A stretch of DNA of 61,584 bases, counting the filler, from Basidiobolus ranarum (lineage: Eukaryota): NCBI GenBank assembly GCA_040143965.1. It is 11 parts of 11 records of this genome, joined end to end, with 100 filler letters (N's around TTAATTAATTAA, not from the genome) between each part and the next. Parts side by side here need not be neighbours in the genome. Positions count along the whole stretch, not along the records: positions 16,848 to 22,361 come from JASJQH010001574.1; 10 more parts are not named here. The stretch is one strand, 5' to 3'. The notes beneath the pieces are model-generated. The model ran no database searches, was not told the DNA's origin, and was given only the letters and a program-made list of their open reading frames with translations. How positions within the stretch are numbered: the stretch's first letter is position 1; the number at the start of each line of letters is the position of its first letter. This document shows, piece after piece, positions 1 to 61,584 of the stretch. The position numbers and the translations under genes were made by a program.

Positions 1-338
1 AATTGGAAGTTGTCTAGCGCTGCTAGTAATATTGGTTTTGATTTGTGGCGCAACGATAATTTACAAGGCACAGAATCAGATTTCACTTGATATAACGGGA
101 TTCACTTATTCAATAATTTACTGGGCGCAGAATTAGATTTCACTTGATGCAAGAGAACTCACCTATTCTAGTGCACATCAGACTGAGCCACAAATAGTGA
201 ACTGGGCCAAGACTAATCCTACCAGCCTTAAAGAGCTTAGCCTAATAGTACTACAGTAATGTATCTACGGTGTTTTCATAACAGGTTTATGGATATAATG
301 AAGAACATGAAAGTCGTAGTAAGTCTCCTTGACAATAT

Positions 339-930
339 CTACCATTCAAGTCTCATTGATGGAGTACTAATACATTGCTTTACGGTACATTTAGTGCAAA
401 TATAGCACCTGAATTTCCATCTCTGCCATAGCCAGTTCGTTATTTCGTTTAACAGTTGTTTAATAGCAGTAGCATTTGGAAGGGTATATATGTTGATGGG
501 ACAGGGACAATCAGTCCATCCAGTTATGGTCTTTGTAGGTTTATAACCAGTCCAACTGATTAATGGTATATCCAAGGTGGCTTCATATGTAACCATGTAC
601 CAAGTTGATGTTCTATTCACCAACTCGCATGTTTCAAGCACATGAATCAGTGAAGAGGTAGAAGCAGAGTTAGTGGAGTTGAAGGTAAACTCGAATGGCT
701 TTGAGAAGATCCCACTTTCTTTGTTGATGGTTACTGGATGGGTTAAAGCGCCTTTTCCTACTTTGGAAAATCCGTCCGTACCCTAAAGCAATGGATTAGT
801 GTTCTGTCAATGCGACTTCAATAATAGATATTGGCAATGAAACTTACTACAACTTTCATGCTCTTCACTTCGATATCCTTAAATCCGTCTTAAAAGTCAC
901 GTAGGGTGCATAACGTCGTTGATCATCAGA
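339..930 (-). pseudogene. Degenerate tandem paralog of the LEA_2-like membrane protein at 2173-3088
   Basis: Exon 339-782 encodes GTDGFSKVGKGALTHPV...YEATLDIPLISWTGYKPTKT, matching the paralog's KIGEGALKHSV...YEATLNVALISWTGIKPT. The upstream exon DIEVKSMKVV|gtaagt has the same intron position but is out of frame with VTFKTDL (deletion/frameshift). Confidence 0.6.
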
Positions 931-1990
931 ATCACCACAGCTTCCGTAGCTATTGGTTGATTCTCTATGATAATTCAGATTGTGAGTTTCTTCATTTAAA
1001 CTCGTAGACTCTTGAGTACTATGATCTAATGGGTTCATGATATTTATTGATTAAGGGAGATATGTCAATATGCAGTAATACTCAGTTGAGTCAAAAGGTC
1101 AATATGCAGCAATACTCATTTGAGTCAACAGCAAATAGAAATAGAGAGAAGGGAATGGGCAGCGTAATAGACTATGAAATGAATAACTTGCGCACCCAAC
1201 ATTTACAGCCATATATTGGTATATGAATGAATACTCCATGAATGAATGCTCCTTTGGTGGCTTGTAGAAGGGTACATTTCAAAAACTTTTCCCAACCGAT
1301 TAATTGAATAGTACTTTTCTTAGTAGAATATTCTTAATACGACAGATGTGCTTTAATAATACACGGAATATCTTCAGAGTATCGCCATGCTTTCCCCATA
1401 TGTTTAAAAATCTTAATTTTTTATTCAAATGTTCGTTCGTTGTGATAGCTTGTGGACTATTTGAGTTTATGGACTATTTGACCAGTTCATAAAAGGAATT
1501 CACTTTTCGTCCACAGTGTAGTTGCATTCCCCACCAGTTTAGTAATATTAATCTTAAAGTAGCACGAAATTAAGGTTTAGGACCTTCCAGAATGCTCCAA
1601 AACGGTCTGAGTTCTACGAAACAAGGTACGAAACTTATTTTGAAGTAATTAAAGTAGATATATTCGTTCACTGCCAGAATAAGAGACATATAATTGAGGT
1701 TGTCATGAGTAAATTCTAACTTTACAAAAAGCCAAAGGTGGCTACAGTTCCAATATTGACACAGTAGCCACATAGGCCTCAAACAACGCAGTCAGGAACA
1801 GTTGAAATGGAAGTGGACTGCTTGGCTTTGAATAATTCTCAGTGTTATTCACATATGAACCAAGATCTATATTGAGAAACAGATATCATAGATAGTATCT
1901 GCCACCTCATTATTATTATCTGCTACTTCATATATTAGGATGTCAATAGAGTAATTGTTTGTGCATAGATACTTTCAACTATAACATAAA

Positions 1991-2053
1991 TACTTCCTAA
2001 AGACCATTCTACTTCTTAAAGAACATTCTACTTCCTAAAGACCATTCTACTTC
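1991..2053. repeat. Short tandem repeat, ~3 x 19 bp (tacttcctaaagaccattc)
   Basis: Directly visible imperfect tandem copies. Confidence 0.8.
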
Positions 2054-2172
2054 TATTTCAATTTGATACTAATTTCCTGCCTTTCAAAAGATGGTGGATT
2101 TTATTTCTAGAATAAAAGCAGACAAATAGAATATAAAATAGACGAATCGAATATATACATAGTACGTTGATT

Positions 2173-3088
2173 CTAAATAGCTTGATACGAGTTTGCTATT
2201 TTAGTTAAAAGTTCTCTTAGTGATGGAAGAACATCTGCGGGAACATTGTGTGGGCTAATAGGGCAATCGATATGTATATTGTTACTAATCGTGGGTTTAA
2301 TACCAGTCCAACTGATCAATGCCACATTCAAGGTAGCTTCATACGAAATCTCGATTGAACCCTCTGAACTTGGATCCATGAAACCGCACTTTTCAAACAA
2401 ACTTATTAATGCCGAGGTAGAACCTGGTTCGGTGGGATTGTACGACAGCGTAAACGGTAACGAGAAGGGGGTAGATCCTTTGGCTTTGAATGATACCGAG
2501 TGCTTTAAAGCTCCTTCTCCTATCTTGACGTTTTGACCATCCACTTTATATTTACCCTAAAACAAATCATTAACCTTCTGTCAAAAAATAGATACTGTCA
2601 ATCATACTTACCACCACAGTGATATTCTTCATTTTGATATCAATAAGGTTAGGATTGCTCACGAGTAGGTGCAAGTCAGTATCGACACTTAGAGTAAGAT
2701 CTTTGAAGTTAGTGGGAGGAGGATCAGAGAGAGCCCACTTCATCATCTGACTTTCAGCTTGAGAGGTATTAGGAAATGAGGCCTGTTCAAACTTCACTTT
2801 GGGCATTCCACGAGGCCAGCAAAAGAAAGCCGCAATACCAATACCAAGCAATATCAATAATACTGCCGTACAGCATCCTATCTTGGAAGCACGACTCCGA
2901 CAACAACAGCAGCAGCAACGTCGCTTTGGCTTCTCGGAAGGTGGATTTAGTACATAGGGCTCTTGATAATTGGAATCGTAGTTGTTGTAGCTATTGGTCG
3001 ACTCTGTATGATAGCTCTGATATGGTTGATTTGGATGTACTTCATTTAAGGTTTGAAATCCTTGTTTACTAGGATCAAAGGGGCCCAT
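2173..3088 (-). CDS. Type II membrane protein, Cys-rich juxtamembrane segment + TM + LEA_2-like domain (2 exons, ~286 aa)
   Basis: Exons 3088-2612 and 2556-2173 join in frame across a 55-nt GT-AG intron. RRCCCCCCR precedes a TM (CCTAVLLILLGIGIAAFFCWPR), followed by VSNPNLIDIKMKNITV, typical of LEA_2-type folds. Confidence 0.7.
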
Positions 3089-3949
3089 GTTATTTGTTGA
3101 TGAAGGGGAAATATGGCAATATACAGGAATGAGGAGTTGGTTACTTAAGAGAAGAACGAGAAGTTGAGTTGGTTACTTAAGAGAAGAATAACGGCAGAGT
3201 AAAATATTCGGTGAATGTGAATCTGGGAAAATGAACTACTTATATGTCGAATATTTAATTGAAGTTCATATAAACCATTGGTCAGCTATACTTGGTTACA
3301 GTATTAATGAGAGAAGAGAGACTTCTGAAGAATTTTACCCGGCTCTTGGATTAAATAGGTCTTATCTTAGTGGACAATACTTAGAATGGAAATTCGCTTC
3401 TACTCGTACACTCTAGGATGGACATTGTTGTCAATTACAACTTTAGACCTGTTTTTATTCGTGGACAAAAATAACTAGCTAAAGTCGGTGGCTATCTCGT
3501 TAACTTTTAAGCTGATTTTGATAGATTCGGGTACTGACTTATTTTCCTCGTATATGCTTACAAAACATGAATCTTTCAATTAAGCACTCTTTGGTTATGA
3601 TGACTGTTTGTGGATACCACTTGACTAACTCATAGAAGAGTGTGACTTTTCGACATGAGTAAATGCTCACTCCAAGTCACATTAATATTCATCTTTGGGT
3701 TACACGAACATTAAGTTTAGTATTTTGTAAGATGTTCTAAAAACATTTGTGTTCTTCAAGATAAAGCAAAACGTTACTGTTAGCGGTATAAATCAAACAA
3801 CTGTTTAGAAAGATATTTTAAATAAGAATTGAATTTAATCCACAGAAACATCGCTGTATTCATTTTACATAAGGTAATGCAAACAGTTTATGTAAACAAA
3901 ATTTCATTTTTGCTAATAATTTAAGGTATATCAAAGTTAGCAATTCCAT

Positions 3950-4628
3950 TTACTGTTTACCCTGCGATTTCTCAGAATATTCCCGCCAGCTACCAGGGTA
4001 ATTACGAACGCTAATAGTTTATCGCATAGAATATTAGTACGATGATTGCGGTAACCCTACAAATTAAAAATAACCTATCACTTACTGAGTATACCCAAGC
4101 TGTTCGATTATTTGTTTAGCCATAGCACTTCTCACACCGGCGTGACAGTATACAACTATATTATTATCCTTGGAAATTTTTGGAAAACCATATGCAGCTA
4201 CAAAATCGTTCTCGTCAAGTTGAAGTGCCTTTGGTAATTCCTTTAAGGGAAGGTTAATAGAAGTGGGGATTTTTCCAGTTTGAACTTCACTTCTTTCTCT
4301 AACATCCACTAAGACGACATCCTAGTTTTTTTAAAGTTTCAACCAAAAGAATAAAATATATCTCTATAGTTTTTGAAAGTATATATACCTTGGAGCTCTT
4401 ATCTTTTATCAACTTGGTGAGTTCTTCATAAGTTACATCTCCGGTATCCACCCAAGTGGAATAGCTTGGTGCAAATTGTGGTGTAGAAATTAACTTCACT
4501 CGAGAAACCGAAGGTAATACGGTGTGACGTTCCAATAATTGTGACTTGTGAAGAGTACTGGTAAGAACTCTAGGGAGGAAGATACCTGGTAACTTTGCAA
4601 AGTTGCGCAATTGACTTCTAGCGAGCAT
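3950..4628 (-). CDS. Single-domain rhodanese/thiosulfate sulfurtransferase with probable mitochondrial presequence (RDL1/RDL2-like), 3 exons
   Basis: DVRERSEVQTGKIPTSINLP, active-site loop YCHAGVRS, last exon VRNYPGSWREY; basic Arg/Leu/Ser-rich N-terminus. Confidence 0.9.
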
Positions 4629-5518
4629 GTTTTCAGTAAAGAAAGGGTTTTCGGAATATTTGGGGTGGAGGGATTTGGATAACTTGTTATAACTACTAGT
4701 AATACTTAGTCATGAATTCGTAAAAGCCACAATCTACAACACATTGATATAAATATCACCGTGTTTCGTGATTTAATCCTGTCGAATGGATATTAGTCAT
4801 CATATTCACAATATACTAGTATTCACACTCATCCGGAGCACTTGCATTCAGAATAGATATTTAGTTTGGTTAGCCTACATGCAGGATAGGCTAAAGTACT
4901 AAAAGCAGGCTTCGATCAAACCTCTAACACCATGGTGATTACTTCTATTTCTGGGGAATTCATCCGCCAGAACCGATCTTCGTAACAATTAATTGATTGC
5001 GTTTGAGGAGGGAGAGGTAGATTTCTGTATTAGGCTGCAGTTTGACATCTACGTCATTATTATGGCAGAGTAGAGACACTTATCTTCACATTAGACGTCA
5101 TGGTCATGGATGGAATTCCATTGTTGATTCCAAGTGTTACCTTCATTACATCAATATTAAAGTGGATTACCATACAAATGATTTTACACTCCGCGTGGTA
5201 TGAGTACAGCATGACTTGATTATGATGTCATTTAATTTAGACTCAGTTGCATATAGGTTATTTAAAGTGAATTATCCTGCTTTCGTGAAGAGTTACACTG
5301 GCGAAGGCCAAGTTGCACAAGACTTAGTGTAAGCCTGTATATATTTCAATGAGGATGACAATTGATAATCGCTATCATTTGATTATGAAGTGAGTAGGTC
5401 GTGATTGTTATTTCTGCATTGTTTTGAAGCGAAGTGGTAATGAGTGTGGGGGGGGGGGACCGGGGTAATTATTAGCAAACCGAAAGACGAAAAGTATGGC
5501 CCATGGTATGAAAATAAA

Positions 5519-5618
5519 NNNNNNNNNNNNNNNNNNNNNNNNNNNNNNNNNNNNNNNNNNNNTTAATTAATTAANNNNNNNNNNNNNNNNNNNNNNNNNN
5601 NNNNNNNNNNNNNNNNNN
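5519..5618. other. Artificial contig linker (N44-TTAATTAATTAA-N44)
   Basis: Identical 100-bp six-frame-stop spacer. It recurs at 11134-11233, 16748-16847, 22362-22461, 27973-28072, 33583-33682, 39191-39290, 44799-44898, 50400-50499 and 55994-56093. Confidence 0.99.
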
Positions 5619-5667
5619 TAGCCATATAGCTAGCTACCTAAATTCCAATAAGTTATTATGAGATATC

Positions 5668-6009
5668 TGTTGAAATTAGCATTGCCTAAACATCTATATA
5701 GTCAAATATAGCTTGGTATTTAGTTATCTTATATTGAACTAAGATATTAACTATTATTTGATAATGGAATTTACTTGGAATATTGACACCAACCAAGTAC
5801 TCAGATATACAGATTTTTCAACTTGTGCTAGAAGCCCCAAACTTTGCACACATGTTCCTGGGACCTTCCTCCACATATTCTATGCATTAGTTTGTTTACA
5901 TCGTGACAAAACTACAAATGTCAACTGAATACTCAATAAATCAATAAGTGAACACCAATTTCTCTAATTTCACCAAATCACTTCCAACAGACTCCCAAAC
6001 ACTTTAACA
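5668..6009 (+). mobile_element. Solo LTR, copia family A (~345 bp)
   Basis: Begins TGTTGAAATTAGCATTGCC and ends CTTTAACA (TG...CA with short TGTT/AACA inverted ends); close copies elsewhere in the window. Confidence 0.8.
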
Positions 6010-6024
6010 GTGTGTTGGCAAAAC

Positions 6025-6188
6025 ATTTGTATCCTGGGACCTTCCTTAACACATTCAATACGTTGGTTTGTTTTCATCTTGACAAAACTATAAATTGCAA
6101 CTTTCCGCTCAATAAATCAATAAGTGAAAACCACCAATTTCTCTATTTCTCCAAACCACTTTCAACAGGCTCCCAAAATACTTTAACA
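6025..6188 (+). mobile_element. Partial second copy (3' half) of LTR family A
   Basis: cctgggaccttcc...ctcaataaatcaataagtgaa...ctcccaaaatactttaaca repeats the 3' half of 5668-6009. Confidence 0.75.
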
Positions 6189-8849
6189 AATATAAGATCG
6201 ACAACTTTGTCATGAGGATCTCGAGTGAGTTCCTATAGATGACCTGCCGAATGAATTTGCTTCGAGTACAATCAACTATATTTGGGTGGACATAGGAGAA
6301 AATAAGGTTTTTTTTGTAAGGTCATCACCACTTTTGAAATTCTAAGGAGCATCATATTCTTACATCTATACTTAAGAATTCTGCTGAAGTGGAATCTCTA
6401 GTAATACGGTTATTTTTATCTAGTATATACTCCAAAAGATCGGAATTTAGATATTAACAGCCATACTTCTGCTAGTTTCAATGTATTCATTTGGGCACCA
6501 AGTTTGATGTTGTATTTCATGAAATATATGCATCAAACCAGATTTTTTCGAGTACTTTACTTGTTTTAGCTTGGATAGTTCTGTGCAAAAATGTGTAGGC
6601 TTGCTTGTTGAGTACCCAGAATAGACTAACAATGCATCTATTAGAAATTAGTATTTGAGCGTAACCCTCTTGAATCAAAGGCAATACACCTTTCTTCTCT
6701 GTGAGCTAACCAAGGATAAACCAGAAAAGGCAAATGCCTAACTTGTAGTATAGTCTAATAGTGTTACGGATGTATTAGATTTGTATATACAATCATTACT
6801 ATAAAGCCCACCTCAAACAATAAGCCATTGATATATGTCTAGCCCTCAAACTGCCTAGAGAAATATAGATAATATGAGAAATATCGACAGTTTAAAGTGG
6901 AACATCACAATACCTAGGAATTATTCAAAAAACGTGTTTCTTCGGGTTTGCTACATGTTCCGCTCATACTCCCATACACAATTCATATGAAAAATATGAT
7001 ACAATGAAGAAACGGGACGCGAAATCTTGAATTTCAACACGCATTGTAAGGTGGTTGAAACAAGTGGAATACCAGCAGAACATCATCAAGATACCAAAAA
7101 TAACTCACACATATCCAAAGTATTTCTAATGTCTAAGATATTTACAATGAATTTTGCTATGTTTCTTCAGATATAAAATCAGAATGCATGATCTATTTAC
7201 ATTAATTCTCAATGTATCTAGTATTTCTACAATATATATAGATGTAGCATTAAATCAAACAAAAGATCTACTTGCTTGTCTCCATTGAGAGTCAAAACAT
7301 CCCACCGATAGACAGCAAGGTAAAATCTACGTTATCTTCAATTTCCAACTATAGGCAGGCATATTAGATAGTTCCTCATTTGTGATCTCTATGTTGGTGT
7401 ATACAGAAATCAGAATGAACTTGGCCAAGCTCGGATGGGAATATAATGATACTAGTAACAGAAGAATGGCTTTTATTTCTTACTCAAGATTTGTACTCGC
7501 AAGAACCCAAATCTTTTCTAATCGGATGATCAACAAAGACATGACTTTACCCAGAGAGTAGCCTCGATTACTCCATTTGACCCCACTCAAAATATGATCG
7601 ATGTATTAGATTCATCAATTTATATCGGTGCCAACATGCCCCAACTCATCTGTATGGATCAGGAAGGTATCATCAATTATCCGGAATTGGGTAAAGCGTT
7701 GATGCCTGAAGATAGGTGTGATTAGATGTCCACCTGATGTTTCAAAATTGAAGCCAAGCTGCCACAACGTTGTTTAGCTTCTACACTCTGGAGTTTCTAC
7801 CCATGAGTTGCAAAACACCCTTTGTAAACAATCGAAGGCATCGGAGTATTATGGGATATCACCAGAAGTGCTAGCCCTGGTCACTAAATTATCTTGGGTA
7901 TGAGCCTGAAATATACTTCTGGTAACTGCCTTGGAGCAGATGACATGGTACACAAACCTTATGCCAGAGCGTGATACATACACACATACTTAACGATCCC
8001 AATGTAGTAGGAAGCAGCCAGAGTGTCCTCTTCATACAGGTCATGGTTTAAGTGATAGACCAACAAATAGCGCCAGATTATATAGCATCAACATTCTTAG
8101 AATAGTGGTACAATATATACACTTACATACAATGAGATTTTGGTTATTTCGTGTTAATTGATTGGGAGGATTTCGGAACAATCAACTCTCATAGTGTGTG
8201 AAAAATCGTGAACCAATCTGAATAAGACAACTTAGGTAGGAAGATAATATATCCTTCTGAGTAATAAGATATGAGCCCGTAGCAGTAGAATAAAAAAGCA
8301 TCAAAATATATAGTGTGTAGGCTAGAAAATGAAATTTCAGTTGAAAGTGGATGTATGAGCGGTGGTTACACAGCGTACATTACGACATAAAAACCAAAAG
8401 GTAGAAAACATATTTCACTGAGAACTATTAATATTTTGTTTCAAAGCTCTATAATTAGAATAACACCAGTTTTGATAAGAAAGCATCCAATACAACTTTC
8501 AGTGTTTGGCATGAAGATAGCTCTTTTCCTTCATCATATGTCAGGCGTAATATGTTATCTTTCTCCAAAAGAGTGATTTCGGCTTTTTTTTGTTGTTAGC
8601 ATAGTGATTGATAGATTGGGATCCATCTAGTACAATAGACACGGAGGTTTTTCATGTTGTTAGTCTCAATGAAGAAATACTTCACTTACCGATGGTGGGT
8701 CTGCGCCAATAACTTGCCATTTTGATCATACCTAATGAGTAGCCTTTAGTAGCTTCAACCTATTTAGTAGATTTTGACAAAATATGGTAATTGCCTATTT
8801 TATGACTCGACATGCATTTAACAGTAGACTCATTTCAGTTTCAAGCCAC

Positions 8850-10250
8850 AGAGACGGAATCCGTTGCCCGTGTATACTTTTAACCGCCAATCTTGGCTAT
8901 GATTTGATTACCAGTCACGCACCACTTCAGTATATGAGATACCACAAATTACTGTCTTTTTTTGCATCATATTCCTCTGAATACCTGTTGCCTTATCTGT
9001 TCAAGTTTTCCATTCGTCACGCTGTGACTTACACGAACATTAGTGAGACGGTGATGTATACCAACCAGACAAGCTAGTATCTGTTGTTAGTGCAAGCTAT
9101 GATTCCTTCACATTCGATCATTATCATGTATGTCATAAATATAGCTCCGTGATAGTGTTTGCGCCAACTTCTCCGCTGGATCCACTAACCAAAATATTTC
9201 TAGGTGACTCTAGTCAATTATTCAGTTTGGGGATCTAAAAATAGCAATAGAAAGTGACCAATGGTGATAATGCGAATCTCATGACCCAAGAATGTTGTCC
9301 GGTCTGTTAGTCATTGCAGCTTCATGCGAATCACTGAGTTAATAGCATACTGAAAGTTCATCTTCGCCCTGTAGCTAGCTTGGTTATACTCTGAGAAGAA
9401 CATGGAGATCTTCGTAAATCCCCATACGTAATCAGAGCAGCTCATGCAGAGGAAGACCACGCGAACCATAAACCTGCTATTTGTTTGACCAAAGGTCGGA
9501 CAAATTAAAAAATCATCTCGAATTGTTCGAATACAAAAATCTCCGAAGGAATGCACCAATTATAATACCCTAATGTTGCTAGCTTGCCTTTTATGAGTAG
9601 CTGGAGTAAATTCATTTGCAAGTGGTATTTTTTGATACTATATATAGAATATAGAGAACATATCGTTATGGAGTTGTCTCACCAGCACTCATTGGAGGCA
9701 GTCAAGATCCTGTGGAATTCAATTAGCCAATCTTCGGTGACTCCGATCTAGTGAAGATGAGTGAAGCCAAATTATGTCTGAATAGGTATTCCTTGCAGAC
9801 TGGATCATTCGTCTCGTTACACTGTAGATACGTACTTGAGTAAAACGTATCCGCGGACTATCATTTGGCTTGCACAGATCTCAATCGATTGAATCATTCA
9901 TGGAAGTACCCACTGGGTTGCACAAGACACTTATTGATGGAGGGAAGCACCTACCTATTGGCTGGTTACACTCTCCAGATGAGTCATTTTTCAGCACTTC
10001 GCATTTATTCTTAGTTCTCCAAGATTATACTTAGTCACTCCCCAAGCTGAGCAGGACGATGAGAGGCAGTAAGAGTACGCTGGCGTTGATTTCCCTTTGT
10101 TCACTTCATATATGGTAATAAAGGCAATCGTTTTTGGCTGATCTTGATAAGGCTCTGCAACACTTGAATAGGTATGCCAGTCTCTAGACCTCGATTTATC
10201 TCAGATTTATTGAGAGTTTATGGAAAAGCAAAGCCACTTTTGGGCTACTT
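8850..10250 (-). mobile_element. Highly decayed RT/RNase H relic (Ty3/gypsy- or DIRS-like)
   Basis: Fragmentary minus-strand motifs in the expected order: DQPKTIAFIT (~10140, cf. D.EKTAF.T), VHSFG.FC (~9550), LTTDTSLSGW (9061-9096, cf. TDAS..GWG). Many stops. Confidence 0.35.
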
Positions 10251-11233
10251 TACGAATGGTTCGATTGCACATTAATGCTTATTGTCAGATGCATGGCCGA
10301 GACTTTGGCCCAATCTCTATTCTAGCTATTGTGCTCTTTTGGTTCGCGTGTGGTTGGGACTTATTTGTTGAAATTTTGCCCTCGAGTGGTAACTTGACTT
10401 ATGTTTATTTCCTACTAAGGAAATCTTTGAATATATTGCCAGTATTCTATCATGAAATTATTCAACAACCGGTGTAGATCCAACTTCATAATAGTGGCTG
10501 CTAGCATTAGTTCCCAAAATAACTTGGGCGCACTCAAGCCAAATAGGCATGATGTTAAGACTTTCTCCCTCGATGTTGGATAGGTGCTCCTTTGGTGAAC
10601 AATGTTATGGGTTACCTGGTTTTACCAACAGGCTTAACATTCATATTGAATGGTGTGCGAAAGTCTATCTTTAGGTTGCAAGACGGTTCCCCTGATTGGT
10701 GGATCTAAATATTCATATATCTAGTAAAGCAAAGGTTTTTTATAGATCCAAGTGTGAGCCAGCTATTCAATAATCGTATTCAAATCTGAGCATTGACTTA
10801 ACGGAGTGTGCTACGATAATACGGATGCTACCTCAAGTTAATATAAATACTATGGTTTTGCTCTAGTGATTCCCCACTCAATAGAATCCTCTTGCAATGA
10901 TCTCACTTTCTAAGTTTACAATTATTTCGATTCTTGCTTTCTCTTTGGTAGATTGCTCGCTTGCTCAAGAATCTGGTAGTGCCATAGGCTCCGTTTCTTC
11001 TAGTCCTAGTGTGGTTTCAACCGTAATCGGCGGTCGTAGAAGAACATTCAAATTAATATGCCCACCTGTATAAAGATTCTTTAGGCTGCACATTCCAGCC
11101 ATGATGAGAATGAAAGAATTATGAATCTTGTTGNNNNNNNNNNNNNNNNNNNNNNNNNNNNNNNNNNNNNNNNNNNNTTAATTAATTAANNNNNNNNNNN
11201 NNNNNNNNNNNNNNNNNNNNNNNNNNNNNNNNN

Positions 11234-11408
11234 CCCCACTTATCTATTATATCTTATTACACAAACTCCTGAATATCTCAAACAATTGATTTACTTTTCT
11301 ACTATATAAGTCACCATATACTCTTAAGAATAAAGTAACTAAAATACGCTATCATAAGTTGCTTCTAATACACAAAGTCTATCCCCATTATGTCAAGATC
11401 CTCCAACA
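11234..11408. mobile_element. End of a second LTR-like repeat family (family B)
   Basis: 11350-11408 (..aagttg..aaagtcta.ccc.attatg.c.agatcctccaaca) matches the reverse complement of 61178-61238; ends in CCAACA. Confidence 0.55.
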
Positions 11409-11534
11409 AAAGAAAAGCAGTTATGTGCATTGGTATGTGTTCCCGCAATATTCAGTAAGCAAAAATTTAATATGCTAACCATGATCCAGCAAAGTTTATA
11501 TTTTTGACTCTAATACTAAATGTTATTAAGGTAG

Positions 11535-11882
11535 TGTTAAAGTATTTGGGAGCCTGTTGGAAGTGGTTTGGAGAATTAGAGAAATAGGTGGTTTTCACTT
11601 GTTGATTTATTGAGTATTCAGTTGACATTTATAGTTTTATCAAGATGTAAGCAAACTTACATGTAGAATGTGTTAAGAAAGGTCCCAGGAACATTTGTGC
11701 AGGGTTTGGGGCTTCTAGCACAAGTTTGAGAAATCTATATATATGAGAACTTCTAAGTTGGGGTCAATATTCCAAGCAAATTCCTCATGAGAATAATGGA
11801 AAATATCTTGGTGAAATATGAGATAACTAAGTACTAAGCTATATATGACTATATAGGTGTTTAGGCAAAGCTAATTTCAACA
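11535..11882 (-). mobile_element. Solo LTR, copia family A
   Basis: Reverse-complement copy: tgttaaagtatttgggagcc...ggcaaagctaatttcaaca. Confidence 0.8.
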
Positions 11883-12608
11883 GCTACAACTGTGTATCTA
11901 ACAGTTTATACAGAGTCTAGAGATAAGTCAGACATAATGAAGATAATTTTGCTACTCTTAATGATATTACTAAAGCTCTATCTGCAAAAACTATGTATGA
12001 TAAGCTTGAAAGCATTGCCAATATTCTTTTGACTATTATTCTTGAATATTTACATGGATACAGTTTTCCGGCATTAAATGCATCTCTCTGTATCAGTAAT
12101 TGCTCAGCCCGCACTTAGTAAAGCATCAGAATCTGGAATGCAATAAATTTTCCTATAATGCCAACTATTACGCTCTGTATAGAGATGAAGAAGATCAGGG
12201 TAATAGCCCATTTTGTCACGTGAGAAATGACTTCGAAAAAAGTGAATCAGTTTATTACTAACTTTGTGGATCGGTGACCGCGTGTGTGATTTTGGATTTA
12301 AATCTTTAAATATGAAAGATATCATCACTAGAGGAGGCTAACAAGATCGAGTACACAAACAGCATGTTAATCTTAGTGTGTGCAATAAAGCCAGTTGTAA
12401 CTCATCATATCTTCTGACATAGCAGACACAATCTGGATACCAGGACAGGGACATGGAATTACTCGTTTAACTCCAAAGAAATGTCGCTAATGCTAGAAGC
12501 GATATGATGTTGGAAATGAAAGGAAGCTTAGCCCCAGTATATTGATTGTTATGAACTAATTGAATGTATACATGCTATCAAATTAAAAAGATTTAAAATT
12601 TTGCGATT

Positions 12609-12628
12609 AATATATATATATATATATA
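12609..12628. repeat. (TA)n microsatellite
   Basis: About 9-10 TA units. Confidence 0.9.
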
Positions 12629-13916
12629 GCCGAGGGATTTGTGCAAGTTACGGTAGATTCAGATAATGAACTAACTTGCTGTTGCCTCTTTTCCAATAAT
12701 TTCACCATTATTACCGTCAATTTTGAAGTACGTATGATTTTATAGCAGAATAGGGTTAATTAATCTGTTGAAATATCATTGAAAAGCCACCAATGTTCCT
12801 ACTATGTTACTAGTTGACCTAAAGACATATACGGGAGCTAGGGCACTCAAAAACTTCAACATTTCTCAAAGTCTGTCATGGAACATGTAAACGATATACA
12901 GTGTAACTATATTCTCTATTGCATGTGGGTTGATGGTTATGCTAAGAGCTGAATAATTGGAAATCGTCTGTAGATGTGCTGGGCAGTCCCTTAATCATAC
13001 TGTGATCTGGTATTTGCGTGATAGATTTTTTACATAACTTACTGTTGCTGGAACACATTAAAGATAGGCTTATTCTGGTGCAGTTATTGTTGGAGCTCTA
13101 CTTGTAGAAAAGATATTTAATATTTGTATTCCAGTACTGCCTTTATTCTCGTACGGTAGGATAGTACATGGCTGTGTATAGCAGCTAGATTCCATCTGCT
13201 TGTAGGAATTATCACTTCTTTCTTGAACCCCTTGTAGTAGGGTGCTATAATCTCTCTCTTGGTTTACCTTCTCCCTTCCGTATCAATCACGTCATTTACT
13301 GAACCAACTAGTTATTCCGATTCGCAGGCAAGAAAGATACTAAATATAACGTAAATATGATACACGTGCAGTGTTAATAACATTATTTGGGAACAACAAC
13401 AGAATAATCAGCAATCCATAGATTCCCAAATTTACTTTTACCAGCTCTAATTGGTATATGTCTTGCCAAAACTCGACAATTTCGTGCTTTATACGCTATC
13501 TAATTGGTCACTTCTTATGGCAACTGCTAATTCTGTAACTACTAAAAATAGATGTAAAAGTCATGTTTGTCAAATATGGCCCTGGACTGACTATAAGGGT
13601 CTAACTATATTTGGTAATCGAAACATTTGGAAATTAGTCGTGTAGAAGATAAGCTGAATTCAACTTTATGACTTGGATAGTAACTAATTCCACATCAAGG
13701 AACCTTAACTAATCGAGACCATATTGAAAGAATTCTCTCTGAAATTTGAAAAAAAAGTCAAATACCTAATATCAATCCCACATGAGTGAATAACCGAGAG
13801 TTGATTGGTGCTCATCACAGCCGAGGTTTCAAGCTGTGATGATCGTAGAGTGGGACTTGATTTCGATATTCTTGAATATAAATATGGAGCAATCATACTC
13901 GTAGATTCACCTCAAA

Positions 13917-15920
13917 ATGGATCCTCAATCTGAAGTAATAGACGATTTCGAAACCAGCACCGTTGTCTCCAGCATCGATAGTCCAGAGCTGAAAGCATTG
14001 GAGCGTAGATTAGTATGGAAACAAGATTTATTGTAAGTCTATGCTTTTCACTTTCCTTAGTTGTAATCGCATACTGACATATTTTCTGTAGCATTTTGCC
14101 GTTCATCTCTCTTATGTATTTATTCGCTTCCTTGACTCGAGTAAGCATAGATTATCAGTTACTTTGTCCTTTCTTTAGTACTGACTGCTAAATTCAGGGC
14201 AACATTGGTAATGCTCGTCTCGGTGGTATCGAGAAAGATTTGGACATCAATGGGGCTCAATTCCACAACATCGTCACAATGTTCTTTGTTGGTATGCTTG
14301 CAAGTTAGACTCTCCTAGCCATTCGTATTTTGCTCATTTTCTTTCTAGGCTACATTATTTGCCAGATTCCATCTACTATGACTACTAGAATGTGAGTGAT
14401 GCGACGCGGTATTTCTTGAGTAGAATACTTAATAACTAGCTTTCCCTTCTTAGCGTGTCGCCTTCTAAATGGATTGGTTTCGTGATGGTTATTTGGGTAA
14501 GTCAACAGTCACTAATACAAATCGTTCATTAAATATTCATTTGTGTTTATTAATGCAGGGGATTTGCGCTACATGGTGAATATTACGCAGCTTGATTCGA
14601 TATATGTACACCAATAATAACCTCTTACCTAAAGTTTGGCAGCTAATCACACCTATTCCGAAATGATGGCTAGTAAGTACATTATGTTGATTTAGTTTGA
14701 ATTTCCAGTTCTCATATCCAGTTTAGCGCGGTTTTTCATGGGATGCTTCCAAGCTGGCTTAGGGCCAGGGATTCCTCTCTTGTTGAGTTATTGGTATAAA
14801 CGTGAAGAGATGGCCAGGCGTATGTCGATCTTCTTGGGATCTTCTACCCTTGCTGGGTTATTTGGTGGTGTCTTTGCATACGCAGTTATACGTAATCTTG
14901 ATGATTCCCATGGCTTAGCGTCCTGGAGATGGTTGTTTATTGTTGAAGGTGTACCTACAATTTTCATTGGTATCCTCTGCTTTTTCTTCCTACCAGATTA
15001 TCCTCACACCGCAAGTAAATACTTTTTAACTCCTGCTGAACGCGATCTTGCAATCAAACGTGGTCATTCTGGTGGTAATAAAGACACTAAGGCCTTTAGT
15101 AAACATCAGATGCTCAGAGCTTTTCTAGACTGGCATAACTGGCTGGCTATTGTTGTGTATGTTGGCCTTAATGTTTGTCTCTCCTCCTTTAGTACCTACT
15201 TGCCAACAATCATCAAGGCTATGGGATTTACATCCCTTCAAGCAGAGCTTCTTACCATACCCCCTTATGCCACTGGTTGCTTCACCCTTATTCTGGTCTC
15301 TTGGGTGTCGGATCTAATCAGGCAACGAAGTTTATGTATTATGGCAACCACTTCAATCGCAGCCCTAGGTTACATTCTTTTGATTATTGGAAAAAACACT
15401 GCGATGAAATATGCTGGAGCGATCCTTGTCGGTGCCGGTGTTTATCCAATCATTCCTTTAGTATGTACCATGCAACGCCTTTTGTGACTCTCATACTAAC
15501 CTTGCAGTATTATATTTTAGACTCTTACCTGGATTTCTAATAACAATCTAGGTCATACTAAACGCGGCACTGCTCTTGCTATGACGGGTACTGTTGCTCA
15601 ATGCTTCTCCATTCTAGGATCACAGGTAAGAGAACAAAGACTGCACTCAAAACTGGACTGTTGCTGAGGCTAATCATTTTGCCTATAAAACACAGATCTA
15701 TAAAAAATCTCAAGCTCCAACCTACCGTGAGGGTCATGGGGTCTGCCTCGGCTTCATGTGTCTCTCCTTTGCCACGGCTCTAGCTCTACGTACTTGTCTT
15801 GCACGAGAGAACAGAGAAAAGGATCGAATCTACGGAAAGATAGACGAGATCAATTCCAAAACCATGGAAAATTCCGATAAACTCTACGACAAAGATCCAT
15901 CCTTCCGGTATTTCTTATAA
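13917..15920 (+). CDS. MFS transporter, anion:cation symporter family (TNA1/DAL5-like), multi-exon
   Basis: ERRLVWKQDL|ILP, GNIGNARLGG, LLSYWYKREEMARR, WRWLFIVEGVPT, FLPDYP, NNLGHTKRGTA, C-terminal DKDPSFRYFL*; many short GT-AG introns. Confidence 0.93.
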
Positions 15921-18852
15921 CAGAAATGACAGGAATTAATCAGTAGATTTTAATGTAAATACCTTAAAACTTGATGGTAATTACGCTTGCTTTCAACTCT
16001 ATTACCGTTATTATTATTATGCGGATACACGTTTTCCTAAATTCAACTGTATGGTTCCTTACTAGAGTTTTATAAAAGTACCCGAAATGTTGTAAACACC
16101 AAAAATCATACAGGATATGGCAATTTACCATGTTTGAAAACCTGCGACATTTGACCCATTGCGACTTTGATTATTAATGAAGGCCAGATACATTGATTGA
16201 ATATGGCTCATGCAGATTTGGTTTTTACTTGGCCTATTCCAGGAATTTATACACACGGCCATTTTTTGTATGTTTCAGTAGCTTAATATTTATGGATTAG
16301 GGGGATGAAAACACCAGGTGGTGTGGCTTTATGTAGCTTATATACTAATCCAAACAAAGTGACAATCAAGACAACAATCTTTTAACATATTGTGACAAAA
16401 CTGGATCATATCTATACTGAAATTGATGACCAATGTAATCAAGTTCTGCAGATGTAAATATAGTGTTAATGGGCAAAGGTGGTATGTAGAAAGGAAGGTA
16501 TTCAGTATAAACTAAATGTACAATAGGACAAAAACATGGAATAATGGGGATAAAGAAAGGTGTTTTGCAGGCAAGATAAGGTTAGGGGGAGACAGTCACC
16601 AAAAGGTGAAATCTTTATTTCAAACAAAACAAAGAGGCCATAACTACTTTTGTAGTTTCTTAACTAATGTATGGAGATCTGGAGTATTTGTATGAATGTT
16701 GCAAAGCAGAAAAGTTAAGTCAGTAGAATCTAAGACACTGTTAAGTGNNNNNNNNNNNNNNNNNNNNNNNNNNNNNNNNNNNNNNNNNNNNTTAATTAAT
16801 TAANNNNNNNNNNNNNNNNNNNNNNNNNNNNNNNNNNNNNNNNNNNNGTCAAGAGCATTGATCTAAAGGCTCATACAGACATAAAAGTAATATTCAGGGT
16901 TGCTATTTGGATATGCTATCAGGAAACCAGAGAAGGCAAGCTGAAAAAGAATGTTCTTGCTGCATCCTCAACGATTGGCCTTTCCAATATGTAACAATTG
17001 TTTCCATTTGAAGCCTAAACACTTTTCCTTTGGGAGGTTGATTGGGTGAATGGGCCGTTTAATATAGCCGCATTGGCCAGTATATTTCCTTGATTGTTGA
17101 AACACTCCCGATGTGGATTGTCGTGAAACGGATTTAAAGAAATGAGGAAGAAATCTCACCGAATGATTTGCGCGTCAATGAGGGTTTTCGCAGTGACTAG
17201 TTGTAAGAGCATGGGCAAGAGGATGGGGATGGGGATGGATCATCTAGCAGGTGCATATAGTGGCAATTCATTGGCACGGTAATATTCAGCAAATAGAGAT
17301 GACATCAGAATTGCTTAATACCTGGAAATTAATATTGCTACGTCTGCCTTTGTGACGCAGAATTTCTAAATCTCAATATAAGAAGAACATTCGAACTTAA
17401 TGCAGGTATTAATGGAGTTACCGATTTTAAGTTAGAAGGGACCGAGACCTTGAACAAGGGCAAGGGTCAAGGGAGAATGTGACTCTAGTGTAGCGGAAAA
17501 TGGAACTGAGTCATATCGTAGATTGATATCTATAATTATCCGCTGATCCTAATTTAGTCTAGCCAATCACTTCATGCCTCCTCTTACCTCAATCGTCTGG
17601 GAAGATATATTTGTAATCCAAGTACAGCACTGGGCTGTAGTACTAATAGCGTTAATGTTTCTTCTATACGTTGTTGTGAGTGCGTATATAGTAAAATCCT
17701 CAGTATGTCTAGGGGTTTCATACACTTCAACATGGCATCTTGAAATCTACACAACGTGATCAAGCCAAGTTATTTGTTCTGCTGTGGCCGAAATATATGC
17801 CTTTTAATCACCCCCCTGCTCTTCCAGTAAATGGGTTCATGCGTTTCAGGTTTGAATCTTGATCACTCGACAACACATAGATTATCTACTTCTATATTCA
17901 CCTTTTCGACAACTGCAGAGGCTCAGTATTGTTTGTAGTAAATTCCAAGTCCCCACTAAACTAACAAAATGAAGTACATATACTCACAGAATCGCGTGGG
18001 ACAACTGTCAGGAATTGTGATGAGTCACCGGTTGTTATTGGTACCATATTAAACTAAATAAACTCGATGTTCCACCATACAATTTCTAGACGTAAAGTTG
18101 GCAATTGGCAACGTTACTAGATCAATTGGTGTGGCATATAATGATACTTGAAGCCAAGAAAAGGTTCCATCTAATATATATCTACAGAATTGATAATCAT
18201 GGGTGGGTGTGGACGCATATGTCGTTCATTATATACCAAAGCTATCCATGTCTCAATGAATTACTCCATTTCTTACTGGTGCTTATTAGCGCAGTGTAGG
18301 TTTATTCGTGCTTGTTCTTCAACAGCAAAATATATATTACAGTATTTCATTCTACTGATACAATATGCAACATTGCTGCTTCTCACGTATTTGAATTTAA
18401 TTTACCAAGTTAGGAAATATGCAGCAGTGTATTACTAAAGTAACTTAATAATCGAATTAAACACAACAAAGGTTGGTATTTTGACCTTTACTATCCTTTG
18501 CAGCACATACTATAGAAGTTTTTGTTATTATATGGATAATAAAAGTTTAGATACGATATTTTTGAGCAGTATTTGAGTATTCTGAAATTATCATCAGCAA
18601 TCAAGGTTTATGGCTAACGGGATCATCTATGTGATTCATGGACGCGATATCTGGTTATCCACTCGAATAGAATAGCCCAAGTGCAGATTTATGGAGATAG
18701 TCGCAATATGTATATACGTGTGTAATAGTGTGTTTCCTCAAAGTGGATGAGTTTGAATTTGGAGAGAGTTGGGTCTGATTATATACCTACCACACTCTCA
18801 TGTTAGCATTCATTCTCGTGCCTAAGCCACCAATCTTGCACCTACTATGAGA

Positions 18853-21222
18853 TAAGTGAACAAACAAATTGTAGACAAATTGTGTGTGATTCGTTGCTGT
18901 AACTCGTCAGTTTTTTTTGTGAGTATATGCTTAACAAACTTTTCTATCCGTAAACTAAAAAAAGGATGTCAATTCGCTTTTTTTCTTCTCTATATGGAAC
19001 CACCTCTAAAGATTATAGCAGTCAAAAGCTCAATCGCTGGTATTGGGTGGAAGCCACAATTCGTTCCACTACTCGTGTCACTTGTAGCTAACGTTCATAC
19101 CCTTGTGTCCCATACGTTTTCCTTTTTGAAGTACATCTTTACTCATGAACTGGAACGTGCTCCTACGTTTCTTTTAGAGGATTTCATTAATGTTGGCTAT
19201 TTTAGGGAAGTCTTTCTGTCACTCCTCAATAACTACAAGCCAGACAAACAGAAAGCTTAGACAGAATCAAGAGCCTACAAAGATCTAATACTCAAGTATC
19301 GGGATAAGTACTTTCAGTGCTGTTCTTACGAACTAGTCAACTGGAAGTATACTCATCAGATATCTCCTTATGAAGTGACAAAAAATTGTTACTGCTTATC
19401 TGAACGGGGTCAACCTTCAATTCGGAAACAAAGTTGGAATGTTTCTCAACTTGTTCTTGAAGAAGAATGAAAAAATCAAAACGCTGGAAAGCAAAATGAA
19501 GAAGAATAGGGGAAGCGAGAAAGAGATTACGGCAGTTATAAAGACAATAACAGAGCATATGAATAAGGTCAAGCTTGCTATTTCATCAAGAAATATTGAA
19601 GATATACCTAAAGAATTTCTGTCCTCAAACAATTTGGATATGATCCGTAATCTTTTTGGCGCGTATTCGACGGATTATCGATTTGCAGAAGACTCAATCT
19701 ATTACGACTGCAAAAGCAACCCTCTCAAGCATATAAAGGCGTATGCCAGACTATCAAGCATGTGCAAAGTTCTCCAAAACAAGCCATTCAACTGCTCTCC
19801 TTTAAGAAGGGGTTTCATACCTACATGACAATCGATACGTATATTTTAAATACTCAAACCTTAGAGAATTCTGTCACCAGTCACTTGGATAAAGAAGCAA
19901 TATAGGAAACAGTTATTGACCTCACACCAAAGGTAATGAAACCACAAGGAAAAAATAATTCAACGAAGTTTAGAGGTACGATATACACAGATGATGTAGG
20001 TGTGTCAGTGCTAAAGCAAAACCATAATATGAAGAAGGGTGGCAGTGGTGCAAAGTCAAAGTCTCTTGCTTCAGAAGAGGAGTTTCAGTATGTGGAGAAG
20101 TTGGGAAGAGAAGAGTTGTTAGTCGGTGTTGGCAAATGTGTGCTAATTGATCCTGGACGTCGCGATTTGCTGTACTGTGTGCACGAAGAAAGTACCGCTG
20201 AAAACAAAATGGTTTACCGATATACAAGCAACCAAAAAGCAATTGAAACAAAGTACAGAAAATTCAGGAAGCTCAGAGAGAACTTAAAGACAGACCAAGT
20301 CATCGCAGCTGAGCTTTCCCTATCGCATTTGAAATCTCCAACCATCAACAAAGACAAGTTTGCATCTTCAAGGAAAAGCCGAAGTCACTCCGGTCCTGAG
20401 AGCGTATTACTCGAATGAAGATCGCCCTGCAGGAGAAGACCGGCGTACCAGGGGTTTGTTACCCTTTAGAAAAATGAAGCTCTCAAGTTTCAATAACCAG
20501 CTACAATCAGACAAATGGCTTGCCAAGAAGCTTCGAGAGAAGTTTGGGAAGGATACTATATTAATACTTGGTAGCTGGTCGGCTGGGAATTAAAGTATCA
20601 TGAGCCCAATAGAGGCATCGGAATGAGAAAAATGTTAGCCAAAGAAGGCCTCTAGCTATACCTCCTTGACGAGTTTAAAACTTCAAGTCTGTGCCCTACT
20701 TACCAGAACGGTGAACTGGAAAAGTATAAAAAAGTACAAAATCCTAGACCATACAAAAGGGAAAAGTATCCTATTGTATATCGTCACGGCCTTTTAAGGT
20801 AAGCGCTTTTTACATGCAAGTAAAAAAATTTCAAATTCAAACCTAATTTCTGCTCAGGTGCAAAAACCAACAGTGTTTAAAGGTCCTGACCAACACTACT
20901 GAGGTAACTACTGAATTTTCTCACCATCGTCTTTGGGATCGTGACCTGGCTGCTACTTTAGACTTTAGACATATCCTTTTTAACTTGTCTTCAACTATGG
21001 AAAGATCAGAACATTTTTGCAGATTGGAAAAACCCTCTCCACCGGGTATAAAATAAAGGGTATCTCGTCAGCTAGTAACCGTCGACCAACGAAAAAAGCA
21101 AACAATCCTGTGTGATTATAGCTACACTAAACATTTGATACAGAGTAAGTCTTTGAACACTTTTTCTTTGGGCAAGTGTTTACAAAAAGAATGGGCTGTA
21201 TCTGATTTGGTTTGTTCACTTA
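18853..21222 (+). mobile_element. Non-autonomous TIR DNA transposon carrying a Fanzor gene (TA target duplication, Tc1/mariner-IS630-like ends)
   Basis: Left TA|AGTGAACAAAC-AAAT (18853-18869) and right ATTTGGTTTGTTCACT|TA (21205-21222) are inverted repeats. Only Fanzor coding sequence lies between them, with no transposase. Confidence 0.8.
18994..21056 (+). pseudogene. Fanzor1 (eukaryotic TnpB-like RNA-guided RuvC endonuclease), disrupted; one intron 20799-20857
   Basis: FIP.YMTID, FRGTIYTDDVGVS, RuvC-I LIDPGRRD (D 20149), LILGSWS, RuvC-II LLDEFKTSSLCP (E 20671), HGLLR|CKNQQC zinc finger, RuvC-III LWDRDLAA (D 20943). In-frame stops (19258, 19903, ~20653) and several frameshifts. Confidence 0.88.
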
Positions 21223-21240
21223 TGTCCAATTTATTGCGAT
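21100..21240 (+). ncRNA. Candidate Fanzor omegaRNA (scaffold to right end 21220, guide from flank ~21221-21238)
   Basis: Nested stems GATACAG(21137-43)/CTGTATC(21196-202), TCTTTG(21150-55)/CAAAAAGA(21183-90) and AACACTT(21156-62)/AAGTGTT(21174-80), between the ORF end and the right TIR, where Fanzor omegaRNAs are known to lie. Confidence 0.55.
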
Positions 21241-21935
21241 CGTCCCATTGATTTCTTCAATTCGTCTGATTTTAGATTAAAACACTGTAAACTCAGAGCA
21301 ATATGTATGAAATAATAGCTGGTCAATGACTGAAATGTATGACCTTGACCAAGTAGGTGTATACCTAAGGATCAATTGACATATATCATCGTGAACTTTA
21401 AAACCATCTATCAACAAACCAATTCAACTCATAAGTTATGTATGAGTCCAAATAAACTTATTTCCACCACTGTAAGAGAGCATTGCTTACTATTTATCAT
21501 ATGAGATCTTTTCACTGGGCTTCTTACACGTGTAGCTCACTAAAAGTATATATACATTCTCTTTTCTAACAAATATTTGTCTGTAGATGCTATAAATAAC
21601 TATCAATTTATGGTATATTGCTACTCAATACTGAGTGTTATCTCCATTATAAGATTATTGATTATATTATAGATTGACTAGTATCTGTTACCAGATCAAT
21701 CCAACAAAAAGAGAGTAATAATACACATAATCCAACAATAGTGCTAACCTAAATCATATTCTTTCAATTATCAAACCCCAACCCTATCTTAATTTAATTG
21801 ATCACTAAACTCGATGCACTCTTAAACCATTTTGGCCTTGAGAGAATCATCGACGGATATAGTAGACACTGACACAAAGCGAATATATTGTCGAAATGAC
21901 CAAATTTATTGGATATATGACATTTAGAAAGAAAA

Positions 21936-22361
21936 TTAAGCAGAAAGATCCTTCTTGAGGGTACCCATGAAAGCCTTCTTCTCTTCGGCAGTTTGGAAAC
22001 GACCGTGCCCGAATTTGGAGGAGGTATCGACAAACTTGAGGGAAACCTTTTCAAGAGCAGATCTCTTGGTGTGAACCAAAAGAGATTTACGGAGGGTCAA
22101 GACTCTCTTCTTAACACCAATACAACATCCCTTGATCATGATGAAGTCCTCCTTAACGTTACCGTAATGAGGGAAACCACCCATGGGGGTAATGTTCTTG
22201 GCAGTAAGATCGTACTCAGTAGAAGCAGAGTTCATGTCAGCACCGTTGGCAATACGATAGATCTTCTTGTTAACCTCAGTACGGTGATGGAAACCATTTT
22301 GACCAGCACGAGGAACTGAGTACATGACACGGGAAGGATGCGAAGCACCAATACAAGCAAC
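21936..22361 (-). CDS. RPL3: 60S ribosomal protein L3 (uL3), C-terminal part, truncated by contig end
   Basis: [45 protein letters not shown]. Confidence 0.98.
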
Positions 22362-22461
22362 NNNNNNNNNNNNNNNNNNNNNNNNNNNNNNNNNNNNNNN
22401 NNNNNTTAATTAATTAANNNNNNNNNNNNNNNNNNNNNNNNNNNNNNNNNNNNNNNNNNNN

Positions 22462-23372
22462 TTGCCCATGGCATGGTAGGCCAGAGGTTGGTAGCAGCAG
22501 GAACGAGCAAAGAACCGGGTGAGATTGTGGTGGAGAACCCATTGATGACTACCACTACACCCAAAGCTATGGTAGAAATGATACCAACGATGGAAGTATA
22601 TGCCAAGATACTGAGAGGAACCCAAGTAGAAGGAATCAAGACAAGGATACCAATGACCTTCAACAAGTTTAAGTCGAAATTCGGATATAAAGCGTGAATG
22701 GAATCAGCAAACACCATCAACAATGCAACACTGGTAGCCAAGAGCTCAGCTACCAAAAGTACGGCCATGACAACTCTACCCTTATTACCGAAAGCAGCGT
22801 AACCTACATCTGATAGAGAGAGCATAGAAGAGTCCAAATCCAAACACTTGCGAAGTAAGATCGCAGTGTAACGGGTTAACAAGCAAAACCCAAATAACAT
22901 GAATAAACCAAGGACCCAACCAGTAATTTTGAATGCATATGGCAAAGAAAGAATAGCTAAGCCCATCAACACATTTACAGCATTAAAGACTGATTGAGCA
23001 AATGTACTGCTTGGCTCATCCGACAATTCCGTACCATGTGGATCGGCCAAGAGCGAGGATTTTTCGTCGGCAACAATAGTTGCAGGGGACCCAAAGTCAT
23101 CACGAGAAGAAGTTGGAAGACCCATTGTACATTCCGAAGGACGAAGGTAGCTTTCACCGACAATATCTTCAGCGCTGATGATAGGAGGCTAACGTTAGTT
23201 AAATTCAAACTAAATAATACAAGGCGTACTTACTCTGGAAAGGCGTTCGCTAACAAGTATACAGTACTGCTTCTATGTGATGAAGAAAGTACACCATCCA
23301 TGACTCTCGAGGCCCTTGATCGGACGGTATAACTAGAGCGAAATGATGACATTGTTCTGAAAGTATTTTTAC
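22462..23372 (-). CDS. Vacuolar amino-acid transporter (AVT1-like, Aa_trans family), partial
   Basis: STFAQSVFNAVNVLMGLAILSLPYAFKITGWVLG, SDVGYAAFG, multiple TMs; intron ~23184-23232. 3' end lost at the linker; start exon uncertain. Confidence 0.88.
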
Positions 23373-26193
23373 ACTAGATTAAGAAAAGAAAGCTAAAGAA
23401 AGATGTGGAGTTGGTCAATTATACACAAAACTCTTGAAACTGAGCTGTGAAGAAGAGTGCAACAGAAACCTGGATAATTTATATTCATCTGTGGATGCAC
23501 ACGAAATATGAGTTGTGGAAATTGAAGTGGCACAACTTAATGGGAATCAAGGGACACAAGCTGGTCATAATTAACTTCTATAGTCATTGAATAGGTAATA
23601 AGAATCATCTGCAGTAAATATGAATGCCTTTTACTTCAATGTCCGTAGTACAAACATTCAAAAAGTTAATAGAATGCATGCTTAATTGCATTAAGTCCAA
23701 GGGTAGATACTACTTTTCGAGAAAAAAACGAACTAAAAATAAACGGATTTTCCGAGAAACATAGTAGCGCGGAAACACCTTCCTTAAACCCTATTTTACT
23801 TGACTGGGAATTTCGAGGGATGAGTGAAATAAGAAATCGGATATGCGGGCTTTGACTTGTGCACATTGAATAATTAGAGATTAATAGATAAATGTGGTAG
23901 AACTTCAATATCTAACCAGGTATGTGGGAAATTATCAGCTCTTGTGAAAACAACCATACAAAACGCTGGGGCTACCTAGGTTAGATTACAGTCTGAGAGC
24001 CACTTCCGTGGCTTCCACTACTCTTAGCCAGAATCACGGTAGAGCCCGAGATTCACGTATGAAGTGTTAAGCAGTCAGTACGGATTCTTGGTTCTTTGGA
24101 GTTGTATGATTGGAAATATGAATCTCTTCTCAAATGATTCAATTGAACCTTAACCGTAGATGCTCGGCACATCTGGTTTTTATTCTGCGCGTACTCAATA
24201 TCCAAGTTTTCCACGATACCTTTTTCTCTCCTGCCCACCATTCTTGATGTATTTCCCACAACACCCCAAAAGAGATACATTTATTCCGCTTCTGAGCTCT
24301 GTATTACCGTTGGGAATTGGTGCGACTGAAGTGACCTTCACCTCTGAATCAACCGGATTGGGAGCAAGGTTTTGGGAGTTGATTTCCTGAACCTGCGCAG
24401 TTAGTATCCGGTATGTGAAGTATCCTAGTGAGAGGGATCTTTCTGTCACCTCGATATATATCGATGCTATAACCTTCGATCTATGCAGTGTTGCTCAATA
24501 TTGTGAACCTTGTGTTACTTGCCAAAGCAAGAAGGAAAGGGTTTCTGATAAGTGGAATGTCTTGCAGCCGAAGAATCCATTCTGTGGACCAGGAGCTATC
24601 AGGTTCGATACACTTCAAGACTAGTTTTGATGGATCTATAAGTAAGGCTAGAAGTGTGGATTAGAATAGCTAGAGCATTCATTACGGAGAAGCCTTACAG
24701 CATAAATAAGGAAATGAAGCTATACCGATTTTACTTCCGTTGATGGCTACCATTGTATGTTAGATAATCACTACTGGCATGGGAAAGACGGATCCAGGTG
24801 TCAACCAACTGGTGATTGTGCAATTTCAAGTTCCAACACATCTCAGAAAAATAACCAGATTCTTATTTTGGGGTCACGACATCAACCTCATAGCTGTTTA
24901 CCGCAACCTACCTGTACTTCTCAATAAGCATCGAAGTAACTTGCTTTAACTGGTAGCTAACTGTTCTGGAATTCCGCCCCATTAGCAATCAAATCCCATC
25001 TGCTGTTTCCCCAGCTTATGTTCACAACCGCCTACTAATTTATGTGTATAGCCCATCATTGCAGTTACTGCAGTTGGCACGATGTGGGTTGGAAACTGAA
25101 CGGCACATTCGGTATTAGAACCCTTGTAATCTTTCATCGAAATACACTACTCGTGACTAATCTAGTCCATCTCCGTGTGATGTTTCAAATATACTATAGA
25201 AACCAAGATGCAGATCGAACAGATGTGTATGGTAGTTCTGAGGTTAATCTACCAGTATAGCAGAGTTGGATTGAAATCAATGGGTAGAAAAACCGTTTTG
25301 TTTGGACAAAATTCGCATTTACTAAAATTTAATTAAAATGGAACATATATCATAAATATAGAAATCACCCGACTGGCGCAACCCTAACCCTACTTGCGAT
25401 ATTATCAGGCTTAAGCACTATGCTGTGTGGATACGCTCATAGTGCATGCATGGCTCCAGCGTGACAATCATCCATTTACTGTTTCGTTATCCATTCATAC
25501 GCTGTTCAAGGGCCAGCGGTAAACACAACAGCCCAGTTCTGGATAAAACACAGGTGAAAGCGATATTCAATTAAATCAACCCTAACTCGAAAAGTGTTCT
25601 TACTCTTGGTAACATATTAAGTCTTATAAAATGGGTTATGAATGTCGCAGTTTTATATTCCAGAGCTAGGAAGGTTCTGATTCTCACACGTGAACCAAGA
25701 TGTTTGTACTAATGACAATAGCACTGAAAAAACAGTGAGAGTATTTGCAGAACATGTATGGAAGTGATTGATTCCATTGGTAATTTAGGTTGCTTGGAAC
25801 ATTCATACTAAACTTGGGTAATTACAGATTGTTGATATATTTTCTGGATATATGTGCCAATTTTCAATGATGGATGTTTAACTAAACTAGCCTAGCTCAG
25901 TCAGATTTGATACAGATTATAGATACCAATCCATACCCTGATCTATCAGTTAAATTCATAACAAACTTCCTGGATTGATATATCTACAGGAATAGGCTAA
26001 GAGTGTCCTTCACTCTGAATCAGTCTAAGTACATTTTAGGTATCCTCAGATACTAGAGGATAAAGAATTGTCAACCAGCATCAACACCCACGGATATAGG
26101 TGCGAAATTGGTTAGAATTAACATCAAATATCTGAGATATTGAGGACTTGGTTTGTTATAGTCAAGAAGCCATTTCCTTGAATGACTAGAAAC

Positions 26194-26505
26194 TGTTGAA
26201 GTGTTTTTGGAGTTGTTGGAAGTAATTTGGAGAACTAGAAGATGTAGTGGATTTCACTTACTAATTTATTTGGTGCAAGTTGACACTTTTACCTTTGTCA
26301 AGCAGTAGCAAACTAATGTGAAGATATGTTTAGGAAAGCCTTGAGACTCTTGGACAAGTTTGAGAAAAGTATATAGTCTGACAACTTTCAAGTTGATAAA
26401 AATATTCCAAGTAAATTCCTCATGAAGCTTTTGAATATTACCATTGTGAACTTCAGAGAGCTAACTATATTAGTATACAAATACTGAGGCAATGTCATTT
26501 TAATA
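26194..26505 (-). mobile_element. Older diverged copy of LTR family A
   Basis: tgttgaagtgtttttggagttgttggaagtaatttggagaactaga...aatattccaagtaaattcctcatga...gaggcaatg resembles the family consensus. Confidence 0.65.
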
Positions 26506-26661
26506 GAATAAGCATTTTCAGTCAGGGTACTCCTCAACTAAGGATAATATTGTCAAGATTTTAATCAAGCTTGTGCTAAAGCCTAAATTTTGAGGAATAA
26601 GACAACACTAGGGACTAAGATGAATTCCATAAGTGGCAGTATTGAGGTGTATTGTCTTCAT

Positions 26662-27008
26662 TGTTGAAATTATCATAGCCTAAACACCTATATAATCATC
26701 AATAGCCTAGCATTTACTTATTTCATATTCCACAGCAATATCACCCACTATTCTGAAGAGGAATTTTCTTGAATTATGTTTGTGTGCTTGGAAGTACTTA
26801 TATATATAAACTTTTCAGACCTGTGCTAGAAGCCCTAAACTTTGCACATATGCTCCTGGGACTTTTCTTACTATATTCCATATGTTGATTTGTTTACATT
26901 AGGACATAAGTATAAATGCTAATTTAATACTCAATAAATCAATAAGTGATAATACCAACTTCCCTAATTCTCCAAACCACTTCCAACAGGCTCCCAAATA
27001 CTTTAACA
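26662..27008 (+). mobile_element. Solo LTR, copia family A, with degenerate 5-bp TSD
   Basis: TGTTGAAATT...CTTTAACA flanked by ttcat / ttaat (4 of 5 identical). Confidence 0.8.
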
Positions 27009-27272
27009 TTAATAGGGTAGAAGAGCCACTAGAGTAAGCTCATATACCCTCCTAGTACTTCAATATTGATTGCATGAACAAATTTATGAGATATACCTAG
27101 TTACTAAATATATGTTGGGGAGGCTTCACTAAATGATTGTTTAACAAAATGAACTAAATATGTGATAATCAATACTTAAGACCAGGAGCAGTAACAAACA
27201 GGAAAGTAGAAAAGTAGGATGATACTTTGCTACATAGCACACTTTAGTGATAAATCTCCAAATATTGGATAT

Positions 27273-27618
27273 TGTTAAAATGTTTTGAGAGCCTGTTAGC
27301 AGTGGTTTGGAGAACATGATAGATTGATCATTGTCACTCATTGCTTTAGCCAGTAGAAAGTTGACATTCATAGTTTCTTCAAGATATAACTAAGCAAATT
27401 TATAGAATTTGTTAAGGAAGGTCTCATGAACATATGTGCAAAGCTTAAGGCTTCTAGCACAAGTTTAAAAATATGTATATTTGAGAACTTCTGAATTGGT
27501 AAAATATTCTATGTAAACTCCAATTGAGGACAATGGCTAATATTTAGTGAAATATAAGATAACTAAGTACTAAGCTATATATGACTATATAGTTGTTGAG
27601 GCAATGCTAATTTTAACA
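27273..27618 (-). mobile_element. LTR family A copy, inverted relative to 26662-27008
   Basis: tgttaaaatgttttgagagcctg...gaggcaatgctaattttaaca. Confidence 0.75.
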
Positions 27619-27639
27619 CCTGCAGCAAGTGTGTAAAGC

Positions 27640-27855
27640 TTGGGGCTAATTTCAACACTCTCCCTCACCTAAATAGTCATATAAACTTATCCTAAGGAAG
27701 GTCTAAATTTCTCAAATTTCTGCCTTGCCAATGGTTTGGTTGATATATTAGGACTCATATCTTTGGTAGAACAATAGGTTCAGTCAATAAATTTATTTTC
27801 CATAGTCTCTCCAATGAAATAATGTCTAATAACAGTATGTTTGCTTCTATTCCCT
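27640..27855 (-). mobile_element. Ty1/copia RNase H C-terminal relic + polypurine tract + start of 3' LTR (family A)
   Basis: Minus strand RSKHTVIRHYFIGE...YCSTKDM..ISTKPLARQKFEKFRPSLG* (cf. copia RSKHIDIRYHFIRE...ADIFTKPL...F..FR..LG), followed by GAGGGAGAG|TGTTGAAATTAGC. Confidence 0.8.
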
Positions 27856-27879
27856 AACAAAATAAAATCAAGTTGATCT

Positions 27880-27972
27880 GGATTCTGGCTGACAGATATC
27901 AATCATAACTTCAGGTGCACCTTTTACAAAAACTTCCATAGAAGAACTGCCGAATCGCTTGACGATCACACT
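27880..27972 (-). pseudogene. Fragment of P5B-type ATPase (Ypk9/ATP13A-like) nucleotide-binding domain
   Basis: SVIVKRFGSSSMEVFVKGAPEVMIDICQPES (MSVIV...KGAPE..IC motif); truncated by the contig end and followed by the copia relic. Confidence 0.65.
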
Positions 27973-29231
27973 NNNNNNNNNNNNNNNNNNNNNNNNNNNN
28001 NNNNNNNNNNNNNNNNTTAATTAATTAANNNNNNNNNNNNNNNNNNNNNNNNNNNNNNNNNNNNNNNNNNNNGTGATGCAGCATGGTTGTCATCCTTCAC
28101 GTGACTCGCACAAGAGATTATTTTTCTGGCATAGATTAGTGCACACTTGTCACACAAAACAACTTAGAGCCTTCCGTGCACATATAGCAAAAGATGCATA
28201 TAGAGATATTGAGGCATTGAGACATTACTAAACACAGTATCGAATCATTCACCATTCAAAACCAAGTCAATCAGATCAGTAATATTTGTAAGAGCATCCA
28301 ATAATAAATAGTGACACCATGTCTTATATTATTCCACCATACAAAGGTTAAAATCGTTATTGAGGCTCTATGTGACCATTATGATCGCATGATCTGACCC
28401 GTTATTGATGTGCTGAATCTGAATAGCCAATGCTTAGCTATATGGGAGACGCTGTCACTTGCAGATCTGGTAAGTGTGCGTGTATCAAGCCCATTCTTGT
28501 GCTTAATGGAAGAAGGCTTTGTGGATTCGAAATCCGTGTTGTTGAAAGTAAGCATTGAATTGAGTAACAAGTTAAGGATTGAAGGAGCAATTCGTAGTGT
28601 TACATACTGATTTGATGGCTACACATATCTATAATTTTCTTTATCGGGTGAATTACGGGTCCAGCTCAGTAATGATCATGAACGGCGAGGTCGCTTACCA
28701 ATGGTAAATGGTTAAAACGGTCACATAGCCCCAAAAGGATTCTTTGCCATCGTGGATAAGAGTTGTTTTGAGTGAGGGTTTATTCTATTGTGAGTTGAAG
28801 ATGCATTCGATTCGTATTCAATCTGGTATCCGGTTTGTTTTGGTAAGGCACTGCAAATATCTACTTTAGGTCTAGGTTATTTACCATTGCTTCACCTACA
28901 TGTCTCGGACCAGTCAGAGGTAATATTCACAGGAGAAATAGCGTAGAGAAAAATAGTAGCCGAATTTCCGACTCGGCTTTATTTACAATGATGATCAATA
29001 AGGTAAGTGCCATTCAAATCTACTGATTAACCTTCATTCACATGGCATTTCATATCATTTTTGGATAACATATTCAGCAGACATTCCTTTAACACTCTAC
29101 TCCGCCCTATACTGAAATAAAATCTCTCTGTTTTCTTAAAACAAAGCTGCGGGAACGCCAATTCAATCATTCACAAATCTACGAAGATACTTTTTACAAT
29201 TCTCGAAATGACCAACATTCTATTCTAATCA

Positions 29232-29870
29232 TCACCAGATGGAGTTTTTTAATAATAACAAGCCTGTGAACGTTATGATGGATTTAGTTACGGGAGAGTC
29301 AGAAACCTTCCTTAGCATGACTAGCTGAGCTAACTTTTCGAATCCCTTTTGGTTTGCTTGGTGCCTAAGGTTAAGTTCAGTTGAAGATCCAGAACCCTCG
29401 TGAAACGGGGAAGGTAGTAACGAGGAACTCCAGAAATACTGAGCAACCAGGTTCATATTGTGGGTCGTAAAGCAGCGAAGGTGAGATGCATATTCAAAGT
29501 CCCAGAAGTAGTCTACGCCATTCACTTCAAATCCATAGATACCACGAGAAAATTTTGGACGTAGGAACTTCATGTCAATCGGATATATTTGACTCTTAAT
29601 GGACATATAGCCTAAGAGTCCACGACTTTTGGCCTGGTATAGAAGCCTTCTATTAGGGGCATCGTAAAATTGAGTGTTTTTTGAAAGGAATTTACGCTTC
29701 GATTTAAGAATATATTGTATTTCATTATCAACAAGAATATTCAATGTATTAGACCCTATCCCACGTTCAATAGTACATAGCTCCATGTGATCAGAGCTTC
29801 GGTTTGTTTTCACACTGTTGGTACTACGAGATGAATATCTCTTTGATCTTGAACTCTTCCTTTTAGACAT
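29232..29870 (-). CDS. Hypothetical 212-aa protein, basic N-terminus, possible tubby-C/LURP-like beta fold
   Basis: Intact intronless ORF; YGFEVNGVDYFW...LVAQY...C-terminal hydrophobic helix pattern. The fold assignment is inference. Confidence 0.6.
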   Translation of the reverse strand: MSKRKSSRSKRYSSRSTNSVKTNRSSDHMELCTIERGIGSNTLNILVDNEIQYILKSKRKFLSKNTQFYDAPNRRLLYQAKSRGLLGYMSIKSQIYPIDMKFLRPKFSRGIYGFEVNGVDYFWDFEYASHLRCFTTHNMNLVAQYFWSSSLLPSPFHEGSGSSTELNLRHQANQKGFEKLAQLVMLRKVSDSPVTKSIITFTGLLLLKNSIW

Positions 29871-30891
29871 TATGGTTAGGGTGGGTGTGGTGGTTGAGTG
29901 TATTGGTGTTGTGAAGGTATTAAGGTATAGCGACCAGTTTAGTAGAGGCAGTCAGGTAAAAATGTACCAAAACTACTGACGTGATGTAGGGGCAATACGA
30001 GCTTAAATATTCGGCCCCAGAGATATAATATATTCACCATAACACACAAGAGCATAAGTGAATAATATACCCACCATGGCCATTTGTAAAGAAAAAGTTC
30101 ATTGAATAATACAAACTGGCTATATCGGGTTTCAATAACATTAATTTGCTTCGAAATCAGATAGAGGAGGATCAATTCAGATAATACCAGTAGTAAATGC
30201 ATTGTTAGACAGACAATCATACTGATGGACTTACGATGGCTAAGCCTTATTCCAACAATACTGCCAACTTGTTCTAAATCGCTAACTAGGTTGTACCAAC
30301 TGGTTCTAAATCTTCAAAACATCTCTCGATGCAACAGGTAGGGCTGATGTTAGTTGGTTATTTTAATTGAAGCTGCCATTGACATATTTCATATCACAAA
30401 CGCCACTCAATGGGGATTATTAGACACTCGCTTTAAAAGTACAAAGCAATGAATTGTTGCACACACAATGAGATAACCTAATATTTGAATCAAATAATCG
30501 TTGTAAGAGACATACGAAATTAGTCCAAGCAATTCCCTCGGAGTATCGGATCCAATTTAGAGGTATTGGAGTAGGTATTGGGATAATATTGCATGATTAC
30601 GTGTATGCTACAGTATTTTAGGTTGGGTTTGGGTCGTTCTTATTGAAAAATATTTTGAAAGGCTTTTTCCTGTCCACCGTATATCTTCATATCTCTATTC
30701 CTCCCTCACTCTTGTTAGAATTTAGCAGAGTGATTAGTAAAAAGAAGATCGATCGATTTATTAGGGAGTAAACAATATATGTATGATTATTGATTACAGG
30801 ATTTATTTTATTTATATCAATATAATGAGAATGTATGACTATCTTCCTTAAACTTGTGTAAGCTTTCAAACGTCAAGTCTAACCCTTTGTG

Positions 30892-33157
30892 ATGACTGTT
30901 CTTATCATACTCGCAACTAAATTAGAAACACATCTTGAAAAGGATATAAAGGTTAGATACACCGTTACTATCTACAACCTGGTCCCTCACTAACTGGATT
31001 CATTTATGTTAAGACACGTTACGATCCTATCTCATTAAAGTTTCGTGGTTTACCCAAAGCCCTGCTTCCAATTTCAGGAGATTCAACTATAACCAGGCTG
31101 TATAAAGTTCTAGGAAAGCACTTTAACAAAGTTTATGTGGTTACCAATGCACACAAGTAAGCCCTAATAGATTTTCATAATCATATGAAGTACTGCTGAT
31201 TTTTCTTTTAAATAGTTACAAGATCTATGAACGCTGGGCTTACGACCATCACCTTCATATAAATTGCGTCGTTAATAATGGAGTCGTTTCACTTGAAAAG
31301 TAAGTTTATTTACAAGATGTTTCATGTTCGAGATTAAGTGATACTCATACCGCGAATTAGTATAGATCCCAGAGCTGACGTAGAGTTTGTGGTTCGTGTT
31401 CGCAATATTCAAGAAGCAATATTTGTCGTGGAGTCCAATCACATGGCGATTCCTGATGATTTAGAGAATATGCTTGATATCATCAAAAGCGAAAATGAAA
31501 ATATTTTGTTTTGTGAGCCAATCGCTAATTATGATTTACACAAGTCTTTGAGAGCTCGAAAATTCTACTTCAATACGAATACCAAGCATCTGGTCGATAT
31601 CATAGCACATGACCGCCATATCAAAGATCCTGGCTTATCCCAGGTAATAGGCTGCGTGTCTGGGTACTACATCACCCAAGAAGCACTTCAAGACATTGTC
31701 GAACAAACCAAAAACCACGAAAGAAATAGAGCATCTATGGAAGAGATTCTCCCTCATTCTCGGGAACTATATCAACAATTGAAAGTCAATGTTAAAATAA
31801 TTGAGAATCCTCTAGTCGGTTGGAAAAGTCAGGATATGGATTTTAATGAGTATTTCAATTTGTGGTACAATGCACTTATCGATAATCGGAGGGATATCTT
31901 TGATTCATTCGAGCCTGTTACTGTCAAGACTTATGCACGCGTTGGTTTGATGGGGAATCCTAGTGACGGGTATTTTGGAAAAACCCTAAGTCTAACCATC
32001 GGGAACTTCTGGGCCACCGCTATTTTATTACCCAAGTCATCCTACGAACCATTCGCTCGAGGAGTTGAAATTTGTTTTAATTCGTTATGCGATCCGTTGA
32101 CTTTTGAATCTCTTCACAGCCTTTCCCGGGTGTGTAAGACTGATGGTTACCAAGGTGCCTACCAGCTAGTTCTGGCTACTTGCAAAGTGTTTTGGACATA
32201 TTGTAAAAGGAACCGCATTAATCTCCCGAGGAAGGCTGGTTTTCGAATCCTGTACGAGACCAACATTCCAAGACAAGTTGGGCTTGCCGGTAGCTCTGCT
32301 ATCATCACCTCACTGCTCAAAGCGTTGATGATGTATTATAATGTCGAGGATAAAATCCCTACGGAAATCCAACCTACTCTGATCCTTGCTGTTGAACGAG
32401 ATGAATTGAATCTGAATGCAGGACTTCAAGATCGCGTAGTACAAACATATGGTGGCTTAGTATACATGGATTTTGATCAAAAACACATGGTAAAAAACCA
32501 TTATGGTATCTACCAGACGCTACCACTTTCGTCACTTCCCTCAAACATGTACCTAGCCTATCTGAACAAGTCTGAATCCTCTGGTAACATCTCTTAATCT
32601 TTCCATTACACACCAACTCCATCACTCAAATTTCATTTATCCAAAGGGGCTGGACATAGTTCAGTTAGGGCACGGTGGGATGCTGGTGATCGAGAGGTAT
32701 AGGATTGTTATCATTGAGGAAATGAATTTGACTAGTAACATTTTACTCTAAGGTTGTAGAGGCCATGAGTACTCTCGCTTCTTATGCTGAACAGGCGAAG
32801 AATATGTTGATGGATAAAAAGCTATCTAAACTCCCAGCCTTGATGACTTCCAATTTCCAACTCCGACGCAAGATACACGGTGACGCTGTGATTGGATCCC
32901 AAAATTTACGTATGATAGAGATTGCTGAAGGTCATGGATTTGCTGCCAAGTTCGCCGGGAGTGGTGGTGCTATCATCATGCTATACAAACAAAACGTTAG
33001 TGACCCTAATGAAGAGCGCCTAGCGGCCAGACGACTTGAAAATGCGCTACAAATGGAAGGTTAGTTATCAACAATGAAAATCATTTGAATTTCTAGGCTA
33101 ATTTGTGTATCTGTAGATTTCGTATTCTGTAAAATCGTTCCCACTCATAATGATTGA
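30892..33157 (+). CDS. Glucuronokinase (GHMP kinase) with N-terminal nucleotidyltransferase-like domain (GKUP-like fusion), multi-exon
   Basis: N-terminal GLPKALLPISG, VYVVTNAH|YKIYERWA; kinase ARVGLMGNPSDGYFGKT, TNIPRQVGLAGSSA, AGLQDRVVQTYGGLVYMDF, AAKFAGSGGA. Confidence 0.88.
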
Positions 33158-33369
33158 GTAGCATATGAATAGATTTGACGTAATCCACCCAGCGCTCTTG
33201 AAAAAAAAAAGATTAGAAAAATCCATCTATAAATGATTTTATTAGTATTAGTATTGGATGTGTTGTTTAACAGGTATCTTTGTATAATTTATAAAATTTA
33301 ACTATCAATGCCTAGGATGATCAAATCCAAATAAACATTGACTTTGTATCGGGATTGTAGTTGGAATAT

Positions 33370-33582
33370 TCAAAGAATTTCTAAGTTGGTAAAAATATTC
33401 CAAGTAAATTCCAATTGAGAATAATTGATAATATCTTGGTGAATTATAAGATAACTAAGTACTAAGCTATGTATGACTATATAGGTGTTTAGGCAATGCT
33501 AATTTCAACACTCTCCCTCAACTAAATAGTCATATAAACTAATCCTAATAAAGGTCTAAATTTCTCAAATTTCTGTCTAGCT
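33370..33582 (-). mobile_element. Copia 3' end: RNase H tail, PPT and partial 3' LTR (family A)
   Basis: Minus strand ...KFEKFRPLLGLVYMTI*, GAGGGAGAG PPT, then TGTTGAAATTAGCATTGCC; same as 27640-27730. Confidence 0.8.
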
Positions 33583-34419
33583 NNNNNNNNNNNNNNNNNN
33601 NNNNNNNNNNNNNNNNNNNNNNNNNNTTAATTAATTAANNNNNNNNNNNNNNNNNNNNNNNNNNNNNNNNNNNNNNNNNNNNAAAGATTGCAAATATTTG
33701 GGGTATTCAGTCTTGCTTTGGACTTATTCCATTGTACCAGGATTTATCAGACCTTGGATCAATATATTTGAGTAAATGTGATTGAAATTGATCATGCCAG
33801 AGGGTGCTGGATAGTGCCAAATTGTGCCGCATAAATTTTGGAATACTTTATCCAATATGATATATACAGCACAATCTGGCACTATCATAGAGAACAAGTC
33901 CTTTATGTACCCTTTTAAATAGTGACTGTGAATCAATCATTGGTATACTTCGCAGATTATATGGGTTAGGAGATAATTCGACATGAATTAAAATTATTGT
34001 GAAAACCCCACCTCACAGTCAATCCTGATTTAGATCTCGATTCACGTTGGAATATCATTTTCTATTATGGGAAATTGTCATGGTACATATGATGGATTTT
34101 TCCCAACAAAAGTTTGGTGACACATGGGAATGTGGGGAGTAATGGGGATAAGTGGGACAATACTGGGAAACGCTAAATTGTGAAGCTTGAATTCAATATC
34201 TTAAACAATAAATTATTTACTGCTCAGAATTAAAAGCATGGTAAACTAGCGCTTGCTCGGGGTTACCATTTGACATGATCGGTATCTAATGAGATGAACT
34301 ATACATGACTCTGTTCTAAATTGATTTTCTTTTGAGGTTATTCAACAGTGACACTTACCTTGGTCACGTTTAAAATCCTAGGTCTTTGGATTCCCGGTTT
34401 CTTCTCACTGATATTCCGT

Positions 34420-35210
34420 AAAAGTCAAGAGCTGCGAACTCATAATAAAGAAGTGAACGTTCTAGACCCTTATACCGTCCATAATACTTTGGTTTGGATG
34501 TCGTAGCATTCATGTCAACATATCTACCAATCCTTTAACATTCTTAAATTTGGATGTCAATCCTGAATGAGCTATATTATCGCTGGTGGCTATAGTTTCG
34601 ATACAGTCACTGTGCATAAGTGAAAACATTCTCTCAAGCCACCGTCGGAGAAATTTCCCAATATTTCATCAAAATCACTCGTCAATTCTTCCCGTGCCAA
34701 CTCTGGATATGAACACTGTTAACGGTCTAAACCCGTATAGAGCTTCGAAAAGGGTTAATGCGATGGCTATCTCGGGTTTATGATTAAGATCTTTGTAAAG
34801 GTCGGGATGTTCTGCGAAGAAAGGTGGTGCCAATTTCTTATCTGGATAAGATTGAATCGATAGTGCCTTACTGATAGATACTACTTTGAAGATGGCAGGC
34901 AGTTCACTTTCGTACTATTAATACGCCTCCTCTGTGAGCAGTTCCACTCTTTCGATGATTAATTTTTCTCGATGTGACCTCGTTTCCGGGAGAAATGGCG
35001 ATAGATGGCGCGTTGAGATGGGTGTCTATCCATAACCAAACTTTTTAAGAATCGACGTAAATAAAGGAAGAAAATGAATCTTCTGTCCTCCCTCCCCTAA
35101 GAAAATATCTGTTTCTATGTTGAACTCTGAAATAGATTATGGACTACTCTAATTTTATCCCTTAACTTTCTACACTGATAACTTGAAGCTCGGCACTGTA
35201 GCTAGGAAAT
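34420..35210 (-). pseudogene. Mannose-6-phosphate isomerase (type I PMI) pseudogene
   Basis: [92 protein letters not shown]. Metal-binding QAH changed to QSY, large internal deletion, stops. Confidence 0.8.
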
Positions 35211-35718
35211 TTGGTTGTACTGTTGAGAGGGCATATAGATTCTATTGAAACGTGAATGAATTCGAGAAATTGATTTGATCTATATATATCTATATATATT
35301 TATATCACTTATTGAGTAGTTACCTGCTGCTTATCACTACTTGATTCAGCTATATGTCAGGTCAACAATTGCGCATGAGTGTAACAAAGGTGATATTAAA
35401 AGGGTAATTCGGATACGATACGAATACTCACAAATATGGATTCTATTTATGTCTTATAATTAGTCCAAATATAGAGAAAACATCTCAAGGCTTTACACCC
35501 TAATCAACTATTTGCATCAGTATTGGTTATAGTTATGACGAAGTGAGATCCAAAATAACTGGTCCCTAGTATACCTTGAGAATATCCATTACTTCCTCGT
35601 TACAAAGAGTTTGGCTGTAACGAAGGAAAATAACCACACGAATAGATACATATGTATTGAATGAGCAAAAATGCTTGGTGATTTATTAGTTATAATATAG
35701 AAATGAATATTGATTGAT

Positions 35719-36308
35719 TTATTTGGTCATCTATTGAAAGAGAATTACTTGGGTTAGTAAGAGAGTCATAAAGTTAAAGTAGGTTTATTCCAACATTACC
35801 ATCATCTTGACGAATTCGTCATAGTTGATTTGACCATCACCATCAACATCAGCTTCACGGATCATCTCATCAACCTCCTCATCAGATAGTTTCTCTCCAA
35901 GGTTGGTCATGACGTGACGTAGTTCAGCAGCGGAAATGAAACCGTTACCATCTTTATCAAAAACCTTGAAGGCTTCCTTGATCTCTTCTTCAGAGTCGGT
36001 ATCCTTCATCTTGCGAGCCATCAAAGTCAAGAACTCGGTGAAGTCAATTTGACCGTTACCGTCAGCATCAATCTCGCTAACCATATCTTGTAATTCGGCT
36101 TCAGTAGGGTTTTGTCCGAGAGAACGCATAACAGTTCCTAATTCCTTGGTGGTGATGCTGCCATCACCATCTTTGTCAAAAAGAGAGAAAGCTTCCTTGA
36201 ACTCAGCAATTTGCTCTTCGTTGAGTTGGGTGGCCTATGTTGGAGATAAATCAAGAGAATTAATAATGATATGGAGGTGATATGCGTAGGTTCCATGGTA
36301 CTTACCAT
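35719..36308 (-). CDS. CMD1: Calmodulin (149 aa; ATG-only first exon, 12-nt last exon)
   Basis: [26 protein letters not shown]...four EF hands...EFVKMM|MTK*. Confidence 0.98.
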
Positions 36309-36738
36309 AATGTTAGAAATGGTTAGAGTAAAAGTAAAAGGATGGAAATCGTTCGTCACCTTTATAAAAAATGGATTACCTGATTTCCAGGGCCACTTTA
36401 GATTCAATGGTCGAGTTCAATATCGCCGGGGCCTTTGCCAATTATAAACACCATTCTCACCATATAGTGGGTTCGTGTATTTTCTTATTGGATTTAACAT
36501 TTAAAGAACTTTAATTCTTAACCTTGAGTCTAATCTAAATGCTGTCTTATCTTGTTCTACCCGGCACTCTCTCATGATTGGCTTTCACAGATTGTGTAAA
36601 TTCATTCACTACATCCCGATATGTTTCACCAATATCACGTGACCATGAGAATTACTCTGATTGATGTTGAAGAATATGTTTATTTGGGTCGAGGGTAAGG
36701 GTTAGGTGAAGCGGTGGGCTGGGAGTGAGAGAAATAAA

Positions 36739-37967
36739 TTAGTTGGCTTCAGCGGGGGTCACTGGGGTGGACTTTTCATTGACTAGAGGATCAACGTCGG
36801 TTGGCTTTCTGTTGTGTTTCTTCTTCTCTTTCTTAACTTTAACGGGAGCCACGGGAGCTGGGTATGCGAGATCGGCCAGTTTTCTCAATTCAGGATCCTC
36901 AAAGACCTTACGAATAGGCTCCAACATATTATTTAACACTTGAATGACGGATTTTTTCAAATCACCTGGATGAATTTCTTTGTTTGCGAATTGCTTTTCT
37001 AATTCCTCGTATTCAGTGTAAACAACGTTTCCACCATATTGTTCTGGACGTAAAATGGTGAAACTAGGTTCTTTTCCATTCAATGAACTAATGGGTAAAA
37101 GAACATATTTCACGAAACTAAGCACTCCGTTCTCCGTGACATTTCCTTCTTCACAGAATGCCTTTTTGATCTTCTTTTCCACTGTCTTTGGTTCATCCAA
37201 AAGATCAAGCTTGGAGTCGACATCAGAGGCACTCATTTTGCTACCAGTTAAACCGGGCACCATTGGGTTCATCAAGTGAGCACGCTTTTTGTATCCAAGG
37301 TGTGGCAAGTATTTCTCTGCAAATGTGAAGATTTTACGTTGATCTACACCACCAAATTGGGCATCGACTCCGAGGTACTCCTCATCGAGTGCTTGTAATC
37401 CAGGATAGAGTAAACCACTGAGGAGTGCGGAATCTACTTGTTTAACTACCTCAGCACCTGCTTTTTTGGCGTCATGCTCGGTTACAGTAGCACAAAGTCG
37501 GTAATTGTCCATGTTGAACTCTTTAGTTAGTTGATAAGAAGAACCAACAACAAAACGAAGTTTATCTAAAGGTACACCCAAGGAAGTAAGCATAGCTTTA
37601 ATCAAAGCTTCATAATATTTGGTACGGTATTCGACCAACTCTAAAGGTGCCTTCATGTTATCCAAGAATGCATGAATGTCGGCAAAAAGAATGGTGACCT
37701 GAAAAAAGAACCAAGAGTTATTTAAAGTGGAAAAAAAGAACCAAATTCGTTCATAAAACTACTCACATCACAACCCGCAGAAAGGAAATCCGCAACTTTG
37801 GTCATAGGTACGAAGTAACCAATGTGAGGTTTACCGGTGGGTGCAGTACCCCAGTAGAGCTTCAGATCACGCTCAGCCAAAATCTTCTTGATTTCCTCTT
37901 CACCGAGAACTTCTTGTAAGTTCCGTTTGATAATGTCTAATCTTTGTTCAACGGTTAAATTGGACAT
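36739..37967 (-). CDS. TYS1: Cytosolic tyrosyl-tRNA synthetase (2 exons)
   Basis: [15 protein letters not shown] (HIGH), [13 protein letters not shown] (KMSKS); intron ~37700-37766. Confidence 0.97.
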
Positions 37968-39013
37968 TTTTCTGTAGGGCTTCTATGACGTTAGAAACTG
38001 AACTGTGACTAACGTTGAGGAAGTAGATTTAAACCAGTTGATGAAAAAAAATGATTGGCTTAAACGAATTGATTGGTAGATATCACTAATAGCATTGATT
38101 TATCAACCATGCTTTCGTGGTAGTCATTATGAATACTTGAGGGATGGGCTGTGCATATTGTACTATGGTGCTAGATGGCTTAGCCTCTAAAGTATCTTGT
38201 TTTGTTGCACATAGAGTACCTGTAGAAGAATATTCTATACTGCACGTCCTAGCAATAGCTGTTTCTTCCTAAGCATGACTATTTTACGCGATTGGGAACA
38301 CATAGAGTGAGAAATTTGGGCTCAATACTTTCTTTATTTGACTTGAGAATCGTGTTTCGGCGTACCTAATGCACCTGGCTGTGCGAGAGTTGTAAGGAGT
38401 AAAAGGTTTATTTACTCCATTTGGACCACCCTCAGTACAAACAAACTTTCTATGACTGTCATTTATTTTCGTATTCTTTAGACCAAACAGCTCAGAAGTA
38501 TCCATAAATTCTATCATTTGTTGCGCAATCAAGCCAACACATATAAATCTTCTCAGTACTCATCCTTGCTGTGTAAAGTAATTCTTGATGAAAAACTTGG
38601 CCAGAACAACAATAATCTCAGGATTGCTAACTCACCTCATTTGATTGTAGGATTAGCTAACCCTTAGATCTTAGTTACGTTGTTCTGGCCAGAGTTGCTC
38701 TGTCGTCCCATATCTCCTTTTATGCTATTCAATCGACAGGTCACGTGATTTATGTTTGCATGAAAAAGAGTTTGATCGATATATCCGATGAAATGTTTCT
38801 TCCTGAAGATCCAGTAACTAGATAACATGCTAATTCTCCACTTAGTGGCGTTACAAATACTCACTCTGCTTACACTTACGGTAGTTGGGGTACAACTTCA
38901 ACAAACACTTGGTCTTAATAGTGCAATAACAATAAACGAATGTTATCTTAAATGTGCAATAGTCGCATAGTTTATTTGTTTCGATTTTAGGTAAATTCCA
39001 TAATCTATATGAT

Positions 39014-39190
39014 TTAGGCCTTACCAGCAGACTTGGCGAGAGACTTTTGCTTCTTAAGAGTAGCGGCTTGGGACTTAGCTCCCATGATACCACCACCCCA
39101 GTGCTTGCGGACTTCGTCATATTTCTCGTTGTAGTTAGCCTTGACAGAGTCAACCAACTTGGCGAGATCAGCCTTATCTTCATCACGGAT
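39014..39190 (-). CDS. RPL8: 60S ribosomal protein L8/L7a (eL8), C-terminal fragment
   Basis: Frame not shown in the ORF track: [42 protein letters not shown]...*. Confidence 0.95.
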
Positions 39191-39290
39191 NNNNNNNNNN
39201 NNNNNNNNNNNNNNNNNNNNNNNNNNNNNNNNNNTTAATTAATTAANNNNNNNNNNNNNNNNNNNNNNNNNNNNNNNNNNNNNNNNNNNN

Positions 39291-39856
39291 GGTTTGATTT
39301 GTGCACTTCCAAGGCTCTTAATAACTTTATATGTATCGCCTCACCACCTGAGGGCCAAAAAGTCTACGATTCCGAAACCATTCATGCCACTCTGATGACG
39401 GCTTACTCCAGCTTTGCTGCAGCAAGGTCACAATCCTATCAAAAGTGTGGGTATAACCCAGCCAGAGAGCAGTTTCCTTCCATGGAGAACATGGATTTAC
39501 CTGAAAGGCCCTCTGTTGTCATCCATACTGGGGCTGGGGGGACAGGCAAGCGAGCTGGGAATCGAGTGCTTATGCATCTGATTCAAATGTTGGCGGCAAG
39601 ATTAGCTGGAATCGATCGAATCGTGTTCCATTCATGTGTAATGGAGAATACTAACGCATTCATAGAAGCGGAGCGATTGTATGATACTGTTTGGAATCGA
39701 TTTGTTAACAACCGATCAGAGAAAGAGCAGACTTCTGGAATATCGTCTGATTCCATGGCTCAGATTATCATGTCTTTAAAGGACTTCCTATGGCAAAATT
39801 CAGACCCTAATGAGAAAAAAGGCACCTCAAAATGGCTCTTTGGTAATTGGTCTTAA
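39291..39856 (+). CDS. PARG/macrodomain-like protein, C-terminal part (5'-truncated)
   Basis: NFICIASP...TAYSSFAAA...VVIHTGAGGTGKRAGNRVLMHLIQMLAARLAGIDRIVFH resembles the PARG catalytic C-terminus (TGxWGCGAFGG.....IQ.LAA..A). Confidence 0.6.
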
Positions 39857-40049
39857 GTAGTTGGTAATTATCGTAAGTTAGAGGTTGTGTCTTTTTCGAT
39901 GGTTTTCCATGGCATTTTTATTGATACTTTGGCTTTATCTTAGACTCGCATGAAAGACAACACAATAAACATTTGGGGTGTGGCAGTGAGGAAATAAAGT
40001 TAGTCTAACAACAAGGCTCATATAAACCGAAATCATGTATTCCCGACAT

Positions 40050-40349
40050 GAACTTGGTAAGTCCAAAAAGATCACCACAAATATTAGGTTATATTATCAG
40101 GAATAGTCTGAATTGGACTTCTTAAATGGATAATATTGCGATGAGTGCTTCTAAGATTGAGGTTAGGGCCAACTGCATAGATCTTGGAGAATTTACATTT
40201 AGCCATTTTTTGACATATCCTCCATAGCCACTACCTATATCTAATAATGTCTCACCTTTGACTAAATCCAAGAGTTTCTGTTTAGTGACATTATGATGGA
40301 ATCTCAAACAAGGTAGTCCAGTTCTAACTGAATTACTGATAGGATCCAA
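40050..40349 (-). pseudogene. Viral/linear-plasmid-type mRNA cap guanine-N7 methyltransferase relic
   Basis: LRFHHNVTKQKLLDLVKGETLLDIGSGYGGYVKKW, then after a frameshift KFSKIYAVGPN (cf. R.FHN..K...LLDIG.G.GGD..KW...IYAVDP); intronless, AT-rich. Confidence 0.6.
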
Positions 40350-40618
40350 ACTGGCACTTTATAATTAGCAATAATCAGTTGTTGGTGAAAGCCGCTGGAA
40401 TTCAGTGCTCTAAATCGATCCCTTTTGTGCATGAATAAAGGTGATATTGATCATGACTGATATGTTATCACAACTAAATATAAATCGCTGTAGGACTGCC
40501 CATGTTATTTTCCGTAACTAATATTTATTTTCTCCAGGGGAGATATGGAGCGTGAATGCGTATGTGTAACAAAAAAGATGAAATAAACAGTTAGATAATA
40601 TCAGGAAAAGCAATCAAC

Positions 40619-41230
40619 TTATTGCTGAGGTGGTTCCGGTCGGGGGGCTTCTGAAGCCTTAGTAGCGGCTTCATTTTCCACTTTGGGTGGTTTTTCTACC
40701 GGGATCTTTATTCCTCGTTCTAGCTCAATACGTTCTTTGGCACGCACAACCTTTGACTGTAGATAAAAGCTCCCTTTTACAGAGCTATCGTTTACTTTAT
40801 ATAGATGTTGAAAGTTCTTTGGACATAATTTAGTATACCAAACAGCTCTTTCCACAAATAGTTAAATGTACAATACCTTGACGATATCGCCGAGATCAGC
40901 TTCTTTTTTGACATTTAGAATTTGACAAGCCTCGTCAAGAGTCATACCTCCTTTTCTAGTGGCGGCATCCGCAGCCCCCTTAGCATTAGCAGCACCCGCA
41001 CCTCCACCACGAGCTGCATCTATAAGAATATGCGACTGTTAGTGTTGGCACAGTGGCTTCGATTTATCATAACATATATGTACTGGTAGCAGCTTGCTTA
41101 TAGGCAGCAACGAAGGCTTTGCCCACAATTTGGGAACCCATAACAATCAATTGGGCGATAACTCTAGCGGCCTGTATAAAATGGTTAGTGTTTTCGAATA
41201 TCGCCTTAAAAGTATACTCGGTAATACCAT
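40619..41230 (-). CDS. PAM16: Mitochondrial import motor subunit Pam16/Tim16 (multi-exon)
   Basis: [61 protein letters not shown]. Confidence 0.95.
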
Positions 41231-42079
41231 TTGTTTAAAATTTGAAGGCGACTTTGTATGTTTAAGCGACAGGTGAAGACTGAACTTTATTTACTGGACC
41301 TCGTGTTAAAATAGATAATTTTTTTAATAGAACTATATATATATTGAACTAGTATGTCACCATCACCATTACCATTCAAATAATTTTGGCGAATAGTTAA
41401 TCAAATGTTTAGTTAGTTTACAGAACTTGAATCTTATTCATCCTTAGTTTTCTCTTCATCCATTACCACGTGACCTCTTAAACTCATAGTTTTTGGTTTG
41501 ATTAAACTAATCCAATATTTATGCTAAAGTCTCACAATAAAGATTGGTTAAAGATCTCCATAGTTATCGAAGACAGCGCGTGATCCCATGAAAGTAGAAA
41601 ATCAATTATATGGGAGATCTCATCTCGATGGTTCATAATATCGAAATACTTGAAAAGAAACAGTCATGAAACGAACCCATAATTGGTACTAAGTCGGTAG
41701 ATGACGGTGATGATAGGAAGCGTCAGACGCTCCTATATTGAGAAACAAAGTAAGCAATGATGACAAAGGTTCCTGACTCTTCACAATGCTCCTTACATTC
41801 TTGAACTGGGTTGGATCGGATGTTTTCCATTACTGACAAACTTCTTTTCTTGGAAGAGTGGTTTTGGGTTCTAGTTCCTAGATTTCCATAATGGATATAG
41901 TTGTTTTTCGAATCTACGGGAACTCGATTGGCCCAAGCCTTCAGTAGTAGCTGCAGCCATATATGGTTCGAACTTTTAAGGAAGTGCTGAACTCTTAAGT
42001 TTGTATATCAATTCAATGGCTGTTAGTGCCGTTTTGGATGCTGATATCTCATAATTTACCCACCGTATCTGATCCAATA

Positions 42080-42500
42080 CATGCAGAGAGTGGAAGATTT
42101 GAACATCAAAGGGTCATTAGATGGTCCATCGATGGAACAATTCGGATATATATTGTTCCTTACTAGGCAAGAGCGATTCAACAAGAGAACCCAAAACAAG
42201 TAAACCCATGAAGGCATGGGGTTCCGATGATTTCCGATCGGACCATCTTGCTTGTATCTGAATTTCGCATCTGAAGATCTTATTCATGCTGTTTCTTCTA
42301 TTATGATTGTCCCAAACAAAAGGCACTCAAAGAAAGCCAAATGGTAAAATATCCGACTTGATAAGCACAACATTCGAAAGCTCGGCAAATCTTCGATCCA
42401 TAATCTTATAATCTCGTGCAACTATAATCGGTTGTGCCCAGTTCTTAAGTCGGTGAAATAAGGGCACGACTTGCGCAAAGAATCAGCCACCCCATATGAC
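42080..42500 (-). pseudogene. Possible DEAD-box helicase relic
   Basis: Fragmentary ALISPT*EL (motif Ia PTRELA) and IIGTP (motif Ib) in the right order; heavily decayed. Confidence 0.3.
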
Positions 42501-42751
42501 AGAGCAGTTGAATAGACTTGACCAGGCATTGTCATTCACTTTGTTAATCTTGTAGATGAACTAACCTACAACAGCTTGATTCGGAGTTTTTACTTCTCGT
42601 TGATACATGAATTCATCACATTGATTTGCTGAATGCCAAGTTTATGGGGTTAATATTCATTATATTATGCGATATTTATTTAATAGAGATACATATGGTT
42701 ATAACCGTGAAATCCATGAAACCCCGCCTTATATGAGGTTAGCGTAAGCGA

Positions 42752-43699
42752 TTACTTATTTTTAGGGTGCAAACGGGGTGTGTCCCAACAGGCATCTTCG
42801 ATAAGGAAGGTATACCAATAGCATATTATAGGTACCGTCGCGGCATGCCAAAGTGAATGGGCATCGAACACCTTAAAGATGGGTGGGAAATCAAAAAGCT
42901 CTAATGACATCGCCATGGTTAATAATAAAGCACTCACAACTGGTCTCCAGCGGTAAGGATGACCAGGACTATTTATGGCCAAAATGCTCCAAGAAATATT
43001 ATGTAGTATACCAATACCAACGTTGGCTTTCATATTGTAATCGTAATCGAAATGATAAAAACTTAAGTAGCTTATGTGCAACAGGAAGGGGATTATATGA
43101 AGGATTCCTATGAAGAGCTGCCTTTTCCGAGTAACAGTGTGAGTAACTCTGAGAACGGAAAGAAACAGTCCATAAAGGATAGTAAGAGCCGCTGAAAAAT
43201 AATCCAATTTTTCCGTAAGTGAGGTATCGCGAGAGTGAAAGACACTAGACCATAACCAAGCATTCATCCCCACGATTGCGTAGCCAAAATAAAAAGGTTT
43301 CAGAAAGTATTGATCTGGAACGCGGATTTTAATTGCATTCCAATGGTGCCAATGAGCCCAACCGTTGAGTATACTAAACACTACACTAGCAGGCTCTTGT
43401 AATCCGAATATACGAATAAAAGGCCATTTACCATAGTATTGTACAATCTGTTCACCAGATTTCGCAGCACTCTCAGTGATTTGTTGCATGCAATTATACT
43501 TGCAGTCATCTAAGCAAGTCCACAAAGTAAGTCGTAGAGATAAAGGGAGGGTCGGATTGACTGCACAGATGCCTCGTTCACAATCTTCAACACATTCAGT
43601 GAAGGCAGGTTGGCTATCCCCATAAGACCCGTATACACATGCAATAAGGCCTATTAGTAGAATTAATACCACAATTTGTCTTCCTAGTCGCTTTATCAT
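42752..43699 (-). CDS. PER1: GPI remodelling phospholipase Per1/PGAP3
   Basis: Signal peptide, WTCLDDCKYNCM, QYYGKWPFIRIFGLQEPASVVFS, WSSVFHSRD...EKLDYF, ELFDFPP...DAHSLWHAAT. Confidence 0.96.
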   Translation of the reverse strand: MIKRLGRQIVVLILLIGLIACVYGSYGDSQPAFTECVEDCERGICAVNPTLPLSLRLTLWTCLDDCKYNCMQQITESAAKSGEQIVQYYGKWPFIRIFGLQEPASVVFSILNGWAHWHHWNAIKIRVPDQYFLKPFYFGYAIVGMNAWLWSSVFHSRDTSLTEKLDYFSAALTILYGLFLSVLRVTHTVTRKRQLFIGILHIIPFLLHISYLSFYHFDYDYNMKANVGIGILHNISWSILAINSPGHPYRWRPVVSALLLTMAMSLELFDFPPIFKVFDAHSLWHAATVPIICYWYTFLIEDACWDTPRLHPKNK

Positions 43700-44898
43700 C
43701 TTGAAGAAGCTGACCAAGTGAGATAAAACAAGTTACATAGCTATGGGCAATTATTATTCCCACAGAAATTGGAATATCATTTAGTGTGATTAATTAACCC
43801 ACCACCAATTCAATTGATTGCCTAAAAATTTAGATCTCATTAACAAATTAAAATTAGCTCATGGTAAGAAAGTCGTATATTGAAGCAGGCTTCATAACTA
43901 CTTTAAGTGGGTTTAACAAGAGCACGCTCCAGGCTGACCATGAGCTGGTAAATTTGGTAACTCCTCATTTAACATGCAGCTTCGAAGATTGGAAACGCAA
44001 CAATACGGATTTAACAGATTACTCCTAAAAAGCCATCACCCACTTACTAATAATGGGGCATTGATCTTGGAGCATCTGGCAACAGAGATCAAGCTTCACT
44101 TTGTATACAATTGGATCTTCTGTCGTCAACATTATCGAAATCCTGTATCGGTGTTAGTGGTATGAAGAAACTGCGATCGAATCACGCGATTAGACCATCA
44201 ACGCAAGTAGCGTAAATTCATATCGCCAACAAAGGTAAACTCTTCATGTACCGAGATATTCAAGCCGAGCGATTATTGGCGATTTCGAGCGCTGCCTGTT
44301 TTGTCTGTACACTGGATTTAAGAAACGTCGAAAGAACGTATCTATTGGCTTAGGTAGCTTTCATTTGCTATGTATTTATGGGTTTCTGGTAAAATACCTA
44401 ATTCATAAAAAACTATCACCCCATTTTGATACTATATATGCACGTTTTGCTCCCATAAATTCTGAAAATTCGGGTCTAATACGGTTTTATGTCACCTGCT
44501 AATATCGCAAATAGTTCAGGTCACGCTCACTTCCATTTTACTTGCTGCATAAAAACCCAAAATAGTGGAGATAGACGGATCAAATGATCTAGGTCTGATC
44601 CACTAAAGGCAATCATTTTTTTATTCTTCGTTCACTCGATCACTATTATTGATTCCCTCAGATTGATAAATCCATTTATTCTAGAGCATCTTAACACATA
44701 ATCCCTTTTGACACGCTGCTTACCTACAAAGAGCGAAACTAATTGAATGAACTTTGAGGCTCACAACAAGTCTAAGGAAGGTTACTGGTCTCCAGAAGNN
44801 NNNNNNNNNNNNNNNNNNNNNNNNNNNNNNNNNNNNNNNNNNTTAATTAATTAANNNNNNNNNNNNNNNNNNNNNNNNNNNNNNNNNNNNNNNNNNNN

Positions 44899-45100
44899 GA
44901 ATAAATATTGCTAGCCATTGAATAATAAGGAGATAATCCAGTGGTAGACTTAGTCCATGGCGTCGATACCAAGCATTTCCTGGCCGACGCCGACCATTAT
45001 TTATGAAGCAAAAATTGTTTGTATGCTTCATATGGAAAGAATTTGTTGCAATATCGTTTTCGGAGACGTCAACAGCAGTGTCAAACTCAGTAGACGGCAT
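44899..45100 (-). CDS. Probable DHHC palmitoyltransferase N-terminus (ZDHHC1/11-like), truncated
   Basis: RRHGLSLPLDYLLIIQW resembles the R.HG..LP....Q...W start of this DHHC subfamily; the DHHC domain itself is not visible. Confidence 0.5.
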
Positions 45101-46409
45101 ATTGTTCAAGTTATTGCGATTTCGAATTGAACATAAAGAGTGTTACTTTTACCCGAAAATACTCCTTTACAGTATTTATCTAATTGTGCTAAAGTGACTT
45201 CAATCTCAATTGAAGAACTGCTTCAAGAGTCGTAATTCTGATCAATAAATGCACCATGTTGAAGCGGTTGAATATCCCACAGGTGATTGCACTGGAATCA
45301 CGTGAAGACAGGAAATAATCTCAAATTAGCTATATAGGAACAAAGTAAAATCCCTCAAAATTAAATCATCACCCAAACCTGTTAGGACTTAAGTGGCTTG
45401 TCCGCAATATTACATCTGCTGATTGACTCAAGTATTACAGGGAGTAGAGTCGGTATTGGGTGTTGAAAATTAGTAGGCAAATTGTCTGTAACCCCAGACC
45501 CACAGAAAAAGGCGGTACACATTGCAAATATGTATTGATAAAAAGTCATCGTTGCAAACGTTCAAATGAAATCATGTGGCCCGGTAGAGGTAATCGACAG
45601 TAAGAAATTCAAGCATGCAGGAAAGGGTCAGGATAATGATTGACATCTTTCTAAGTAACCATATGTATGCCGAGCCATACAAGGTGCTGAGAAAAGGAGA
45701 GAATATCAATACAGAAGCACGCGAAAATAAATGCACCGCTTGCTCATCCAGTACCATGATCACCTGGTATATGAGATGCCCACACAGTCACAAAAGCCAT
45801 GATTATCATGTAAATGTTCTCTGCTTTCATTCGCTTTTATATTCTATGAGATTTCAGCAGTGTAGTGGATGTAACAACTCCTAATAACTATATAGTTAAT
45901 TTGTACATCAGCAATTAATTAATCAAATCGTTGCTATATCATTTGTCAAAAAGGTATCAATGCCAATTAGGCCCAATAGTAGCCATCTACCAGCTGTGTA
46001 ATTCCATAAAGCATCTGCCTTTCTTTCAATGCTCTATTAAACTAATTGATGGGAGACGTAAAAATTAACGTACTCTAAAAATAAGAATTATATTGTTGGA
46101 CACTGGCCTCCCCTTTACAATCAAATCTCCTTGGCCACTCACTCCTCCCTGTCCTCCCCCTCAACTCCCCATTGCCCCCTCTATCTTCCGTTGTATTAAA
46201 CCTACCTTTTCATCATTCACTTGGTGACGTTAAGGAACCAGTATTCTTCAAATTCAAATTCTTATACGCATATACTTCTACACCGTTCCCTACTTGTGTG
46301 TGCAAAGAATTTTCCAGTGTAAGAGCTCGTGTTTGAATCACGTATCGTTCAGGCTTCTTATCTTAGTGTGGCGTCTCAACTATATACATTACAACTCCGT
46401 TCGTAAACA

Positions 46410-48006
46410 ATGGGGTTTTTATTTTCGTCGCTAAAGGGTGCTAGTAATAATGCTACAGCTAGTCCCAACAACAATTATACTGAAAATATTCCCGATTTTT
46501 ACATAAATTTTGAAAGTATGTATAATCTAAATATTTGTGATTCAACCAACTTTAGTGCTTTACTACGCTCCTACCACTACCAAGCTGAGGTTTAACATAC
46601 TTAAACTTACTTATATAGACCCAACTCCAACTCCGGATGAAGCACAAGTTTACGAAAGAGTGTTGAGTATGCTTCAACCTACATCATCCATTATAGCTTC
46701 TCTTCGCCAGTATAAAGGTTGTGCGAATGCAATCCGACAGGTATAGTGATATTTTCTTTACAAGGCTTTATATATCAAAGGCGGGAGTAATGCGTTAAAG
46801 AGAGTAAATATATCTCTTATGTCAATCGATATTTCAAGTGAACAAAAGATTGTATCTGATATACTGAGACTTTGCAAATGCAGGCCATTTCTACCCCAAA
46901 TTCAGAAACCGAACAAACAGCCTGGCAGGAATTAACACCTGCTGTAGCTCATCTGAAGAATTTCTATGAATTTGCTGCGACACTAGGTATATTATCTAAG
47001 TAGCTATTACTGCTCGCATTTACTAATATATATTATTAAAACTAGAGGAGGCCATTCCAAAACTTTTGCAACCGCTTTGTCAAGGCAATGCCAACCATAA
47101 TATTGACAGATATCAAGCTCTAGCCAAGCTTTTTGCCGACATTCTCGATTTCGTTTTTGAATTTGATGAGTTAAAAGTACGAAGCTGTGGTGAATTTTTG
47201 ATTGATAGTGTTTCTAACTAACAATTGGTCGTTAAATTGATGAACTTAGATGGCAAATCCGGCCATTCAAAATGATTTCTCATACTATCGTCGCTCCTTG
47301 AGCCGCCTTAAAATGACTAATTCAGTAAGTTGGTTGATCTATCTCCACTGATAATCTGTGATTCTTATATATGTATGCTGTATTATAGACACAAGTAAGC
47401 GAATCTGTTGTACAAGATGAGCTTGCCAACAGAATGTCGCTATTCTATGCTTATCACACACCAATGCTTAAGACTGTTATTGATTCTGTGACGGAGTTTG
47501 TGAATAAGGTTTGTGATTCTCATATTCATCATCTGCATTGTAAATTTACCAACACTGTCTATTTCAGCAAAATGAAGGCAAGAATGTTGCAGAGTGTCTG
47601 TCTACCATTACTCTTGCCTGTTATAATGTCGTTACCAAGCAGGGGTACGGTTTTTTACTTTAAATCCCAGTATCTATCAATCTAACTTTTTAATTAGATC
47701 GAAAACACCCGAGCTTAATGATTTCTGCCAAAGAGTCATGGTTGCATGTACTATTTTGTATGACCATATCAACCCCAGCGGTGTATTTAATAGAGGTTCT
47801 ACCATCAATGTAGGTTAAATAGACTTCATCCTTTATATCTATGTTCATTCACCGTTATCTTCATTCAGGTTCGTAACGTCATTAGGGCTGTTCAAACTCA
47901 AGGAGCCAATTGCAAAGACACTCTTATTTGTGCATTACGCTTCAATAGTAAGCATTTGAATGACGAAGACACGCTTAAACAAATCAAGACTATGCTCAAT
48001 GAGTAG
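46410..48006 (+). CDS. CYRI/FAM49 (DUF1394) Rac1-binding protein, multi-exon
   Basis: MG N-terminus, [96 protein letters not shown]. Confidence 0.93.
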
Positions 48007-49317
48007 AGAAGCGTGCTTCGCGACCAATGCGCCAATTATGCGAGCAGGCAGCTCCTTAGTCTTTACCTTAGCAATTATCTTTATTTTTTCAATCTTGGCA
48101 TTTTAATACTTTCCGATATATCTTTTCCACGCATTATTTCGACTGATATAATCCTAGCTTAATCGTTTAAATAATATTACCTCGTCTTCATGTTGCTCAT
48201 ATGAAGATTTTCATTCGGATACACTATTTTATTTCTCCTAAACCAAGGCAAACATCCTGGCGATGATATACTGTCAACTTAAACTGACTGTTTGCCTATT
48301 TGATTTCCATACTTCGTATATTCAAACCCTATCTACTATCTATTACTTCATTACTATTGCGTATTCTTTAACGGCTGTATTTTTTGTGCTTTCGGGTTCT
48401 TTACTTCCAAAATATAGGCCATGGGACCTGGACATATACATTTGTTCATTTTTGTGGGATGTTTTCTTGATTTACTTTCTTCCCTCGAATCATCAACATT
48501 GATTCCTGGTGTGCAAATAACTCCTTTTCACTTTAGCCCCTGTTTTGATTTGCTTTGTAAGAGATTCTTGGTTGGAGTGGGTAGTAGTTTCATAGACGTC
48601 TTGAATACAAACCTGTATTATGAACCACCATTAACTTGCTTCAAAGCTTTATTAATTTGGCCTACGAGAGTTGCTGTAGAACATTATGTTTTCTGACAAT
48701 GAGACAACGAAGCCAACCAGTTGAGCTCAACCTTTGTTATTGATGTGCCATACTTTCCCCAGTAAACACTTCTTGAGTAGTATAGATCGGCCTGCTTTGC
48801 TGATTTATAGACAAAGACTTTGAGGGACCTATATTGACTGTCATTGCTGAATCACCTACCACTCTTAGATTCCAAACAACCAACAGTAATAATGGGTCAG
48901 TTGTCAGACAATCTGAATGATGTTAATTCAATCTACATTCCAAAAAAGTACTTCCCTGACTGTTTACCAAAATTCCTAATTTGTTGAATCGCGCTTTGAT
49001 CGACCGGGCGCGTTACGTTTGGTAGCCGAGGCGCGTAGTAGGATCGCGTCGAGTTGCATGGACTGTTTTTTCCTTTTACCCCAATCTTAATCTATCTACT
49101 GGGGTATGTTCTATTTATTATTGTAAGGGTAACAGGCAGCAATTGGTCATGAAAGTGACCGCGTTCATTACGAAGATCATGTGATTTTCCTTTTCAGTCA
49201 CTTGAACGGGATTGGTTGGATAACGATTGTTCATGAGTAAAAGCGCATCTCAAATAACCCAGTTTGTTTCCATAGTTTTATTTGTTCTTTCCCTCAATAT
49301 ACTTCACCAAGCGAGAT

Positions 49318-50399
49318 ATGTTAGGTGCTATCGCTTCAACACTTTCAGAACTCCCAAAAGGTCCTTTAAAACACTCCGAAGTGATCATAATCGACGAAGA
49401 GGATTTTTATGACCCAACAGAGCCAGTATATGAGGTCCTTAAATTAATATTATTTGTGTTCTCACTCCATTCCAACTCACTTTGCAACCCTATATTTGTA
49501 GGTTGAGAGAGTGCTAGGCAAAAGGAAATACAAGGTACTCATTCTTTCCCAGGATTGTCACGCTTGATAAGTAATAGTAAGCAAGTATTTTGATATTGGT
49601 TTTCTTCATTTCAGGGTCGGGTGGAGTACTTGCTAAAATGGAAAGGCTACGATGACGACCAAAACTCTTGGGAACCCGAAGGAAACCTGGATTGTTATGA
49701 GTTGATAGATAAATTCAACAACCATATAAACAAACCACATAAAGTAGTGGTTACTCCAACAATTAAGAGAAAAATCCCACATCAAACCAATACTATCAAG
49801 AATTATTTTTCCTCTGCAATTTATCCTAAGGATATTGTGTTACACAGAAACATCAATACAAAACCAATTCATCATAAGGTAAGCTAGTTAAGACATGTTG
49901 AAGTTATATCACTGATGTTTCTCACCAAGCCTAATCCATCAGGATCCACCATTGCAAGAGAAGGCTGGTAGTCCTAAAAAAGTCAAACGAACATCAGCCA
50001 AAACGGAAATGTCAGTTTCTGAGAACTACATGAAGCTCCCACCCAAGCCCAATGTCATTGCTTTTCAACAGCTGCTTGATCAAGCTAAAGTGCCCAAAAT
50101 CACAGTGGTCAATGAAATTGATGATATGGGGCCCCCGGCAGACTTCGAATTTATCAATGAGAATATATATACTGCGGGAGTTCCAAAGATGTCTACTGAT
50201 TTTTTGGTGGGATGTGAATGTGTTGATGAATGTAACTCAAAGACTGCCAAAAGTTGTTCTTGTATAGCTAACATGGGCTCATTACCTTACAAGAGAGGTC
50301 GATTGCAAATTCAACCTGGACAGGCTATATACGAATGCAACTCTCTCTGTAATTGTGGTCCTGATTGCCCTGATCGGCTAGTGCAAAAAGCGAGAACAA
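49318..50399 (+). CDS. clr4: H3K9 methyltransferase Clr4/SUV39 (chromodomain + pre-SET), 3'-truncated
   Basis: [10 protein letters not shown]...[22 protein letters not shown] chromodomain; pre-SET GCEC..C...[22 protein letters not shown]. Confidence 0.92.
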
Positions 50400-50949
50400 N
50401 NNNNNNNNNNNNNNNNNNNNNNNNNNNNNNNNNNNNNNNNNNNTTAATTAATTAANNNNNNNNNNNNNNNNNNNNNNNNNNNNNNNNNNNNNNNNNNNNA
50501 TCTTTTGAATGTGCAATAATGTCTAAAAGTACTTTTCTTAAACATACCACATAAGTAAAATAAACTGTTTCCAAAATGGTATATAACATCGTCCCAGATA
50601 GTGCCCAATCATGCCAATTTGTGCTGGCACACTTTTTAGCTAGCCTGATCTGGCTCAATAAAATGGATCAAGTCTCTACACTATATATGGGGTGACATGA
50701 TTGGTTAGGTTTCATGGAATGTTCCAAAGAACATGACTTTGATATAAGGTAACCTGGATGAACTAATACAAGAGTGCCAAGAAGGGATGGTGCAGCAGAT
50801 GTTATGTCGTAATCTAATAATAGAAGAGTTCTATTTGCAGTGGATCAGTATGCCAAGATCAGAATTGTGACAATATAAATGGCTCCAAAACTACTGGCAA
50901 ATGATTTTAGCTCAGAAGATACTTTGCCAACTCAAGCATCCAATTAGGA

Positions 50950-53900
50950 GTTCAATAATGAGAGTAACAATGCATCAGAGATAACTGATACAGGTTCAGC
51001 AGATGCGCTTCCCTTCTATTTACCTTTGCAGTTAGCAAAAACTCTTGGTCAATCTTTACCTCAGCAAGCATTATTTGATCAGGTACATGGGAACTCATCA
51101 CAAGCATGCCATGCTTTATCTGATTCAAATGAGTTTGATCACACACATACCATAGATCAAATATTGTATCAGCCTTTGCAGCCCATTGAACAAGAGCCAC
51201 ATTCTTTGCCAGAAGAGCTGGAAGAGCCCAAATCATCTGGCTTAAGGTGTTGCAGGTGCAACTAAGATACTCAGAGCAACACAATATGTAGTTAGCATAT
51301 ATTCATTAATATACCTCATTAAGGAATGAGCTATGTATTCATTTGATGTCCTCCATGCAATGATTAAGACCCACTAATATTTGTCTACCCATTGAATATT
51401 CTTATTAAAACAAAACCTATCTACTGCAAGTCCAATATTTTCAAAGAGCAGATACATATTTCTCACTTATATATACCTAATCATGGAATCAAATTTGACA
51501 GTGAAGATAGTCACTATGGGAAGTTGTGCCATTCCTGTGTGCATAATTCAAGTAATATAGTTGAATAAGTATAGCACAAGTCATTTTAGTATTAATTTTA
51601 AATAGTATTCTGCCTTACATTTTACTTGCTAAGGTATCTGTTCAGTAATCAAAACACTGATCAATAACCAATTGTTGTTTCCAATATCAGAAACCATGAA
51701 TTTTTAAATATATGAGTTTCAAGTAGCAAAGAAATTTTAATATAAAGTATCACCTAGTCAATCTTTTTTGAGGAGTTATGGTAGATGGTTGCATCTCTGC
51801 AAGGGGAAGTTGTATTACGCAAGTCTAGTTAGTATAAGAATTCCTACTTAACTGCAGATGATTATTCTCTAAGTTGTAACATATTTGAATGCGACATTCT
51901 TTATATACCACAATTGATTTGGAAATTTTATGATATTAAGATACTTACTAGCTGTCAGGATATGCAAACATTCTTGCCTACTTGTTGGAATGATCAACTG
52001 GCAAGATCCTCAACTAAATTACACAGAGACTTCAAAGAACCAAACAAGTCACTTTCACACTTTCCTTTAGGGACAGTACACCACTACTCATCCACTTATT
52101 CTAGAATTGTTCAACAGAGACTGGAAATATATTATATACATAATCTATATCTGTAATCCTGCAAAGTGCATGAGTTATTTGTCATCAAAGCAAATGCTTT
52201 GCATTATAGTACTAATTTTGGGAAAAGCTGGTCAATGAAAAATTTATACACAAATTCCCATTGTTTGAATACTGATGTCACTATTGAAAGTGTTGACTTT
52301 GCTTCAAATGCAACCTTCTTATTAATCCAATCCTCCAACTAAGTGTGACCCATACTCTTCATTTCTTGGCTCCATACCTTTGACATTTATTAGTATCTTC
52401 AGTACCTTACAGACTTTACTTCAAGTGATTTCCATACACTTTGTCAGCTGCACTTTGTAGACTCTATTTTTGGCACTCCTCCTTTCTTGACACCATTCTC
52501 ATTGGCACTTGTAGGCTCTGTTTTAATGTTTCTCTTATATATTGCATACTGGAGCTATACCCATTGCTTGTTAATTGGCTTGGCACTAGATAACTAGTAT
52601 AGAGTATCTCAGTCTGTGTGGTTTTGAGGGATTTATTAGGGCTAAGAATACATAATGTTAACTAGTATATTTCTACAAACAATGCAGGTGCAAACAACAA
52701 GAAGTATGGTGGCATTAAAGGATGAACATGGGCAATACTTCCAACAAAAGTCTATGTGGTGCAAAAGATAATTGAAAAAAAAATGAGTATAGATAACATT
52801 TTTGACTATAAATGTCCAAAGCCCACTGAAAATTGTGGCACAACAAATGATAGGTGTGAGCAACACTTTTAAATATGATGACAAAGCATACTGACAATCA
52901 ATGTGGAGTATAGTTTCAACAAATTGCTGTGCTAAATCCCATTATAACTGCTATTAATGCTAGTTGCTGAGATTTATCTATGGATTGATCTAATTCATAA
53001 ATGAGAATTATATAGAATGACACAGCCTAATCTATTGCAGATCATAAGCATATGTAATCTCATAATAATAATTTTGTAATTCAAAACATGAAACTAACTA
53101 TTTCAAGCAATATGTTGAGTAAATATAGTATGTATGATTTTGATAAGGCTATCTTTGGTACTACCATGATTATAGTCTAAATATCTGGTAAATTGGCATT
53201 AGATCAGTCAGCATTAGATCAGTCTATACAATTTAGTAGATGATTTAGTAGCTGATTTAGTTGATGATAATTTGTTTATCACCAACTTAGTGTGGTAAGC
53301 TTAATATAATACTTGACACTAATACATATATTCTAATAGACTTACATGCATTTTACTCCTAGCTTGATCTTCACCTTGGTTCTGCTGTAAAGATACTCTA
53401 ATTGCCATCGAGATGGAATACAACCAGAATAATCAGCAGATAACAACAAATAACAAACCTGTTTTGTTGAGAACCCAATCCAGTCCCCCTGCTCAAGCAA
53501 GCATTTACCACCGTTGACAGAAAGAATGATAACTTGAACAATGCAAAGATCCATGGTCAAAATAATTCTGACCTCAAGTATCAGTTGGGACCTAGCTTTG
53601 AAGTTGAAGCTAGAGGTGTAACATCTGACCAGGGAGAAGTTTTCAATTATGGGTCAAGCAGTGATAGCAGTGTTATAGAACTAAAGCATTTGTCTTACTC
53701 AGCATCTGGATTATATATAATGATGTAACCAAATCTACAGCCAGATTTCTCACATTGGCATAACTACCTACTGCATTTATATAATATTACTTTGATATAA
53801 TCTCATAATTTCAAGCAACAAGCAGCTTCACCATCCATCTATATTCAGACATGCATTTACTACCAACAATATGGATAGTCATGAAGTTTTACATTCTTGT

Positions 53901-55993
53901 GTGCACCTTTTGAGTAGTATACCTGAATAAGCACAACACTAGTCATTTTCCCAATGCTACCATTAGTACTACCGGCAGTCTTGTACTGATATTTATGAGA
54001 ACCAAGTACTTGTTAGATTAGTACAAGCTCAGTCTATATACTAATAAATTATTAGCTTAAAATATACTGATCAATAACTCAATGTTATATGTTTGATATA
54101 GCCGTCTTTGTATATATATACTCATTTGTATGTACATGGAAGAACATTACAACAACACATCTTAAACTTAGCTTACTCCTTTCATTGGTTTTGCTGGTTA
54201 AAGTATCAGGCGCTGCTCCTTTGGGTACATATACTAATCATTACGGAAGTGTAATGCAACCAGAACAATTAATTGACTATAGCTCAGGTCAAACGTCCTC
54301 CGCTCACAGCCAGCAAGTATTTGAACTCAGTCTGAGTCAGTCCCACTACTCAAGCAATTATTTACCACCAGTACCAGAAGATGCTCCAATTGTCACAGAG
54401 GTGGAATGCAACCAGAGTAATCAACAGATTACAATGAAGAACAAACTTCTTCAGTTAGGAACCAGCCAAAAAGTGTAGAGGCTCAGTCCAGGCCAGTTTC
54501 CCTGCTCAAGCAAGTGTTTACCACCATTACTAGAAAATATGATAACTTGAACAATGCAAATATCAATGGCCAAGGAAATTCTGACATGAAGTTTCAGTCC
54601 GGCCCTAGCTTTGAAGTGGAGGGAAGTGGCGTAAAATCTGAGCAAAGAGGAATTAAAAAGTAGGGGGCATCTGGAAGTAACAATATTTCAAAAGGAATAT
54701 ATGATGTACCACAGCACTCTGAGAGTGGGTTAGAAGTTGCTCCAATATCACCAATAAAAGATTCTAGCTCTGACAAAGCTTGAGCACCTCAACCAATAGG
54801 CTCAGGATCCAATAATGAGAGTAACAGTGCACAGGGAGTAGACGATACAGGTTCATCAGGGAATTGAGCTCAAGCAGGCCATACTCTGTCCGACTCAAAT
54901 CAGTTTGATCAAGCACACACAATAGATCAAACATTGTATTAGCCTTTGCAACCTATTGAATAAGAACCACCTCCTTCACCAGAAGAACCTGAAGAGCCCA
55001 AATCTTCTGGCTCAAGGTGCAGTAATTGTAGTTAAAAATATGATATGGGACTTATTACTATATTTGCTTTCACCAAACAATTACCTTGTATTCATTAATA
55101 TAAAACATCTAAAGCTCCAAAGTATGAACAGTCTTATTGATTTCTTCTACAGAGGCCCCAGTCAGTTTTAGAAGTAATGTGATTAATTCTAGTCTTGTCC
55201 CAACAATGTGACATACATTCAAACAACAGTTATCTACTCTAAGTGTGACACTATGATACACCAATCAGACAGATCCAGCAGGCATTCAATAGGTAATAAA
55301 AGTAAAAGCATTTTGCTTACTTATCATTCAGATTATATATAGCAACATAGTCTAATCTATAGTAGGATCACTCACATAGGCATAACTGTATGCTGCATTT
55401 ATACAATGCTACACTGATACAATCTCTTAATTGGAAGTATCAAGCAAATTCATTTACATTCAGATACGCATTTACTACCAAAAATGAACATAGTCCCCAC
55501 GTGAAGTTGTGCATCCTTTCAGTAATAAACTTGAATGAACGTAACACGAGTCATTTTGTCAATGCTACCATCAGTACTATCACTAGAGTACTGATATTTA
55601 TAAAAACCAAATACTCGGTAGGTTATTATACAATCAGTCTATATGCTAATAAATTAATAGATGCTAATACATTGATCAGTAACTCAGTGTTATAAGCTAG
55701 ATATACCGCATTTCTCAATATAAATACCAATGAACATACATACTGAAGGACATTAGCGAATACATAAAAATATGCACGTCACATTAGGTCTACTCGTCAC
55801 CTCAGTATTACTTGCTAAAGTTTCCGTGGCAGAAACTCTAATTGTCATAGAAAATCAATGTTATCAGAAAACTCAGAGGATAATACTTCCTCATTTGAAC
55901 AGCCTGGAAGCGCTGAAAGTCAGTCAGAGCCAGTTCCATTACTCATGCAAGTATTCACTACTGTAACTAGAAAGAATGATAACTTGATCCATG
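50950..55993 (+). repeat. Decaying tandem array (>=4 copies) of a secreted-protein gene family with shared upstream region
   Basis: 53758-54120 ~ 55381-55730; 53421-53610 ~ 54409-54620 ~ 55920-55993; 50950-51265 ~ 54808-55035. Signal-peptide-like starts at ~53346, ~54157 and 55772. Confidence 0.75.
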
Positions 55994-56093
55994 NNNNNNN
56001 NNNNNNNNNNNNNNNNNNNNNNNNNNNNNNNNNNNNNTTAATTAATTAANNNNNNNNNNNNNNNNNNNNNNNNNNNNNNNNNNNNNNNNNNNN

Positions 56094-57142
56094 TTTTTTT
56101 CCAGTGACCCCCCCACGACTGTGCTGGTTCGGTAGTGAGGGGTCGTATTTTACTCAAGCTAGACCAACCATGCAAATTCAAGAGTCTAACCGTTAGACTG
56201 CGTGGAAAAGCTAAGGCCACATGGGCTGAATGTACGTATTTTCTGGTGGATTATTGAGATTCTAGAGTTACAATATTCTAACTTCTTTATTGGTATTTAG
56301 CTGATGGCTATCATATCTTAGTTCAACACAAAAAGAAAGAATTAATCGACTTTACCTGGACCTTGTTGGAGCCAAGTTCAGAGCCTCATATTGTTCCAGC
56401 AGGTGAACATTCGTATTATTTCGATTATCCATTTTCGGGAGCTCTTCCCGAGACCGTACATACAGAGAACGGGGATATTCAATATCGTTTGGAAGCTATT
56501 GCGGAGAGACCTTTGTTCAAGCGTGACTTGTTTGCTGAGAAGGAAGTTATTGTCAAAAGGTACTCTTCACCTTATACTCTGGAGCAAATCGAACCAATAA
56601 CAGTGAGTGGAGCTTGGGCAGATGAGCTAGGTCATGAATTGTTTATTCCCATGAGTGCTTACGGTGTTGGTGATATGGTCCCTACTCTATTGAAAATATG
56701 GTCCACATCTAACCAAAACATCAAAATCGGAGATATTAAGTTCACCTTGAAAGAGCTTACTACCTACCACGATCGAGAGAACGGCATTTCGAAGACTGAG
56801 TCGAAACTTATCAAACTTATCTCCAATGCAGATATTTCTAGTCAAAACGAGGGTCCAGTCATAGAAAAGCATATCTTGGTTCCCATCCACGAAAATCTTA
56901 GTGTTCATCATGATTGTGCCACAGACCTTATCAATGTTCAGCATATATTGAGGATTACCATGGATATCCAGCATGGTGACCAGACCGATATTCACACCAT
57001 GGAGGCGCCGTTTGTCGTAATGCCGGCCTCTAATCAAGAAGTATTCGAAAGTCTACCCCCGTATGCAGTTTATTGCCAGCCAGCCAACTCGATGCTTCCG
57101 CCTCCACCATCATACGATCAATATATTCCAGTTGAGCCATAG
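56094..57142 (+). CDS. Alpha-arrestin (ART-type ubiquitin-ligase adaptor), 5'-truncated
   Basis: GSVVRGRILLKL...LRGKAKATWAE|, AGEHSYYFDYPFSGALPET, IQYRLEA, C-terminal LPPY and PPPPSY motifs. Confidence 0.88.
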
Positions 57143-58925
57143 TACCCCTCGATTGTCTAATCCAAGCTTAAGTCGATCTAGATCCATATTACTCATCATA
57201 TTAATAATTCATTTTTCTGGCATTCATATATACATTCCTATAATGTTTATGTAAATATTCGTTGTACAAAGTATTGCGTTCAATAAATTTCTTAACAGTG
57301 AGTTTGGTTCCGTTTGATCGAATTGTTAGTAAGACAGTATTTGGTGATAGTGAGTACAGGAATTATGAAGGACCCTGCCACCCCAAAACCTGATATCCTC
57401 TTACCAATAGGAATTATCTTTCCATGACTTACAGAAATTGGAGATCCGTAGTAACAAGACGAAGTAACAGAAATAAATCTACAGCCACTTAAATGCGTCT
57501 AGACCATAAATGGCATCAAAGTCTCGGAGTAAATGGACGGATTGTCTTCTCCACAGGGAGTTTCCGATATTAATTGCTCACTCCTCCAATTTGTAATAAT
57601 ATAAGCTATTACTAGAATTGGGGGATTTTGAAGAACGATTGGAGTTGGCGTCTTCGATGATGAAATTGATCCAAAAATTACGAAATTCTTAGTTCAGCTT
57701 GAAAAATATTAAATAGCCTGAATTGACACCGATTCATGAATAGTTAACCCGAAACCCCAAATGTCAGTTAGAAAAACGAACTCCCGGATATTACCACTTG
57801 CATATCTTTGTCAAATAAGTGTCAACATCGCTTATATGGTTTTAAAACTCGCACTATGTACAGTAACTGATTTTCTGAGTCACGGTCAACCTCCATCATC
57901 ACTCCAACACACGCTCAAATCAGAACTACTGTTCTTTAATTTCTAAACCCGCTGTTTCTTTGAAAGATATACCCCGACAAATACTTTCCTAAAAGAGTCA
58001 ACAATATCCCTTAGTAATGACTACAGTACATTTCAAATGAAACATGCTCTAGATAAGTTCCAACATGGTAATACGAACAGCAATAATCGCACCAAAGTGA
58101 TACAAATATATCCCTCTCCCTTTCATCCATGTCAGTGGCCATGGAAGTTTTTCCACGCCACAAAGATCATCATTTCAGGTTTGAATTACAACAATTATCA
58201 ACAGTTAGTGTATATGCTCAAATGAGGGTCTAGCCAATCAATCTGAGCTTCATTCAGAGTTCTATTCTTTCATCAGGCTCTACAGCTAGGGTGGATTGAT
58301 GCTATGATTTTCTACGGAACCTATCATTCAATATAATATACGCCTGACTTGAAAGAGCTACGGATTCTTATTTCCTAGTAACCAATGAAACTCTTTAGAG
58401 CTTGACAAATCCAGACTTATGAATTATAATTCACCATATATGCATGTGATGGTTGGGGTCTAGATTATTGGTGGTCAAATGTTAATCATGGGTGTTTCGA
58501 GAATGGAGAAACACTCTATGTGGAGCCAGTTTCGCTAAACTAGTGGGTTAGCTGAATGTATGCAAGAGTATATAGATAGTTAATACTAGTAATATCGTAA
58601 TTTAGTGATGACAAATTCTCAGCTCATCAGCGGGGGTTTTTCTCTTCAACCATTTATTTAGGGTATATGCCCAGACGTAAATGTGGTAAATTTTCTGATC
58701 TATGAGCCAGGTAAGAATGAACTGATTGGTGGTAACTTGAGGTATATTCTGGTATAATATATGAAAGAATAAGGAGTCGATGTTTTTTAGTATCGGTGGT
58801 GGGTTGTTGTTGACTCGAATAAAATAAATAAACAGTAGAATTGTGACAACTTTTTATCTGGGTTCGATATTTCTTAGACTCTACGGTTGAATCAGTTTTG
58901 GACTTTTAGAAATACTTTATAGATA

Positions 58926-60760
58926 ATGGATTCTGTAACAGGTCAGTTCAAAAGATATCGGTTTAAAGGAATAGACACGCAGTTGGACATTTGAGTTTCC
59001 TTAAAATTCTTGACGAACTTGAGATTTCAATTATACTTTCCTTTATTAAACTGTTCGTTAATGGTAAGCTATACTTTGACATCCCATAGACTCAACTTCT
59101 AAAGAAATGATGGGAAAAGAGACAGTAGTTACCAAGAAAAAAATATCTGCATTTACTGCAAAACTTCGAAAACACAAAGACAAACAGCCGGAGAACGCTA
59201 TAATCAAGGACATGAAGTTCGAAAAATCCAAGACCAAAGGTTTTACCTTCATTTTATGTTGAAAGAAACTTGAAAAACATTTGCTCATAATGGCCTTTAT
59301 TTTTATGATCTTGCAGCCAACACTGAAAATTCCAAGTGGTGCCCTCCGCAACCTACGTCTGAACATCATGAGCCCTATTCAAATCTACGTATAAAGTATA
59401 TCTTTTGACTTGTCGACTTTTATTATGTATTTGATACTCATACCCCTCTAAGAAACAGAAAATTTCCGATAGAAACGATGAACGAACGTATGTATGACCG
59501 ACAGATGATTCGACTGTCAAATATACAAAAAAATGTGGTTCGTGACGATATCCCAGGTAATTGGGTCACTATTGGCGTGATAGGAGAGAAGAAACCACTT
59601 AAAATCACTAAGAAAGGAGATCCATACTATGTGATCAAAATCTCGGATTTCAAAACAACCATCAGTGTAATTATGTTTGGAAAAATATATGAGAAACTTT
59701 GGGCAGAGCCACTGGGCTCTATGGTAGCCATTCTCAATCCCAAGATTCTCAGACCAACCGATGTGAGTACCTATCTACCATGACCATGTCCTTGGTCTTG
59801 AACTGAATTCTCACTCATATTTCGAAATAGAGAAGTGCAAATGTTGCCATTCAGGTAGATCATCCTAATAAGTTCATGAACATGGGAGAGAGTGTGGACT
59901 TCGGTCTCTGCACCGCTGTGAAAAAAGATGGTTTGAATTGTAACGCAGTGATCGATAGGTACACCAATCGTATTTATACATCATCTTATCGAAAAATAAT
60001 ACTTATCCTTAATCTTTGGATGTATAGTCGACTAGGGGAATACTGCGAGTCGCACTTGTTAATGTCATATAGAAAGCAAAGAATGAATAGAATGGAGTTC
60101 GCTACCGGGCAAGTCCAATACGATTTATATAGAAAATGCTAGCTAGTTGCTTATACTTTACTTCATTTTAGAATCTCAATTTTTGAAGTGGCAAGCACCT
60201 CTCAAAAGAGAAAGCGAGTAGATCCTTCTTTCAAGGCAACTCAAGACGAATCATATATCCTAGACAACGGGAATATGCTGGTCCTTGATGATAATCGACC
60301 TAAAGCAGATGACAAAGATAAGAATTCGAAGAAACAGAAAACTACTGAAGCATTGATGTTGGTTTGCTTTTACGAACACTCATTTTTCAAGGAGGTTTTG
60401 TTCAAAAGTGCTCGTTTGATTTCAATTCCAGGGATAAACTGAAAGAAGAAAATAGTATCGGTGCCAGTTATATTCGAAAGATTCAAGGAATCCAAATGTC
60501 TGACTCCAGTATGAATCCTCTCTTCCACTTAATAATATTACCAGAAAGTTGACCATTTTTATTAGATACAGACCCGAAGTTCACTGAGCAACCAATGGAT
60601 TCCGAAAAGGTATTTGGGAATATTGTTTGGTTGTTATTGTGTCTACTGGCGCCCTAATCTCCTCTTCTCCCATTAGGTCAATGCGATTGAATCGCTCAAA
60701 GCCAGTTTAGTTGGCAGCCGTCGTGCAAAATCTAAAGTAACCAACACTTCTCTTACATAG
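58926..60760 (+). CDS. MCM10: Replication initiation factor Mcm10, multi-exon (start exon uncertain)
   Basis: OB fold WVTIGVIGEK...KGDPYYVIKISD...GSMVAILNP; CCCH finger GESVDFGLCTAVKKDGLNC...GEYCESH. Confidence 0.9.
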
Positions 60761-61177
60761 TCTATACGGAACAAGTAATCTTACGCACTGTGTAAGCAAG
60801 TAGTTACGAATTTATAAGTTAATATATGATCATCTTCGACATGTATTACTAAGTATTGAATTTAGCGTATCCTTCCGTGTCTATGGAATAAATAAAGCGT
60901 TAGGTAATCCGTTTGATTTATTGTAGCTTACTGCTAATAGGTATGGTTGTTATGTGGTTGAAAGCCCCGATCTATTTGGAGTGCTTGTTGCCATGAACAA
61001 TTTTCTGTTTCTTAATTGCGATCTAACACTTTCAAATGACCAAGTAATTAATTAGGAATTATCCAAGTATTAGTAAAGTTGAAGTTGAAATTTTGAGGAT
61101 AGATAAGTAAAAGTTAAAAGTATAAAGCTTGTGTAAAGTGACATGCTTACATTTTCTTATTATTGATGATATATATC

Positions 61178-61240
61178 TGTTGGAGGATCTGGTCATAATG
61201 AGGGTAGACTTTCCTATTTAGAGACAACTTCTGATACTGT
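61178..61240. mobile_element. End of LTR-like family B, adjacent to a family A LTR
   Basis: TGTTGGAGGATCT... is the reverse complement of 11350-11408. Confidence 0.5.
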
Positions 61241-61245
61241 TTTAG

Positions 61246-61584
61246 TGTTGAAATTAGCATTGCCTAAACACCTATATAGTCATATATAGCTTAGTACTTA
61301 GTTATCTTATAATTCACTAAGATATTTTCAATTATTCTCAATCGGAATTTACTTAGAATATTGACACCAACTTAGAAGTTCTCAGATATATAGATTTTTC
61401 AAACTTGTGCTAGAAGCCCCAAACTTTGCACACATGTTCCTGAGACCTTCCTTAACATATTCTACACGTTAGCTTGTTTACATCTTGACAAAACTATAAA
61501 TGTCAACTGAATACTCAATAAATCAATAAGTGAAAACCACCAATTCCTCTAATTCTCCAAACCACTTCCAACAGGCTCCCAAAT
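61246..61584 (+). mobile_element. LTR, copia family A (last few bp cut by window end)
   Basis: TGTTGAAATTAGCATTGCCTAAACACC...CCACTTCCAACAGGCTCCCAAAT. Confidence 0.85.

Follow-up and report, generated by a model that had tools for sequence, protein, structure and literature searches.

A decayed Mucorales-type Fanzor1 transposon on a Basidiobolus-type contig, probably acquired by horizontal transfer

The window, that is, the whole stretch of DNA analysed here (61,584 nt with filler), consists of 11 contigs of the Basidiobolus ranarum assembly GCA_040143965.1 joined end to end. Spacers of the form N44-TTAATTAATTAA-N44 lie at 16748-16847 and 22362-22461, eight further pairs recur at steps of about 5.6 kb, and the sizes of the parts drop steadily from 5518 to 5494 nt. 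Since the contigs chained together here are not linked, all arguments from neighbourhood are confined to 16848-22361 (JASJQH010001574.1). On this contig we find a Fanzor1 pseudogene inside the remains of a transposon with terminal inverted repeats (TIRs), and the last exon of the ribosomal protein gene RPL3 (Table 1). The RPL3 exon shares 96% identity with two proteins of B. ranarum and 93-94% with three of B. meristosporus, while the next best match reaches 86% and Absidia (Mucorales) 81%. The element lies downstream of RPL3 at a distance of 646 bp, and this stretch is gap-free and unique. A tRNA scan of the contig returned 0 genes. The G+C content is 38.6% in the element and 37.3-37.6% in its flanks, which does not discriminate for or against a chimeric or contaminated contig.

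Table 1. Positions of the features on the element's contig, counted along the window
Feature	Position	Strand	Remarks
Contig of the element	16848..22361		5514 nt; rest of window unlinked to element
Fanzor1 transposon copy, preserved part	18849..21289	+	2441 bp; complete relative L001 is 2860 bp
Left TIR remnant (inner part)	18849..18880	+	aligns to L001 1808-1838 and to both right arms
AGTGAACAAAC, 'left TIR' of the sequence-only reading	18855..18865	+	segment internal to TIR
Fanzor1 pseudogene	18994..21115	+	2 exons, about 687 codons, 3 TAG stops, 5 frameshifts, CPSC changed to CPTY
Intron	20799..20857	+	59 nt, GT-AG, phase 2, between HGLL(R) and CKNQQC
Right TIR	21178..21289	+	complete to terminus …TTAAAACACTG; 23-nt internal deletion relative to L001
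GTTTGTTCACT, 'right TIR' of the sequence-only reading	21210..21220	+	TIR-internal, 69 nt inside true end
TA flanking true right terminus	21290..21291	+	L001 has TA outside both termini
RPL3, last exon	21939..22361	-	141 codons, runs off contig; host marker

Frames and lesions of the pseudogene were derived from a frameshift-aware alignment to two relatives, P0009 and P0001 (Rhizopus arrhizus), the latter sharing 414 of 565 aligned residues with it. The frames do stitch into one Fanzor-like protein, as had been read from the sequence, but its length, from the ATG at 18994 to the TGA at 21113-21115, exceeds the ~650 codons then estimated. The intron stands at the same position in the complete relative L001 (L001 4042). 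The motifs LIDPG (Asp codon 20149-20151), LGSWS (20567-20581), LLDEFKTSS (Glu codon 20671-20673), CPTY, CKNQQC (20859-20876) and WDRDLAA (Asp codon 20943-20945) are all read in frame where they had been claimed, and the three catalytic acidic residues D/E/D are retained. The order LIDPG … KTSSLCPTY…CKNQQC … WDRD agrees with the Bao-Jurka motif D-X(125,275)-[TS][TS]-X-X-[C4 zinc finger]-X(5,50)-RD, judged by order and with one of the four Cys replaced by Tyr. In the rearranged RuvC-II of Fanzor1 proteins, Gly/Pro stands where the canonical Glu would be, and another Glu further downstream takes its role (Jiang et al. 2023, PMC10530073); in the window LGSWS carries the Gly and the Glu of LLDEF follows about 35 residues downstream, a match by description only. 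The gene, however, is not open to translation. In-frame TAG stops occur at 19258, 19903 and 20653, frameshifts near 19381, 19820, 20362, 20588 and 21036, and TAC at 20701-20703 puts Tyr where all intact relatives have Cys. The copy is thus a dead pseudogene of the Fanzor1 family, as had been stated, and not a working member.

Homology identifies the gene as a Fanzor1, a TnpB-like RNA-guided nuclease of eukaryotes. Against the PDB, pieces of the window frames matched PpFz1 (9cf0) at E values of 5.9e-28, 1.5e-17 and 1.5e-3 and SpuFz1 at 2.1e-11 and 4.8e-6, and nothing but chains of these two at E<=1. The intact relative P0001 likewise matched only these two sequences at E<=1, PpFz1 (9cf0) at 1.6e-140 and SpuFz1 (8gkh) at 3e-50. 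A 170-aa piece of the window found 45 matching proteins among 1223 candidates, comprising 36 Mucorales, two Coemansia (Zoopagomycota) and seven others; the best is P0001 with 73% identity, a protein of strain RA 99-880 (P0002), a strain that Bao and Jurka 2013 had analysed, is among them, and the Coemansia proteins are distant (30-34%). Searches with seven frame pieces and five homologs gave nothing usable in a Pfam set without PF26935, the sole hint being a sub-threshold Cas12f1-like TNB match for the homolog P0028 (E 0.0011), and NCBIfam gave nothing relevant. The AlphaFold2 model of P0001, built from 17 sequences, has a mean pLDDT of 52.1 and a pTM of 0.32; it is too poor for a fold search, and a RuvC/Cas12-like fold is expected only from sequence homology to the solved structures. 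The family is already known: four Rhizopus oryzae Fanzor1 families are listed in a part of Bao and Jurka 2013 (PMC3627910), and for PpFz1, a Mucorales enzyme, passages of Xu et al. 2024 (PMC11423790) give the TAM, the wRNA and cryo-EM structures. The suggestion of an uncharacterised OMEGA system thus falls away.

The long TIRs and TA flanks of the element are defined by a single complete relative, L001, a Rhizopus-type copy on a metagenome contig that encodes P0001 at 100% identity. The TA beside these ends also extends the inverted repeat, so that a TA duplication is indistinguishable from repeat sequence. Its TIR arms (1721-1855 and 4446-4580), one at each end, are 135 nt long and 89% complementary. 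By blastn, 18958-21159 of the window is 80.8% identical to L001 over 2229 columns, non-coding sequence included. The right arm of the window copy is collinear with L001 as far as the L001 terminus, and in a three-arm alignment it follows both L001 arms up to …AAAACACT[G/A]|TA, which places the true right end at 21289 (…CACTG|TA). The left arm is incomplete. Upstream of 18849 the sequence bears no relation to a TIR arm, the outer ~87 nt with the terminus are absent from the window, neither the terminal 26-mer nor the outer arm of L001 was found on this side, and by blastn both L001 arms match the window only at the right TIR. Owing to the lesions in the reading frame and to the left TIR being cut off at 18849, the copy can neither make a nuclease nor be moved. 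In the metagenome loci L002-L005 (30-42% identity) nothing like these long repeats was seen in the flanks, so they add nothing on the termini. The TA flanks and the CAGTG-type ends, which we take to resemble Mariner-type ends, suggest a Tc1/mariner affiliation of the element.

The sequence-only reading had instead a complete small element, with 11-14-bp TIRs and a TA duplication, belonging to a resident, perhaps uncharacterised Fanzor/OMEGA family that has a partner transposase in the genome. Such an element is suggested by the 13-mer TAAGTGAACAAAC, TA included, which has exactly two occurrences in the window, perfectly inverted at 18853 and 21222 (chance expectation 0.17; at least 2 matches in 0 of 100 shuffles), with the gene alone between them. 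Yet the inverted repeat does not stop at the TA but runs on outside it (18849-18868 against 21207-21226, 18 of 20 bases), and this TA is not a target-site duplication. Moreover, the corresponding segment of L001 lies 87 nt inside its 135-nt TIRs, and homology to L001 runs 67 nt beyond 21222, ending exactly at the L001 terminus. What holds of this reading is a gene alone in a transposase-less TIR element; the short repeats are internal to a much longer TIR and are not the termini. Nor does the window offer the family that it assumes, there being no second copy in the 11 contigs, and a scan of 10 long ORFs in them gave no transposase; the family is in any case catalogued, with its nearest characterised member solved. 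We consider a complete small element of this kind very improbable, and a lone decayed copy that came by horizontal transfer requires neither a resident family nor a partner transposase.

On the gene identity, lesions, TIR anatomy, host marker and tree position observed here, 18849-21289 is, with good confidence, a decayed, left-truncated, non-autonomous Fanzor1 DNA transposon, most likely acquired horizontally from a Rhizopus-related donor. A Rhizopus-type element in a distantly related, Basidiobolus-type genome argues for horizontal transfer, and we infer, with rather less confidence, that it probably crossed phyla, from Rhizopus-related Mucorales (Mucoromycota) to the Basidiobolus lineage (Basidiobolomycota in NCBI taxonomy). 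In a tree of the 'quick' kind, where the window row is a pseudogene with an end branch of 0.24, the window copy falls inside a clade of 17 rows (SH-aLRT 97) together with 15 R. arrhizus/delemar rows and one other, while R. microsporus, Helicostylum, Gilbertella, Pilaira, Thamnidium and Cokeromyces stand outside it. Vertical inheritance from the common ancestor of Basidiobolus and Mucorales, the likeness being due to slow evolution, would suit the age and wide presence of Fanzor1 in early-diverging fungi (PMC3627910, Table 1) and the two distant Coemansia members. It is hard to reconcile with the window protein being 74% identical to R. arrhizus when the R. microsporus copies reach only 63-65% to the same protein, and the AU test rejects its topology: forcing the 36 named Mucorales rows into a clade apart from the window and Coemansia, a constraint written after the tree was seen though defined by taxonomy, costs 60.3 lnL (p-AU 0.0006). 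A split as old as the fungal phyla should leave synonymous sites saturated. Against this, dS between the window copy and L001 is only 0.53 and the non-coding TIR and UTR can still be aligned, whereas host proteins have diverged much further: Per1, encoded on a different contig of this assembly, is 43-49% identical to Mucorales and 71-73% to Basidiobolus. Descent from that ancestor has therefore little to recommend it, and we give it only a slight chance. None of the 45 protein matches (0/45) comes from Basidiobolus, with both sequenced Basidiobolus proteomes in the database searched, which weighs little because pseudogenes are not annotated.

Horizontal transfer would also be illusory if the contig were an assembly chimera, or if a Mucorales contaminant had been mis-joined to the Basidiobolus-type RPL3 sequence. 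The link between the element and a Basidiobolus gene does rest on one 5.5-kb contig of a very fragmented assembly (contigs of about 5.5 kb), and the left side breaks off abruptly at 18849 beside sequence of unknown origin. But RPL3 is joined to the element across an undamaged right terminus (…CACTG|TA) and the unique sequence behind it, an interval in which we found no repeat of at least 40 nt. A contaminant would need a decayed copy of its own that differs by 19% from every Rhizopus copy sampled, and a mis-join made without a shared repeat. Per1, on the only other contig that was typed, is Basidiobolus-like too. We regard an artefact of either sort as unlikely, and transfer remains the reading we prefer. 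As even the closest copy differs by 19%, the real donor must lie outside the sample, and a scan of viral contigs for a possible vector gave seven pattern matches, none of them a relative. Spread of Fanzor elements between fungi is put forward only as a speculation in Xu et al. 2024 (PMC11423790), and the transfer proposed here, if real, would give a concrete case of it. Our literature search found no paper mentioning both 'Basidiobolus' and 'Fanzor'.

As a nuclease locus the window copy adds little, being dead, from a family catalogued since 2013 and with a close relative solved and assayed; it offers neither a new editing tool nor a new mechanism. What is new is a Mucorales-type Fanzor1 transposon on a contig with a Basidiobolus-type RPL3, on the whole an ordinary system in a setting of modest interest. 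Provided that the contig is sound, this bears on how RNA-guided nuclease elements spread through eukaryotes and on how open Basidiobolus genomes are to foreign DNA, an openness that Tabima and colleagues reportedly described in 2020.

An intact element of this type would have TIRs of about 135 nt with ends TA|C/TAGTGTTTTAATC…, Fanzor1 as sole gene and no transposase gene. From homology with PpFz1 and SpuFz1, its protein of about 690 aa is expected to combine REC/WED, a TNB domain of the zinc-ribbon type and a split RuvC whose acidic residues are the Asp of LIDPG, the relocated Glu of LLDEF and the Asp of DRD. A short wRNA would be transcribed from the right repeat, the presumed template of its scaffold, and read out into the flanking DNA, and the nuclease-wRNA complex would cut TAM-adjacent DNA matching that flank. 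In addition, TIRs of ~135 nt have room for an entire scaffold of PpFz1 size, and both ends of an intact element could emit outward-reading guides, one per flank. Neither the 3' region nor any of the three arms folded better than shuffles (z -0.10, -0.59, +1.11 and -0.07), the alignment fold of three sequences gave -0.49 kcal/mol with eight weak consensus pairs, and an Rfam search for a wRNA returned 0 matches. The window copy, presumably brought into a Basidiobolus-type lineage by transposon transfer and then decayed, could perform none of these steps with its stops, frameshifts and lost zinc ligand, and could not be excised either, because it has lost the left terminus, which excision requires.

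Among known systems, ROr-1 to ROr-4 of Rhizopus oryzae/delemar, as described in a part of Bao and Jurka 2013 (PMC3627910), are likewise Fanzor-only, transposase-less TIR elements, although their host is Rhizopus and not a Basidiobolus-like fungus, and ROr-4 is MuDR-like with 9-bp TSDs where the window element has TA-flanked CAGTG/TAGTG ends. The PUl-4-like Mariner elements in the same source also carry Fanzor1 alone between TA-flanked Mariner-type TIRs, but were assigned through TIR identity to a transposase-bearing Mariner of the same genome, while our tentative assignment uses TA flanks and end type. Spu-1 of Spizellomyces punctatus, a fungus with numerous copies of it, 'ghost' as well as intact (Saito et al. 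2023, PMC10432273), carries Fanzor1 as its one gene in about 2.1 kb between inverted repeats, and its protein SpuFz1 is homologous to P0001; its repeats, however, are 30 nt against about 135 nt, and its conserved upstream motif is CA instead of TA. PpFz1 of Parasitella parasitica (PDB 9CF0-9CF3), with a 5'-ATN TAM and a 75-nt wRNA according to passages of Xu et al. 2024 (PMC11423790), belongs to the same Mucorales Fanzor1 radiation as the window copy. Both proteins run collinear through REC/WED, RuvC and TNB and share in alignments the motifs LxDPGRRD, LGNWS, DEFxTSS, CxxC…CxxxxC and NRD, but the window copy is a pseudogene; the wRNA-guided double-strand cleavage of PpFz1 would by homology be the mechanism of the window family as well. 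PpFz1 further differs by an FRI insertion of about 100 aa that binds cyclophilin, from which the window copy and its Rhizopus relatives are free: residues 986-1092 of the PpFz1 chain are unmatched in P0001, with which the window copy aligns collinearly in this part. The window copy belongs to an FRI-less clade of Mucorales Fanzor1, nearest to R. arrhizus and R. delemar genes, while a different Rhizopus clade (P0044, R. azygosporus) spans the FRI region.

The gene was modelled from the DNA at 18600-21500 and its stop-to-stop frames, followed by an alignment tolerant of frameshifts and introns to two relatives, P0009, which supplied the complete N-terminus, and Rhizopus arrhizus P0001, which supplied the complete C-terminus. 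The frames join into one gene, as the sequence-only reading had proposed, with a size of about 687 codons rather than the ~650 stated there, and with an intron between …HGLL(R) and CKNQQC. Compared with intact relatives, it has TAG stops at 19258, 19903 (replacing a Trp of the relatives) and 20653, frameshifts near 19381, 19820, 20362, 20588 and 21036, and CPTY in the zinc finger where all relatives have CPSC. The copy is thus dead, as had been recognized, and also as described it keeps all three catalytic acidic residues, namely the Asp of LIDPG, the Glu of LLDEFKTSS and the Asp of WDRD; 414 of 565 aligned residues are identical to P0001.

Coordinates of the features in the window
Feature	Position	Strand	Remark
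Fanzor1 pseudogene	ATG 18994 to TGA 21113-21115	+	frameshift-aware alignment
Intron	20799-20857	+	59 nt, GT-AG
Preserved element	18849-21289	+	right side collinear with L001 arms; left-truncated
RPL3 (ribosomal protein L3), last exon	21939-22361	-	at contig end, 646 bp from right terminus of element
Spacers 1-5	5519-5618, 11134-11233, 16748-16847, 22362-22461, 27973-28072		N44-TTAATTAATTAA-N44
Spacers 6-10	33583-33682, 39191-39290, 44799-44898, 50400-50499, 55994-56093		N44-TTAATTAATTAA-N44
Repeat family copies	5664-6189, 11532-11886, 26662-27011, 27272-27619, 33373-33581, 61244-61584		

Searched with the 170-aa piece at 19906-20418, 1223 candidates yield 45 proteins of at least 299 aa, including 36 from Mucorales (Rhizopus arrhizus, R. 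delemar, R. microsporus, R. azygosporus, Helicostylum, Thamnidium, Pilaira, Gilbertella and Cokeromyces), two from Coemansia and seven unnamed, with P0001 at the top (73% identity). P0001 in turn matches only two PDB sequences at E<=1, the Fanzor1 proteins of Parasitella parasitica (PpFz1; 9cf0, E 1.6e-140) and Spizellomyces punctatus (8gkh, E 3e-50), and the window's own gene pieces match PpFz1 with E 5.9e-28, 1.5e-17 and 1.5e-3. These matches make the Fanzor1 identity, already put forward in the sequence-only reading, secure at the level of homology. Searches of the gene pieces and relatives against NCBIfam and against Pfam without the PF26935 profile gave no useful match, PF26935 being the family precomputed for the relatives in the protein database. 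The AlphaFold2 model of P0001 (mean pLDDT 52.1) is too poor for a fold search, and the RuvC-type fold expected for the window gene rests on homology to solved structures.

On the whole, the locus is a dead Fanzor1 of an already known kind. Four Fanzor1 families of Rhizopus oryzae RA 99-880 were listed in 2013 (Table 1 of PMC3627910), and PpFz1, from the same order as Rhizopus, is already solved and assayed, so the suggested uncharacterised OMEGA system does not hold. The value of the locus lies in a probable cross-phylum transfer and in the corrected anatomy of its long terminal inverted repeats (TIRs). Neither a resident Fanzor family nor a partner transposase, both proposed in the sequence-only reading, finds support in the window: its 11 contigs contain no second Fanzor copy, and 10 of the 12 ORFs of at least 150 aa include no transposase, the remaining two corresponding to a Fanzor fragment and to the RPL3 exon.

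As for the element ends, the 13-mer TAAGTGAACAAAC does form an inverted pair, with copies at 18853 and 21222 and no others in the window (chance expectation 0.17; 0 of 100 shuffles reached two matches). However, the repeat extends outward through the flanking TA, with 18 of 20 bases paired between 18849-18868 and 21207-21226, and hence this TA is not a target duplication beside short TIRs. The full anatomy is seen in L001, a metagenome contig which encodes P0001 at 100% identity and has 80.8% DNA identity to 18958-21159. Its gene is flanked by 135-nt inverted repeats (1721-1855 and 4446-4580, 89% complementary) whose outer ends read TA followed by TAGTGTTTTAATC…, and the 13-mer has its counterpart 87 nt inside each arm, making it internal and not a terminus. 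On the right, the window copy tracks both L001 arms for another 67 nt past 21222, up to the terminus …TTAAAACACTG at 21289, followed by TA; compared with L001, this side has an internal deletion of 23 nt. On the left, likeness to the arms starts only at 18849, and the outer ~87 nt of the TIR, terminus included, are found nowhere in the window; owing to this truncation the element is not mobilisable even in trans. A non-autonomous element of Tc1/mariner type would fit the TA flanks and the CAGTG/TAGTG ends, as judged from one complete relative (L001); such elements are described for other Fanzor1 carriers by Bao & Jurka (PMC3627910).

The stretch between left TIR and start codon measures 77 nt in the window copy (18881-18957) and 346 nt in L001 (1839-2184); the two are unalignable, and either one copy has lost sequence or the other has gained it. 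At L001 2220-2440, translation from the conserved MEPPLK start meets a stop after about 70 codons, and the public gene model of P0001 begins further downstream, at another Met; an unannotated intron would explain this, as would disruption of the 'intact' copy at its N-terminus. Upstream of the element, L001 908-1234 holds a perfect 43-nt inverted repeat (975-1017 and 1192-1234) beside a third related arm, and looks like a MITE.

The RuvC domain of PpFz1 is reported to hold a cyclophilin-binding FRI insertion of ~100 aa (PMC11423790). In the PDB alignment, nothing in P0001 matches chain residues 986-1092 of PpFz1, and the window copy is collinear with P0001 across this position in the frameshift-aware alignment; both thus belong to an FRI-less sister clade. 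The longer R. azygosporus protein P0044, meanwhile, aligns to PpFz1 across the insertion (E 3.4e-252). In the tree, P0040, P0042 and P0044 group apart in a Mucorales clade that has good support and whose Fanzor1 proteins are longer, two measuring 809-882 aa. Rhizopus therefore harbours a minimum of two Fanzor1 lineages side by side, one carrying FRI and one lacking it.

The working scheme of an intact element would be taken over from relatives, none of it coming from the window copy. For PpFz1, PMC11423790 gives a guide RNA (wRNA) of 75 nt, in which SL1 has 7 bp and SL2 has 4 bp, and a 5'-ATN TAM; PMC10530073 reports that in Fanzors the canonical RuvC-II Glu is replaced and an alternative Glu downstream serves, an arrangement which the window's LGSWS … LLDEF fits. 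No RNA signal appears in fold z-scores of the window and L001 (-0.10, -0.59, +1.11 and -0.07) or in the three-arm consensus fold (8 pairs, -0.49 kcal/mol), and an Rfam search for the wRNA gave 0 matches.

The window shows ten pairs of 44-N runs around TTAATTAATTAA, about 5.6 kb apart, and the segments they separate grow steadily shorter, from 5518 down to 5494 nt. One protein encoded in the window has a database entry on a contig of 5508 nt, precisely as long as its segment. The window is therefore a chain of about 11 separate contigs in descending size, only 16848-22361 being linked to the element, and gene neighbourhoods across the spacers are meaningless. Two Basidiobolus ranarum proteins match the RPL3 exon at 96% identity and three of B. 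meristosporus at 93-94%, with the next best at 86% and Absidia (Mucorales) at 81%; three long plant proteins outrank these by E-value, yet with only 66-69% identity. Per1, on another contig, has 71-73% identity to Basidiobolus and 43-49% to Mucorales. By these identities the host of the element's contig is Basidiobolus-like, and NCBI taxonomy puts Basidiobolus and Rhizopus in different phyla.

The 45 matches and an X-masked read-through of the window copy were placed in a quick IQ-TREE tree (551 columns). The window copy falls inside a 17-row clade (SH-aLRT 97) together with 15 copies from R. arrhizus/delemar and a single unnamed protein, as sister to the 15 Rhizopus copies (themselves grouped at SH-aLRT 99). 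Outside it lie R. microsporus and members of five further Mucorales genera. Vertical descent of the Fanzor1 lineage is highly improbable, since holding the 36 named Mucorales rows together as a clade that excludes the window copy and Coemansia costs 60.3 log-likelihood units and is rejected (p-AU 0.0006), under a constraint drawn up after the tree was seen. Over 563 codons, the window copy and L001 differ by dS 0.53 and dN 0.14 (dN/dS 0.27), so that most of the divergence dates from working copies and less of it from decay following insertion.

No Basidiobolus protein is among the 45 matches, the viral contigs scanned hold no relative, and our literature search found no report of Basidiobolus and Fanzor together. 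We consider horizontal transfer probable, with a donor that is related to Rhizopus and itself unsampled, and an assembly chimera or a contaminant unlikely.

Elsewhere in the window, five contigs share a repeat family, at least 340 nt long and present in both orientations at 74-95% identity, which often lies near contig ends and is probably another transposable element breaking the assembly. The contig at 50953-55993, which also carries a Pre-SET ORF, has diverged direct repeats (families D6-D8, D10, D14 and D15; 48-182 nt, 77-84% identity) that look like tandem paralogous gene segments.

Follow-up and report, generated by a model that had tools for sequence, protein, structure and literature searches.

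The sequence at positions 21100-21240 reads as part of a dead Fanzor1 transposon truncated on its left side, of which it covers the 3' UTR and the inner half of a long terminal inverted repeat (TIR) on the right. An earlier note on this DNA had placed the 3' end of a Fanzor element here, and that general frame is right. The Fanzor1 gene upstream is most similar to that of Parasitella parasitica (PpFz1). The end of the element, however, lies at 21287, followed by TA, and the sequence that had been named as a guide is internal to the element. We consider it fairly probable, as a whole, that this is a dead, left-truncated, non-autonomous cut-and-paste element ending at 21287 plus TA, in whose ancestors an omegaRNA scaffold lay before 21287/21289 and the guide beyond.

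The window is the whole stretch of DNA that was analysed, 61,584 bases from Basidiobolus ranarum assembly GCA_040143965.1. It comprises eleven pieces of ~5.5 kb with ten N44-TTAATTAATTAA-N44 spacers between them, which are filler and not genome. The Fanzor1 element locus lies within the piece at 16848-22361 (JASJQH010001574.1).

A decayed Fanzor1 gene upstream of the right end

The gene preceding the flagged stretch has these features, where L001 is a related metagenome contig and P0002 and P0003 are protein relatives:

18994-21115, plus strand: decayed PpFz1-like Fanzor1 gene that lacks the FRI insertion (PDB search, relatives, codon-wise comparison with L001)
18994, plus strand: start ATG (translations)
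20799-20857, plus strand: single intron of 59 nt (borders from the sequence and the P0003 junction HGLLR/C)
21113-21115, plus strand: stop TGA (C-termini compared with P0002 and P0003)

The identity of the gene was established by its relatives. In a PDB sequence search, its longest open piece (167 aa) matched P. parasitica Fanzor1 (9cf0) with an E value of 2.3e-27 and Spizellomyces punctatus SpuFz1 (8gkh) with 2.2e-11, which, together with the L001 ORF (below), we take as significant similarity to characterised Fanzor1 proteins over the WED/RuvC core. A full HMMER search of 1.84 billion representatives returned 464 relatives at E<=0.001. Pfam gave no meaningful match for five window protein pieces or for the Fanzor ORFs of L001. 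Removal of the 59-nt intron restores the HGLLR/C junction as in P0003.

The decay of the gene is equally established. Codon-wise comparison with L001 revealed three premature TAG stops (19258, 19903 and 20653) and at least five frameshifting indels (~19378, 19822, 20362, 20590 and 21035), with two further, uncertain indels where the last exon starts. Because of these three stops and at least five frameshifts, the window copy is a dead pseudogene. In the translations, the motif-like stretches VLIDPGRRD, LLDEFKTS and WDRDLAA, which may correspond to RuvC motifs I-III, sit in three different frames, and no intact ORF carrying them was found, owing to the stops and frameshifts.

A nearly intact relative

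The closest relative, L001, is a contig of 4,815 nt with 80.8% DNA identity to window positions 18958-21159. Its Fanzor ORF (556 aa) matched PpFz1 in two stretches (E 5.8e-136) and SpuFz1 with an E value of 2.6e-41. The match to PpFz1 skips a PpFz1 insertion of ~105 residues, and the family formed by L001 and the window copy therefore lacks the FRI domain. The Fanzor gene of L001 is nearly intact; apart from its intron, only a frameshift near 2430 has to be bridged to read it through.

Further copies were sought by several routes. In metagenome contigs, a scan with a protein pattern found four loci: L001, the sole close one, and L002, L003 and L004, which are 45, 38 and 31% identical. Protein-based scans gave one distant locus in genome contigs (L005, 42%) and ten giant-virus loci in viral contigs (29-35%). 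Neither L002-L005 nor the giant-virus loci could be aligned with the right end at the DNA level; L002 was also considered as a family member, but inspection of its ends placed it in a different family and it was dropped. Within the 61.6-kb window, no second copy was found by blastn, by tblastn with six protein pieces or with TIR and terminus motifs, and an exact scan with a 21-nt terminal pattern gave 0 matches in genome contigs and 0 in viral contigs. Since the collections searched contain only one close relative, the right boundary rests on three ends from two elements. Collectively, the window copy and the nearly intact L001 represent a PpFz1-like Fanzor1 family without FRI, carried by an element with unusually long TIRs.

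The right TIR extends to 21287

L001 carries TIRs of 135 nt (1721-1855 and 4446-4580) that are 89% complementary. Each consists of 133 nt plus TA, and the termini read TAGTG...CACTA with a TA outside both (1721-1722 and 4579-4580). We made a three-way alignment in which the right end of the window copy was set against both ends of L001, the left one reverse-complemented. The three ends align up to ...TTTTAGATTAAAACACT(G/A)TA, that is CACTRTA, and diverge at once thereafter. In the window, homology with L001 extends to ...AAAACACTG at 21287, where the terminus reads CACTG, and is followed by TA at 21288-21289; beyond 21289 the alignment showed no similarity to L001. The terminal stretch CGTCTGATTTTAGATTAAAACACTG plus TA (21263-21289) is identical to the L001 right end at 25 of 27 positions. 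The alignment thus establishes both the extent of the TIR and the true right boundary, which gives the following layout:

18849-18876, plus strand: left TIR inner remnant of ~28 nt, with an internal deletion (inverted repeat with 21207-21226; alignment with the left and right L001 TIRs)
21116-21177, plus strand: unique 3' UTR, which carries the 5' arms of the hairpin described below (L001 alignments, 71.4% without gaps)
21178-21287, plus strand: long right TIR, 110 nt (L001 TIR arms, three-way alignment); an omegaRNA scaffold would be expected here by analogy
21200-21224, plus strand: inner direct repeat of ~25 nt in the right TIR (L001 equivalent 4467-4491)
21241-21265, plus strand: outer direct repeat of ~25 nt in the right TIR (L001 equivalent 4532-4556)
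21288-21289, no strand: TA adjoining the terminus (TA outside both L001 termini; homology of the three ends stops after it)
21290-21309, plus strand: true flank, which would be the guide source if an omegaRNA was ever made (analogy with SpuFz1 and SfAV Fanzor1)

The earlier note had put the right end at ~21220 and read a flank-derived guide, TGTCCAATTTATTGCG, at 21223-21238. The L001 alignment does not agree with either claim: it carries homology to 21287 plus TA, 65 bases further, and 21223-21238 lies inside the long TIR and aligns with both L001 TIRs. The end had been placed 65 bases too early, and an internal sequence was therefore named as guide. An omegaRNA with those borders would not read into flanking DNA, as 21223-21238 is internal; the position of the corrected end, 21287/21289, is compatible with one that does.

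The inverted repeat behind the earlier border is real, pairing 18849-18868 with 21207-21226 over 20 nt at 90%, but it marks an inner repeat and not the end of the element. Its core, a perfect 14-nt inverted match (21210-21223 and 18852-18865), is found at no third place in the window; at least two matches with two mismatches or fewer turned up in 26 of 100 shuffles. The left TIR of the window copy has lost its outer ~85 nt, including the terminus, and this is why only the inner repeat is visible as an inverted repeat. Consistently, the window matches the terminal motif just once, at 21270-21287 in the right end.

The TA at 21288-21289 is, from the bases at the three ends, likely half of a target-site duplication. 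The duplication may instead be of four bases, TRTA, and the L001 bases also fit TATA; the pattern of TIR plus TA duplication comes from one complete copy, L001. The termini of both elements follow YAGTG...CACTR with TA outside. Tc1-like elements usually have ends of the CAGTG type, and we regard the assignment of the window and L001 elements to the Tc1/mariner type as putative. We saw no transposase partner in the window or in L001. Other Fanzor1 families of Mucorales have been assigned to MuDR, with 9-bp duplications (PMC3627910); L001 has no duplication of that length.

The nested hairpin lies upstream of the end

The motifs quoted for a nested hairpin are present in the window, give or take one base, as follows:

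21137-21202, plus strand: whole nested hairpin, straddling the UTR/TIR junction (folding, sequence)
21129-21132 and 21210-21213, plus strand: extension AAAC / GTTT (sequence)
21137-21143 and 21196-21202, plus strand: outer stem GATACAG / CTGTATC (sequence)
21150-21155 and 21183-21190, plus strand: TCTTTG / CAAAAAGA (sequence)
21156-21162 and 21174-21180, plus strand: innermost stem AACACTT / AAGTGTT (sequence)
21181-21182, plus strand: TA between AAGTGTT and CAAAAAGA (sequence)

The 3' arms (part of AAGTGTT, CAAAAAGA and CTGTATC) fall within the TIR, and the hairpin sits 85-150 nt upstream of the true element end.

RNAfold reproduced the nested hairpin over 66 nt at -17.1 kcal/mol, but the signal did not persist in wider contexts. 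The exact 66-nt cut, with borders chosen post hoc, gave a z score of -2.74 (3 of 200 shuffles as good), and its opposite strand gave -3.28. Wider contexts gave -0.15 (141 nt, 76 of 200 shuffles as good), +0.18 (195 nt) and +0.13 (140 nt). When 66-nt windows were folded across the whole window on both strands in steps of 3, 945 of 39,912 reached -17.1 kcal/mol or lower, at 145 distinct places or ~1 per 420 bases. A competing hairpin that starts at 21163-21169 is more stable (-18.7 kcal/mol). Because 145 places fold as well and the wider-context z scores are ~0, the stability of the hairpin is within chance for the window DNA.

We then compared the hairpin with its counterpart in L001. The outer stem, GATATAG / CTGTATT in L001, retains seven of seven pairs, two of them as G-U through C-to-T changes, and the MFE fold keeps it. 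The innermost stem keeps only three of seven pairs by eye, a 23-nt insertion occupies the loop, and folding of the L001 segment yields -9.5 kcal/mol (z +0.99). Both copies have the same TCTTTG and CAAAAAGA. On the minus strand the two G-U pairs would become C-A mismatches, and the pattern of the outer stem is a faint hint of a plus-strand RNA, although we estimate that two transitions keep pairing in ~1/4 of cases by chance. Nor are the stems, as had been proposed, better preserved than the ORF: between the window and L001, the ORF is 82.4% identical, above both the unique 3' UTR (71.4% without gaps, 45.5% with gaps) and the right TIR (78.0% and 59.9%).

These data bear on what the hairpin could be. 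Taken as the scaffold itself (21137-21202), with an element end at ~21220-21222 and (TA)TGTCCAATTTATTGCG as guide, it would draw on the z score at its own borders, on the perfect 14-nt inverted match and on the 7 bp of its innermost and outer stems, which equal the SL1 length reported for Fanzor1 omegaRNAs, a coincidence of length only. That account is contradicted by the homology of 21223-21289 to both L001 TIRs, which makes this sequence part of the element; moreover, the 14-nt match belongs to an inner repeat, the long TIR having lost its outer part on the left side of this copy, and the innermost stem is not maintained in L001. We give it next to no credence.

Alternatively, the omegaRNA could have been long, with a scaffold of ~150 nt as in GtFz1, so that the hairpin formed a 5' stem-loop, the scaffold continued through the TIR to 21287/21289 and the guide followed beyond. 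Fanzor1 omegaRNA lengths are reported to range from 75 to 150 nt (PMC11423790), L001 retains the outer 7-bp stem, by way of two G-U pairs, on the plus strand only, and neither TCTTTG nor CAAAAAGA differs between the copies. Against this, the nearest characterised relative, PpFz1, is described in the same source as having the smallest scaffold known, 75 nt including the guide; the inner stem is lost in L001, with its insertion and positive z score; and both the chance rate of pair-keeping transitions and the more stable rival hairpin weaken the case. We hold a long scaffold of this kind to be unlikely, while giving it some weight. On the reading that we favour, the hairpin is at most an accessory 5' part of an omegaRNA, and more probably a partly copy-specific palindrome.

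The terminal region shows no common fold

Structure was also sought at the true terminus. For the three end sequences available from the two elements, RNAalifold gave -2.39 kcal/mol with a covariation term of +0.34. The terminal 80-90 nt folded no better than shuffles (z +1.80, +0.31, -0.61, -0.63, +0.39 and -0.20), and a search of the last 60 nt found no 7-bp hairpin shared by the three ends. The helices that can pair in every one of them were limited to unconvincing AU/GU-rich candidates of 4-7 bp, among them a 4-bp GUCU/AGAU hairpin, and arise from repeated GTCTAA/TTAGA motifs. A pairing of the terminal TIR (AAACACT, 21280-21286) with the upstream AGTGTTT (21175-21181) was rejected as unsupported, since it is interrupted in L001 (4+2 bp by eye). 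Rfam returned 0 matches at the gathering threshold across the whole window.

The absence of a thermodynamic or covariation signal raises the possibility that no guide RNA was ever made here, with the conservation of the right end reflecting transposase-binding sites (a terminal site plus the inner and outer repeats) and the hairpin being due to chance or to a feature of the mRNA 3' end. The layout of repeats within the TIR fits this account, as do the equal conservation of the left and right TIRs of L001 (87.6%) and the 145 places that fold as well as the hairpin. It is opposed by the near-intact Fanzor gene of L001, whose alignment with PpFz1 spans the nuclease-motif regions, and we consider it improbable.

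Symmetry of the TIRs invites one further reading. The TIR (~135 nt) exceeds the scaffold of PpFz1 (~55 nt plus guide), and the left end would therefore hold the scaffold in mirror image. If each end were transcribed outward, two guide RNAs could result and mark the empty site on either side, and the inner and outer repeats would double as transposase sites and RNA elements. We regard this as a speculative and very improbable arrangement.

A model for the ancestral guide RNA

Reasoning from known Fanzor1 systems, we infer for the window element the existence of an omegaRNA, the location of its scaffold and the start of its guide. In live ancestors, the omegaRNA scaffold would have been the last several dozen to ~150 nt before 21287/21289 and would thereby have lain largely or wholly within the TIR. 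By the same analogy, its guide would have been taken from the flank past 21289, starting at ~21290, and the target would have been the empty site beside a TAM made of the left flank plus TA. The true end thus likely holds a relic guide-RNA gene, if it resembles the characterised systems.

Several of these systems provide precedents. The 75-nt scaffold of SpuFz1 is reported to span from the stop codon to the 3' IR, with transcripts running 14-15 nt beyond (PMC10432273). For PpFz1, an omegaRNA of 75 nt in total with a 7-bp SL1 and a 4-bp SL2 has been described, together with the TAM ATN (PMC11423790). In Fanzor1s of insect viruses, the guide-adjacent stem is reported to include the TIR and the duplication (bioRxiv 10.1101/2023.08.09.552727). 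In L001, the left terminus is preceded by ATA; this agrees with ATN, but would do so in ~1/16 of cases by chance, and is weak evidence for a PpFz1-type TAM.

At the protein level, the element most resembles PpFz1 (PDB 9cf0-9cf3; PMC11423790), the closest solved protein, with which it shares the domain order; it differs in that the window and L001 family is without the ~105-aa FRI insertion and in that the window copy is a pseudogene. In organisation, it resembles SPu-1, the element of SpuFz1, which is described as a non-autonomous TIR element of ~2-3 kb with Fanzor1 only and a putative TA duplication (PMC3627910). The IRs of SPu-1 are given as 30-33 nt (PMC3627910), whereas the TIR here is ~135 nt with internal direct repeats. 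Likewise, the distance from stop to terminus is 172 nt here versus ~75-80 nt in SPu-1, and the protein similarity to SpuFz1 is the weaker one (E 2.2e-11). The element also resembles Fanzor1-only elements of Tc1/mariner type, among them PUl-4 and PGv-1, for which mariner-like TIRs and TA duplications are reported (PMC3627910). That survey lists four Fanzor1 families in Rhizopus oryzae, ten in Mucor circinelloides and three in Phycomyces blakesleeanus (Bao & Jurka 2013, PMC3627910).

Beyond annotation, the importance of the locus is slight: a decayed copy and a nearly intact relative, L001. It does carry a lesson, namely that a Fanzor guide is not predictable from one decayed copy; what looks like a short inverted match may be an inner repeat within a longer TIR, and this moves the guide by tens of bases. 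An intact member of the family could show a guide-RNA scaffold coexisting with transposase-binding repeats in one long TIR.

A predicted alternative hairpin near the right end of the element

Near the right end of the Fanzor element, the following structure was predicted:

Window 21163–21230: alternative hairpin, GGGCAAGTG paired with CACTTATGTCC, enclosing ACAAA/TTTGT

With −18.7 kcal/mol over 66 nt, it is slightly more stable than the nested hairpin proposed in the earlier note, and the two structures contest the same bases. The majority of its pairs are identical across three right-end sequences, those of the window, of L001 (a metagenome contig with a close, nearly intact relative) and the reverse complement of the L001 left end. 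Because these pairs are mostly invariant, the comparison speaks neither for nor against the alternative hairpin.

Coding sequence of the Fanzor1 family

All three premature stops of the Fanzor1 pseudogene (window 19258, 19903 and 20653) are TAG, and the opposing L001 codons are TCG, TGG and CAG, respectively. The latter two stops each differ from L001 by one transition, G-to-A or C-to-T, and the stop at 19258 by a C-to-A transversion. The cyclophilin-binding FRI insertion (~105 residues) of the Parasitella parasitica Fanzor1, PpFz1, is absent from the window/L001 family, as indicated by comparing L001 2371–4038 with PDB 9cf0. A long insertion at the FRI position is present in some remoter protein matches (P0013, P0020).

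Composition of the window and surroundings of the elements

Eleven ~5.5-kb pieces are chained in the window through N44-TTAATTAATTAA-N44 spacers, and piece length falls slightly along it (5518, 5515, 5514, 5514, 5511 ...). The pieces thus look like size-sorted contigs joined by a six-frame stop spacer, and adjacent pieces need not be adjacent in the genome.

Window 5519–5618, 11134–11233, 16748–16847, 22362–22461 and six others: spacers
Window 14738–15484: MFS transporter fragment, in the piece before the transposon's
Window 21939–22325 (−): ribosomal protein L3 gene, C-terminal portion (Pfam Ribosomal_L3, E = 4.6e-47), separated by ~650 nt from the right end of the transposon
L001 1–906 (+): open frame preceding the Fanzor element, with weak similarity to tyrosine recombinases (Phage_integrase, E = 6.4e-4, under the Pfam cut-off)
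L001 975–1017 / 1192–1234: perfect 43-nt inverted repeats, within 908–1234, after the recombinase-like frame

In L001, AUAGUGUUU occurs at 4593–4601, in the flank 13 bases beyond the right TA, and is predicted to pair with the element's terminal AAACACUAU in the minimum free energy fold of a longer stretch. This AUAGUGUUU may have arisen by chance or be a remnant of the left terminus of another copy. The open frame and the 43-nt inverted repeats of L001 may together represent a Crypton- or DIRS-like neighbour.
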